From the NCBI GenBank assembly GCA_040285825.1, contig JAUPSS010000005.1, forward strand, positions 558,001 to 622,000: a stretch of DNA of 64,000 nucleotides. The letters are read 5' to 3'. The notes under the pieces are model-generated. The model saw only the letters and a program-made list of their open reading frames with translations. It was not told where the DNA came from and searched no databases. The translations under genes were made by a program, and so were the position numbers. Positions 1-64,000 of this stretch are shown here, in pieces (within the stretch, counting starts at the first letter, position 1; each line of letters opens with the position of its first letter). The stretch is from Eukaryota sp. TZLM1-RC. Its lineage: Eukaryota > Protista > Metamonada: BaSk clade.

Positions 1-287
1 ATGGAATACTTGGTAAACGTTGCAAATTCTCGGTATCTTTCAATAAATGAACAAATGCTTCTGGACATGGTATAAATATGTCAATAAATGTTGATAATTT
101 TGAAGAACAGTCTGCATTAAATGTACCATTGAGAAAGGTACAGGTCATCATTGAATACTTTGCAAGCGTGGAAGCTCTTTCAATTCCACTATTTGATGTA
201 TTAGATGAATTTGAAAAATCTCTATACGATATTCTCAGACTACCTGTGTTGTTCACTGCATCATAAACATTCCATACAGTCATTCGT

Positions 288-2111
288 CTAAAGTAAGTTA
301 ATAATTCTGGACAACACATACATTTTGCTATCTAGAGCACTGAAATGCAGACCATCAATGATCATTGAAACAATTAAATCAACCACAACACTTGGACAAA
401 CAATAGAATCAGCTTGAAAAGTGTCAGTGGAACTTCCGTTACTGATGGTGGAAGTTATTATATCTTCTGGTGTTGACGTTAAATCATTACCACTGCTTGA
501 TTCACTACTGAAAGAATCACTACCCATTGAAAATTCTTGTTCTCCAATATCAACAAAAATCGTATGTGCAGAATAATTCTTAATTGGACAAAGAACTTTC
601 TTCCCATTTACATATAATACAACAGATGATTGGCTACTTGGATTATTACAGCATGCAGATACAGGGCCCTTGATCAGGGAAGTCACACGTTTGATGCTGA
701 ATGGTTTCCATTTGGTAATTGTATCAGAATTTTGATTGACAAGAGTATCTTCCAGCTGATCAACTCGGGACACTAGGAGGGGAATCACATCCCTTTTCAT
801 AAACTTCTTATGTTTTTGGGTTAGGGGACAATTGTCACCAAAAGGGTTAGCATCGATTTCTTCCTTTAAAACAGCCACGTATTCTTTGAGAACAGCAACA
901 AACTGAGCTTCAGAACCAGGAAGGGCTTCGGGTGACTTTATAAAGTTCTGCACGTCCTGAAGCAGTTGAGTATATCTCGTACTAGGAGAGTGATCCCCGT
1001 CAAGTTGAAGGACCCTGACACACATCATGATGAGAGAAATGACGCCATCAGTAAGAAGTAGCGTTTGTTCTGGCTGGGCGAGGTTGGTTTTGGTGTCCAC
1101 CATATCAGAACCTTGACGAGTTTCAAAGACCAAGTTTGAGATGATTGAAACAGCATTGTCTAGTTCCTCCTGGGTAAATTCTTCCAACTCGCTGCCATCA
1201 CTCTGCTCAGAGCAGGAGGTATACATCGAAGAATTGTCAGATTGAAGCCAAGGATGACGGCTGGCTTCTTCAAGTGTAATGCGTTTTTTTGGATCCGGAT
1301 GCATAAGTTGCCGTATAAGATCCTCTAGATCAACATCAACATACAAAGGAATATCAAGAGAACGATTTCCAGCAGCATATTCTTTCACTCTAGCAAAAAC
1401 TTCGTCTCTATCAGTACAGTCACCAAATGGGAAAGACCCAAATGCAAGAATAAAAAGTGTAACACCAAGAGAATATACATCATTTACAGGATTGTTTCGA
1501 AACTCATTCGGACAGTTAGGCGACAATAGACATGGTGCGACAAACATAGGTGAACCAGCTAGCATCTTGCTGTCATCTGATGTATCAGTCGATATTGAAA
1601 GATCACTAATGACAATTCTTTTACCATCAGCATCTCTAATACAAAGAATATTGCTTGGCTTGATGTCCTAAATTGAGTATTATCTTAAAAAACATACACG
1701 GTGAACGATCTTTTTTCTGTGAAGATAGCGTAAGCCTGAAATGACTTGTTGCATAACATTTTTCAGAAGTGGAATAGACAGAGGTTTAGAGTGTCCAAGC
1801 TTATCATCAGGGACAAGTGGTCCGAAGTCAGCATACTCTATTATCAGAAAGAGCTCATCTGAAGAGCTCAGAGTGATGACGTCATGAAGCTTAAGTATAT
1901 TGGGATGGTCTAACTTTCTCAGAAATGCTACTTCACGGCTCAGTGTATCAAAACAACGATGCCTAGATGATTTCCTAACAGTCTTTATCGCAACCTCCTT
2001 GTTTGTGACACAATCTATACCATATAGCACATCACCATGAGAACCACGGCCAAGGAAACCAAGAACCTCATAGCGATCGCCTATTTTGAAAAGCCTGTTG
2101 CATTCTGTCAT
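288..2111 (-). CDS. CaMKK/CAMK-like Ser/Thr protein kinase with long C-terminal tail; 2 exons (2111-1698, 1667-288)
   Basis: GRGSHG loop, VAIK and REVAFL motifs. Removing the 30-nt intron restores HR|DIKPSNIL and joins ORFs 1680..2111 and 288..1565. DVYSLGVTLF present; DFG reads DLS and APE reads APC. Confidence 0.85.
1668..1697 (-). other. 30-nt GT-AG spliceosomal intron
   Basis: GTATGTTTTTTAAGATAATACTCAATTTAG interrupts the kinase HRD motif and contains an in-frame TAA. Confidence 0.92.
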
Positions 2112-2789
2112 TCAAGGGTTCAAATGACGATAATGATGAGGGTTAAATTCTATAAGCCGTTGAATCCACATTCAATTTACATTTCCATTTCTACTTTCGT
2201 GTTGCACCTCTGTTAAACAGAGTGTGGTTACCAATTTTGGGAAAAATCTATCCATCTGCAAACAGGAGATATTTGTTTCTTCAATCAAAGACTGAAGGGA
2301 TTCTACATTATATGTGATACACTAAAAGTAACGGCATTCGGTACGATATCAGTCAGTCAAACAAGTTCAATTGCAACAGAGTTTACTGTTGATGATATGT
2401 TTTCATTTCCATCTGATTATTCCTTTGAAAGTTAATTATCCTTTTGTTGCCTTGAGTCGGTGAATTAAAACAAAGTGAATGAGATAAAGTTGATTTATTT
2501 TGCCCTTATTGTATTTAAGCCTCAAGGTGCCAACATTTTAAGGAAATATATTTGTGACAAAAATTCATTGTTTTGAAGATAGGACTTCGTCGGACTTCTA
2601 CAATTCAGGTGGAGATCCATTCCACATTGCCGACTGCAATAACGAGGTTCATGTTCTGTTAACTTCTAATCGAAGTTGCCTGTTTCCTGGAACTATTGCA
2701 TTTTAAAACTCAACAAAAGACCTTAACTTATGTTTTTACCTACTCAAAATCCGTCAATTGAATGACGGGAAATTTTCGCTATTCACTTG

Positions 2790-3195
2790 CATACCAACTC
2801 GCCTATTATAAATTTCAGTAATGTTATTCAAAATGGAGTTAATGTAACGAAGAAGGGCTTTCAATAACGAAAATACAATTTTCTTCTTCCAAATCAAAAC
2901 AACGAATGTACGATCGCTTTCTTTGAGAAGGTCTACTTACTAAAACCTCTAAAATCGAAGACTTTCAGTTCCCAGGGTACCAAAAATTGAAATCATAATT
3001 GGGACAAATTTTATATTGCTGCTTCTTGCTCCATTGAGAGGTAGAAAAAGGGCTTCGTATGTTGATTTCTTGGAAAGTTTTGCAACTTTGAGTAAATCTT
3101 GAACGTTAGAATTGGAACTCGTTCTCCAAAGAGATTCAGTGGTACAATCAATAATTAGTTCAGTTCCATCATATTATGCACATTGAATATCACCT
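2790..3195 (-). mobile_element. Decayed 3' fragment of RLE-type non-LTR retrotransposon (family D)
   Basis: Minus strand reads RGDIQCA*YDGTELIIDCT...KFVPIMISIFGTLG. Clearly similar in nucleotide sequence to 43770-44170. Confidence 0.65.
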
Positions 3196-3579
3196 CCATA
3201 TAGAATCATGAATTCCCAATTTTGTTTGTGTGATGATGTTCATTTTTGAGCAAAATTCTAGTAATCTGAGGGAAAAACAAAGAAGGACTGAATGGGGAAT
3301 TGTATACCATTTTAAGAGAAGATGTAGGTTGAGTGTACAGACCAGATAGAGATAAAGAGAATTTATAAGAATTCTGCTAAACTATCTACAACTGACATCT
3401 GCGAACCTATTTCCTGAAAACAGGTGATCAGTTTCCAGAGCCATTGATTGATTTTGGAAATCAGAGGTGAGTCAAAAGTGAATAGGAGTGAGAATCACTA
3501 TTCACCAAACTTGCAATTCACAGTACAAAATTGCAAGTGAATCTCACCTGAGGATCGCTATTTGAGTGGGTTTTCAATT

Positions 3580-4960
3580 TGAAAATGAATTAAAATCCAT
3601 TGAGAATTTAAAATTTGAAAAACATTTAAAATTCATCTTTTCTTAGGGTTTGTTATTCTGAAAAGTTTTGGCTCATATTTTGAGGTCAACATCACTTTAA
3701 TTTTTTTTAGAATTTTGTGGTATTTTTAATGAACAAAGGACCATTTTTTTAGCAAAATTTTTAGAAATTGGAGCATCTCAACTACCAAGTCACCTTGTTT
3801 TGTGGTACAGATTTTGGTGGTGTTGATTTTCATGAATCAAGCTATCTTTGTAAAGCCGCATTTGTTAGAGGTGGTAAAAATATTATCTTTGAATTTGTGA
3901 ATCGCTTTCCAGAAAAATTGATTTCATTGAACACTGTGGCAGCTCTTATCTTATCTCTTTGCAACAAGAAATTGATTCTCATTCACCAAATATCTGGTCT
4001 AAATGTTTCCCCTCTGATATTGTGGAACTTCTTTCAAGAAGCTTGCTCTCCTTACCGCTGACTTTTGCAAAAATTGCAGAAAAGAATCTTCAAAGTCTTA
4101 GAAAACTTGGAATATATTGTACGTCTTACGTTTTGATTGACCCTAAAGACAGTTGCCCAAGTTGCCTAATCCTTCAAGTATCGAACATTTATGGACTTTT
4201 ACTCAATGATCACCAATGGATTACCGCCCTGAGAATGAGATGTTTCCTATGACCTTGTTCGTTACGAATTGATTTAATTTGTCGCTGCAAGAGTGTGGTT
4301 ACGCTTTCCCATATTTTAAACTGCAAACTTTTATAACTTATCGCTCAATTGTTCATGACTGAGTTCCCAATCAATTATATGCCATGTGCAAAAGTTTCAT
4401 TATAGAGGCATTTATTGAACCGTTAGTACGTAAGCTATCTCCGGATCAAACTGACGAGTTGTTTGGTAAAAGAAGGGCAGATTTAGTAACTCCAGGGATC
4501 GAAGGTGTTCTCAACGTTGTGGATGTTGTCTCAGTAGATGTGCGCAAAATTCTGCTGCCCGTTTAGTGTATTCTGCTGATTGGCCACTATCTAACGTCGA
4601 AAAAAAGAAGATAAAAAATAAGAAGAACTATTTGGACATTTAGGTAGAGTCGAACATGTGAAATCTCAGTTTGTGCCGTTTGCAATTTCTCTTTTTGGCA
4701 ACATTGGACCTTCTGGATTACAATTTTAACAAAATTCCAAGACAGTTTTGCAAAATGGACCTCATAAAAAATTGAATTCCACTTTCTGGTTAAATAGAAT
4801 TGTTTTTGCATTTTCAAGTCTATTTCAACAACGATTTTTAAAGCTCTTTTAGCTATTGGTGTAGAATATGAACGAAATGCTGTGAGAAGGTTTAGTAATG
4901 GTGATGCTTGTTTGGAGGATATTGAATTCTAGATAGTATTTTAGTTCAATAAAAATATAG
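3580..4960 (+). mobile_element. Decayed 5'-truncated RLE-type non-LTR retrotransposon (family C)
   Basis: Frameshifted pieces FGGVDF, LRMRCFL, EPLVRK..RRADLV..VVDVV and terminal ACLEDIEF are collinear with the 51269..53299 protein. Confidence 0.8.
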
Positions 4961-4966
4961 TTAAAA

Positions 4967-5152
4967 ATGAAAATGGAAAATGGAAAAAGGGAAAAGTCTA
5001 AAGCCTATTTTACATGTCCAGAATGTCGGATGGTTTGGTCAAGAGATATCTCTGCATCGAGAAACCAGTGCGAGATTGCAGTAAGCGAGTACTTTTTGAA
5101 TACAAGACTCCTAGCTTTTAGAAGACCTCAAATCCAACGTAATTTGATCTAA
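4967..5152 (+). pseudogene. C-terminal remnant of Fanzor/TnpB-like RNA-guided nuclease (Zn ribbon + RuvC-III)
   Basis: FTCPECRMVWSRDISASRN...RLLAFRR matches the TnpB/Fanzor CxxC...(W)xRDxxAxxN motif and the Fanzor1-type RPxxFxR tail. The upstream part is absent. Confidence 0.62.
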
Positions 5153-5270
5153 GCCGATCATCTCCGGTTAAGTTTAGACATGTGGATGTGGTTGAAGTAT
5201 TGGATGATGACATTTTAGATAAAGAATGCAATTCCAGGGAAAACCACAAGCAGTAGCATTGTATTTCCTT

Positions 5271-6266
5271 ATGTACAAACTGGTTGCTCTTTTTGCCGTT
5301 GTCGCTTTCGCCTTAGCTAACGATGAACATATCGTAGCTATGGTTAACTCTAACCCTACTGCTCGCTGGGTAGCTGGTTTCAATCCCAGATTCGCAGGAA
5401 TGACCGCTGAAGAACGCCGCTCGCTTTTGGGTACTCGCATTGAGTTCCTCAATCTTCCCAAGAAGGTCGAAGTTTCTAACGATCTCCCCGAATCTTTTGA
5501 TGTCCGTCAACAATGGCCAGGTTGTCCCTCTTACGCCATCCGTGATCAAGGTCGCTGTGGTTCTTGTTGGGCTTTCGGTGCCGCTGAAGCTTTATCTGAC
5601 AGATTCTGCGCCGCCAAGGGAATGAAGGTTATTCTTTCCCCCCAATGGCTCGTCTCCTGTGACAAGTCCAACATGGCCTGTAACGGTGGATGGTTAGATA
5701 AGGTCTGGAACTTCATGGCTTCTACTGGTGTTGTTGAAGATTCATGTATGCCCTACGTCTCTGGTCAGTCTGGTCAAGTCCCCGCATGTCCTTCCTCTTG
5801 TAAGGATGGATCCGCCCTCCAAATGTACAAAGCTGCCAATGCATATGATGTCTCCTCAAATGAACAAAGCATTATGACAGAAATCCAAAAGCATGGTTCC
5901 GTAGAAGTTGGATTCTCTGTATACTCTGATTTCATGTCTTATCGCTCAGGTATCTACCACCATGTTTCCGGTTATCTCCAAGGAGGCCATGCCGTCAAAA
6001 TGATCGGCTGGGGTGTTGAAAATGGCGAGAAGTATTGGTTGGTTGCTAACTCTTGGGGTACTTCCTGGGGAGAACAAGGTCACTTCCGTATCCGTCGTGG
6101 TGTTAACGAGTGTAACATTGAATCTATGGTCACTGCTGGTGAAGTTGGTGAATCTCCTGCTGAAGCTGAATCTAACTTGGGTGCTGAACGTCGTTGTTCC
6201 ACTTCTTGTTCCTTTAACTCTCGTGGTGAATGGGAATGTAGAGTTGAATGTAGATGGGTTTGGTAG
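5271..6266 (+). CDS. Cathepsin B-like cysteine protease (papain family C1A), secreted/lysosomal
   Basis: Signal peptide MYKLVALFAVVAFALA and cathepsin B-type propeptide. Catalytic motifs QGRCGSCWAF, GGHAVK and ANSWG. No His-His occluding loop. Strong codon bias. Confidence 0.95.
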   Translation: MYKLVALFAVVAFALANDEHIVAMVNSNPTARWVAGFNPRFAGMTAEERRSLLGTRIEFLNLPKKVEVSNDLPESFDVRQQWPGCPSYAIRDQGRCGSCWAFGAAEALSDRFCAAKGMKVILSPQWLVSCDKSNMACNGGWLDKVWNFMASTGVVEDSCMPYVSGQSGQVPACPSSCKDGSALQMYKAANAYDVSSNEQSIMTEIQKHGSVEVGFSVYSDFMSYRSGIYHHVSGYLQGGHAVKMIGWGVENGEKYWLVANSWGTSWGEQGHFRIRRGVNECNIESMVTAGEVGESPAEAESNLGAERRCSTSCSFNSRGEWECRVECRWVW

Positions 6267-6819
6267 ATGATTGTATACATTGAATAAATCCTAATTTGTT
6301 GTTTTGTTCAAATAACCCAACTCCGGGTCAGCATACAACAAATATCAATTTGATTTTTACCCAGTTTCCTTTTGGTTGCAATGTTAAATGTTTAAATTTA
6401 CATTTCTTGAAAGAAGAGGAACCTCAATGAAGAACTAAGGAAAATGAAAAATGCTTAGATCAACATCAACATGTATGAAGAGAACATTGTGGATTTGACC
6501 TCATTCATCGCCCATTTATTATGAATTTGATGAGGTTATTGAATTTGCACAGTTGAGAGACAAAGTAATGCTTGCTTCAGCACAAGAATAGGTAAGAAAT
6601 TTAATTAAATTGGGAATTAAATAGTTTTTTTTAATTGTTTTAAGCCTTTCAATTAAGTTGAGGATGAATAACCCCTTCCATTAGAATTTGTTTGAAGGTG
6701 TCAATTGTTCCATAAAAACTGCAGTATTTGACTCATTCTCATTAATTTTCAACAATAAAAACGTTGAATTGAAGTAATTCATTTATTGAGCAATAAACTA
6801 CTATAAAATAAAAATAAAA

Positions 6820-8088
6820 GGGAAAACTCCAAAATCCACACGTTTTTCAAAGATAGAACAAAATCCACACTTGCAAAACAAAATCCACACACTTTCATAG
6901 ATTCACAACACAATCCACATTTCCTATGAACATTGATCTTAAACGTCTTAGGAACGATGCGATACTGTCATATCTGATCGGCAAAAAGGACTTATCAAGG
7001 CTGTTGGGGAAACGTTGCAAACCTCTGCTCATGCATTTTGTGTAAAGCATCTTGCCGATAATGCCAACGGTAAAGGTTCTAAAAAGGCCCGACTGTTCAT
7101 ATTCCGATTGGCCAAATGCGGTTCCAAAGTTGAATACGAGAAACTGTTGCGTGAAATGACGTTAGTGAGTCCAGCTGCTGCAAACTACATCCGTAATACG
7201 GCTGAACCACACCATTGGGTTGAATATCAATTTCCAGGAAACAGATGTGGTCATGTTACCAGCAACATAGTTGAATGTGTAAATGCGTGCATTGCAGAAG
7301 CTCGTCAGCTTCCAATTGTACATATGTTTGATTCGATTAGGTCAATGTTGGCGAGATGGTTTATTACGAGAAGAAAAGAAGCACGAAACTTATCATCAAC
7401 TATTGTCTGCAGAGCAAATGATATTCTGGAACAGAGACTGTTACAATCTCGAGATTTAACAGCTGTGGAATTGGACCAAGTTGAATTTGAAGTGAGATAG
7501 AACGGCACTGTATTTACTGTCAATGTGGATTCCAACGAATGCTCATGTGGAGCTTTGGAAAAAGAAGGGATTCCGTGTGTGCATTTACTCGTACTTCTTT
7601 CATCAAAAGGAAGTAGAGGTGTTGAATTGTGTTTTGAACTTCATTCAACAGAGAGATTTCTCAAAACTTACAGTGGAAGAATACTCTCAGTGGACGACAT
7701 AAAACTTCATTCGGTTGTGAAGCAGACGCTAGAAGACAAGAATCAGATATACTAACTCAACCTCCAATTCCTACACCCGAGCAGGAAGACCAGGAGTCGT
7801 TAGGAAGAGGAGAAGTAATGAACCAAGAGGACCCAACAGCCGTAGCGAGAAGTTTACTGATGCAGTTGAACCAGCGCCCAAACAACGACGCAAGTACACA
7901 TGTAAAGTATGTGGTGTCGAAGGACATAACGCAAGAGGATGTCCCAACAAAGATAAAGAATAGCTAATAAACAAGATTGTGTGGATATTGATGTTTTTGG
8001 AGTTTCTGTGTGGATTGTAAAGTCTTTTGATGAAAGTGTGTGGATTTTGCTCCATTTTGAAGAAAAATGTGGAAAAAGAATTTATCCC
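6820..8088 (+). mobile_element. Internally deleted Mutator-like (MULE) DNA transposon
   Basis: VISDRQKGL..HAFCVKHL..TSNIVECVN transposase motifs, SWIM finger CSC..GIPCVH and knuckle CKVCGVEGHNARGC. In-frame TAG at 7498. Imperfect TIRs start GGGA with AATCCACAC subrepeats. 9-bp TSD AAAATAAAA at 6811-6819 and 8089-8097. Confidence 0.85.
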
Positions 8089-8183
8089 AAAATAAAAATA
8101 AAAAAATTATAATTCACAATAAAAAAGTATAAACTTTGACAAATTCAGAAAAACATATACACAAAAAGTATGCAAAAGGTAGC

Positions 8184-9956
8184 TTAACCGTCAATCAGAT
8201 CAATCAACCTCTCAATCAAATTCTGAATTTCTGATTCACGACCACCAGTCCAATTCAATTCAAAATTTTCTTTAAAATAATTTAAATCAATATTCAAAAC
8301 ATAATACAATCTGTCTAAAGAAGAATGAACATTTGGACTACTACTGCTGTTTAAAAGCTTTTTTAAAGAATTCTCAGTTTCTTTAGCCCTGAGAATGCCC
8401 TTTTCAAGTGAAAAATAAAACTCATTTAACACAAACTCAATAGTTTTAAATTGAACCAAATGAACAAAATCGACAAAATTTGGTTTAAATTCTGACAAAG
8501 TTGTATTTAATTGTTGAAAATCAGATAAGAATTGTTTGATAAATTGACTTGGTTCATCTTTTAATTCTCTAGATTTGACCCGAACAGAGGCGAAAATAAC
8601 CTTTAAGGATGAGAGTCGGGAGATTAAGTTTGAAGAAAAAATAGATTGCAAATGATCAATTAAAGAAGTGGTTAACGTATCACTCAAATCTCTGACTAGA
8701 TCAATCAAATTTGATTGATAAAATGATTGAAGTGATGACGTGTCAAGTCTATCAAAGTCCTGTAACAATGAGAAACAAAGATTCAAATTAGACGAAATGG
8801 AATCAAATTGATTTTCTAATATAGAAAGAAGTTTCTCAGACAAAACCTTTGAAAAGTATTGTTGAAATTCAGATGAAATTGTTGAAAAAAGATTGGCAAA
8901 TTGAGTGAATTCTGGACAATATTGTACTAAGCAGAATTGTAAAATATTATTTAAATTTAATAAATGACAAAATAAACTCAGTCCAAAATTGGTATTAAAT
9001 TCATTTTTTTCATTTAAATAAATTTCAATAAAAGAATTACTGTCAAAGCTTAAACTTAAAATAAACGATAATGATTCAGATTCAAATAAAATGGCCAGAT
9101 TGTCAAAATAATTAGAAATTAATTCATTCTGAATAGGTTTCTTAAAATCATATTGCTCAATTACTTTCAGAATATTGTCAAATTCAACAAATAAAGAATT
9201 CACCGCTTGAATTGAAAACTTATTAATTAATTTGGAAAAAATATTTGAAACATGGTTATTGATAATATTTTTCAAAACCAAATTGGTTATTGTGCGTGAT
9301 TTTGATGAAATATATTTGAAAAAGTCGTTGCGAGTCAACAAAAAGGTCAAAAAAACGTGAAAATCATGTGATTTCGATTGAAGTTTCGCAAAATATTCTA
9401 CCAAAATTTCAACTAGTCTCGAAAATTCTTCTATTTCTAACCTAATCAACATTAAAAACAAACTCCTTGCCTTAATTGAATCCTCCCTAGATAAATCCAT
9501 ATTATGTCTTAAAATACCTGCCAGGCGCTCAAAAATTGAAAACGCTGACGTTACATTGTGATCTTCAGACCAGAATTGATTGTTGAAATGATTGATTACA
9601 TCAAAAGGTTTGGGTTTCTGACGTTGTAGTTCTTCCATCATTGATTCTGCTTCTTCTGTGGTCTTCGTCACACGTTGCTTCTCTTCCAGCACAACGTCAT
9701 GACACATGGAGAGAGAGGACTGGGTAGAGTCAACTGTTGGGTAGAGAGATGAGACTTGTTCTAAAACGCGAATGAGAAGAGGGTAATCATCGTTGAGGAG
9801 TTGACCAGTACGGTTGCGGAGGTTTGAAGTAAGATTGAGGAGTGTGTCTCGTGTGGATTGGTAAGAGGAAGGGTCAACGGATTGGACAAAGGACTGTATT
9901 TGTTGAGGGTCCCTGAGAGCTCCAGAGTAAACCAAGTCTTTGATTGAGGTTGTCAT
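8184..9956 (-). CDS. COG2: Conserved oligomeric Golgi complex subunit 2-like
   Basis: N-terminal LRNRTGQLLNDDY resembles COG2 LINxDY. C-terminal EPSQFI..ETENSLKKL..SLDRLYYVLNIDLNYF resembles the COG2 C-domain. Confidence 0.65.
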   Translation of the reverse strand: MTTSIKDLVYSGALRDPQQIQSFVQSVDPSSYQSTRDTLLNLTSNLRNRTGQLLNDDYPLLIRVLEQVSSLYPTVDSTQSSLSMCHDVVLEEKQRVTKTTEEAESMMEELQRQKPKPFDVINHFNNQFWSEDHNVTSAFSIFERLAGILRHNMDLSREDSIKARSLFLMLIRLEIEEFSRLVEILVEYFAKLQSKSHDFHVFLTFLLTRNDFFKYISSKSRTITNLVLKNIINNHVSNIFSKLINKFSIQAVNSLFVEFDNILKVIEQYDFKKPIQNELISNYFDNLAILFESESLSFILSLSFDSNSFIEIYLNEKNEFNTNFGLSLFCHLLNLNNILQFCLVQYCPEFTQFANLFSTISSEFQQYFSKVLSEKLLSILENQFDSISSNLNLCFSLLQDFDRLDTSSLQSFYQSNLIDLVRDLSDTLTTSLIDHLQSIFSSNLISRLSSLKVIFASVRVKSRELKDEPSQFIKQFLSDFQQLNTTLSEFKPNFVDFVHLVQFKTIEFVLNEFYFSLEKGILRAKETENSLKKLLNSSSSPNVHSSLDRLYYVLNIDLNYFKENFELNWTGGRESEIQNLIERLIDLIDG

Positions 9957-10457
9957 TATTATAGATAATAGTAAGCCTTATAAGGGAGTCTTGTATAAGG
10001 CGTTTTTTTCAAAAGTTTTATTCAAATTGTATATAAGGAATAATAATAATATATTTTTGAATACTCTTCTTTACGGCAGAAAAATGTCAAATAGTTGTAA
10101 TGGAAAAATGTTTGTGATATTGTCTGTTATAGTGGTTTTCATTTGAATCACATACTTTCTTTAAGTATCATTCAAACTTATTTTAAGAATTTATTCCAAG
10201 AACCATTAAAGAAGAACCACATAGTTTTCCTTGAATTTAATTTATTCCACCGAAAATCTAAACAACACAAGTTAAAATTCTGAATCTTCATATCCCCAAT
10301 CAGCCAAAAAGCATAAACTGGAAGTTTTTCCTTCATAGAAAAGACCAAGTGATTTATTTATTTTGTTAAGTGTGCAACTTTATTTTTTCTTCTTTAAGAG
10401 TTTTTAATTTTTTTGCTTTTTTTAAAAAAAACTTATTTTATTCAAACGAAATTGTTA

Positions 10458-10929
10458 GAATTGAAAATATGCAGCTATTGTTGACTTTGTCTCATGTAAT
10501 GTTGCAAATGATACTTTGGTTCACAGAAGAAAACTTAATCCTGTGGCTGCTCTGGATTTTAAAGCAAAAGAAAAACATAGAAAACATGATAAAGAAATTG
10601 AAGATGCAAATGTCGATAGAAATACACAGCTGGTTTTTATCGCTTTCCCATTGTCGATAAATGGAAGATTATCAGTTGAAGCAGAAACTTTTTTGGATGA
10701 CTTCCAAAAAATGGTGCAAGAAAAAACAATGAAAAGATTTGATATTTTTTTATGGCGTTCACATATTCAATTTGCCATCATTAATAGATTACCACGGTTT
10801 TTCAATCGAATAAGAGAAGCTTTAGCTAGACAGCAAGCAGATCAAGATTTTGTAAAAGAAATCTTGGTTCAATGATAGTTGTCCCATTAGTTATGAGTTA
10901 ATTTAATAAAGTGTGCAAATTCAATAAAT
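10458..10929 (+). mobile_element. 5'-truncated RLE-type non-LTR retrotransposon (family A) with 14-bp TSD
   Basis: Encodes ...KAKEKHRK..DQDFVKEILVQ, near-identical to the C-terminus of 45522..46484. Flanked by AAACGAAATTGTTA at 10444-10457 and 10930-10943. Confidence 0.9.
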
Positions 10930-10947
10930 AAACGAAATTGTTATAAA

Positions 10948-11960
10948 CTAAAAATCAATTTCCTCAAACTTCAAATCTATCATTGAAAATTTACCTACAG
11001 CATTTTCTTCATAAAGTCTCCCCAGTGATAACAACGAGCTAGAAACAAGGCTATCCATTCCTTTAACAATAGAAAATGAAATTCTATTTTGCCAAAAGGA
11101 TCGGTCAAATATTCTTCCAGTTCTGTTTTTGACAATAGATGAAAAATTGTCCAAAAAAGATAACGCAGTTTTACATAAGGCTCCAAATAAAGAAAAAGTC
11201 AAAGGACAATGAATGTATTGAAAATGCGAGTTGGAATTCAAGTTATTGATTTTTTTCAGCATACTTGATAATTTTCGCTTCTTCAGCTCTAAGTAAAGGT
11301 GAATAGTAAGATGGTGCCAGTTTTTCATTTGAGCTTTTTGATACATGAGTAGATCTTACATCAATAATGATCATTGATCCATCAAGACCGGGAACTAACA
11401 CATCACCGCGGCTATCAGCAAAAGAATTTCTGTCAGCTTCATCAACCAAATTTGAAAGCAAAGGTTCTATAAAGGATTCGATCTTGTAGTATTTAAACAT
11501 ACAATAGAGCTGCTCACGAACTGCATCATGCACCTTTGATCTAAAAGTAATAAAACGATTACAATTTAATAAATGAATTGGAGTGACAGACTTTCCACAT
11601 TTACAAATAAAACCCTGGGGAAGATTGTCAGGCCAAATAAAAGATCCAAGACGGATAGATAATGAAAAGCAAGGGTCTCCTGAAAACAAACCATAAATTC
11701 TTGGTACTTGATTAATTAAACAATAAGCAGAACCATCACAAACATCCAATACAAATTTGCAAAACCGGGATTTTTTTGTTTGCCCATGCCAAGACGTACT
11801 TCATAATCCAAGTCTTCAAAGATTACTGTCAGTTTTTGTTGAAGTTTCTTCACACAATACCTTAAATTAACTAAATTTTGTGCAGGAATCTCTTGAACTG
11901 AGTCGGGAACGCATTGACACCAAATTTCTAGTGCAATTTGGTTAATAACAACATCAAGGT
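10948..11960 (-). mobile_element. Frameshifted 3' fragment of RLE-type non-LTR retrotransposon (family B-like)
   Basis: CKCGK..HLLNC..HDAVRE zinc knuckle; RGDV..IIDV..AEEAKIIKY endonuclease; FWQNRI tail. Confidence 0.85.
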
Positions 11961-12429
11961 TATACAAATATTTGGAAAATGATGGATTGCTTTAAACTAC
12001 AACACTGGTTCATATAATTAGTAAAAAACACCAATCTTTTGGCATCAACAAAGCTTAAGTGTTGGTGAATCAATTCTATCCAAATTAATCCCTGTTGACG
12101 CTGAATTTGTTCTATATATGTCAGTAGCAACTTAAAGTAAGGTTTCAATTTTTGCACCATTTCTTATCATGTTTTCAGGCCATAACACTCTTATGGGGTT
12201 TGGTGTTATTAAGCAAAAAATAACATGAATGGTGTTAACTCAAATGTTCAGCATAGTGGATACAGCAAAAGATGTCCATAAGTGGGTAAAGGGAATACAC
12301 AGTTGTAACCATTGTCCCCTTCATCCTGAAACTCCGGCAATATGAAATCTATCTTTTGTGGTTGGAAGAAGTTTTTCGTTAGACATTAAGACAAATAAAT
12401 TTGATTTAAATTTTGAGGAACTGGAAATT

Positions 12430-12544
12430 TTTTACAGATCCAACTCGAACTTGACCACGACTCGACTCGACTCCGAATCGAGCTGGATTGAAGTCGGAGT
12501 CAAGTAGCAACTGGATTTTTCGAGTCAAGTTTTCCCCAACTCTA
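12430..12544 (-). mobile_element. Possible hAT-like transposon terminus with ACTCG subterminal repeats
   Basis: Minus strand begins TAGAGTTGGGG, followed by clustered ACTCG/CGAGT/GAGTC motifs in both orientations. No partner end found. Confidence 0.35.
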
Positions 12545-13014
12545 ATCACTGTTGCTTAATGGCGAAAACTTTACAACTTAGCAATATTTTGAGTTCAGTT
12601 CATGATCCTTGGTCATATTCTTTCAGCCAATTAATTGTAAAATAAAAAACAAATAACTGTTGATTGCATTGGGCTTTTAACTTCATAGCTTCAAAAATTT
12701 CTTTCTGTTCATTCGTATGTTCCTCTACGTTTATCAAATTGTCTCTCTTATGGGGTTACGAAAAACCAGCATACTCCTATGTGTAATCTCTGGTTTCGAA
12801 TTTATAAAGCAAAACACGCCTATTCCCCTGTAGATGAACTCTAAAAAGTTATGATGTAGTTTATTATTTGAGTTTTGTTGACAGAAGGGAAAATTGGCTG
12901 ATCAGATGAAGATCATTTTCAGAACTGAAAAGTATCACTAAGGAATAAACCACGAACCAGAATCAGAACACATCTGATGGTCGGTGGGCTAGTCTGGTTG
13001 ATTCCTCTCTTGGT

Positions 13015-14391
13015 TTAAAAACCAATTTTAACAACCGTATTTCCAGTAGATTTGAGTGCATTTTCACCTTCATTTCGGATACAGTTGTTGTCTAATTGGA
13101 GACTAGTAACTGTATGATTGACTTTAAGAGCTTCTGCCAGTGCTATGGCCCCTTCGTTTCGGATAGAGTTTCCACCAATATCAATGCTCATAATTGACTC
13201 ATTGATTTTGAGAGCTTCAGCTAGTGCTATGGCTCCTTCTTTTCGGATAAAATTGCAACGTAGATAGAGAGTAGAAATGGACTTATTGACTTTGAGAGCT
13301 TCTGCCAGTGCTATGGCTCCTTCTTTTTGGATAAAATTGTTAAAAAAATATAGACTAGCAACAGTCTGATTGACTTTGAGAGCTTCTGCCAATGCTATGG
13401 CTCCTTCTTTATGGATAGGGTTGTCGCAAAGATCAAGAACAACAATTGACTGGTTGACTTTGAGAGCTTCAGCAAGTGCTATTGTACCTTCCTTTTCAAT
13501 TGAGTTAGCACTAAGAACAAGATGAGTTATCGAATGATTAACTGTGAGAGCCTCAGCTAGTGCGATGATACCATCTTGCGAAATACAGTTGTTATACACA
13601 TTAAGATTACTAAGGGTCTGATTGACTTTGATAGCATCAGCTAGTGCAACAGCACCTTCATTATTGATATAATTGCTACTTAGGTTAAGAGTCGCAATCA
13701 CGTGGTTAAATTTGAGAGCCTCAGCAATTGCAACAGCACCTTCTTTTTGAATGAAATTGTAACGAAGATCAAGATATCTAACCGTGATATTCACTTTGAT
13801 AGCTTCTGCTAGTGCTATGGCACCTTCCTTTTGTATAGAGTTAGCACGCAGATCAAGACAACTGATCGACTGATTAACTTTCAGAGCTTCAGCTAGAGCC
13901 ATAGCACCCTCTTTTTCGATAACATTGCTCCCGAGATTAAGAGTTGTAACTGACTTATTAACTTTGAGAACCTCAGCTATAGCGATGGCACCTTCTTTTT
14001 GGATAGATTTGTCATAGAGATGAAGTCTCTCACATCCTTCAAAAAGTAGATCAATAATTTGTTTCACAGACTGTTTTAGCGCATCCCAACGAACATTTGT
14101 TTCAATCCTTTCCATAACAATTGCCTTAGTGTTGCCTGGTTCCCTAGGTTCATCAACCAAACACTGACTACTCAAAACATGGTCTCCCGTGGCAACTGTA
14201 TCTACATTTACTTGGCGAGAAGCATTTTCAGGGGAACACAGCGAAGACACATCATTAGAATGTGAATGGGGACATGGATAAAGTTGATTCCCACACTTCG
14301 GACAACTTTGAATACCATCAATGCAAACAGAGTGTAAAGAGTGGTTCTCTTCACAAATTAAGACTGGGATATCATCAGAAGCCGTGTGCAT
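13015..14391 (-). CDS. RI-like leucine-rich repeat protein (NLRC3-type 28-aa repeats) with N-terminal Cys/His motif
   Basis: About 12 repeats of NxIxxEGAIALAEALKVNxSIxxLxL (84-nt period). N-terminal CEENHSLHSVC..CPKC. Start codon uncertain. Confidence 0.85.
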   Translation of the reverse strand: MHTASDDIPVLICEENHSLHSVCIDGIQSCPKCGNQLYPCPHSHSNDVSSLCSPENASRQVNVDTVATGDHVLSSQCLVDEPREPGNTKAIVMERIETNVRWDALKQSVKQIIDLLFEGCERLHLYDKSIQKEGAIAIAEVLKVNKSVTTLNLGSNVIEKEGAMALAEALKVNQSISCLDLRANSIQKEGAIALAEAIKVNITVRYLDLRYNFIQKEGAVAIAEALKFNHVIATLNLSSNYINNEGAVALADAIKVNQTLSNLNVYNNCISQDGIIALAEALTVNHSITHLVLSANSIEKEGTIALAEALKVNQSIVVLDLCDNPIHKEGAIALAEALKVNQTVASLYFFNNFIQKEGAIALAEALKVNKSISTLYLRCNFIRKEGAIALAEALKINESIMSIDIGGNSIRNEGAIALAEALKVNHTVTSLQLDNNCIRNEGENALKSTGNTVVKIGF

Positions 14392-15044
14392 TATTTGGAA
14401 ATTCTTTCGACTTTGCAACTTGGCTCAATAAACATCACCAAAATTCAACAGCCTCAATGCATTAATGGAGCAATGAGTACTTCATTTTTGAATGGATAGT
14501 ATGGCAATCATGATTTAATAATAATGAAATTGGATTCAGGTAAAATCCACTGGCACATCCACACAACCATTCACACATGTACAAATTGAAACAAGTTTCA
14601 TAAGCAACTTTATCAAAATTGGTTCCATCAGTCTCATAAGAGTATTTTACAACATTTCTGAAAACATAAGTTTTTGACTCACGTTAGAGAGTTCCCAAAT
14701 GCGCCTATGATCAGATTGTATTTAATACAAATCATTTACCATAACTGATGAATAAATGCCAAATCAATATCTGTCAATTCAATTACTTACTCTATGGAAA
14801 CTAAAGTGGTCCAAAAACACTAGATTTTGAAACTTGGAGACTTTTACTTTGTTAGTGATGAATCAGCATAGTTGAAACAATTACACAGTTAAAGTTGCAT
14901 AGTTCTACAATTGTTGAACAATTGACACGGTGTACATCATTTCATACTTCGTCAAGTCAGTAGTTTCCTACAATATTTGCCCACACAAATCCAATACCAC
15001 TCGGATGACTCAAACACCACGCTTGTTGGATAAGACGTCCCTTA

Positions 15045-16382
15045 ATGGCCAGTAAAGTTTTGGGCAATGAATGTAGTTTAATGCAAGTGGTCAATATACG
15101 ATACTATGAATTCATAAAAGCCGCAGTAAATCGTATAGTAAATTTGACAAAAACCGAAGTGTTTTCTGTTGAAGATGATTTCATGTGTTTGGGATCTCCT
15201 ATATGTTCTACTGAGTTTGAATCCTCTTTTATAATTCAAAAAGTTCAAAATGAATTGATTCCCAGTTTATTTTTATTAAAATCATTACCACTACAAAATC
15301 AATTTTTAATATTTAGACATTGTATTAATTCAATTTTGATGTACTGGACCCGAACAGTTCCCAATGAATCCACCAGAATGGGTCTTCATCTTTGGGTTTC
15401 AGAATTTGTTGCTTATTTCAACTTAATAGGATTGGAAGAATCAAATAATTTTGATTTAATTTATTTGCCTCATTCTCTGGGTGGATTAGGGTTTCTCCAT
15501 CTGGGCCAAGTTGCACATATTTGCTATTCAGTTTCTGTATATTTGGGTGTACGTGATCTTGATTTAACGAATTCAATTCCAAGTGATCAGTATAGGGTTT
15601 TACTATCAGCTTTATCACCTTCTTTTGCTGGTTTTGACTCAATCTGGGACAAACGAATTAAAATTTGCCAACGTCAAATCACTCATTTATTTCATAAGGA
15701 GAAATTGAGTCTTTTGAAAGAAAAACTATCAGAATGTGGACGACTACAATTTATTTCAAATTGTGACAGTCAATCTTCTTGTTTTTTGAAAGTCTTGCCT
15801 ATTTCTCAAAATTTCTCAGATGATTGCTTTAAATACCTAATAGATCTGAGATTGTTTCAAGGAGAACAATTTGTGATATGTCCTTTGGGTGGTTATGGAA
15901 ACCTAGGCTTAGCTCACTCGTTTCAATGTAGAAGAGTCTCAAGAATGGTTACACAAAGGCATGACGAAGAAAATAATTTTATTAACGAATTAAATAATTT
16001 TGAATCTGAAAAGGAATTTAAATTTTGTTTAAATAAGCAGTTACGTGTTGATGGCTTTCAATCGTCAACTAAAATTGCTTTTGATGTTACCATAGTTGGA
16101 GGTTATGGTAATAATTGGAGTGATGCTTTTTCGAAAGCTTATTCTAATAAAATTGCAAAGCATTCAATTTTAAAAGAATTAAATTTAATTAACCAAATTG
16201 TTCCTCTCGTTTTTAGTGTTCATGGGGGTTTTTACACTAAAACAAAAATACTGTTTGACCAATTTGGATGGAATGAGGTAGCAGATGAAATTAGTTGTAT
16301 CATTTTGAAGAATAGTTTTAAATGCCACAGTGCTTTTAATTATATACTTCAAAAGAAAAGAGAAGATCGTCAATGTTGGTAG
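15045..16382 (+). mobile_element. 5'-truncated RLE-type non-LTR retrotransposon ORF (RT thumb + endonuclease; family F)
   Basis: CLGSPI, YWTRT, LPHSLGGLG, HSFQC..RHD, RVDG..AFDVT..KIAKH and PLVFSVHG motifs. Lacks the RT catalytic core. Confidence 0.85.
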
Positions 16383-17076
16383 GTAGTTGTCGTTTAGTAT
16401 TCAAGTAGTTTCTTCTTAATTTTCAATAATAGTAAATCGTATCAAAAACGACTATCCAAGTCAGTGCCACCGCTAACTCAATTCAAGATATTAATACTTA
16501 TGTCAAAGAAAGTGCATACACAATATTCAGTGTCACAATACATTATTATGCTCAAGCATGCAATTGACAAAACAGCTCACAAACATTAAAGTACATACAG
16601 ACATTAATGTCGTTTTTAAGGAGATGTAATGGAAAATTGACAGTAGTGACGACCTTACAAAACAATTATCACTTTTACATCTCAAATCATTGCAGTGTTG
16701 TGGTGTTCATAGGAGTCAAAACTCTGATCTGCAGAATTCAAAATGATTTAAAAAAGTATAAGTGTACCAATGTGTTCTTGAATTTCTTCTGAGAATAATC
16801 ACAATCTAGGTTCCTGACCTGGTGTATGCAAAATGAAGATTATAAGAAATCACTAAGGAAAGCTTCTTCATTGGCAACAAAGTGATTCTCTAGTATATGA
16901 AGAATTTCCATAACATCACAATCATTACTCACCTGAGATTCATGAAAATTGTTTCAGCAGCCGCTTCAAACACGTTTCTAGAGTTGTTTATTGTGCTGTA
17001 GAATTATGCCTAATTCATCAAAGAAATTCCAAAATTAAACTGATCCAAACCATTAAATACAAATCTCAGCCCTCAG

Positions 17077-18398
17077 CTACTCCAACCTAGGCATTTTTCT
17101 AACAGTGGCAACCCCAATTGGACTCTCTAAATCAAAACCATCATCATCAAGACTCTGGTCCAAATCAAACTTCCTTTGCTTAAGGTAAGCTCTGTCCTCG
17201 GAAGATATCCTAGGTGGGACTAACCTTGCTTGACCTATCCTTTCGGAATTGAGTGGAGTTTTTGTATCCGTACGAGGAGTGTCAAGGTTGAGAAAGCCTA
17301 AACGTTTAGTGACAGTACTTGGAGGTCCAGAAAGAGGAGTTTCGGATTTAGCTGGAATCAGATCATTATTAAAATAAACAAACCAAATGGTAATTGGTTG
17401 ATAGGAGTTATGGGTACTCCACTAGTGAAGTATGGGTGATTCAGTGCTGCCTCCACACTAATTCTTTTTCGTGGATCTAAGACAAGCATTTTTCTAATCA
17501 AATCAATGGCATCGTCCCCATAAACTGAAGGAATGACCCTCTCCCATGGTGTAGTGGGCATAGATTTATGTGTGATGTAGGAAGGAAGAGAGGTGACTCC
17601 AGGCCATGATTGTTCTGTTGGTGTACCCAGAATTGAAAAGATTTTGTTGAGTTGGTCAATATCAGAATTACCTGGGAATAATGGCCTCCTGAGCATCATT
17701 TCAGCAAAAATACATCCTATGATTAAGAAAAAAATTTAAATAAATACCTAAAGTTAATTCAAATATAAACCACGTACCTATCGCCCAAACATCTATACCA
17801 CTGCTGTACCACCTAGCCCCAAACAGTATTTCAGGGGCCCTGTACCATATCGTGGCAATAGTTCCTGACAAAACTTTATTGGGAGAACCAAAAGTTCTGG
17901 CGGCACCAAAATCAGTTAGTTTTAAAAGACCATTGCTAGACATTAGGAGGTTACTTGGTTTTAAATCTCTTTGGTTATTGTGTATGGGGAAAAATACCTG
18001 TGAAATATGTATTTGGAATGTAAGAAAGCAACTCCTGTGGTGAAAAGAGGTAGATATATACCTTCAAGTAACATTTTAAGGTATGTTTTAATATGCGATG
18101 GAGTAAGAAGGACTTTGCGCGAGGTAATGATCTTGTCCAAGTCAGTCTCTAGAAACTCAAAAACCAAATACACACTATCTGCATGGGAGAAGACGTCTAG
18201 AAGGGAAACAATACGTGGGTGTTGAAGTTCTGAGAGAAACTTAATTTCACGAAGCGCAGTCAGAGGTATACCTTCACGAAGAGCGGTGGATCGCATCTTT
18301 TTGAGTGCACAAAGTTGTCCAGTGGCTTTGTGGACACACTGATAGACAACACCATCAGTTCCTTGTCCTACTTCCTTAACGAACTCATAGTTGTCCAT
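17077..18398 (-). CDS. CDK7: CDK7/CDKD-like cyclin-dependent kinase; exons 18398-18062, 18034-17998, 17968-17778, 17716-17384, 17351-17077
   Basis: [46 protein letters not shown] and [11 protein letters not shown] after splicing. The last exon is open for 91 codons to TAG at 17077. Confidence 0.85.
17352..17383 (-). other. 32-nt intron (CDK7 last intron)
   Basis: GTTTGTTTATTTTAATAATGATCTGATTCCAG; removal opens a 91-codon final exon. Confidence 0.8.
17717..17777 (-). other. 61-nt intervening sequence = two abutting introns (30 nt 17777-17748; 31 nt 17747-17717)
   Basis: GTACGTGGTTTATATTTGAATTAACTTTAG|GTATTTATTTAAATTTTTTTCTTAATCATAG; removal restores VWAIG|CIFAEM. Confidence 0.88.
17969..17997 (-). 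other. 29-nt intron (CDK7 intron 2)
   Basis: GTATTTTTCCCCATACACAATAACCAAAG; removal restores HRDLKP. Confidence 0.92.
18035..18061 (-). other. 27-nt in-frame intron (CDK7 intron 1)
   Basis: GTATATATCTACCTCTTTTCACCACAG; removal gives canonical LLEGVAFLH. Confidence 0.82.
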
Positions 18399-20925
18399 TG
18401 TGTAAGTGCTGTGTAACGATCGGAAGGCTTGCTGGTTTATGTATGTTTAAGTTGAGGTTTTGTGGGTCAGATTGTCAATTGAATGAACTGATGAGGAAAA
18501 TGATGTCTCAAATCTCCATTTTTGCCAATTAAAAGCGTCCTTGATCTCTGGAACTGCTAAACTTCAATGTTTATTAATCCAGAGGTGGAAATTCGTGTTT
18601 TAAAAATAAGAAACGTAAATCAGATCAGTAAGCTTATCAGATTAGCTTATCAGTTGCAGAGTTGTAATCAAAAACATTATTGACTAAAAGTCTAGTTATT
18701 AATTACAGCTGATCCCCGAAATCGCCCAACATTTTAACAAACATGGTAATTAATTAGAGTCAATTAATTTGTTTAAGTGTTGTTGGAAAGAACATTGACC
18801 ATTATGTATCCTTTTGTGTTATGGGTTAAATGAACATCACAACTATTGCCTTGATATCTGCCAAACAGATAATTGTGCTATCTGTAATGAAAAAGCTGAA
18901 AATTATATTTTGAAAATAATTTATATGTTTGCCATGTTTGCTCCTCGCTTGATACACTACGGCATCCATGTAAGATTCCGAATGTTCTCAGTCCCAGGCT
19001 TCCATTCCCTTTTCTGTTGCGTTTAGAACATTCAGAACATTCAGTCATCAGTGTCGTCCTTGAAAGCAGCACATCCTCGTTGAAAGAGAGGATACTTGTG
19101 AGATAACGCCTTCGAGGTCTCAATTTGTTAGCTGATTATTTATTTTTAACATATTGTATTCCAACGAGAAACTAAACAGCAAACATAAAATTTTACATAC
19201 CCCAAATCAGCCACACAGAATTTATTGGAGGTTGTTCTTTTATAATACCAAGGGAAAACAAATTAGAAGACAACAAGTTGACAAAATCTTTAAAAATTCA
19301 AAACACTATTTTGTTCTGCCACAACGTCTTGTGAAAAACTCTATTTGCACATTGTTTCACAATTAAAGATGAATTTAAATGAGAATCATTCCAGAAAGAT
19401 ACGCAATGGTCCAAGCGAACCATGAAGGGAGAAAGCAAATGGACAAAAACAATTATTCTGTGTGACTTGCCATACAATAGAGTGAATGCAATAACATTTA
19501 TTTCGGCAACTGATAAGGGGCCCGTACTTTTGGACTTTGCTGCTTATCGAATTCTATTGTTAGTGAACATTAAACGTGACCTTCCAGAAAAGGAAAGTAT
19601 CACGTCACCATCAGTCTGATGGTACCACCACCAAACAGCACGTTGCTTCCATCAAGTACACTACAGTAGCTAACACTATTGTATGATTTGCTATATATTG
19701 TGAAGTATTTTATTTATTCGCGAATAACGACCCTTTATATGAATTCTTATCTGGCCCATTGAGTGTTTTCAGTAGCAATTGTCCTTCAATAAACAAAAAA
19801 CAAGCTCGAAGAGTATAACAAAGTTTGAGGAGGTAGGGAAAGGTCATCTCACCACACAATAGAAATAAATAAATGATTGTAGACTCCGTTAAAATGTGAT
19901 TCGGATTCAAAACATCAGCTACATTTATTGTTGTAATGAAATGGACACAAAATTCTGAGGATACATGAACATGGGCAATACAAAGCAAATAGAAGCTTTA
20001 GCCTACTTAATACATCTACATCTAGAATCCGCATTTGCTGGTTGTGAAACTGTGTTTGAAGCCAACAGTTCTGCAGGTCAAAATTCAGTAATATAAGAGA
20101 AAATCAAAACAAATCTTTCATTATTCATGTTACACGTGATTTCAGCATCACTCACCATTGATGCATGAAGTCTAACGTAACTAAGATTACACTTATATAC
20201 GCGCGGACGTGCTCTGTTCTTGTTTGATGCCTCGTCCGGAATGAGTGTTAGACTTTCTATCTCAACAACTTTTGTATTGGTCTTGGTTGACTCGCGTCTT
20301 CTTTCTCGATGAAGAGTTACCACTAAATGCACTTCTCCAATTTCTGTATTGGTCACTATGACGCACATATGGTTCTTGCAATAGGGACGCTTGTGGAAGA
20401 TGGCATGATCATTTAAATTTGAACTTCGAATTTGATAAAACAAATGAGAGACATGTTTGGGAAATCAAGAAATGTAACTTGCTTATGCATTTCCTGTGAT
20501 AGATCTTTGAGGGTTTTTTCTACCAGAAAACATTGCCAGTGCTGATTTGGGTCTTCTCAAAAATGAAAATGTCTACAACAAAGAATGTTCTACATCTGAT
20601 ATATTTGCTTTTTGTTGGTTTTGTAAAATTTTGTTCTCCAAGAATGAACTGATCTTTTCACTTGAAACTTTCTGTTTGTAAAAATGTAAGGTAGAATGGT
20701 GGTATGGCGCATGAATCATTCAAAATGAATGACATTTAAAATAGACTTGTGTTTGACAAATATCGACTGTCAAATTTGTTGATTGCTTGATCTTTTGGAC
20801 TTGTTCATCTCCTTTCAATGACAAGAAATAGTTGGTTCTGAAAGTAAACACCCCTAAACACTTTTAGCCATTGTAAAACAATCAAAATTATCGGTGTTCA
20901 CTCAAAAAAAGGATGTATCTCCAAA

Positions 20926-21006
20926 TGTTGCCTTAGGCTGCAAAAGTGGTTGAGATAAAGATAATTTATTTTCTATTCATATTATAAAAGCCTTAGGGCG
21001 CCAACA
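20926..21006 (-). repeat. 3' LTR (81 bp)
   Basis: TGTTGCCTTAGG...GGGCGCCAACA, identical to 27577-27657. Confidence 0.95.
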
Positions 21007-21122
21007 CTGCTTCTTCCCTTTTTCAGAGCTAATAGGCTTATATAAATATGAATCTAAACTATAAACAAATAACTAAATAACTAAATAACTACAAATAACC
21101 TAATCTAAACTGAGAATTAGCA

Positions 21123-24100
21123 TCACTTCCTAATTCTAGTACTACGTCTAGGCCTCTTGCAAGGCGTAGAGCTATTGGAGGTACTCCTACGTTGACTAGA
21201 GGTACGTTTTCCAATTTTCTTGTTATTCCTACTGAACAACTTGTAAGCTTCTGAATGTTTAACTGAATGGAGAGGCTCTTCTGTTGTCTCACCGCCAAAC
21301 CATTGAACAGTACAGAAACTACCTGAGTCAGAATTATATTCTGAGAGGATTTTCTCTATGACATGTTTCTCAGCATCGCCTGCTGCGACTGCCTTAAGGA
21401 ATTCGATATCCTGAGGATTATCTGCGTTATAGATTTTACAATCTTTCTTGGCAGCCTTTAATTCACTGCCAGTGATAAGATTCTTTAATAATAAAGTAGA
21501 GTTGGAAGGATGGTCTATTACTAAAAAGGGCCCGTTCCAAGATCCATGTAATTTATTATTCTGTTTGGTTTTACGTAGGACATAGTCACCAATATTAAAT
21601 ACTATAGAGCGCGAATTAGTATTGTCTACTGAAATCGGAGTATTTGATAATTGATGACGCTCTGCTTCTTCCCTTTTTTCTTGCAGACGAGTATTTTTCA
21701 TTTTAATGTCGTCTAATAAAGGTATATTGGAATCAAATTTTGATAAGTTTCCTAATATGTTTGCAGGGTCCGATCTTGGACTAATCGAAGATCCGAACAT
21801 TAGTTCGTAAGGTGTAAAACCTGTCTTTCTGCTTTTAGTGGAATTTATTAATAGTTGGGATATGGGTACATAAGTAGACCAATTTCCATAATCATTAAAA
21901 TCTATTAATAATTTCCTCAAGCATTGTAGAACGTCTCTATGTTTCCGCTCTATGAGTCCATTACTTTCAGAGTAGTGGGGTAATGAGTTACTCATCTCAA
22001 TAGCTAATCTATTACACACTATCTTAAAAGTCTCATTGCAACTCGGGACCATTATCACTATGAATTAACATAGGTATGCCAAAAATTGCGCAAACGTTCC
22101 AAATCAAAGCGTCTGCGGTCTCTAAGGCATTGAGTTCCTTCAGAGGGACTAAAATTGAATATCCAGTAAAAGAATCTACAAATACTAATAAGTATTACCA
22201 TCACTATCAGTATTCAGAGGTCCAATTGTGTCAACATTTAGTCTGGCAAAAGGACGATCTGCCCAAAGGGAACCTGTGGAAGGTGTATTTGTTCTTTTAA
22301 CTGGTGCCGTTTTTTGACAAGTTGGGCATCTTTTGATGTGGTTTATGAGGTCCTTTCTCATATTAGGCCAGAAAAAGTCGCTTTTGGACAGTTTATGTAG
22401 ACTGTCGTTTTTGCTGGGGTGGCCTGATTGAACCAATCCATGAATTAATAATAGTGCCTGTTTTCTGAGGCTTTTTGGAATTAAAATTTTATTTTTGTTG
22501 TTTTTCCAAATTTGAGTATTTTCATCTAGAATTGCATTCTCAAATAGAAGGTCATTATTATTTTTGGCTATTTGTTGTTCAGATCTTATTTTAGAGAACC
22601 AGGAGGAAAAAATAGGTAAGTCCTGGTGACTACTTAGGGATGAAATTGATGGGATGTCTTCGAAGTCCGAATCAGAATCATCGTCTATAGGAGGTATCTC
22701 GTAATTCGAAAGTAAAGTATCTGGTATATTTATACTACATATAGAAGGAGTTTCCTCATTTTGATTTAAATCAATATTCCTCGATAGCATATCTGCCCAG
22801 TGGTTATCTTCACCTGGTTCATGGACTATATCAAAGTCGAATTCAGATAGTATCGGCAGCCATCTCTTTACAATTCTATTTTTCTCTGGGGCTGTGGCCA
22901 GGAATGCAATATTTTTTGCGATCGGTGAAAATTGTTAGATGTCTAGTCAAAAGGTAGCTTTCTAAACAACTTTCAGTTAAAATCAGAAGAATTGCATATA
23001 ATTCTTTCTGTAAAGTGGACCATTTTCTTTGTGTTTCTGTAAGTAATCTACTATAGAACGACAAAGGTTTCACTTTTCTTTTATTCAGCGGGGTTCCTAC
23101 AGGGGAGTATGGTTCAATTTCTTGCCAAATAACGCCTCCAACTGCTACATCTGATGCGTCGGTACTTATTAGTACGCGCTTGCCCGGAGCTGGTAATTCA
23201 AGGGGCATGTGATTAATTATTAAATCTTTTATTTGTTTAAGATAATCGTCATGCTCGTTGGTCCATTTTATTACTCTAGGTTTTCCTTTAATTACCTCAT
23301 TAATTGGAGCTATTAATTCGGAAATACCTGGAAGCCAATCTCTTATATAATTGATGGACCCTACCAAAGAGTGAACTTCTTTCACTGATTTTGGTCTAGG
23401 GATTCTCATCAAGGCTTCGATTTTTTTCTTACTAATAAATCTGGTTTTATCCTGGAAGGTGCTTCCTAAAATATCAATAGGGTGTTTGGATGTTACGAAT
23501 TTACCTTTACGTAAACCTATATTTACACGTCTATTTCTGGCGCATTGGAGGACTCTTTGTATTCTATTATAGAATTCATCGAAAGTCGTTCCAACTATTA
23601 TAATATCATCAATATATATGAAAACGCCATCGATTTGGAATATTTCCATCATTACATTTTGAAATACTGCTGGGATGTTCTTTAATCCGAAGCAAGCTCT
23701 TTTAAACATAATTGACCTTCCAGGGATTGAGATTGATGTTTTCTCAATGTCCTTCTCAGCTACATTCATTTGCCAGAAAGCTTTTGGTAAATCAAGCGTG
23801 GCTATGTAGTCTGCTCTACTTAAAAACTCTAAAATATCACTAATCCTAGGTAGATTAGGCTCTACTGAAATCGTGTGGGCATTAACACCATCTTTACCGC
23901 TAAAGTCTCCAGTTAGCCTGGGTTTCTTGCCGTCAGGATATATAACTAAGACAATAGGAGAGCTGAATTTATAATTAGATTCAACTGCATAGCCCATTTC
24001 AATCAGTTCATCAAATATTTTGTTTGCTATTTCCATTTTGCTGGGATTTAATCGTCTAGCAGGTTTATGTACTATAGCATTCTCGTCTCTAAAGGGGATT

Positions 24101-24678
24101 GTTAGAGGTTTACAATCGATTCCTTTTCTGTTTGGAGTTTCACTAAAAACATCGCTGAAAATTCTTAGTAGACTCGTTAATTTTAATTTATTATTATCAT
24201 CATCTAATTTTATCTCACAACCAGATCTAGTTAACTGCTCCTCAAAATCAGAAGGACTCGGTGATTGGTTATCTAAGGTCCCAATCGAATGTTGAGCGAT
24301 TCTTGAGTCGAATTCAGATTCTGCATTTAACAAAGTGCGGTGTTCTTTGTCTAATCTAATGAAAAGACCATCATCCGTCTGAAGCCCAAGTGTTTTTAAC
24401 ATGTCTATCCCTATTAATAATTTGTTCGAACCCGGGATTATGGGAAGAGTATGTCTATAATGTACTTGGTGCGCAATGCTTCCTACGTTGAACGACAGAA
24501 AACCATTTGCACTCCCTAGCGATTTACTTGATACGTTATTGGCTGGTAAGAACTCAATTGTATCATCTCTATTAATTGACATATTGCATTTGTTAGCCAA
24601 ATCTTCTGTTATAACCGAACAAAATGCTGCCGAATCAATAGTTGCAATCATTTTTATATTATTTATTAAAATCTCCAA
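21123..24678 (-). pseudogene. pol: Gypsy pol (protease, RT, RNase H, integrase, chromodomain), frameshifted
   Basis: IDSAA protease; LDLPKAFWQ and YIDD RT; TDASD RNase H. Integrase H..GH..CPTC, VDTIGP, SDNG and SNGLIER. Chromodomain VIEKIL..VQWFG..TTEEP. Frameshifts near 22915, 22190 and 22040. Confidence 0.92.
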
Positions 24679-24799
24679 TCTTAGAAATGGAGAACGCTGG
24701 GATCTGTTGTGGTTCTCACTAACCGAAGAATTTATACCAAAAATACTATTGATATCAGAGCTGGGTTTGTGGAATTGTAGAGGATTTAGTAAGAATTGT

Positions 24800-27492
24800 T
24801 GAGCTGTTGGGGAGTTGTTAACTGGGTTTCCGAAATCGGCAATTGGTTGATTATGATTGATTGCGTTGATTTATTTCCGATTGGGAAAGTTTCCTGTATT
24901 TCTGACCCTGTTGCTGAAACGGTCAATCCGTCGGTGAGAGGTCATGCTCGAACTAGCTGACACGTTCTCAGAAGGGGATGATATTGATGATGTATCCTCT
25001 TGTGTATTTATGTAATAAATAGGTCTATACTGACCTCTACCTTTATGTCCTCTAAAATGGCCACCTCGGCTCCTACCTCTAAACCTAGAAACACGTCTAC
25101 CACGGCCACCTCAGCCTCTAACTACGCTGCCACTTCTCGCAAAAGTGTCTCCTAAAAAAAGTGTCTCCTGGTGGTCGAAATCAGGTCTAACAAAGTTGTA
25201 CCTGTTGAAGGGTCCCATAGATCTTCTCTTGTCCAATGGCTTGCCAGCTCCTTGGTAATGGCAAAATTATCTATACCCAAGAGAAACTATTCTGCAATAA
25301 GGGCGGGTGAGAGGGTTATTAAACCGCTGCTTCCCCTAATTGATGCAGATATGGAGTGATCAACCATATAAGTGGTCATCCTCAGGACGTCTCCAAAATC
25401 TTCGACGAACCTACCAAATTCGTTGTCCGCATCTACTTTGTTGTGGATGTTTCTCCAATTTATACATGGTTTTGCTAGGGCAGAGCAAGCCTCGTGATAT
25501 GAGGTAAATTGTGTCCTGCGTAGCAGAAAAACCATTAGGTCAGCGTCTGAGAAGTCCGGTCTTAGAAGTCCTTGGCCTTGCCATCTAGAGATGAGATGGG
25601 GGTCGACCATGCTTGATAAGCCGGATGGACAAGTACTTATCATCATACTTCTGAATAAGTCATAATGATGGATAGGAGGTCCCAAACGTTTCGTCAGTTC
25701 TGGGTCGATCCTTAAGAGTGGCTGTTTCATGTCCCTGTCTATTTCTTCTCTGATGTGAGATGGGAGTGATGATAACAACTCAGGGGTAATCTGGGTCTTT
25801 CCTTCGCCAAATATTTGGGTTGCTATCAACATAGCACGAGACCAATCAGATTGACCAGGGGCTTGAAAGCTTCGATTGGCTATCTTGCGCCCGTATTTGT
25901 CCCATGTTTGGAATTTGAGGAGGAAGGAGACGAGAGACATCTTATTGAGAGGGTCCTTCTCAGATAGGTGAGGGGCTTTATATTCAGCTGACCTAGGCTG
26001 AGAGTCCACATGTCTCTGAAGACTACTTGCTATACTCATATCCAAAATATTTCTAGAAGCTTGGAGGTCTTCCAAACAGAGAGGCTCCTCAGAAGTAACT
26101 CTTCTACGAGGGGGTTGAGGAGGAAGTGTTTCATCTAAACTAGGTCCTCTCAACTCGACTTCGTCTTCTGATGCGCTAGTGAGCATGGGTTGGGAGGGAC
26201 TTGATGGTCCCTGAACCACTCTGGTAGGTCTGTTTGCTCGTTCTGTCACATCTACTGTTGGGATGTGATCAGGGAGTACGTCAATGGAACAGACTTGTAC
26301 CGGTTGCTCTTTTTCAGATATAATGGGGGCAATTATAGGAAGTTTAGGTCTCTGGTGGAGCTCTGTTGATTGATCACCCGTGACCAAGAACCTGAACTTC
26401 TTCTTCCTTGTCGTTGATTCCCCGAATTGCTGAATGAAGTTATTTGGGCGGCTCCTAAATGTGGATACGCTTGAACGTTCCGTAAGTATATTATTTAGGG
26501 CATCCGCGTCAAAGAAGTCACTGACGGGATCCAACTTACTTGGATTTGTGCTGTCTGCTTGTTCCATGTATTCTCTGAAACAAGTAGGAGCCCCATCCTC
26601 TACCTCTGAGTAGTTATGGATGATCGTATCAAAGTACGAGTCCATCCATGCCGGTAATTTGGTTTCCAGGATGTCGTCGGTATCGGCTGCTCCTTCGTTC
26701 AATGGCTAAGAACCTGATCCTTCTCCCGAACTGATCTAAATGAATGGCTTCCCAATCAGGCCTATCTTTGATAGGTTTTGCCAGAATCACATGGATCTCT
26801 CTATCCATACCGGTTATCCTAGGACGGCGTTCTGCCCCGCGTCCATAGGTCTCTCTACTCAAAGTATCCAACGCGTTAATGAGTTCTCTTCTCTCATTTT
26901 GAGGGAATTCGTAGACTCTATTAGGGTCCCCTTTATGGCCCAGAGTCTGGAATCCCACATTTCTACCAGATTTTGATATTTGCTTCCAAAGGGGAGGGAG
27001 CTGCTCGAACAGACAGTAATCTGTTGGTTCAAGGTGAGCTTCCGCGTCCTTCATTATCTGTTGGCGAAGCTCTTTTTCATCGTCGTCCATTTCTTCTAAA
27101 ACGGACTGGAGATCTTCGTAGTCCTTTAGGGCAGACGAAGTATCCGAGCTTAACCCAACATTTTCTTTAGGTGAGGAGGGGGGTGGTCCCGTTCCTGAAA
27201 CCTTATCTGGTTTGTTGGACATGGAAGAGGCGGGAGGTGGTTCCGTGCCTGGTTCCATTGTTTTTGATTTGGAAGAGGCGGGAGGTGGTTCCGTGCCTGG
27301 TTCCATATCTTTCTCATGAGGGGGGGAGGGGGGGGGCGGAGGGTGGTCTCGAGCCCGAGTCCTCTTCTTTATTTGACTCTTCAGTCCCTGCTGTTGTTGT
27401 ATATATGCTCAAAGCATCTCTGTCGTACTGTTGCATCTGTCTAATGTAAACAATTTGGCTGGAGTCAGTGTCCTGGCGAGGAGAGACTGACA
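24800..27492 (-). pseudogene. Long gag-like region of the Gypsy element, frameshifted
   Basis: Overlapping minus-strand ORFs between the 5' LTR and pol. Pro-rich N-terminus with a 48-bp tandem repeat (MEPGTEPPPASS x2) and an RG-rich segment near 25030-25130. Confidence 0.6.
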
Positions 27493-27576
27493 TGATATCT
27501 GCTGAAGATATCCTCTGTTTGATAGCTGTGAGTTGTGTAAACGGTATACCTATAACCTAATACGGCCAATAATTAT

Positions 27577-27657
27577 TGTTGCCTTAGGCTGCAAAAGTGG
27601 TTGAGATAAAGATAATTTATTTTCTATTCATATTATAAAAGCCTTAGGGCGCCAACA
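27577..27657 (-). repeat. 5' LTR (81 bp)
   Basis: Identical to 20926-21006 and followed by TSD CAAA. Confidence 0.95.
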
Positions 27658-28182
27658 CAAATACGGAAAGCAAATATTTCAAACGGATACAATCAAATTC
27701 ATTTCAATAAATGTTTTTGATGACATCTGAATTGTTGCGAGCTTTAGGTGCTAAACTGAGGAAATAATGCGGTCAAATAAAAATTTGAAACTTACAATTT
27801 TGTTTCAAACAAAATCACATCATTGAACAAGAAATGTTTCCTGACAATTTTCTATGATTCAATGTTTATGTTCGTATCGAGTGACTGAACGCAAAATATT
27901 TGTGAATTTACTTGTCTGATTGGAAATTGAAAATTCCCTCATCAATGGGTAGTCAACACCAAAAAGAAATTAATATTGATGAACAAACACGAATGCAATT
28001 TCTGTAAAAAAATGAACCAATGCCATGACAAACAATACGTAGACTTATAAAAAATGTTCAAGAAATAAATAATATTATTTCTGTCAAGATGTTCGTCTCT
28101 TCAAGTGTTTTTTGTGATTGTTCTTGTGAATAAATTTTAAATCTATACTTTTTGAATTCGATTTATATTTGAATTAACTGAT

Positions 28183-28500
28183 TTAATGTTTCAGTTGTTC
28201 CTCTAAAGAAACCTTAGGCCTGCAGATGTTCTCGAATTCAAAGGCAAAATAACACAGAGAAAGATGTTGTAAAGACCAATGCAGATAGAAATACAATTTG
28301 CAATTATTACTAACACCTCGCTCATAACAAAAGACTTTCAGTAGAATCAGGAATTCTTTTTGAATAAATTTAATGCTTAGCCCAAGAAGAAATAATGAAC
28401 AGATGTGATGATTCTTTATGGAGCTCGCAACTCCAATTGGCCTCAATGAATTGATCACCACCGTTTTATCGAATTAGAAAAGTTATGAGGCGAAAATTGA
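28183..28500 (-). mobile_element. Highly decayed non-LTR RT remnant
   Basis: SLRPIGV motif equivalent to the RPIAVG motif upstream of 51269. Confidence 0.4.
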
Positions 28501-28589
28501 CATGATTCTTTCATGGTATTTCTGAAATGAATCCAATAAGTTGATTTCAATCCCCTTGCGTCAACATCCTCAATCATACTCTTCATCCT

Positions 28590-29270
28590 ATGCAACATCG
28601 CTGGAACGTTTCAAGTAACACAGCGCATATACTGGAACGTCAGAAACCCAATCCTATCGTTTCTTCCATTAAATCTATAAGAGTTTTCTATTACCCCCAT
28701 TTATACGGAGCTGACTTTATCTGTTCTAAAGACATATGTGGACTATTTCTCAGCTTACAGTACCACGCTGCTTATTCTCAATACATTTTCCAACGAGTAA
28801 ACAATTTACCCCAATGCAAACATCGTTTTTTAATACTTTTATTAGACACCACTACCGAACACCTACCAGTAATCACAGAACTATCCCTCATTGGAAAACT
28901 CACTTTACTTGTCGCACATAACTACAGAGAAGCAGCTAAATGGGTTGAAGCCATCACTGTCATCAGCAGCGACAACACTGCTAACTCTTCTGACACCCTC
29001 ACCCTCTGCCAGGACGACCCAGCCGAGTTTTTACTTTCATGTGTGCCAAGATTGTCTAGGAAGAATGTGGTTAGTTTGTTTGAGAAGTTTGGTAATCTGA
29101 AGGGAATTGCGAAGGCTTCGGTCAGTGATATAGCTGGTTTGAGTGGGTTTGGAGATAAGAAAGCGAGGAAAATTCATGCATTGTTTAATCAACGATTTAT
29201 CAAAGGTAGGAAAAGGACAATAAGTGATTTTCTGAAACCATCAAATGAGGGAGTGATTGAGATTGATTGA
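28590..29270 (+). CDS. ERCC1: DNA excision repair protein ERCC1
   Basis: RQKPNPI, ADF..GLFLSLQYH..YIFQRV and LTLLVAHNYREAAKWVE, then a tandem HhH (FGNLKGI..GFGDKKAR). Confidence 0.9.
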   Translation: MQHRWNVSSNTAHILERQKPNPIVSSIKSIRVFYYPHLYGADFICSKDICGLFLSLQYHAAYSQYIFQRVNNLPQCKHRFLILLLDTTTEHLPVITELSLIGKLTLLVAHNYREAAKWVEAITVISSDNTANSSDTLTLCQDDPAEFLLSCVPRLSRKNVVSLFEKFGNLKGIAKASVSDIAGLSGFGDKKARKIHALFNQRFIKGRKRTISDFLKPSNEGVIEID

Positions 29271-29336
29271 TTGAGATTGATTGATTGATTGAGATTGATT
29301 GATGGAGGTTGATTGATTGAGGTTGATTGATTGAGG
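29255..29336 (+). repeat. Imperfect (GATT)n microsatellite overlapping the ERCC1 stop codon
   Basis: GATTGAGATTGATTGATTGAGATTGATTG... run visible directly. Confidence 0.85.
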
Positions 29337-30639
29337 TTTTTTTGTGTAGATGTGATTACTATTATTTTTGACCTTTTTTTCACTTTTTTTTGTGATTTAT
29401 TTTTATTTAAATTAATTAAATATATACATCACGGGTTGACTCTCTTGGTTGTTGTTTGTCGTAAATAGGGTTAGTTAGGGTTAGTTTAATCTGTAATTCA
29501 TCCTTCATTACTCTTAATTTTTGGTTTTTCCCATTATTGTTGTTGTTTTTTCAATATTTTTTGATTTAATTGTTTCTTAACATTTGATTGAATATTTGAT
29601 TTGAAATTTCTAGTTACAGCAATTAGAGAAGGCCAACTACAGTTGAGCCAACGACAAAGAAGATTTCGCCTGTTGTTTTTGGTTGTATAGATCAAATTTT
29701 AATTTATGAACAACACAATCCTTTTAAAACTTTTTTAATTGACTATTCATTGTTTAAACAAGGATAAGAGACACTGTTTAAACTCATATGACTGTAATGT
29801 TTCTGCTTCTCCACCATAGAGGGTTTAATTCTTGGCTATTCAACAGTATATTTTCATATTTGCTTTGACTTGTTGTAAATTTAAATGAAATTTGAAATAT
29901 AATTTATTGAAATAAGATATTCAATTTTCTGTAGAGGACATACCATCACCTTGATGTTTTGCGAATCACCTTTTTGTTTCAGATGATAGGCGCCATTTTA
30001 ATATGTCAATTGACTAAATTGATGGAAATTACTCATTTCAGAAACCGAAGGGCTGACCATGATTTAAGTAACCTCTTCGTCATTTAACTCCTTAACCCCT
30101 CCGGGGTCGATGACCAAATTATGAAGAGTTTAGGTGAATTTGAATATAATATCTGAACCTCTGCTATTGTGTTTGGGTACAATAAGCAATTAGTTCAGGG
30201 AACAAAACAGTTTTCAGACCTTTTGACACGTTAATTTTGGAAGTATTGATTGGGTACAATGGCTCCAATGTATGTTGAATAATTGATTGAAAAATTCTTT
30301 TTTAACAGCAAGCAACACAAAATAACAGAAAATAATAAAATGCACTATCAACTTTGAATTTCCAAACGATGTTTTAAAAACTACAGTACCGTACCTTGTG
30401 ACACCAGCCAGTTTTTTATCTTAAATTGTAAGACATCTTAACAACTGGTGAAATGTTCATCTATAGAAGAAACGATTTTCTTTAATTATTTCTCAATTAA
30501 CTCAGTATTATAACCAGTTTTAAATTGATCTTTTCCATATTTTAGTGGCACTGCTGTTGATCCAACTTCAATCATGGTAGTTATTTCCACTTTTTTTATA
30601 TTTTATCGCCATTTATTCATTTAATAAGAAATATGAAAA

Positions 30640-31490
30640 CATAAAATACACAATTAAAACTCCACATCCTCAAAACCTGCCTCCCCTACATCAAAGCAAC
30701 TAATTGCCAAAGATTCAGAAAATTTCCCAAAAGAAGAGAGTGGATCAGAAATTAGTTTTACCATTCCCTTAAAAATAGAAAATGCAATCCTGTTTTGCCA
30801 GTAAACACGATTGAAAATTCTTCCAGTTCTTTTCTTTACAACTACAACAAAATCCTCAAGGAAAGCCATAGCAGCCTTACCTAGAGATCCAAATAAAGAA
30901 AAAGCAAAGGGACAAAAACTATATTGGGCATGAATTTTCATTAACTGAGGAAATGGATTTCGCATATTTAGCAATATTTACATTTTTCACCAGCAAGAAG
31001 AGGATTATTTACATCAGAGTTTATGAAATGTTCGTTGGAAGAATAACAAGGGTCAATAGACATGGCGTCTAAAATAGTAAAACTATCATTTAGACCGGGA
31101 ACAACTAGATCACCTCTTGTCAGACCCATAGAAGCTCTGTTGTAGCGCGTAGTATCAATATTGGGGTCATCAAGAATTAATTTCGACAACAACGGCTCTA
31201 AAAAGGAATCTGATCGATATGATTTGCACATTACATAAATTTGGTCCCTGACAATATTATGCACTTTACTTCTCAATGTATTGAAATGCTTACAGTTCAG
31301 AAGATGACTAAACAAAAGAGGTTTACCACTTGTACATGTTAAATGATTTGGCAAATTGTTTGACCATAGAAAACAACGATAATGCATGTTTTCGTTGCAA
31401 TTCATGGCAATTCATGGTTTTTTTAACAAAAGTCCATAAACAGAGGGAATTTGAGTTACTAAAGCAGCAGCAGAGCTATCACTAATATCC
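30640..31490 (-). mobile_element. 3' fragment of RLE-type non-LTR retrotransposon (family B)
   Basis: HLLNCKH..HNIVRD, RGDLVVPG..ILDA and YWQNRI..FEDVEF; close paralog of 49470-50320. Confidence 0.85.
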
Positions 31491-31638
31491 TTTTAAAAAT
31501 TTTTAAATTTGTTTGGAATTTGGATATCAACTAAACATTATCTTTCTACTACCACAAATATTTTTTTGACAAAAGATGCTATCATTTTGGAGTGCGTGAG
31601 CCAACAAGAACTCATATTTATGGACACGAAAACACAAA

Positions 31639-32595
31639 CTAAACCTTCTCCTTCACAGTTACATCATTGAAATCAAATACAATGAACCAATACTTAACCC
31701 AGAAGAACAAAGCCAAGGAAATGAACACATGGAAGACAGCATGTAGTTGGAAAATGAAGAACCCACCAAAGAGACAAACGAACCAATCCAAAAACCATGC
31801 CAACACGCCAAAGAAGAAGTAAACTAATGGTAGCACAAGTTTTGGTAGGAGCTTTAAGGTCAATTTGCAGTAGACAAATATGAACAGTTCAATGACGATC
31901 AAAACCAAAAAGGCAAGAGAAAGGAAGAACCAGATAACTCTACACCATCTGGGAACAAGCAAGCCAATAAAGACAATAATGATTGCTCCATATATAAAAA
32001 ACCTTGTAAAAGCTACCCAAAAGTCAATATCTTTCTTCAATGCTCTCCACAGTCTGAGTATGGCAAAAAGGACCAACCAGAACACTAGCAAGAGGTTAGT
32101 AACTGCCTCCATTCGTTCACCGAGGAGTGTTAAGGAAGCATGATATAACCAGCCTGAGAACCCAACGAGAACGGTGATGAATGCTAGGATTAATATATGA
32201 AGACTGGATTTGTCCCCTTGAATCAGGACAGGGTAGTAGAACAACATGTAGATCGCAACAGCAACAAAGGACAAGCTGGACCAACTGTTGATGAACTGTC
32301 GAACAGGAGATTGATGATTATCCCCTTCACAAAAACAATAACGACCAAATGTTTTCTGTGTAAGACAACATGCGTCCATGGATAAATCGGGCCAACATAT
32401 GTTGGAGATTGCATAAATGAAGAAACAAATGGTCAAAAGGATGGCAATTGTCCAGAGAATTATTTTACGCCAGTAAGCGTACCTAATGTAAGAAGGAAAG
32501 AAATGAACAAACAGTTCTGAGCCACCATTTGACTGAAGAAGTTTGTTAACAGTGCAGCTGTTGGAGCGATCAAATGATTCGTAGTCAACGTTCAT
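31639..32595 (-). CDS. Alkaline ceramidase-like multi-TM protein (CREST superfamily)
   Basis: FCE..INSWSSL, SGWLYHASL (S..H) and LHAVFH (HxxxH) motifs with multiple TM helices. Confidence 0.8.
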   Translation of the reverse strand: MNVDYESFDRSNSCTVNKLLQSNGGSELFVHFFPSYIRYAYWRKIILWTIAILLTICFFIYAISNICWPDLSMDACCLTQKTFGRYCFCEGDNHQSPVRQFINSWSSLSFVAVAIYMLFYYPVLIQGDKSSLHILILAFITVLVGFSGWLYHASLTLLGERMEAVTNLLLVFWLVLFAILRLWRALKKDIDFWVAFTRFFIYGAIIIVFIGLLVPRWCRVIWFFLSLAFLVLIVIELFIFVYCKLTLKLLPKLVLPLVYFFFGVLAWFLDWFVCLFGGFFIFQLHAVFHVFISLALFFWVKYWFIVFDFNDVTVKEKV

Positions 32596-33639
32596 TGTGA
32601 GAGACAGAGGAGAACAACGTCCTTAAGCATTCATAAATGACACTGTACAGTCTACAGCAGGAAGATATCCTGTTAATTGGCTAATTACACAAATCTTCCA
32701 TTTCTCTATTCAGTTTCAGCGAAACTAATGACATGGACAACCCCACGATAACCGCCAAAATTACCCATGGTGAAATTATTCAGCCAGGATATCAGTTTGA
32801 TATACACAACCCCTGTTCAACGAAAAAACAATATTATAGAATAATATGCAATAAAAGCCAGTGCACTCAGCTACTTGTTGGTGCACAAGCCCTTTGTTTT
32901 AATATCAAAATAACAGAAGAATTACATATGAAACTCGGTTTATTTCACAGTAAACATATTTGACGTGATCCACTTTCCTAAAAGCGAAAGTCACGTTTAG
33001 CTATTTCTAACAAGTCAACATAGTTGAAAACACATTCCATATGATATGACTCTTTGACGACTTCAACATCAAGTGATTTTGGGACTGAGTCTCCAAAACA
33101 TTCATCAAATATTCTGAATTGAACGATTGTTTCGCTTTTTGTGTTTTTCTTGATAATGAAGCATTGCAAATAGATTCAGGCAATGATGCAGCATTCGGTT
33201 AAGAACATGATTGGTTACTAGTAAACAACCCCTTTTCATTTTTCATTCTGTGTTCTATTCTTGTGTAACAGCAAACATTCTTTTGAAAATCAACAAACGA
33301 TGATGTGTTTCGCAATGTCTTCAGACGTATCAATACGACAATTTTGCATCAGGACTGTTTGTTTTGAAAGCGGTATTTTTGATTGTTTTTGAAGATTTAC
33401 ACTTCAAATATTATTAAAATTCCTTTTTTGTCAACATATTGTGTTTCCCAGTAGGTTTCCTAAGTAGAAACATTTGTTAATTCAAGTGATTTACAACTCT
33501 TAATCGATCAATTCCATTCTTTAAACATGTGTTTGTTACACAACTGGACCAAACACGGAATTCCATATCACAACAGCAAAATTTGCCAAATCAAAACAAT
33601 TAAGTGCCTGAAAGCAGGCAAATGGATTCTTTTTATACT

Positions 33640-33930
33640 ATTTTCCATTATTTCTGTCTTCGTCATGTGTTCTTTTCTCATTCATTGTCTTGGAGAAACT
33701 GCCTTAAATTTAATTGATGATTTAAATCATCTGGTGAAATGAAGAATGAATAAGCAGTTTGATCGTTGTGTGTGGTTAAATAGTATTGTTTTTACTTTTT
33801 CAGTACAATTCTAGAATTACTTCGAATGCTTTCCTGCGTGTCAATGCACTCAACAAAAACTGTGTCAATGCACAATACAAAGATATTGGTGTTGTTCGAT
33901 TTGAAGTTGTGGAAGCTTGTTTTGAATTCA
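33640..33930 (+). mobile_element. Decayed RLE retrotransposon C-terminal remnant
   Basis: LGETALNLIDDL..KQFDRCVWLNSIVF..EACFE parallels the tails of other copies. Confidence 0.55.
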
Positions 33931-35293
33931 TTTGTGAAAATAGATTCAACATGTTGATACGTGCTTGATTCCATGGCAACAGAATTATCCAATCAATTCT
34001 TGTCAATTCTGGTCCAAGTTGAAAGCGGAAGTCTTGAATGAAGGTATTCTAGGAAATGATATCGCTGAATCATCAGCTGACAGTCAGGTGAAAATTATAC
34101 GTGTAGTCTCCTGGAGGCCAATTATTAAAAAGGTGATGGTAATAGAGGAGGAATAGTTGTGTATGAGATAATATGTCTTTTGTGATGGTTCTTTTAATCT
34201 AGATGACCAAAAGTTTGTAAAGAAATTACAATAGTTCTTTGATTACGAAATAAATAACACTTTATTAATAAAAAGTAAACATTATTTCCTAGTAACAATA
34301 TGTGTAAAACATTGAGCCATGCTAATTTGGCTTTGAAGAGTTGTTGAAAGGATTTGTGTTTGTTCAGAGTCTTCAATGATATTGTTTTTAATTGCAGAGA
34401 CTATAAGTTTTTGTGATTTAAATAAATGTTTTGTGATATTTTTCAACACTGATGAATGGAACAATAGATTGATTGTTCAAACCATGAAATTACTAAAGAA
34501 ATTACTAAACAGTGCCATCAAATCAATCTTTTGGAGAAGAAAGAAATTCAAAAGAAATAAACAGGAGTTCATTGTCGAATCACGAACTATAAGAAACAAA
34601 GAATTCAACAAAAGTTCCATTCTTTCCTATTTCTTATAATCTCAGAGAGTACCAAAAGTAGTCGAACTATCTTGTTTGATTGAAACAACAAAAAGGATAA
34701 CTATCTTTGAATGAATAATTAATTGTATCTTGAGATATACTTTTGATATGATCAATTGGTTATAGGTTTATTAACGCATCATAACTATAAGCTTTAGATT
34801 CTGTTCACAAAAACCAAACTTACAAAGTCAATTAATTTTGGAGAAGAATTTCCTGTTACAAAGTAATTGATGATAAAGTTGCTGATATTGGAATTAGTCA
34901 GAACAAATCAATTGTAGTCCAGTATAATTTGATAAAAAACGATAATTCTTCCACCAAATTAGGATTGTGAATATAATTTCTGTGAACCTCAAGTTTCGGA
35001 AGCTGTACAGGGTGTGATTCACGTCAAGCAGGAAAACAACACTATGAATTTTATTTGTGTCAGAGCAAAAAAAGGTTCAAAAACTGCTTCAGAAACTATG
35101 GAAAAAACCAGAGCAACCCCGATATCACCTCTTTCACATCCTTTGGTTGCTTGGATGTGAGGCTTACTCGTCAACTCATCGATTGAATCTTTGATCTTGT
35201 ATTTCTTAGTGTGAGGAGGAACCTTCCACTACAAAAATGATGACGTGATTGCATCTCTTAAACCGACTGTGTACTTCGAATTCACTAACCCTC

Positions 35294-35653
35294 ATGCCTT
35301 CCCCTAATATGTATGCTCAAATTGACGATGATGTCCCTCCTGTTCCAGCTTATGAGGTGGACACGTCGCCCACTGGACAAGTCCCCAACTATGAACGCGA
35401 CAACAATGACTTTTGTGTATCCATTGTGGTTCTATTAGTCGTTTGTGTTATTCCATTCCCTCCAATTTGGCTTTACAACTTGAAGTTCTGGAATTCTTCA
35501 GATGGTAGAGCCCGTATTGTCTCCCGTATTTCTCTAGTTCTTGCCATTATTGGAATCCCTGCTTTCATTATGGTGTTAGGGAGATTGGTGGGAAGAGGAG
35601 GTCATCACAGGGATCCCCATCACGATGATCCAGACCATCCTCATCATCATTAG
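35294..35653 (+). CDS. 119-aa two-TM protein with His/Asp/Pro-rich C-tail (copy 1)
   Basis: Start MPSPNMY, two hydrophobic segments, tail HHRDPHHDDPDHPHHH and AATAAA downstream. Identical to the 58404 copy. Confidence 0.75.
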   Translation: MPSPNMYAQIDDDVPPVPAYEVDTSPTGQVPNYERDNNDFCVSIVVLLVVCVIPFPPIWLYNLKFWNSSDGRARIVSRISLVLAIIGIPAFIMVLGRLVGRGGHHRDPHHDDPDHPHHH

Positions 35654-36208
35654 ATTTGTCTTTGTTGCTTCAATAAATATGAATAGTTAGTTCTTTGTAA
35701 TTACCAAGACTAATGTTATTAGGTCAAGATATGGAAATGGGTTATTCTTTCAATTTTTGCATTAAACTCCCTCACTTATAGGCAGCAGTTTTTCTGTCAA
35801 GTCTTTGATAGTTAGGCATCAAGGGAGATCAAGACATCATTTCATGGCACTTGTGTTGACAACAAACTTGGAGTAATCTGACATTTCTATTTGGTAGATG
35901 AATGTATGATTGATCTTTTCTGTGTTGTGTTTGCAGTTTGGTCCAACTCATTTCAAAAGAATTAATCGACTTCGCTGCTCTTTTTGATATATATTTGATC
36001 GCTGCTTTACAAACACGATGCAGAATTCCTGAAATTCTAGTAGCAAATTATATATTGTGTACACCAGCAACACTGCTGCAATGCTAGAAGTTAGACCAAT
36101 TTAGCAAAAAAATTAGGCAAATTATTATATTATGACAATTTTATAAAAAAATTATAATAACTGTGATTGAAATATTGGCAAGATAAAAAAACGAAATCTC
36201 AGCACTTA

Positions 36209-37186
36209 TCAATAGTCATCAATAACAAAATTTGGGACATTGTTTTTCGATTGATACGTTATGCCTTCATCAATTCGCAGTTGTGACGCTGGTACTCTAC
36301 CAGTGACTACATTTCGAGAAAATTGATCAGCTGTAGGGCTAGATTTTGAGTCAACTTCTGATGAATTTGCACGTTGGCTCCCCTGAGTGACTGCTATTTT
36401 GACTTCCTTCCCCAGTCCCTGTCCCTCATTTGATGATTCTAAGTTACCCTGAAATAGTGGCTGGGTTGAAGGCTCTGACACAATTGGCTTCATTGCTGTA
36501 GGCAATACTGATAACGAAGAAGGATCTGACTTGAAAGCTGAAACTTTGTTCTTTTTAAATTGCTTGATCACAAACCATAATACAAATGTGAACACGATAA
36601 CTGAAATAATTACAAGGATACTTTCCACTGTGTAATTCTGTGTAGGGTCATCACTGGGGTCATCAATGGGATCATCAGTAGGATGAACTGGACAAGTTCC
36701 ATTAAGCAAACCTTCAAAATTATGAAGAACGTATAAATCCAATTCAGTTAATGTGTGATTGAAATTGAAAAAGTCTTCACATTGAATAGCAACATCTTAG
36801 AAATCAGAAAACCTGTCGCCAAAAGAAATTAAATTGAAAACTTGACCTTCAAATAGCGCTTCATGAGTGTAGTTGACTTTTAAAAAACCACCCACTTCCA
36901 GGGCTTCTTCTACGTATAATTGACCATAATTACCTTCTTCATTAGTAAAAACTAATTGAGATTCATTTGATAAGATCAAGTTGTGTCTAATATGAAGTAA
37001 AAAAGTGGGATTCAAAGTACCATCATTGACTAATGTTGCATTAACAAAACCAAAACCAGTAATGATGCTATCGTTTGAATTAAAAACCAGAGAAGAGCTC
37101 CTAATTTCACCATTTGAAAGCACCAATGATGCAGGGTATTCTAAATATAGCTCACCAAATGAATTAATAAAACCTGCATTTTGAAC
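36209..37186 (-). pseudogene. 5'-truncated duplicate of the RCC1-repeat membrane protein gene
   Basis: Matches 56873-57847. Has a CAA>TAA nonsense change at 36797 and no 5' half. Confidence 0.9.
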
Positions 37187-37690
37187 TCTGATGACAGAGG
37201 TGATGTATACTGTGATTGGATTGAGAACTCTGGAGCTGTTGTTGATTTTGTCTCATGTAATGTTGCAAATGACACTTTGGTTCAAAGAAGAAAACTTAAT
37301 CCTGTGAGTGCTCTTGAATTTAAAGCTAAAGAAAAACATAGAAAATATGATAAAGATATCGAAGAAGCTAATGCTGATAGAAATAAACCACTTGTTTTTA
37401 TTGCTTTCCCATTTTCGATAAACGGAAGACTATCAGTAGAAGCAGGAACTTTTTTGAATGATTCCCAAAAAAAATGGTCCAAAAAAAGAATGAAAAAATT
37501 TTATATCTTTTTATAAAGCTCTCGGATTCAATTTACCATTGTTAATAGATTCCCTTGGTTTTTCAATCGAATTAGAGAAGCTTTAGCTAGACATCAAGCA
37601 GATCAAGATTTTGTAGATTAAATCTTGGTTCAATGATAGTCGTCACATTAGTTATGATTTGATTTTGTCAAGTGTGTGAGTTAAACAAAA
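37179..37690 (+). mobile_element. 5'-truncated RLE retrotransposon (family A), decayed
   Basis: SDDRGDVYCDW..KAKEKHRKY; 3' UTR similar to 10875-10925. Confidence 0.88.
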
Positions 37691-37806
37691 GTTAATCTTG
37701 CTTTAATAGACTAGCTATATGAAGGTGAATTAGATCGGCCGACTCAATGTCGTTTGAACTCATTATGCTGAACTTGATTCATTTCATCATCCAGTCACAT
37801 TAGCCG

Positions 37807-38847
37807 ATGTCTTTAGATCAACTTGAACATGAAATCTCCACTTTTTGCTCCAAACTGCGGCGTAGACAGATCATAGGAGCCTATCACACTTCCATTACTG
37901 CTCTCTCCTTAGTTCAGAAATACCTCAAAACCATTCAATTCTCTGATTGGAATGTACTGCGAAAAGAGTTCATCATCTTTGGTAGACGTCTCACATCTGC
38001 TCAACCACTTGAACTTGCAATCGGAAACGTTATCCGCAGAGTCCTCTTCCTTATCCGTACATTTTCCAAAGAGCAATCAACAGTCCGTGCCTTATCTATT
38101 CTAAGTTCCACCGATCCCACGGACGACGTCTCTCCACTTACTCCACGGGGCCTTCCAAGACAGATTCATGAAACCGATTATGCCGATTTTCTAGTAAGCG
38201 TCGCTGAACTTCATGAAGAAATAACCGAAAGCTATAACGATATAAGAAAACAAGCAAAAGAACATGTGCATGGAAAGGAAACCATAATGGTCGTTGGCCA
38301 TTCTACAACAGTTTACGAATTCCTAACTTCCGTGAAGGACGCCATATGCAAAGTATACGTCGTGGAACGAGCTCCTGATTACGCTGGTCATCGCATGGCA
38401 CTTCGTCTGTCCAATCAAGGTGTTAGTTGTACAGTGGTGAAAGACGCAACTACTGCTGCGCTGTTGCCACGTGTCAACAAGGTTATTATAGGTTCTCATT
38501 CAGTTTTGGCTGATGGAGGGCTGTTGGCTCCCTCTGGTACGGGTTTAATTGCTAGATTGGCCTCTCATTTATCTATTCCAGTCATATGTGTCTGTGGTAC
38601 CTACAAACTGTCGTTTCTTTTCGTAAAAGATCAACATGTCAAGAATATGCTCCTTTCACCATCAATGTTAGTTCCTCTCGACTCAGAGGTTACTTTGTCT
38701 GATACTACAGAGGTGGTCAACCCTCTATATGAGTATGTGGATCCACGGAATGTTGATCTGTACATTACTAATATTGGTGGTCACAACCCTTCTGAAATTT
38801 ATAGACTTATTAATCAGTATTATTCGAATGAAGATCCAATTTTTTAG
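37807..38847 (+). CDS. EIF2B2: Translation initiation factor eIF2B subunit beta
   Basis: AQPLELAIGNVIRRVL, VNKVIIGSHSVLADGGL and NPLYEYV..LYITNIGGHNPS motifs. Confidence 0.92.
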   Translation: MSLDQLEHEISTFCSKLRRRQIIGAYHTSITALSLVQKYLKTIQFSDWNVLRKEFIIFGRRLTSAQPLELAIGNVIRRVLFLIRTFSKEQSTVRALSILSSTDPTDDVSPLTPRGLPRQIHETDYADFLVSVAELHEEITESYNDIRKQAKEHVHGKETIMVVGHSTTVYEFLTSVKDAICKVYVVERAPDYAGHRMALRLSNQGVSCTVVKDATTAALLPRVNKVIIGSHSVLADGGLLAPSGTGLIARLASHLSIPVICVCGTYKLSFLFVKDQHVKNMLLSPSMLVPLDSEVTLSDTTEVVNPLYEYVDPRNVDLYITNIGGHNPSEIYRLINQYYSNEDPIF

Positions 38848-39442
38848 TTTTAATCACTGCTTTTTTTCATCAAATAAATTGAGTTTGGTTTGGTTTTTGG
38901 TTCATTAGTTATTATATAGAGTTTAACTAGGAATTGTTCTGTAATTCTGAGCGTTTTTAATTTCAATTAAAGTTATTTATTAAAATAGTTTATTTTATTA
39001 TTATAGATAGTGTTGTTGAGTTTTTGATTCAACGTTCACTATAATACCAAAAGATAGTTGACAGAATGGCATTGAAAGATTGAGCCTGATCAAGCTGCCG
39101 TCAGTTTTTGGTCCAGAACAATGTGATTGAAACAAAAAATGTTGTAAAAAATGCAAATAATGACCACATAAAATAACAATAAATTGTAATTAATTGTAGT
39201 TAGAAGCAAAAAAAATGAATTTTGCACCATGTGCACTTTAATATGTTTTAAAAAGAAATGCAAAAACATTGATGCATTGAATTCAAATTGTTTAAACAAT
39301 AACCGATTTCAATTGATTCTTTTTCAAACAAATATTATCTTTTAAAAGACTTAAGACCGAAGATTTCTAATTATTTACAAAACCAAACAGCCAAAGATAC
39401 ACATTTAAAACAAACCTATGTACATTCAAAAAAAATAAAGAT

Positions 39443-39981
39443 CTACAACCCTTCGCCTTCTTCCTTCTTCTCCGGCTCTGCACTCTCCATGGCCTCCATC
39501 GCATTATTCAGAGCTTCCTCCTCTTGCTGCTCAGCCAAGCGTTTTTGCAAGAGATAATCCTCATATTCATCTATGTGTTCCTGGTATTTGAGTCCATTAA
39601 AACCAAGAAAATCTGCAAGTTTTTCACCTGCCCATTCACCAGCTGAAGTAAGTGAGTAAGAGAAAGGAACATACCATAGAGAACTTGCTCACCTGTCCAC
39701 CAAATCCAGTCCAGTATAGAGTAGCTTTGGTCTTGGTCTGGTGGGTTGGGTTGAGGATTGATGTTGGGTTCTTCAGCATTTGGTTCATCTTCCATGACCT
39801 CAATAACAGTGGATGCATCTGATATCGGCTCTGAAGTGGGTTCTGGTATGGGTTCCAAGGTGGGTTCTGAAGTGGCATGAGAAGTTGTTGGAGTAGAATG
39901 GTCCGAGAGAGGAAGTTCGACTACTGTGTCAAAGTCAGAGGTAGGTTCAATGGTTTCAATGGGTTGTTGTGACTGGCTCAT
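39443..39981 (-). CDS. FAM177-family protein; exons 39981-39675, 39642-39443 (32-nt intron 39643-39674)
   Basis: Splicing GTATGT...CTTACTTCAG gives YAGEWAGEKLADFLGFNGLKYQEHIDEYE, matching the FAM177 GEKxAxxLG..KYQ..IDEY motif. Confidence 0.75.
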
Positions 39982-40119
39982 TCCTATATCGTGTCTCAAT
40001 GAAATAATGACTATTTACTACAATGCAAAGAGGTTGATTGAAATGGAAGATTTTCCCCACCCTCAATTGTAAATTCATCATACATTACCTACAACTAATC
40101 ATCTTTACTTAATAACGAC

Positions 40120-40740
40120 ATGCCTGCTAAAAAAGGCAAGAAGGGAAAGAAGGGCAGCAAAGGAGGCAAGGGAAAGAAGGGCAAGGCCAAGGCAAAGTCA
40201 AGCTCTGCTGAAGACGTTCCAATAGGTGAAATGACAGATGCCCAAAAGCTTGTCCAAGCTACCTCACAGATACAATCCCTTCAAAAGCTACTTGCACTCA
40301 AAACAGAACAGGCTAACAAAGCCATTGCTGCACAAAATGATCTTCGTGCTCAACTACTGGCTTATCATGCTGATTTTGAGAAACAACAAGAGGATCGTTT
40401 TGATGTAACCAGCAACATGACTCGACAATACAAGTCCCTTCAAGATGAGCTGATATCGCATCTAAATAGGGTTCAAACTGAAGCCGCAGATCTAAGAGTA
40501 TGTCATTGTTGTGTTTATTAATTTTAGGATCAATTGGAAGTCCAGAAAATAGATTTTGATAATACTATTAAACAAAAAGAAGCTGCCATCGAACAAAAGG
40601 ATGCTGAAATTGCCGAGCTCAAGAAGCAGATTGATAACATGCATGTGGAGTTTGAGGAGATGCTGCAGGAAACACTAGCCCATATGAGTCAGAAGCTTAG
40701 TTCCATCCCATCTGCTTTTGATTTTGCTTTAAATGAGTAG
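40120..40740 (+). CDS. DRC12: Dynein regulatory complex subunit 12 / CCDC153-like; 30-nt intron 40498-40527
   Basis: Lys/Gly-rich N-terminus and coiled coil with NMTRQYKSLQ. Intron GTATGT..TTAATTTTAG joins the two ORFs in frame. Confidence 0.75.
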
Positions 40741-41337
40741 GGTGCGGTTAATTCTCTGTATTTAAGATACATTTGTATTTTAGTTAAATTAACATGTTTA
40801 TATTTTTGAGGGTTGAATTTATTTAAAAAACAAACAAAAATAAATTCATTTTGAATAACGCGGAAATTGTTGAAAGTTTACACACAGATTTTGGAAAACT
40901 GGTGGTGGCTGGTTCAAAATGAAAAAACTGATAGATTTCAATACAGTGATCCTCTTTAAAACCAAAAACAAGTGCTTTTGATGTAAATTCATTTGGAAAA
41001 AGCTAAACAAGCAGCTTTGAGTTTCCAATAACAAAGTTGGTGTAGATTGAATGCCTTGAAAATTGAAAGAACCAAAGAATTTTGCAAGTAAAATTGTATT
41101 TAAAAATTTCAATTTTTTTAAATTTTTTAAATGTGTAAAAAGACAAATGAATGATTTGAATTAATTGAACGATTTGAATTAATTGAAGAATGAGTTCTAG
41201 TAAGGAAAGAAAAAAAAGAAAAAAAGGAGGAAATGGACTGGTAATAAGTAGACATGTACAATTGATAGCGAATCGAATAAAGAAAAAAACATTAAAAATG
41301 ATTATTTTCTTTAAAAAAACAATTCATCGAAAACCAA

Positions 41338-43377
41338 TCAATCATCAATCAAAAGACTTCCTCTTCTTGAACTTAACCCCTTTGAACTAACTCGTGGTGA
41401 CAAAGCTGGTAAAGGTGGCAATCTTGGTGATTTCTGAATATAAACATTACTACTAGGTGATTTACTCCTGTAAATAGGAGAAACCTTGGATAAATCAACT
41501 ACACCATTAACTGGACCTAGAAAAGCTTGCAGGGAAGACAGACTTGAACTATTTTGAATTGAAATACCTGAATTGGTGATATTACCGAGTTTTTGGAAGG
41601 TCTGAATTGAATTCTTAAGAGCTTCTTCTCTTTTCTTCATCAATTGCGACCTTTTAGCTATCCAGATATCCCTAGAGGCTTCTTCCCTAAGTTTCATCCG
41701 CTTAAGAACATCTTTCACATTAGAAAAATTACTTTTAACTTCATTCTTTCTGGGAGATGAGACGACAGTAGATGATTTTGGTGACGTGTCATGACGTGGG
41801 GGTCTTGATGATTCTACATGGTTTTGGGATTTCTTCTGACCTGCTGTTTGACTGAGAGCAGATATGTGGTCCAACCGCTGATTATTTTTCTCAATTTGTT
41901 TATTAATAAAATCTTCTTCTTGATCAATTAAATTTAATTGCAATTTTGAATGATCTACATGTGCTGAGAGTGCTGGTTGAGGGTCAGAATTAGTTTGACT
42001 TTGATTGGCTACCATTGACTCAATTTCACTCATTAATTTATTAATTTCAGCATCTTTTTCGGATAATTCAGATTTTAAGTTTTCCAGCTCATCCTGCACT
42101 TTTTCAAAATCAATTACTGGCGACGTAGACCTATTTTCTGTTTCTTTGACTTCATTTAGTTTATCAAAAATGATTTTGTATTGGAAATGAAAATTTGAAA
42201 ATTTGGAAGCAACAAGATCCTTAACAAATGTCAATATTTCGATGACATCTTCATTTTGAGCTAATTCGACGGGACTTTCATTGACTTCTGGAACAGTGAG
42301 CTCTTTGCAAAAATTTAACAATTCCAAAGAAAAATTTGAAACCTTGGTAAAATCTGATTGTAAATTCTCCAATTCAGATTTGGAATCTTCCAGTTCTGAT
42401 TTTAATTGATTGAAACTTTCTAAATCAATAGATGGAATTGGAGGTTCACAATCACAATCATAATCAGCCATCAAACTGATTTCAGTCAAACTTGTAATCA
42501 TCGACTGTGATTGACTATGAGCTTCCTTTTGTTGTTCAATTTCTGATTGGAGCTCACCTAACAAAATTTTCAGCTTGTCAATTTCTGAATCACGTTTTTC
42601 GATTTCTTTTTGGCTAGTGGTTATCGCATCTTGAGCTCCTTTCAACTCCTCTGACAACTCGTCACATCTCTCCTCTGACCTCTTTTTGGAAATTTTCAGC
42701 GTGTCAATTTCTTCTGACAGCTCTTTTTCTCTATTGATAAACTCTTTACTCTTCTCTTTTAACACCAATATTTCATAACCCTGATCCAAACTAAACATAC
42801 TGATCCTTTCTAATTGCTCTCGAAAATTTTGCAATTTACTACTAAAATTTTGAATTATCGATGTGGTAGTAGTGCTATGAATGCTCCCTATTCTATTTGT
42901 ACGATCTAGCAATTCATTTTGCATAGACTTCACTAGTGAAATAACCTGCTGAGAATCAATCCCAATACTGCTGGGAGAATTACCTTTAACATTTTGGTTT
43001 TGCATTGAACTAAACCATTCCATTAGAGTTTTTGTGAGGTCGATTCTGGCATCTAGAGAGACTGAAGAATCTTGCAATGCTTGATTAACACGAGCAGAAA
43101 TGTCTAGAGCAATCTCTGATATGGAAGTAGGGGGTGTGTTGGACGGGGATGATGACGAGAAGTGGCTTGTGAGATCAGCAAGGGTGCTTTCGTTGACATT
43201 GTCAAAGGCTCCTATAGTAGCATTAACTCGATACTGGGATTCTTCTAGAATAGCTTGGCGTAGTATAAGGCTTTCAAGAACACTTGAATAGTCCATAGGT
43301 TCGAATGATCGGTCTAGTTCAACTTTTAGAGGAGCAAGCTTGTTTAGTTTGGAAGAAACATTGGATTGGTTATTCAT
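41338..43377 (-). CDS. Uncharacterised long coiled-coil protein
   Basis: 679-aa ORF with heptad-rich E/K/L segments and an S/P-rich tail. Confidence 0.75.
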   Translation of the reverse strand: MNNQSNVSSKLNKLAPLKVELDRSFEPMDYSSVLESLILRQAILEESQYRVNATIGAFDNVNESTLADLTSHFSSSSPSNTPPTSISEIALDISARVNQALQDSSVSLDARIDLTKTLMEWFSSMQNQNVKGNSPSSIGIDSQQVISLVKSMQNELLDRTNRIGSIHSTTTTSIIQNFSSKLQNFREQLERISMFSLDQGYEILVLKEKSKEFINREKELSEEIDTLKISKKRSEERCDELSEELKGAQDAITTSQKEIEKRDSEIDKLKILLGELQSEIEQQKEAHSQSQSMITSLTEISLMADYDCDCEPPIPSIDLESFNQLKSELEDSKSELENLQSDFTKVSNFSLELLNFCKELTVPEVNESPVELAQNEDVIEILTFVKDLVASKFSNFHFQYKIIFDKLNEVKETENRSTSPVIDFEKVQDELENLKSELSEKDAEINKLMSEIESMVANQSQTNSDPQPALSAHVDHSKLQLNLIDQEEDFINKQIEKNNQRLDHISALSQTAGQKKSQNHVESSRPPRHDTSPKSSTVVSSPRKNEVKSNFSNVKDVLKRMKLREEASRDIWIAKRSQLMKKREEALKNSIQTFQKLGNITNSGISIQNSSSLSSLQAFLGPVNGVVDLSKVSPIYRSKSPSSNVYIQKSPRLPPLPALSPRVSSKGLSSRRGSLLIDD

Positions 43378-43769
43378 AAATATGGATGTTGGAGGAAGGT
43401 ATTACTGTCTGTGGGAAATTCCCATAATTACGCAATCAATTTTCGTGTGGAATAATTACAAAAACTAATACACAGATACTGAGGCCTTTCATTACCACGC
43501 ATTCTAGCTTCAGCAATTTCAAACATATTCAGACAAACCAGTTTATTTCTATTGAAAAGCTTTGTTGAGCCTTTGTTGCTGAATTTACAACACTCACTGT
43601 AACAAGCCAATAAACCATAACATGTAACAAAAGGAGTCTTTTCTCTTATAAAAGATCTGGGATTTTTCTTTTTACTCCCAAAATACCATAAATCATGTTT
43701 TCTAGGATCACAAACAACAATTCGGTTGTCTTGAAAAGTATTAACATCAACATCATCAATATATAAATC

Positions 43770-44170
43770 CAATTTAAAACTCTGTTACAACACTCGGTAA
43801 TGTTATTCAAAATGGAGCAAATAGAACGAGGAAGGGCTTTCAAAAACGAAAATACAATTCCGAGCTTCCAAATCAAAATATCGAATGTACGACCACTTTC
43901 TTTGAAAAGATTTCCTAATTCATTAAAGAATTGAGAGCTTCAGTTTCAAGGGTACCAAAATTAGAAATAACAGATGGGGCAAATTTGATGTTTCTGCGTC
44001 TTACTCCATTGAGACGTAATAGAAGGACTTCGTATATAAATTTCTTGGAAAGATCTACAACTTTTAGCAAATGTTCAATGTTAGAATTGGAACTTCTGTT
44101 CCACGGAAATACCGTAGTACAATCGATAATTAGTTCAGTTCCATCATATTATGCACATTGAATATGACGT
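43770..44170 (-). mobile_element. Decayed 3' fragment of RLE retrotransposon (family D)
   Basis: QCA*YDGTELIIDCTT..KFAPSVISNFGTL..WKLGIVFS; paralog of 2790-3195. Confidence 0.7.
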
Positions 44171-44798
44171 CGTTTTTGGCTCAAATTGAAATTTATATCA
44201 ACCAACAGTGGTTGTAAACCAACTGAACGATGATTCCATCTTAACAGATCAAAAATACAATTATGAACTGCCTTGTGGATGATTGATCTATTTTGAGTAA
44301 ATTTATTTTATTTATTTTATTTATTTTATTTATTTTATTTGAGCAGGAATCAATGTGATCAAAAGAAGCACAAGCACCACATTTACATTTCATATTTGAT
44401 AAGCATTGAGAAGAGGGGTAGATTAAGTCTAATTCGCCTGACTGTCAAAGATTGAGTATCTGAAAGCAGTCCAAGATGGCGAGGAAGTTGAGTTATCGAA
44501 CATGATGAACTGATTGGGAAAACAAATCAACTTCACAAAGAAGACAGATATAATTTCAAAATAAATTTAGCCATGCTGATTTGATTGTTCAGTGATTCTG
44601 CTTCTAAATAATTAATAATCTTCTTCTGTAGTTTCGGAACAGGCTTGAAAAGTTTGGTAAACCACAAAACTTTTGCAGTCGCAAATAGAATCTCATGTAC
44701 TCACAAACAAATAGGTAAAAGATGACTAACTTACTGAAAATCCTTTGTATCCATTTTTTTTGAGAATTCCAATCAATCTCCCTGCACCTCTTTTCAAA

Positions 44799-45340
44799 AT
44801 GGATCAACATAGAGGACCTCAACCAAAGTCGAAGTTCAGCACAGTAAAGCAGCTATTTTGGAGCTCTTTCATAGCAGTCTTCCTTGTTACACAAGCAGCA
44901 TTTGTACTCAAAAGTGTTTTACATGTTCGATCATTCAGCGAGGCTCTGGAGAAGCTAGAAATAGAGGGAAGATTCCTTAGAGTAGTGTCTACCATGGCCG
45001 ATTCCACCATTTGTTTGTCCATTTCCATCTAACCACAGCACATCCAAAGTTATTTGATTCATTTGCCCTTATTGGTCTGGTTACAACATTGCTTTGGATG
45101 TCTTATGTTCTCTACAAGTTGATAAGCCTTGTAACCAAGTTTTTCAAGCTAATTCTTACAGTTCTTGCTGTGATGGCACTTGTACCCATTGTTGTATTCA
45201 TACTAATCAAGATGGAAATTATGTCTCCTGAAGACCTCAACAACCCCGCAATCAAATTCGTCAAAGACTTATTTGGTATTGTGGTCTTTGTTGTTAAAGG
45301 TGTGCTAGCTAAAGGTCTAGCCAAATTAACATGGGCTTAA
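44799..45340 (+). CDS. Small multi-pass membrane protein; 26-nt intron 45013-45038
   Basis: Intron GTTTGTCCATTTCCATCTAACCACAG joins two hydrophobic ORFs in frame. Confidence 0.72.
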
Positions 45341-45469
45341 AGCTGGTTTAATCTGTCTGTAAATCTTTTTAGAATCCCGTTTGCTTGTTATCATCTCACA
45401 TTATGTATATCTGCATTGAAACGTGAAGCACAGAATATTACATGCCAATGGCTTTTGATAAAGAAATCT

Positions 45470-46484
45470 TTATTGAATTTGCACACTTAATTAAATTAAC
45501 TCATAACTAATGGGACGACTATCATTGAACCAAGATTTCCTCTACAAAATCTTGATCTGCTTGCTGTCTAGCTAAAGCTTCTCTTATTCGATTGAAAAAC
45601 CGAGGTAATCTATTAATAATGGCAAATTGAATATGTGAACGCCATAAAAAAATATCAAATCTTTTCATTGTTTTTTCTTGCACCATTTTTTGGAAGTCAT
45701 TCAAAAAAGTTTCTGCTTCATCTGATAATCTTCCATTTATCGAAAATGGGAAAGCAATAAAAACCAGCTGTGTATTTCTATCGACATTAGCCTCCTCAAT
45801 ATCTTTATCATATTTTCTATGTTTCTCTTTTGCTTTAAAATCAAGAGCAGCCACAGTATTAAGTTTTCTTCTGTGAACCAAAGTATCATTTGCAACATTA
45901 CATGAGACAAAGTCAACAATAGCTTCAGAATTATCAATCCAATCACAGTATACATCACCTCTATCATCAGAATCAAAATTATTCAGAAAAAGCGTTTCCT
46001 TCAGCAGAGGCTCTTTGATACAAGATATTCTTGCAGTTTGTGCCATATTGAAAACAGTGTCTCTAACAGCATCCTGTGATGAAGAACGATAAGTTATCAA
46101 TTTAGAACAATTCAGAGCATGGCGCAAAGTGAGTTGAGGTGAATTCGAACAAATACATTTTTCTTTTGATAAAAATTGATTAATGGGGATATTCAAATAT
46201 AATCTCATTTTTGTTACAAATGCTTCATTAGTGGCACACAATCCAAATCTTTGTGGGACAATGGTTACAAAAAGTGAAGAATCTGATGACTTGTGTTTAC
46301 ATACACCCTTTTCCAATAATAATGAGTGAAGATCTTGATTTAAAACAGCCAAGATGCATATATTATTATAAAGATTATTTTCATACATTCCAGTCAATCG
46401 TTTCTGTAATGTTCGAAGAAAAATGATGTTTTGATAAATGACAACATTACACTCGAAAATAGAGATTCTAAATGAATGTTTCAA
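45470..46484 (-). mobile_element. 5'-truncated RLE retrotransposon (family A) with open ORF
   Basis: CIC..HALNC knuckle and RGDVYCDW..IVDFV..KAKEKHRKY endonuclease; short 3' UTR ending AATAAA. Confidence 0.9.
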
Positions 46485-46651
46485 GTTTTATAAAGTAGAA
46501 AAATTTGTGACAAGTTGGGTTCAATGATAAGACCTTATCTATTGGTCACCAGTACGATCAAATGCGAGGACTTGGAGCGAATCAATTTGAATCTATTAAA
46601 TTGGGGATATTGGGGATAAGTGTTTTAAACTTTGGGCTCTCTTCACTGTTT

Positions 46652-47155
46652 ATGCAGTACTCGAGGTTTGCACTTCTGACAGAACCTCTGACGTCACCTA
46701 CACCTTCTCAGGCAAGTCCAACACTAGATGATGTTCTTGAGCGTCTTCGTGACCTTTTTCCCATTTCTCCGCCACCTCTGACTGCACAAAAAACATTGGA
46801 CAGTGATTCTCCCCAGTCACCTATATCTCCAATTTCCTCTCATCATCCTTCATCCAGAAGCGTTTCCCCATCTCAAACTCCATCTCCACATCGCAACAAT
46901 GCACAACACAACACGCCTAGCTCCAATGTTGAAAGTGACAGAATCAAGATAAAATGGAGACAACGCCAAATTCAATACGGCAAGTCTACCCCTGGCTATG
47001 CCAGATACCTTCAAGAAGTTCCCAAGCATCTCCGGCAACCGCACCATCCCAAAACACCACCGCTGGATTTGAAAATCTCCAAGAAAAAATGGGGTTACAT
47101 GTGTTCAATGTGGAGGAGAGCATTGCATACGTATGATTCGGCAGATGATGGTTGA
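46652..47155 (+). CDS. SLBP: Histone RNA stem-loop-binding protein
   Basis: RQRQIQYGKSTPGYARY..VPK..R..HPKTP..SKKKW....WRRALH is the SLBP RNA-binding domain. Start codon uncertain (46562 also possible). Confidence 0.88.
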   Translation: MQYSRFALLTEPLTSPTPSQASPTLDDVLERLRDLFPISPPPLTAQKTLDSDSPQSPISPISSHHPSSRSVSPSQTPSPHRNNAQHNTPSSNVESDRIKIKWRQRQIQYGKSTPGYARYLQEVPKHLRQPHHPKTPPLDLKISKKKWGYMCSMWRRALHTYDSADDG

Positions 47156-47375
47156 GGGGTGGGTAATTTATCCATATTGCAGGACATTAGAGTTTTTCAA
47201 TTCTATGTTCATTTTTAGCTTTTCATCAATAGAGTTTTTCAACTCTTTGAATAAAATATTTTTTTTCTAGATTGTTTTGTCTATATAAATTTATAAAAAT
47301 CTTTATGAATACTGAAAGAAGAATACAAATTAATAAATAAAGATATGTACATTGAAAACTGTCCGAATCTAAATA

Positions 47376-47675
47376 CTATAACTTAAGGTGGCATTTTGGA
47401 AGTTGCTTGATAATATGTTCAACCTTATGGCCTCTACGTAACCCTTTGGCAATGGTGGTCTTATATGGTAGAATGCAGTCATTACAGAAACGTTTAAATC
47501 GTCCTATAGATTCTTCACAGTAGCGTTCTACATCAGATTCTATGTTCTGGGAAGATGAACGGGAGACTTGAGTTTGAATACGTTCAACAGCAGCATGTCT
47601 CACAGAATCCCAGTTTTCATGGGTTGCAATGGTCAAAGAGAATAGCAAAAACAGAGGAAGAAGAGATGTGTGCAT
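47376..47675 (-). CDS. Small secreted saposin-like protein (degenerate)
   Basis: Signal peptide; IxxxVxxYC..FC...PY...I...L..G....I...L..C spacing resembles the saposin B fold, but the first Cys pair is missing. Confidence 0.5.
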   Translation of the reverse strand: MHTSLLPLFLLFSLTIATHENWDSVRHAAVERIQTQVSRSSSQNIESDVERYCEESIGRFKRFCNDCILPYKTTIAKGLRRGHKVEHIIKQLPKCHLKL

Positions 47676-47734
47676 CGGACACAATTCAAGCTGCAAAAAG
47701 GCAAAATCCATTTCATTTCATTATCATTTTTGTG

Positions 47735-48250
47735 CGTCAATTGTCACCTGAAAATGAAGATGATAATACTTTCGAAAAAGGCCGTGCTGATTTAATTACT
47801 CCCGGGTCTGATGGTGTAATCAAAGTTGATATTGCCACTGTTGATGTTTGTAAAGAATCAGAATTGCTTTTGCTAAAAAGGATGACACTCCATTTTTCTT
47901 TGCTGGAAAGAGCAAAATCAAAAAGTACAAAGAGCCTTTACCTCAGCTTGGGTCATTTGCTGTTTCTCTTTTTCGTAACATTGGAATATCTGGTATTAAT
48001 TTTTTCGGAGGTTACAGATTTTTAATAAAAGAAAGAGCAGGAAAACAACTGAACTTCAATTTCTGGCACAATAGAGTTGTTTTTAGTATACTGAAAGCCA
48101 TTCTAGAAATGATAACCAAAGCACTGTTACAATTAGGAATAGTGTATGAAAATATTGCACTAAAAATATTTGATAATGTTGATGCGTGCATTGAAGATAT
48201 TGAATTTTAGTTTTTTGCTTAATTTTTCTGTTTGCGTTTGAAAATAAATG
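47735..48250 (+). mobile_element. Decayed 3' fragment of RLE retrotransposon (family C)
   Basis: RQLSP..GRADLITPG..VDI and FWHNRVVF..ACIEDIEF; paralog of 4400-4935. Confidence 0.8.
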
Positions 48251-49469
48251 AAACTTAAAAAAAGTTGATTGAACATTTGAATCAGACTAATTTTGCATTT
48301 TGCACACAAATTCACTTCTTTCTTCTAAGTATTTGAAGTTGTTCTTGTTCAGCATTGAAAAACACATTTTGCCAACAATTTTTGTCAAATAATCAGTAAA
48401 TAAATAAATAAATAATCAGTTCCGTGATTATTTTGTCTCCTTGTGATAAACACCTTTACATGATTTCCCGTTTATACAAGGTACAAATGCATGCGAACCC
48501 AACACCCGCAGCTGAAGAAATGATTCACGTTAAGATTCACGTTGTGGTTGCTGAACAAGCTAGAAAACTTAATGCCAAAGGATACAATTTTGGCAAAGTA
48601 CTTTTGTTTACTTTCCATCATTCAATAGGATTACTAATCAACTGAGTTGATCCCTTAGATAGAAATTTGTCAAATTCATCATATCATTTATTGATTCTCT
48701 GTTGGAATTTCTTTCGCGATTATCAACTCTTGCAAAATGAGACATGTCTTTTGATCGGGGTCAAAAGTTGGTGGGTCTGTATTTAAACATCTTCAGAATG
48801 GTCAACGTCTAGGAAAATGATGTTAGTGAACGAATTCCATGATGTAATTTCTTATTTATTGCATCTATTTATTTCCGTTGGAAAATGTTTAATGAAAAAC
48901 ACTGGTTCACTGTAGCATTTCTCCATGAACAATGGCTGTTACATCTAGAACAATGTTTCAACTCACCAATTTGATTATTTCAACGTTATTTCGCGTATTT
49001 TGCTTGAAGCGGGAAGAATTATGCATACGATCCATAAAAAATCGGATGAATTGTCATGTTTAGCTACATGAACAACACACCGGTTGATCAATGAGCAGAA
49101 ATATATTTCTTTTTTTAAAACAGCAGCAGCAGCTTTTTAGAGCATTATCACTAACAACACTGAATATTTTGAAAATTCGAAACTCCTGGCCCACTTGATG
49201 AATCAAATCAGGTGATTGCTCAAGATTCAGGGGAAGTTTTCATTGAAAACCAGTAATGGTGACCCGTACCATCTGATGATTTTAGGATTTAAAGTGCATT
49301 GTGGATGCAAGAAATGGTGTATTTGAAAAATAGATCCTTGTACCTGGCTTGCTATAGCTTAGTGTTAGCGTCATGTTTGTCTTTGAATTGGCTAATGTGT
49401 GACACCTAATAGTTCTTTTACTGTTTTTAGAAATATATTTACCAAATACCGAATCAAATATCATCAAAT

Positions 49470-50320
49470 ACACAATTAAAGCTCCACATCCTCACAACAT
49501 GCCTCCCCTACATCGAAACAGTTAAGTACTAAAGATTCAGAAAATTTACCAAAAGAAGAAAGTGAATTAGAAATTTACTCCACCTTATTCCCTGATAACT
49601 TGAAAATACAGTCCTGTTTTGCCAGTAAACACGATCAAAAACTCTTCCAGTCTTTTCCTTTACAACTACATTGAAATGCTCAAGGAAACCCAAAGTGAAC
49701 TTACCTAAAGAACCGAGCAAAGAAAAAACAAAGGGGCATAAATAATTTTGGGTATGTGTGATTTCATTAACAGAAGAAAAAGGTTTCGCATATTTAGCAA
49801 TTTTGGTTTTTTTCCAAGCAAGAAGAGGATTATTGACATCTGAATTTATGAAATGTTCGTTTGGGAAATTACAAGGGTCAAAAGACATGGCGTCTAAAAT
49901 AGTAAAACTACCATTTAAACCGGGAACAACTAAATCTCCTTTTGTCTTGTCTTTACCCATAGACGTTCTAATATAGGGCGTACTACCAATATTGAAGTCA
50001 TGAAGAATTAATTTTGATAACAAAGGCTCTAAAGAGGAATCTATTCGATGCGACTTACACATTACATAAATTTGGTCCCTGACATTATTATACACTTTAC
50101 TTCTCAATGTCATAAAATGTTTACAGTTCAAAAAATGACTAAACAAAAGAGGTTTACCACATTTACATGTTAAATGATAAGGCAAATTTTTTGGCCATAG
50201 AAAACAACGAAAACGCATGTTTAAAAGCCATTCATTGTTTTTTAAAAGAAATCGATAAAATGAAGGAGTTGGAATAACCATAGCAGCAGCAGAATTATTA
50301 CGAATGTCTTTTAAAAATAG
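49470..50320 (-). mobile_element. 3' fragment of RLE retrotransposon (family B)
   Basis: CKCGK..HFLNC, KGDLVVPG..ILDA..KIAKY and YWQNR motifs. Confidence 0.87.
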
Positions 50321-50999
50321 TTCTGTAATATGTTCAGGAGAATTGACTTCTGGTGTGCTACCCAGCCATTCCTTGTTTTATTTTTCACATTCAGTCTTTA
50401 ATCTACCCATGGCCACACGCGTTTTGTTCGATGGTTTTCAATCAACGTGACTACAATAAGTACAAGTGTCTACTCTTTCTGGCTAGGACCAAATCTAGTA
50501 TTTCCAAACGTGAGATGTATTTTATCTTTGGCACACTTACTGCTCTTCATTGTCTGATACACTCACAGCAACCTCAATAATTTTGATTTCGGTCATTCAA
50601 ACAAGTTCAGTTGCAACTGACTACTTTCCTAACAAGATTTCTCCGTTTCTATTTTCCATTTCCCAATATATTTTCCCATTTGATTTTTCCATATATAGCA
50701 GCACGTGCAGCAAAAGATAGTAGTTCGTTAGTCTTGGTTGTTTTTATGGTGTTTTTTTGTTTTTGTTTTTGTATTTTTGACTGTTGTTATGAAATTATTT
50801 GTTTTCTTTTTTAGTAATTCTTTCTTTTACAACTGTGGGGTTTGCAAGCAAAGGTAGTTTTTATCAACGACTGACTACGGAATGACGGGTGTTTGTACCA
50901 AGAAAGTGAAACGTAAATCACATTCGGGATAAATCAATGATGACGTGCCATAACTTAATACAATAAACTATTTAACAACAAATTAATTATTTGATTTTT

Positions 51000-53340
51000 T
51001 CACTGCTAATCCTATTACTTGTGATGAAGTTAGTGTAGCTATTAAAGGACTTCCGTCTGGTCGTTCTGCTGGGCCTTCTGGACTTAGTTATGATCATTTG
51101 AAGTCGGCAGTCAACATATGTCCAGAAATCGTGGATGATTTAGTTTTCTTTTTTAATAGTGTCATCATGGGACGTTTCAAGTGACCACAAGCGTTAACGG
51201 CATCTCGTTTAGTTGCTTTAAATAAGCCTGGAGGTGGTGTCAGACCTATTGCTGTTGGTGAGTCCATAATGAGATTATTAGCAATTATTTCTTTTAAAAG
51301 AGTTAAGTCATCCGCAATTAATTTTTTTCGTCCTTATCAGTTTGCTATCGGAATTCCTGATGGCACAACTTGTGCTGCGTTGTGTACAGATTTACTTTTC
51401 AATCAAAAAGGCGAAAATTATTTATTGAACATTGATTTTAAAAATGCTTTCAACTCGGTTTTTCGCTCCAGTATTTTGCAAGAACTTGAACTACATTATC
51501 CTCCACTTTTGCCGTATTTTAAATTGATGTATGGATCACCCTCTAACTTAATTTTTCATTCTGAGAATATTGTTTCGTCAAGAGGCGTCAAACAAGGGGA
51601 TCCATTGGGTCCATTTTTCTTTTGTTTAGCACTGCAATCAGTTTTGGTAAAATTTAAGTCGGATTTTCCTGACATTCATATATGTGCTTATGCAGATGAT
51701 TTATCACTTATCGGCCCTTTGTCTCTTTTACAACACGGTTTACAACATTTTGTTTTTCTAGCCAAACAAATAGGGTTAGATATTAAATTGCCCAAGTGTT
51801 TCATTATTGGTAATCAGCATGCGGAGGTGGCATTTAATGAAACTTTTATCAAATACGTTGATTACGAGGAAGATGGTATTCGGTTTCTTGGATCTTATTT
51901 TGGAAATTGTGAAAATGTTAAATCGATTTTGTCAGGTATTTTGGAAAAAATCGAAGAGCAACTTTTAGCTATTCAAGATCTAGAAATTGACAAACATTTA
52001 GCGTTTTCGGTCCTAAATGTGTGTTTTGGATCAAAAATTAATCATCTTCTTCGTTCTTTATCTCCCACAATTTCTCATGATTTTGCACGTCAATTCAATA
52101 CTTTGAGAACAAATTTCTTAGGAAATTTAGTGGAAGTTTGTCCATCTAAAATTCCTTATCATGTATTTTTTAGTCCTAAATTTGGTGGAGTTGGTTTTTC
52201 AAAAGCAGAGTATTTACGCAAGAGTGCTTTTATTGGTGGTATGAAAAATTTTCTTTTTGAATGGAAACTTCGTTTTGATCATATTCCTTTGAATGAATCA
52301 CATCCTTTATTAATTTCTCTTGAAAAAATGGTGCAAGAACTACCTGTTGCTGTTTGGAATAGGAGTTTTCCTTCAAGTTTGCCTGCTGTGCCTTCGAGAT
52401 CTTTCACCAATCTTCATCTTGCTGTTGTGAAATTACAGAAGTCTGTTCTTATTGGTTTTGAAGACCTGGATTTTTCTAAACGACTTAGTGTGACTAAGAT
52501 TAATAATCGCGTCTTTGCTGCCTTTTTATCAGACATTCAGAACTGTACTAGTTTAATATCTCAGCAACCAAGGCCATTTGGTCTTCACTTAACAAATGAA
52601 GCTTGGAAACAAAACATGCGGTTGAGATTAGGGATGTATCCAAGTGGTCTTTTGGACAATTCTTATTGTATTTGTAACAAAAAACCTACTGCCAATTTCC
52701 TTCATATTGTGAGCTGTAAGAAATTTCTCCAATATAGGTCAGTTCTTCATAATGCCGTTCGTGATGTGACATATGAGATGTTCAAGTGTTACAATTTTAG
52801 TTGCAAAGTAGAACCTTTGTTGAAGCATTATAGTGATGATAATCTGTTTAATTCACGTCGAGATGATTTAATTGCTCCTTTTGTGGATTCCTCTCAAGTT
52901 GTTGTTGATTTCACTACAGTTGATCCCTTTGCTTTTGTTTATCGCGATGATGTTTTACTTAGTACTAATGGTCATTTAAACAAGGCTGAAGATCGTAAGA
53001 GAGATAAATATACTGAGATATTAAATGATTTAAATAAGAACCTTTATTCGAAGTTTTCGTTTGTTCCTTTTGCCTTTTCGATTTTTGGCAACCTTGGACA
53101 ATCCGCCTTGAATTTCATCAATGATTTTGGTAATTTATGTCGTTCAAGTGGTAAGAATTTTGCAGGGAATTTATGGAAGAATCGTATCATTTTCGCTTTG
53201 TACAGAAGTGTTCCCAAGTACTTGAGTTTAATGATGTCCAAATTTTATAAGGATTCATCAAGAGTTGGTGTGGAGAATTTAGTTTCTTATGTGTTTTAGT
53301 TCGTTTTGTTTTTGTTTTTATTTGATTCCTCGTAGAAAAC
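51000..53340 (+). mobile_element. Near-complete RT + RLE non-LTR retrotransposon (CRE-like, family E), 5'-truncated
   Basis: GRSAGPSG and KPGGGVRPIAVG upstream (in-frame TGA near 51182). DFKNAFN, GVKQGDPLGP, YADD, FLGS and FGGVG in RT. CIC..HIVSC..HNAVRD and RDD..VVDFT..KRDKY in the endonuclease region. Confidence 0.93.
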
Positions 53341-55192
53341 AAATTAAATTAAATTAACTTATTAATTATTATTAAATTATTCATTATTATCAATTTACTT
53401 AACGCTGTCAGCCTACACAATTACAGAACAAGAGTTTTGAAAGTCGTTTTCTTCTATATATTGTTTAACCATGTTATTCGTATCTTGGGACAAGCCAGTG
53501 GTGTACATGTGTTTTAATGATAAATTGAGTATATTAGTTTCATCATTTATTGATAAAACTCATTATTCTGCGTATTAAATTTGATCAAAATTATTTATTT
53601 AATGACTATTGTTTTTATATTATCTGCAACAACAAGCCTATTGATTCCCTACTTCTGGTCATAAAAATTCCCAAAAAACTGAAATTATTATAATTGTATT
53701 CATGATTATTTTGATTCTCTAGAATCATCCAGCAGCATAATTATATCCCAAAAAGTGTTTCTGTAGTGTTGCTCTTCGTGGACTTGACATAATTTGAATC
53801 ATGATTATTTTGAATGGAAGTCATGCATCTGATGTTGGTTATTTTGTACTTAATGGTATTGAACCAGTGAAAAAGATGTGTCTTTTTTCTGGAAGACAAA
53901 GTTATACTTGAAAGTGGATATTAAATACTCGATAAAGTTATACAGTTCATTCATTACACAGGCTTTGAAAACCACGTAATTGATGAGATATATCACTAGA
54001 AGATAATCAATGGACAGAGATGAACCGCACAAGGTCCTTACCTAAGGAAAAAGTTTGATAATTCTATTGAAAAAGCTGTTTATAAGGTCTTTTTAATTGA
54101 TGATTTTCGAACCAGTTGCTGTTGTTTCAGCTGTAAGAAAGCGGAGAAAACAATTGAAACATTCCGACGGTGCAGAAATCCAAGGCCATGGAAGAGACAT
54201 GAGCTGTCTATTGTCATTGGGTGTAGTAGATGTAAATCATGCGAAAGTTTGTGCAATGAGAGATCGAAGTGCTGGTTGTACTTCAAACTCCTTACAACGT
54301 GTAAAAATTGGGGTAAACATTGATCTACCCGTATTGGCCCAGGTAAATTTGCCTCAAGACCAATCTTTGTTCCCAATACTAGATCAATGTAATTTTCCGT
54401 TTGCGAATTATCCACGAGGCCAATTCTCAAAGGGTTTTGGTAGTACCTTTTTTTTTGGTTCTGGAACCTGTTCGTAGTGGTAAAGAACATTTCCTCATAA
54501 ATTAGTGGCAATGTCTTTTCACAATGGCAGGAAGTAGAAAAGCTTCAGATTGATCACTGCATCTAGAAGTAAATGAATGAAAGATATAATGCATAGTTTG
54601 ATTACCTTCAACTAGATGTAACTCAACTAAGCCAAAAACTTGTAGAACATCAGGAGTCAATAGACGTGTGATAGGCAGAAATCATCACAATAATGGAGGA
54701 ACGGGTGTCATTTATTAGTTCCACCATTGATTATTGGCAAAATGATGATCATGCAACATTTAAGTTTTGATAACACAACCTTTGTCTCTGGTCATCCAAT
54801 GAGTTGGTAATGAGGACTTCTTTATTAGCATAAGAAATTGCTTGAATTACCTACTGGTCAAAGATCGTGATACAACAAAAAGAATGGTCAACTTCTTCCA
54901 CTCAGAAAACATTGTTCTCACTGGTAACATTTGTGTACTTAAAGATGAATGAGTTGTGACTGAGTGGAACAAGACCTGGACTCATCTGCTGATTGTCTAC
55001 TCAGCGGTGACTAAACATTCAAGTCAGTGAAGTCAATCACATCTGTGATCTATATATAAATAATATGTATTGTCAAACATTTCTGGAAAATACACAGCCT
55101 TTGCTCTGAAAAATACAAGAAATACATTGTATTTGGGTTTTCCAGGTATGATGTCAAATATATCTGTCACACAAATTTTGATTTCAACCATC

Positions 55193-57847
55193 ATGACTCC
55201 AACCGTCTGGTTGCTTTTACCACTATTGACTCTTTCGATCGCCAATGAAGTTCATCTTGTATATCAATTTAACTACACTCAAACGATCCTCTGGTCCGAT
55301 GCATCCTCTTGGAATCCATATCCTCCTACCAGTGATTCAATCGTCTACGTAAATGGTTTCGGCAGAAAACCGATCCTCTTGGTCGACACACCACCTCTGT
55401 TGCACTCTCTTCACCTATCCAATGTTACCTTATTTGTTGACGAAGAAGATGTAGAGATACCAGGAAAGCTTACATGTACAGATTCTGTTATTGAGTCTTT
55501 AACTGATGGTCAAGTCAATCTAACAACTGCTGATTTTGAAGTTCCTTGGAAAACTGAATTAATCAAGGCGAATTTGGTAATTCAAGAATTTGGTCACCTT
55601 AAAGATGAATTGTCTTTAACAAACTCAAAGTTGTTAATTGATGAAGGTGCTCGGGTTGTCCTTGATACCTCTGACCAATTGCTAGCATGGGGTTTTGGTG
55701 GATGGGGTAGAACTGGTACTGGCAATACTGATAATCCACATAACACACTACGAGTAATCACAGACGAAGAGTTTGTTGCAATTGCAGGTGAAGTGTTTGC
55801 GTTTATTGCCGGAGGATGGTCTCATACTCTGGGTATCACTAGTGAAGGTACTCTTCTTGCTTGGGGCAATAATTTCCATTCTCAATTAGGTTTGGGTCAC
55901 AATAAGGTCAAACATTTTCCCACTCAAGTCAGTTCATTATCCAACGTGGTTCAGATTTCTGCTGGTGGTTACCATAATCTAGTGAGGCTTGAAGATGATA
56001 CTGTTTGGTCTTGGGGAAGTGGTTGGGATGGACAATTAGGTCATGGTGATACAAATGACCAACTTTTGCCCAAAAGAATCGAATCATTGTCCGACGCTAT
56101 TGATGTATCTGCTGGTTATTACCATTCACTAGCAGTATTGTCTGATGGCACTGTTAAGGCTTGGGGATGGGGTGCTTCTGGAGCTCTTGGTGATGGTAAT
56201 TCGTCATCAAGTGTAATGCATCCAGTTGATGTCTTAATCAATATACAAGTCAAGAAAGTTGAAGGTTGCTTCGAACATTCTTTATTTATCACTGAGCACA
56301 ATGAATTGATGACTTCTGGTGCTAATACGTGGGGATCGCTTTGTGTTGGAGATCAAAACCATACAAACATTCCTGAATTAATAGCCGATTCCTCACTGTA
56401 CAGGGTGACCCAAGCTAGTTGTGGTTCTTCTTACACAGTGTTCCTTACTGAAGAAGGTGATGTTTATAGTTGTGGGCGATATTTAGGAAGATCTCCCGAC
56501 ACAATACCCCGACATACTCCTGGAAAAGTTGAAGGTTTATCTGAGGTTAGAAGTATTGTTGGTGGACTCTATACTGTTTTTGCTGTCGATTTCAATAATG
56601 TTTTATTTAGTTGGGAAAGTGGAGATGAAACGGCTTCCCCCACTACTGAAACTCTTGGTTACGAAGTAGTTGATGTTTATGCTGGATGGAGTCATTATTT
56701 TGTCACAACACCTTCTACACCTTGTATCAAATCTGATCAAAATTCATTACTTGAAGTAAATGGTGAAGTATTCAATGATTTATCAACTGATTTGTTTTTG
56801 AATAGTACAATTCATATCAACCCTAACGGAATTGTTACTTCGGATTATGGTGGTATTATGTTATTTAGTTTTGTTCAAAATGCAGGTTTTATTAATTCAT
56901 TTGGTGAGCTATATTTAGAATACCCTGCATCATTGGTGCTTTCAAATGGTGAAATTAGGAGCTCTTCTCTGGTTGTTAATTCAAACGATAGCATCATTAC
57001 TGGTTTTGGTTTTGTTAATGCAACATTAGTCAATGATGGTACTTTGAATCCCACTGGTTTACTTCATATTAGACACAACTTGATCTTATCAAATGAATCT
57101 CAATTAGTTTTTACTAATGAAGAAGGTTATTATGGTCAATTATACGTAGAAGAAGCCCTGGAAGTGGGTGGTTTTTTAAAAGTCAACTACACTCATGAAG
57201 CGCTATTTCAAGGTCAAGTTTTCAATTTAATTTCTTTTGCCGACAGGTTTTCTGATTTCCAAGATGTTGCTATTCAATGTGAAGACTTTTTCAATTTCAA
57301 TCTCACATTAACTGAATTGGATTTATACGTTCTTCATAATTTTGAAGGTTTGCTTAATGGAACTTGTCCAGTTCTTCCTACTGATGATCCCATTGATGAC
57401 CCCAGTTATGACCCTACACAGAATTACACAGTGGAAAGTATCCTTGTAATTATTTCAGTTATCGTGTTCGCATTTGGATTATGGTTTGTGATCAAGCAAT
57501 TTAAAAAGAACAAAGTTTCAGCTTTCAAGTCAGATCCTTCTTCGTTATCAGTATTGCCTACAGCAATGAAACCAATTGTGTCAGAGCCTTCAACCCAACC
57601 ACTATTTCAGGGTAACTTAGAATCATCAAATGGGGGACGCGGATTGGGGAAGGAAGTCAAAATAGAAGTCACTCAGGGGAGCCAACATGCAAATTCATCA
57701 GAAGTTGACTCAAAATCTAGCCCTACAGCTGATCAATTTTCTCGACATGTAGTCACTGGTAGAGTACCAGCGTCACAACTGCGAATTGATGAAGACATAA
57801 CGTATCAATCGAACAACAATGTCCCAAATTTTGTTATTGATGACTAG
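55193..57847 (+). CDS. Type I membrane protein with extracellular RCC1/BLIP-II repeats and beta-helix-like segments
   Basis: Signal peptide MTPTVWLLLPLLTLSIA; repeats (AG.YH...G.V..WG....GQLG.G); single TM ILVIISVIVFAFGLWFVI; S/P-rich tail. Confidence 0.85.
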   Translation: MTPTVWLLLPLLTLSIANEVHLVYQFNYTQTILWSDASSWNPYPPTSDSIVYVNGFGRKPILLVDTPPLLHSLHLSNVTLFVDEEDVEIPGKLTCTDSVIESLTDGQVNLTTADFEVPWKTELIKANLVIQEFGHLKDELSLTNSKLLIDEGARVVLDTSDQLLAWGFGGWGRTGTGNTDNPHNTLRVITDEEFVAIAGEVFAFIAGGWSHTLGITSEGTLLAWGNNFHSQLGLGHNKVKHFPTQVSSLSNVVQISAGGYHNLVRLEDDTVWSWGSGWDGQLGHGDTNDQLLPKRIESLSDAIDVSAGYYHSLAVLSDGTVKAWGWGASGALGDGNSSSSVMHPVDVLINIQVKKVEGCFEHSLFITEHNELMTSGANTWGSLCVGDQNHTNIPELIADSSLYRVTQASCGSSYTVFLTEEGDVYSCGRYLGRSPDTIPRHTPGKVEGLSEVRSIVGGLYTVFAVDFNNVLFSWESGDETASPTTETLGYEVVDVYAGWSHYFVTTPSTPCIKSDQNSLLEVNGEVFNDLSTDLFLNSTIHINPNGIVTSDYGGIMLFSFVQNAGFINSFGELYLEYPASLVLSNGEIRSSSLVVNSNDSIITGFGFVNATLVNDGTLNPTGLLHIRHNLILSNESQLVFTNEEGYYGQLYVEEALEVGGFLKVNYTHEALFQGQVFNLISFADRFSDFQDVAIQCEDFFNFNLTLTELDLYVLHNFEGLLNGTCPVLPTDDPIDDPSYDPTQNYTVESILVIISVIVFAFGLWFVIKQFKKNKVSAFKSDPSSLSVLPTAMKPIVSEPSTQPLFQGNLESSNGGRGLGKEVKIEVTQGSQHANSSEVDSKSSPTADQFSRHVVTGRVPASQLRIDEDITYQSNNNVPNFVIDD

Positions 57848-59733
57848 TTCTGGTGCTGAGATTTCGTTTTTTTATCTTGCCAATATTTCAATCAAAGTTA
57901 TTATACTTTTTTTATAAAATTGTCATAATATAATAATTTGCCTAATTTTTTGCTAAATTTGTCGGACTTCTAGCATTGTAGTAGTGTTGCTGGTGTACAA
58001 ATTATAAAATTTGCTACTAGAATTTCAGGAATTCTGCATCATGTTTGTAAAGCAGCGATCAAATATGTATCAAAAAAAGCAGCGAAGTGGATTAATTCTT
58101 TTGAAATGAGTTGGAATAAACTGCAAACACAACACAGAAAAGATCAATCATACAGTCATCTACCAAATAGAGATGTCAGCTTACTCCAAGTTTGTTGTCA
58201 ACACAAGTGCCATCAAATGATGCCAAGTTCTCCCTTGGTGTCTAACTAACAAGGACTTGACAGAAAAACCGCTGCTTATAAGTGAGGGAGTTTAATGCAA
58301 AAATTGAAAGAATAATCCATTTCCACATCTTGACCTAATAACATTAATCTTGGTAATTACAAAGAACTAACTATTCATATTTATTGAAGCAACAAAGACA
58401 AATCTAATGATGATGAGGATGGTCTGGATCATCGTGATGGGGATCCCTGTGATGACCTCCTCTTCCCACCAATCTCCCTAACACCATAATGAAAGCAGGG
58501 ATTCCAATAATGGCAAGAACTAGAGAAATACGGGAGACAATACGGGCTCTACCATCTGAAGAATTCCAGAACTTCAAGTTGTAAAGCCAAATTGGAGGGA
58601 ATGGAATAACACAAACGACTAATAGAACCACAATGGATACACAAAAGTCATTGTTGTCGCGTTCATAGTTGGGGACTTGTCCAGTGGGCGACGTGTCCAC
58701 CTCATAAGCTGGAACAGGAGGGACATCATCGTCAATTTGAGCATACATATTAGGGGAAGGCATGAGGGTTAGTGAATTCGAAGTACACAGTCGGTTTAAG
58801 AGATGCAATCACGTCATCATTTTTGTAGTGGAAGGTTCCTCCTCACATTAAGAAATACAAGATCAAAGATTCAATCGATGAGTTGACGAGTAAGCCTCAC
58901 TTCCAAGCAACCAAAGGATGTGAAAGAGGTGATATCGGGGTTGCTTATAGTTTCTGAAGCAGTTTTTGAACCCTTTTTTTGCTCTGACACAAATAAAATT
59001 CATAGTGTTGTTTTATTCCTTGACGTGAATCACACCCTGTAGAGCTTCCGAAACTTGAGGTTCACAGAAATTATATTCACAATCCTAATTTGGTGGAAGA
59101 ATTATCGTTTTTTATCAAATTATACTGGACTACAAATCGATTGTTCTGACTAATTCCAGTATCAGCAACTTTATCTTCAATTACTTTGTAACAGGAAATT
59201 CTTCTCCAAAATTAATTGACTTTGTAAGTTTGGTTTTTGTGAACAGAATCTAAAGCTTATAGTCATGATGCGTTAATAGACTTATAACCAATTGATCATA
59301 TCAAAAGTATATCTCAAGATACAATTAATTATTCATTCAAAGATAGTTATCCTTTTTGTTGTTTCAATCAAACAAAATAGTTCGACTACATTTGTTACTC
59401 TTGAGACTATAAGAAATAGGTAATGAAAGAATGGAACTTTTGTTGAATTCTTTGTTTCTTATAGTTCGTAGTTTGGCAATGAACTCCTGTTTATTTCTTT
59501 TGAATTTCTTTCTTCTCCAAAAGATTGATTTTATGGCACTGTTTAGTAATTCTTTAGTAGTTTGAGGGTTTGAACAATCAATCTATTGTTCCATTCATCA
59601 GTGTTGAAAAAAATCTCACAAAACATTTATTTAAATCACAAAAAATTATAATCTTCACAATTAAAAACAATAACATTAAAAGCTCTACACAAATACAAAT
59701 CCTTTCAACAACTCTTTAAAGCCAAATTAGCAT
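56873..59733. repeat. Inverted segmental duplication, source copy
   Basis: Both genes that are truncated in copy 1 are intact at this locus. Confidence 0.95.
58404..58763 (-). CDS. 119-aa two-TM protein with His-rich C-tail (copy 2)
   Basis: Identical to 35294..35653. Confidence 0.75.
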   Translation of the reverse strand: MPSPNMYAQIDDDVPPVPAYEVDTSPTGQVPNYERDNNDFCVSIVVLLVVCVIPFPPIWLYNLKFWNSSDGRARIVSRISLVLAIIGIPAFIMVLGRLVGRGGHHRDPHHDDPDHPHHH

Positions 59734-61483
59734 AGTGGCGGACATCATTATCAATATCACCATTTTCAAGATCCTCTAACAAAGGCAAAACAGAATTTCG
59801 AACAATTGAGTCATCAACTAATGTGGTCAAATTTTGTAGAGACTTGACCACATTTAATCTAACATTTGGCACCTTGTCCTTTGCTAAATCCAAAACTACT
59901 GGCAAAACCTTGTTGATGACAACATCATTAGACAGAGTTTTGGCAATTTCAGTTAAGCACCTAAGCATTGACATTCTCAGTAAATAAGAATTATCATAGG
60001 AAAGTTTAATAATGTTTGGTAACAAAATATTAATGGTCCAATCATCACCAAAATGATTAGCAAGTTTGCCCAATTGGCTTATGGAAGCTTCACGGACACT
60101 GAATACTGTATCAGAAAGACCTCCCAAGCAGATATGAAGTAGATTATCTTTGAAATAACTTTGGTCAAAAAGCCCACTCAAAGTCGACATTTGCTCAATC
60201 AACTTCAATCGAACCCTCCATGATTGATCAGTTGCCAGGTTATTAATCGCTGGCACTAAAACATCATTCAAAGATCCTGCAAAGCGAGAATACACAGCTT
60301 CTAAATGGGAAATTACCTCAAGCCGCACGTCCGAAGAAGAATCTCGAAGCAAAACACGGTGTAATGGTAAGAGTTCTTTTTTGACCGCCTCTAATGGTAA
60401 TAATGAGCATAATTCTAATAAAGCAGGAGTAAATGTAGCTCTAACCACATCACTCTCATCATTGGAGAGCTGTCTGAACTGAGGAACCATTTCAGAAACT
60501 ACTAAATCAGAAGGAATGGTATCAGCAATAGCTACAATACGCCTACAAGCAGCTGATCTTACTTCCAGTTCCACATCACATAGCAGAGATCTAAAGTCCT
60601 TAATTAACATTGGCAACTTCATTGGGCGAGATTTGCTAAAGGAAGCCACAACTTTGGGGAAAACATCACCTGAAACGTAGCGAACTCTCCATGAACGGTC
60701 AGTGCAAAAGGAGCGAATTAGGGATACTAGCGAGTCTATGTCAGAAACCACACTTCTTTCGTTAGTTAGATGGAGATATGTGGCCATATCGGCGACAACT
60801 TCAAGGCCGAGTAGGCGAACAGAGTCTTGTTCGTCTTCTGAGAACCCCTTGAGAAGAGGGAGCAGGGTGCGGAACAGCGACACTTGTTGGGGGGTGGAGG
60901 TAACATTTTCAGAGATTGAGGTGAGGAGCGGAGACAGGGATTTCAGGCAGGATCGACGGACCATGGGGTTATCATCCTTTGAGAGACGTTGGTAGTAGGT
61001 GCATATGATGTCACGAGTGGAGGGGTCACCATAGGAGAATATGGATGGAAGAATGGGACAAAGGGATGCACGGGAGGTGAAGAAGCCAGTGAAGAGAGTT
61101 TCCATTAAGGGAGGGAGGTGTTCATTGACTTGTTCAGGGGAGAGGGTGGCTACAATAGACTTCATGGATTCGATCGCGGTGTTACGGACTAGAACCTCTT
61201 CTTGGGTGAGGAGGTGGGTAAGGACTGGGAAGATTGTGTGTGCATATGTAGGTCCGCCAACGTATTCCGTGAAATCACCGAGATGTTTGGCTAAGGAAAG
61301 GAGAACTGTATCGCTATCGTCGTCTGTACACTCAACAAGGAAAGGAAGAAGCTCATCTCGTGTTCGAGAATATCCGAGAGCAATAGCAATGGTCGAAAGC
61401 TTGTCCATAGCATGAAGTCGGATAAACTCATCGTCATTTCGTAGATCTTCAATTATAGTCTGCACATGTGATACTTCCGTCAT
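59705..61483 (-). CDS. PPP2R1A: Protein phosphatase 2A scaffold subunit A (PR65)
   Basis: LSTIAIALG..RTRDELLPF; HEAT repeats DNPMVRR, DEQDSVRL, SWRVRY and DKVPNVRLN; 592 aa. Confidence 0.95.
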   Translation of the reverse strand: MTEVSHVQTIIEDLRNDDEFIRLHAMDKLSTIAIALGYSRTRDELLPFLVECTDDDSDTVLLSLAKHLGDFTEYVGGPTYAHTIFPVLTHLLTQEEVLVRNTAIESMKSIVATLSPEQVNEHLPPLMETLFTGFFTSRASLCPILPSIFSYGDPSTRDIICTYYQRLSKDDNPMVRRSCLKSLSPLLTSISENVTSTPQQVSLFRTLLPLLKGFSEDEQDSVRLLGLEVVADMATYLHLTNERSVVSDIDSLVSLIRSFCTDRSWRVRYVSGDVFPKVVASFSKSRPMKLPMLIKDFRSLLCDVELEVRSAACRRIVAIADTIPSDLVVSEMVPQFRQLSNDESDVVRATFTPALLELCSLLPLEAVKKELLPLHRVLLRDSSSDVRLEVISHLEAVYSRFAGSLNDVLVPAINNLATDQSWRVRLKLIEQMSTLSGLFDQSYFKDNLLHICLGGLSDTVFSVREASISQLGKLANHFGDDWTINILLPNIIKLSYDNSYLLRMSMLRCLTEIAKTLSNDVVINKVLPVVLDLAKDKVPNVRLNVVKSLQNLTTLVDDSIVRNSVLPLLEDLENGDIDNDVRHYANLALKSC

Positions 61484-61948
61484 GAGACTCCTTGGAATAT
61501 GTAAGAAAGCTGAAGGCTGCTGGTTTGAATTTTGAATTTGTAATAAGATTGCTCAATATGAAAAGCTGAATATTCAATGAAACAACATCCAACAGCAAGA
61601 ACTCATTCCATTGATAACATATGGCCACTATTCTACATCAGTTGCTCTTTAATGTTCAGATAATTTTAGATAATGATTCAATCAACAACAATTAGATTTC
61701 TCCTATTTCAAAACTGTTCAAAATGAAGATTTTAAAAACTTTCAAATAACACTGCGACAACTGTGCAGCTGTACAGATGTCTGAATTCATACCTATTGCC
61801 ACTATTTCAAAAATTCAAATGTAGATTTATTTTTGTAGTTTGGATCAATCGGTTCTGTCTAAAGTGAATTTAATTCGAAAAAAAATATACAGAATAAAGT
61901 AATCAAAAAAAGAACAACTAACTACTAAATTGAACCTCAGACTACCAT

Positions 61949-62521
61949 CTATGCAGAGACCTTGACGCTTGCAGGATCTTTGAAAATATGCTGATAATAA
62001 TATTTCAATTCAGCAATACTTTCCACAATATCGTCCAATGCACGATGAGTAAGACGCTTAGCGAATCGAGGAAGCGTAGGGAACCTACGGAAAGACAACT
62101 CCTTGATGGTGGAGACGTCCACGATGCGATAATGAAGGTACTCATCTACCTTGGGGAAAAACTTCTTGATGAACACACGATCTGCATGTACAGTGTTTCC
62201 GGCAAGAACTGCTACGCGACGGTCACAGTGCTTCTTCAGAAAATCAAAAAGCATCTCATGTGCATGTTCTTCTGTAATCGTTGACTCACGCACTCTCTGG
62301 GTGAGCCCACTTTTTCCATGAGTGTTAGTGCACCACTCATCCATATTGTCAAGGAGAGAATCGGGTTGATGGATCACAATTGGACCCAATGAGTCCACTT
62401 CATTGAGTTCTGAATCAGTGATTATGGCTGCAATCTCCATTACACGGTCATCATCGCCCAGTCCGGTATATTCTCCGTCAAACCAGAAGAGAGGTTGAGA
62501 AACTTTTTGTGAAGTAGACAT
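61949..62521 (-). CDS. REXO2: Oligoribonuclease (DEDDh; Orn/REXO2)
   Basis: WFDGEYTGL, MDEWC..THGKSGL, LAGNTVHADR.F, LHYRIVDVSTIKEL and HRALDDIVESIAEL..Y motifs. Confidence 0.93.
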   Translation of the reverse strand: MSTSQKVSQPLFWFDGEYTGLGDDDRVMEIAAIITDSELNEVDSLGPIVIHQPDSLLDNMDEWCTNTHGKSGLTQRVRESTITEEHAHEMLFDFLKKHCDRRVAVLAGNTVHADRVFIKKFFPKVDEYLHYRIVDVSTIKELSFRRFPTLPRFAKRLTHRALDDIVESIAELKYYYQHIFKDPASVKVSA

Positions 62522-64000
62522 TAGCAAATAACACAAGAATGATAAAGAATTGATACAAATTGTGTTGATACAAATTGAGTATCGACTTATGTACATCTAC
62601 AAAGGGCATCTTATCAAGAACACCAGGTACCCATGGTTTCAATTAGAGAAAAATATCATGCCTTAAAGAGTGTTGGATAAAAGGACGATATTTCTGTTAT
62701 GGTCCTTCTGTTGTTCAATTGGCATCGATTGAAATCGCATCTGAATATGAAGCTATTGCACTGTATTTGTATTCCGGAGAATCTTTTTTCTGTGCAGCAT
62801 TTAAAGAGTTGTAAATTGGGGATTGTGGCATTCCCGTTTCAAGAATTGTGGTGTTCATTGACAACAAGATATAAGTACGTGTACTCCTTTAGAACTAAAA
62901 TTTGTGAATTTTCAGTTAGGGATTAAATACAAGCCAAAGTATATCTCAAAGGAATTCGTTTTTGATTTTTGTCATCGTACTTACCGTACACAGTAACCAT
63001 TACTTTGAATATGCAGCAATATGTTGAACTGGTGTTTTGTTGCTCTGATGCATTCAGGCTATGGTGTGGAAAAGTACATACTTAATAAACAGAAGGTTTG
63101 AAAACATTTTGGATTTGGGTTTTGTTAGTATCTAAAATAAATTGTTCGCTTTTTACAAACACCGATTCTTCTCATAATTAAATTGTCTTTCATTTATTAC
63201 TACTATTTTCCGAGCATCTTGAATAATAGAGAGTTTGGGTTAAGTTTATGCATCAAGGCGCTGAAATTGATATGTAAAATTTACAGCCGTTAATGTACAC
63301 GAAAACAAAATTATTCACAACAATTTATAACAAAAAGGGCTGTTATACACAAAATCTTAAACCTTTTCTTTAAATAACTGACACGTATCAGCAATCTCCT
63401 CAGTATCGACTCAATTTTTCACCTCTTCTTTGACAATCATGAATTTGATTTTGTCCTACTATTATTGTTAAAAATACAAGGAATGAGGAAAAAAACGTTG
63501 AAATTGTTTTCCAGTGCACAAGAACATCCGGAATCATTTACTGAAGCAAATATCAAAATTAATAACTTAATAGAAGGAACTGGAGGAAAAACGTTCAATT
63601 CAAATTTTCCGACATGTAACGCTTGGACCTTCGAAGTTAGTAGCCAAAGATTTGGGGGTATTTTATGGTCATTTTTTACAGATGATGAAATAACTGAGAA
63701 AAAAAGTAATTCAGCATAGAATTCAATGACTGATATTCAACGTATGAATCCAGAAGAACAAAATTTGATATGGTCATAGTTTTGGAAATTAATAGAACAT
63801 TTAGTAAAAAAAGGCTACAAACGTAACAACACCATCAAAATTTATGGTTTTGCAGCCTGTATTGAGGTTGCAGGAGAGGATTGTATTGGCATATCCTTCA
63901 AGCCTGATAGTGCAAAGTTTGCAACGTTTGAGAACTATTTGGATGATTTGGACGTTGAATTTTCCATGATCAAAACACCAAGTACGTAGTGACCACGGTA

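Follow-up and report, generated by a model that had tools for sequence, protein, structure and literature searches.

Is the 61-nt segment that interrupts the CDK7-like kinase gene of Skoliomonas litria taken out of the transcript as a single intron, or does it consist of two minimal introns that abut with nothing between them and are spliced one after the other? Zero-length exons are known for breaking up very long animal introns, and the segment presents the same anatomy at close to the minimum size of an intron. S. litria is a soda-lake flagellate belonging to the metamonads; its type strain is TZLM1-RC, with a genome of 31.9 Mb on 16 contigs and a G+C content of 35.8%. The gene lies within a 64,000-nt stretch of this genome, the whole of which is referred to here as the window.

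Structure of the CDK7 gene

Introns were inferred from the annotated range of each gene and the length of its product: we looked for combinations of GT...AG segments whose removal leaves an open reading frame of the stated length. The annotated range of the CDK7 gene spans 1322 nt and its coding sequence 1173 nt, leaving 149 nt of introns, and this is the sum of introns of 27, 29, and 32 nt and the 61-nt segment (Table 1). The exon translations, which run from MDNYEF to MLLE (18398–18062), from DLKPSN to GIDVWAI (17967–17779), and from CIFAEMM to LPFG (17714–17380) followed by the tail, correspond residue for residue to the annotated protein of strain TZLM1-RC (P0151, 390 aa). The closest named relatives of this protein are CDK7 and CDK-D kinases, with identities of 42–52%, and Pfam PF00069 is given for the product. 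This similarity, together with a DxWxxGC helix-F motif that is intact once the transcript is spliced, identifies the product as a CDK-activating kinase.

Table 1. Features of the CDK7-like kinase gene of S. litria (positions in the window)
Feature	Position	Strand	Basis
CDK7-like kinase gene, ATG to TAG, 390-aa product	17077..18398	-	annotated protein P0151 equals exon translations; annotated range
Intron 1, 27 nt, multiple of three, stop-free	18035..18061	-	intron-set solution
Intron 2, 29 nt	17969..17997	-	intron-set solution
Exon 3, ends ...GIDVWAI plus first base of Gly189 codon	17778..17968	-	translation
Unit 1, 30-nt mini-intron, GTACGT...TTAACTTTAG	17748..17777	-	intron-set solution, signal scores
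Candidate zero-length exon, unit 1 acceptor AG abuts unit 2 donor GT	17747..17748	-	signal fit
Unit 2, 31-nt mini-intron, GTATTT...TTAATCATAG	17717..17747	-	intron-set solution, signal scores
Exon 4, starts with last two bases of Gly189 codon, then CIFAEMM...	17384..17716	-	translation
Last intron, 32 nt	17352..17383	-	intron-set solution

The 61-nt segment splits the Gly189 codon (G|GA) in a highly conserved part of the kinase. Residues D184, W186, G189, and C190 are identical in all 25 aligned CDK7 sequences, and none of the 24 homologues has a gap at G189|C190. All 61 nt are removed in the RNA-seq-guided gene model of the annotators. A sequence-only reading of this DNA had proposed that the 61 nt at 17717–17777 must be removed to restore the motif DVWAIG|CIFAEM, and this is borne out by the annotated protein, which is identical to the one predicted, and by the 24 homologues without an insertion. 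The annotated protein and the gap-free alignment together indicate that mature CDK7 mRNA contains neither part of the segment.

Intron signals of S. litria

The rules that S. litria introns obey were determined from 18 introns other than the CDK7 segment. Sixteen of these, all single introns, belong to genes that either encode conserved domains or have one possible solution; the other two were picked up by a scan of open reading frames at the left end of the window, which is unannotated. The sequence covered, approximately 158 kb, consisted of the window with its flank and of four loci elsewhere, on contigs 6, 8, 9, and 12. Introns that break the T-9/A-7 rule described below and that belong to transposon-derived or hypothetical gene models were left out of the reference set; they are probably annotation noise.

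The 18 introns are 26–37 nt in length, with a median of 30 nt. All have T at -9, A at -7, and T at +4, and 17 of the 18 have T at +6. The A at -7 sits in a yTnAy motif, and the arrangement T-N-A with A at -7 is found in 20 of 20 units when the two CDK7 units are counted with the 18 introns. This A marks a branch site that is fused to the acceptor, a habit known from Trichomonas and Giardia. The introns of these metamonads lack a polypyrimidine tract, and a short, constant distance separates the branch motif from the terminal AG (PMC2483917). S. litria is similar in both respects, but Trichomonas and Giardia have few introns and a longer conserved motif, in which the A is one base more distant from the AG than in S. 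litria.

The usual distance from donor to branch site in S. litria introns is 19–30 nt. It had been suggested from the sequence that the spliceosome works with a ruler of about 30 nt. This is too strict a formulation, in that what stays invariant is the spacing between the branch A and the 3' end, whereas the total length varies from 26 to 37 nt. The CDK7 segment is the sole rule-conforming intron longer than 37 nt in the approximately 158 kb. An annotated intron of 77 nt in a gene at another locus (L009, 14857–15884) has T-9 and A-7 and contains no internal junction; it may be a real long intron, in which case the spliceosome may tolerate long distances between donor and branch site, and a strict 30-nt ruler is therefore doubtful.

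Two complete sets of signals in the 61-nt segment

The segment (17777–17717, minus strand) divides at 17748|17747, within AG|GT, into parts of 30 and 31 nt, the coordinates, strand, and point of division all agreeing with the earlier proposal. Unit 1 has its donor GTACGT at 17777–17772, T-9 at 17756, the branch A at 17754, and the AG at 17749–17748. Unit 2 has its donor GTATTT at 17747–17742, T-9 at 17725, the branch A at 17723, and the AG at 17718–17717. Both units therefore have the properties of a standard S. litria mini-intron (26–37 nt, GT...AG, T+6, T-9, A-7), and the sole departure of unit 1 from the intron rules is a C at +4, where the 18 other introns all have T. The proposal that each half obeys the rules of the surrounding introns was accordingly correct as to length, T-9, A-7, and T+6 in both halves.

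The internal junction, TTAACTTTAG|GTATTT at 17757–17742, places a functional-looking acceptor directly against a functional-looking donor inside the 61 nt that are removed, which is the arrangement of a zero-length exon. The segment does not subdivide an unusually long intron in the ordinary sense, as its 61 nt are long only by comparison with the 26–37-nt introns found here; this length is almost exactly twice the median. The outermost donor and the outermost branch site and acceptor also make up a formally valid 61-nt intron, and this is the second-ranked solution for the intron set. Unit 1 has a length that is a multiple of three and contains no in-frame stop.

We scored the signals with position weight matrices trained on the 12 introns that had been resolved at that stage. 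The donor scores were 6.5 for unit 1 and 4.9 for unit 2, as compared to 4.9–10.1 for the training introns, and the branch/acceptor scores were 8.0 and 6.5, as compared to 5.7–12.8. All four scores, among them the two at the internal junction, thus fall within the training range. No donor in the set scores lower than that of unit 2, which ties with the weakest training intron. The inner acceptor, that of unit 1, outscores the outer acceptor of unit 2, and its spacing from the first donor is the usual one.

A potential concern is that such a junction might arise by chance. To calculate this, the outer signals were held fixed and the 45-nt interior was randomized, a match being counted when the result could be divided into two parts of 24–37 nt with T-9, A-7, AG|GT, and T+6. 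Under these strict rules an internal junction arose in 0.06% of trials when the interior was drawn with intron composition and in 0.26% when it was shuffled; with matrix thresholds the proportion was 0.007–0.03%. Judged from the sequence, a coincidental origin of the internal AG|GT junction would be very unlikely. The full double-unit pattern was also sought on both strands of 71.5 kb and gave one match, the CDK7 site, with block shuffles giving a mean of 0.35 matches; taken alone, the pattern is therefore weak evidence. The CDK7 case is strong because the pattern falls exactly where removal of an intron is required. No second double-unit site was found in the window plus flank, in two other S. 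litria loci (L008 and L009), or in the locus of the related strain GEM-RC discussed below.

We also considered whether the segment might be shortened by a hairpin. The 61-mer has a predicted folding energy of -4.5 kcal/mol (z = -0.13), indicating no unusual RNA structure, and the idea of such a hairpin was rejected.

Probable stepwise removal of the segment

Based on the sequence, we favor, with a probability of roughly 0.6, a reading in which the 61 nt are two self-sufficient introns with a zero-length exon between them, removed in two reactions. Each unit has a full set of signals: a GTNNNT donor, a T-N-A branch motif whose A lies at -7, and a terminal AG. With the acceptor set by the branch site, each unit would be recognized over its own length and so undergo its own reaction. 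A spliceosome assembled at the donor at 17777 would pair this with the branch site at 17754 and cut at 17748. If unit 1 is removed first, exon 3 would be joined to the GT at 17747, which would restore a donor, much as ratchet points do in Drosophila, and unit 2 would then be removed. If unit 2 is removed first, unit 1 would stay intact ahead of exon 4. Both orders appear possible and would give the same final mRNA; simultaneous assembly on both units is unlikely due to steric overlap. The inner branch site and acceptor are nearer to the first donor and have the higher score, so they should be used from that donor, and a second step would then be forced. Both the actual use of the internal sites and the order of removal are what we infer from the positions and scores of the signals. 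Several points speak against this reading: the low score of the unit 2 donor, the C at +4 of unit 1, the validity of the outer pair of signals, the annotated 77-nt intron, and the failure to find a second double-unit site in the approximately 158 kb covered.

The principal alternative is that the segment is a single 61-nt intron, spliced in one step from the donor at 17777 with the branch site at 17723, the internal AG|GT being a relic or a coincidence that is ignored. We consider this possible, with odds of perhaps one in four. It agrees with the outer signals, which are valid by themselves, with the presence of an annotated 77-nt intron in S. litria, and with the weakness of the unit 2 donor. 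But an internal junction occurs by chance in no more than 0.3% of such introns, the longest of the 18 resolved introns has 37 nt, and the spliceosome would have to ignore an inner acceptor that is both nearer and higher-scoring, for which an unknown mechanism is needed.

The effects of incomplete splicing differ between the two units. Retention of unit 2, or of both units, results in a frameshift with a stop 15 codons later. When unit 1 alone is retained, translation gives an in-frame, stop-free insert of 10 amino acids, as had been predicted for splicing of the 31-nt half alone. It had further been suggested that this could be a regulatory isoform, with unit 1 sometimes retained by regulated alternative splicing to yield a functional CDK7 with 10 extra residues. 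Such a transcript would escape nonsense surveillance, as the 30 nt of unit 1 are open in frame, but the product is difficult to reconcile with the structure of the kinase. In the AlphaFold model of the protein, G189|C190 lies in the middle of a helix (181–197, pLDDT >90) that is helix F of the kinase fold, carrying the DxWxxG motif of subdomain IX. A 10-residue insert would separate the invariant G189 and C190 within this helix, at a site where no gap occurs in any of the 24 homologues; judging from the model, a functional isoform is therefore unlikely. Unit 1 also has an A+T content of 73%, as compared to 58% for the exons, and carries a full set of intron signals.

It is highly improbable that unit 1 is constitutively retained as coding sequence, or that the locus reflects an error of annotation or assembly: unit 1 is in frame and stop-free and some neighboring gene models are poor, but the RNA-seq-guided annotation removes all 61 nt, the motif is invariant and gap-free in the homologues, and the two halves differ in sequence, which argues against an assembly duplication.

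Comparison with other systems

Zero-nucleotide-exon ratchet points are found in Drosophila and human introns with lengths of tens to hundreds of kilobases, where their use proceeds strictly from 5' to 3'. The CDK7 segment resembles them in that an acceptor abuts a donor within the removed segment, splicing at this point would re-create a donor, and the mRNA keeps nothing of the site. It differs in that it is 61 nt long, a scale approximately 1000 times smaller, both of its parts are of standard intron size, either order of removal would be possible, and its internal junction is a candidate site. In the stwintrons of filamentous fungi, the order of removal is obligatory, as a splice signal of the outer intron is disrupted by an inner one. 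Stwintrons likewise involve two introns at one site and two splicing reactions, but the CDK7 segment is not a stwintron: its units abut rather than being nested, donor, branch site, and acceptor are complete in each, and the outer pair of signals is intact too.

In Schizosaccharomyces pombe, spliceosome profiling has revealed two cases of zero-length exons, which are used in vivo; both were proven by spliceosome-bound RNA, and the one described in detail is in a 336-nt intron in the non-coding host of a snoRNA (bioRxiv 10.1101/226894). As in S. litria, this is a unicellular eukaryote with short introns, and the internal acceptor lies right beside a donor. The S. litria site, a candidate, differs in being located in a coding gene and in consisting of two units of minimum size. 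In the literature that we searched, neither the introns of S. litria nor mini-introns that abut one another in a protist are described. We know of no description of abutting introns in Trichomonas or Giardia.

A broader reading, which we regard as tentative and more doubtful than the stepwise removal of the CDK7 segment, is that the spliceosome of S. litria accepts only a short distance from donor to branch site, such that introns longer than about 37 nt would persist mainly as chains of ~30-nt units with zero-length exons, removed unit by unit, and that such chains would originate from gain of mini-introns preferentially at a boundary AG|GT. If stepwise removal is true and further cases hold, a spliceosome tuned to ~30 nt would handle extra length by chaining units. 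The segment would then offer a natural setting in which to test strict intron definition, and it could point to the ways and places in which new mini-introns insert. If stepwise removal is not borne out, the segment would be a curiosity of one gene.

Origin of the two units

The CDK7 orthologue of Skoliomonas sp. GEM-RC (P0001, 62% identity) is a single uninterrupted open reading frame with none of the CDK7 introns, and some ten genes next to it are likewise intronless. An orthologue from TZLM3-RCL was not found when the lineage-specific C-terminal tail was used as the query. No intron is present at the G|C site in the CDK7 genes of amphioxus and the green alga Elliptochloris, in which the nearest introns are 5 and 10 codons downstream, and we therefore reject an ancestral intron position at this site. 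The intronless GEM-RC orthologue and the lack of an intron at this site in amphioxus and Elliptochloris indicate that the units are either lineage-specific gains or were lost from GEM-RC. At three alignable sites homologous to S. litria introns, the GEM-RC gene reads AG|G.

Three other origins were considered and rejected. Tandem duplication of an intron was rejected, as the likeness between unit 1 and unit 2 is no higher than that between random pairs of introns (rank 39 of 91). An origin by duplication of flanking exon was rejected because neither unit resembles the neighboring 45 nt of exon (p = 0.35–0.78). A lost micro-exon was likewise dismissed, with no residue missing at the junction in the 25 aligned CDK7 proteins. 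An idea that fits the sequence is that the AG|GT at the boundary of an existing intron may draw the insertion of a second one.

The intron density of the two Skoliomonas genomes may be strongly different. In a GEM-RC locus of approximately 21 kb (L001), all nine complete annotated genes have a range equal to their coding length and are thus intronless; for similar S. litria loci, the annotation places introns, many of which are doubtful, in about one third of the gene models. A separate observation concerns intron 2 of the S. litria CDK7 gene (17969–17997, minus strand), which is located at FHR|DLKP in phase 2 (AG|A), one base from an amphioxus intron at LHR|DLKP in phase 0 (L006, 3477/3924). 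Possible explanations are a shift of an ancient intron position and an independent gain at a proto-splice site.

Observations on other gene models

The T-9/A-7 rule could serve to filter annotation errors. In transposon-rich loci (L009 7376–7735, 11698–12729, and 14857–15884; several genes of L010; L008 11252–12836), the predicted introns range from 25 to 77 nt, with totals of up to about 860 nt, and most of those in such gene models are without T-9/A-7. An annotated gene for a 309-aa hypothetical protein (36209–37256 of the window, minus strand; L004 16122–17169) implies 118 nt of introns, and none of the rule-conforming intron combinations tried for it solves the annotated model. One frame of this gene is open over nearly the whole range, with a single stop at gene position 458, and the gene model is probably wrong. 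The cathepsin-B open reading frame at 5226–6266 has no exact product on record, which makes an upstream exon probable.

Rule-conforming introns at 288–321 (34 nt) and 1668–1697 (30 nt) of the window, both on the minus strand, join long open frames. The ceramidase gene (31639–32595, minus strand) is an uninterrupted open reading frame of 318 codons, but its annotated product has 308 aa and a single 30-nt intron is assigned to it. This intron, GTTTGT...CTTACATTAG, is a multiple of three in length and has no in-frame stop, and callers of open reading frames are blind to introns of this type. Intron 1 of the CDK7 gene (27 nt, 18035–18061) is of the same kind.
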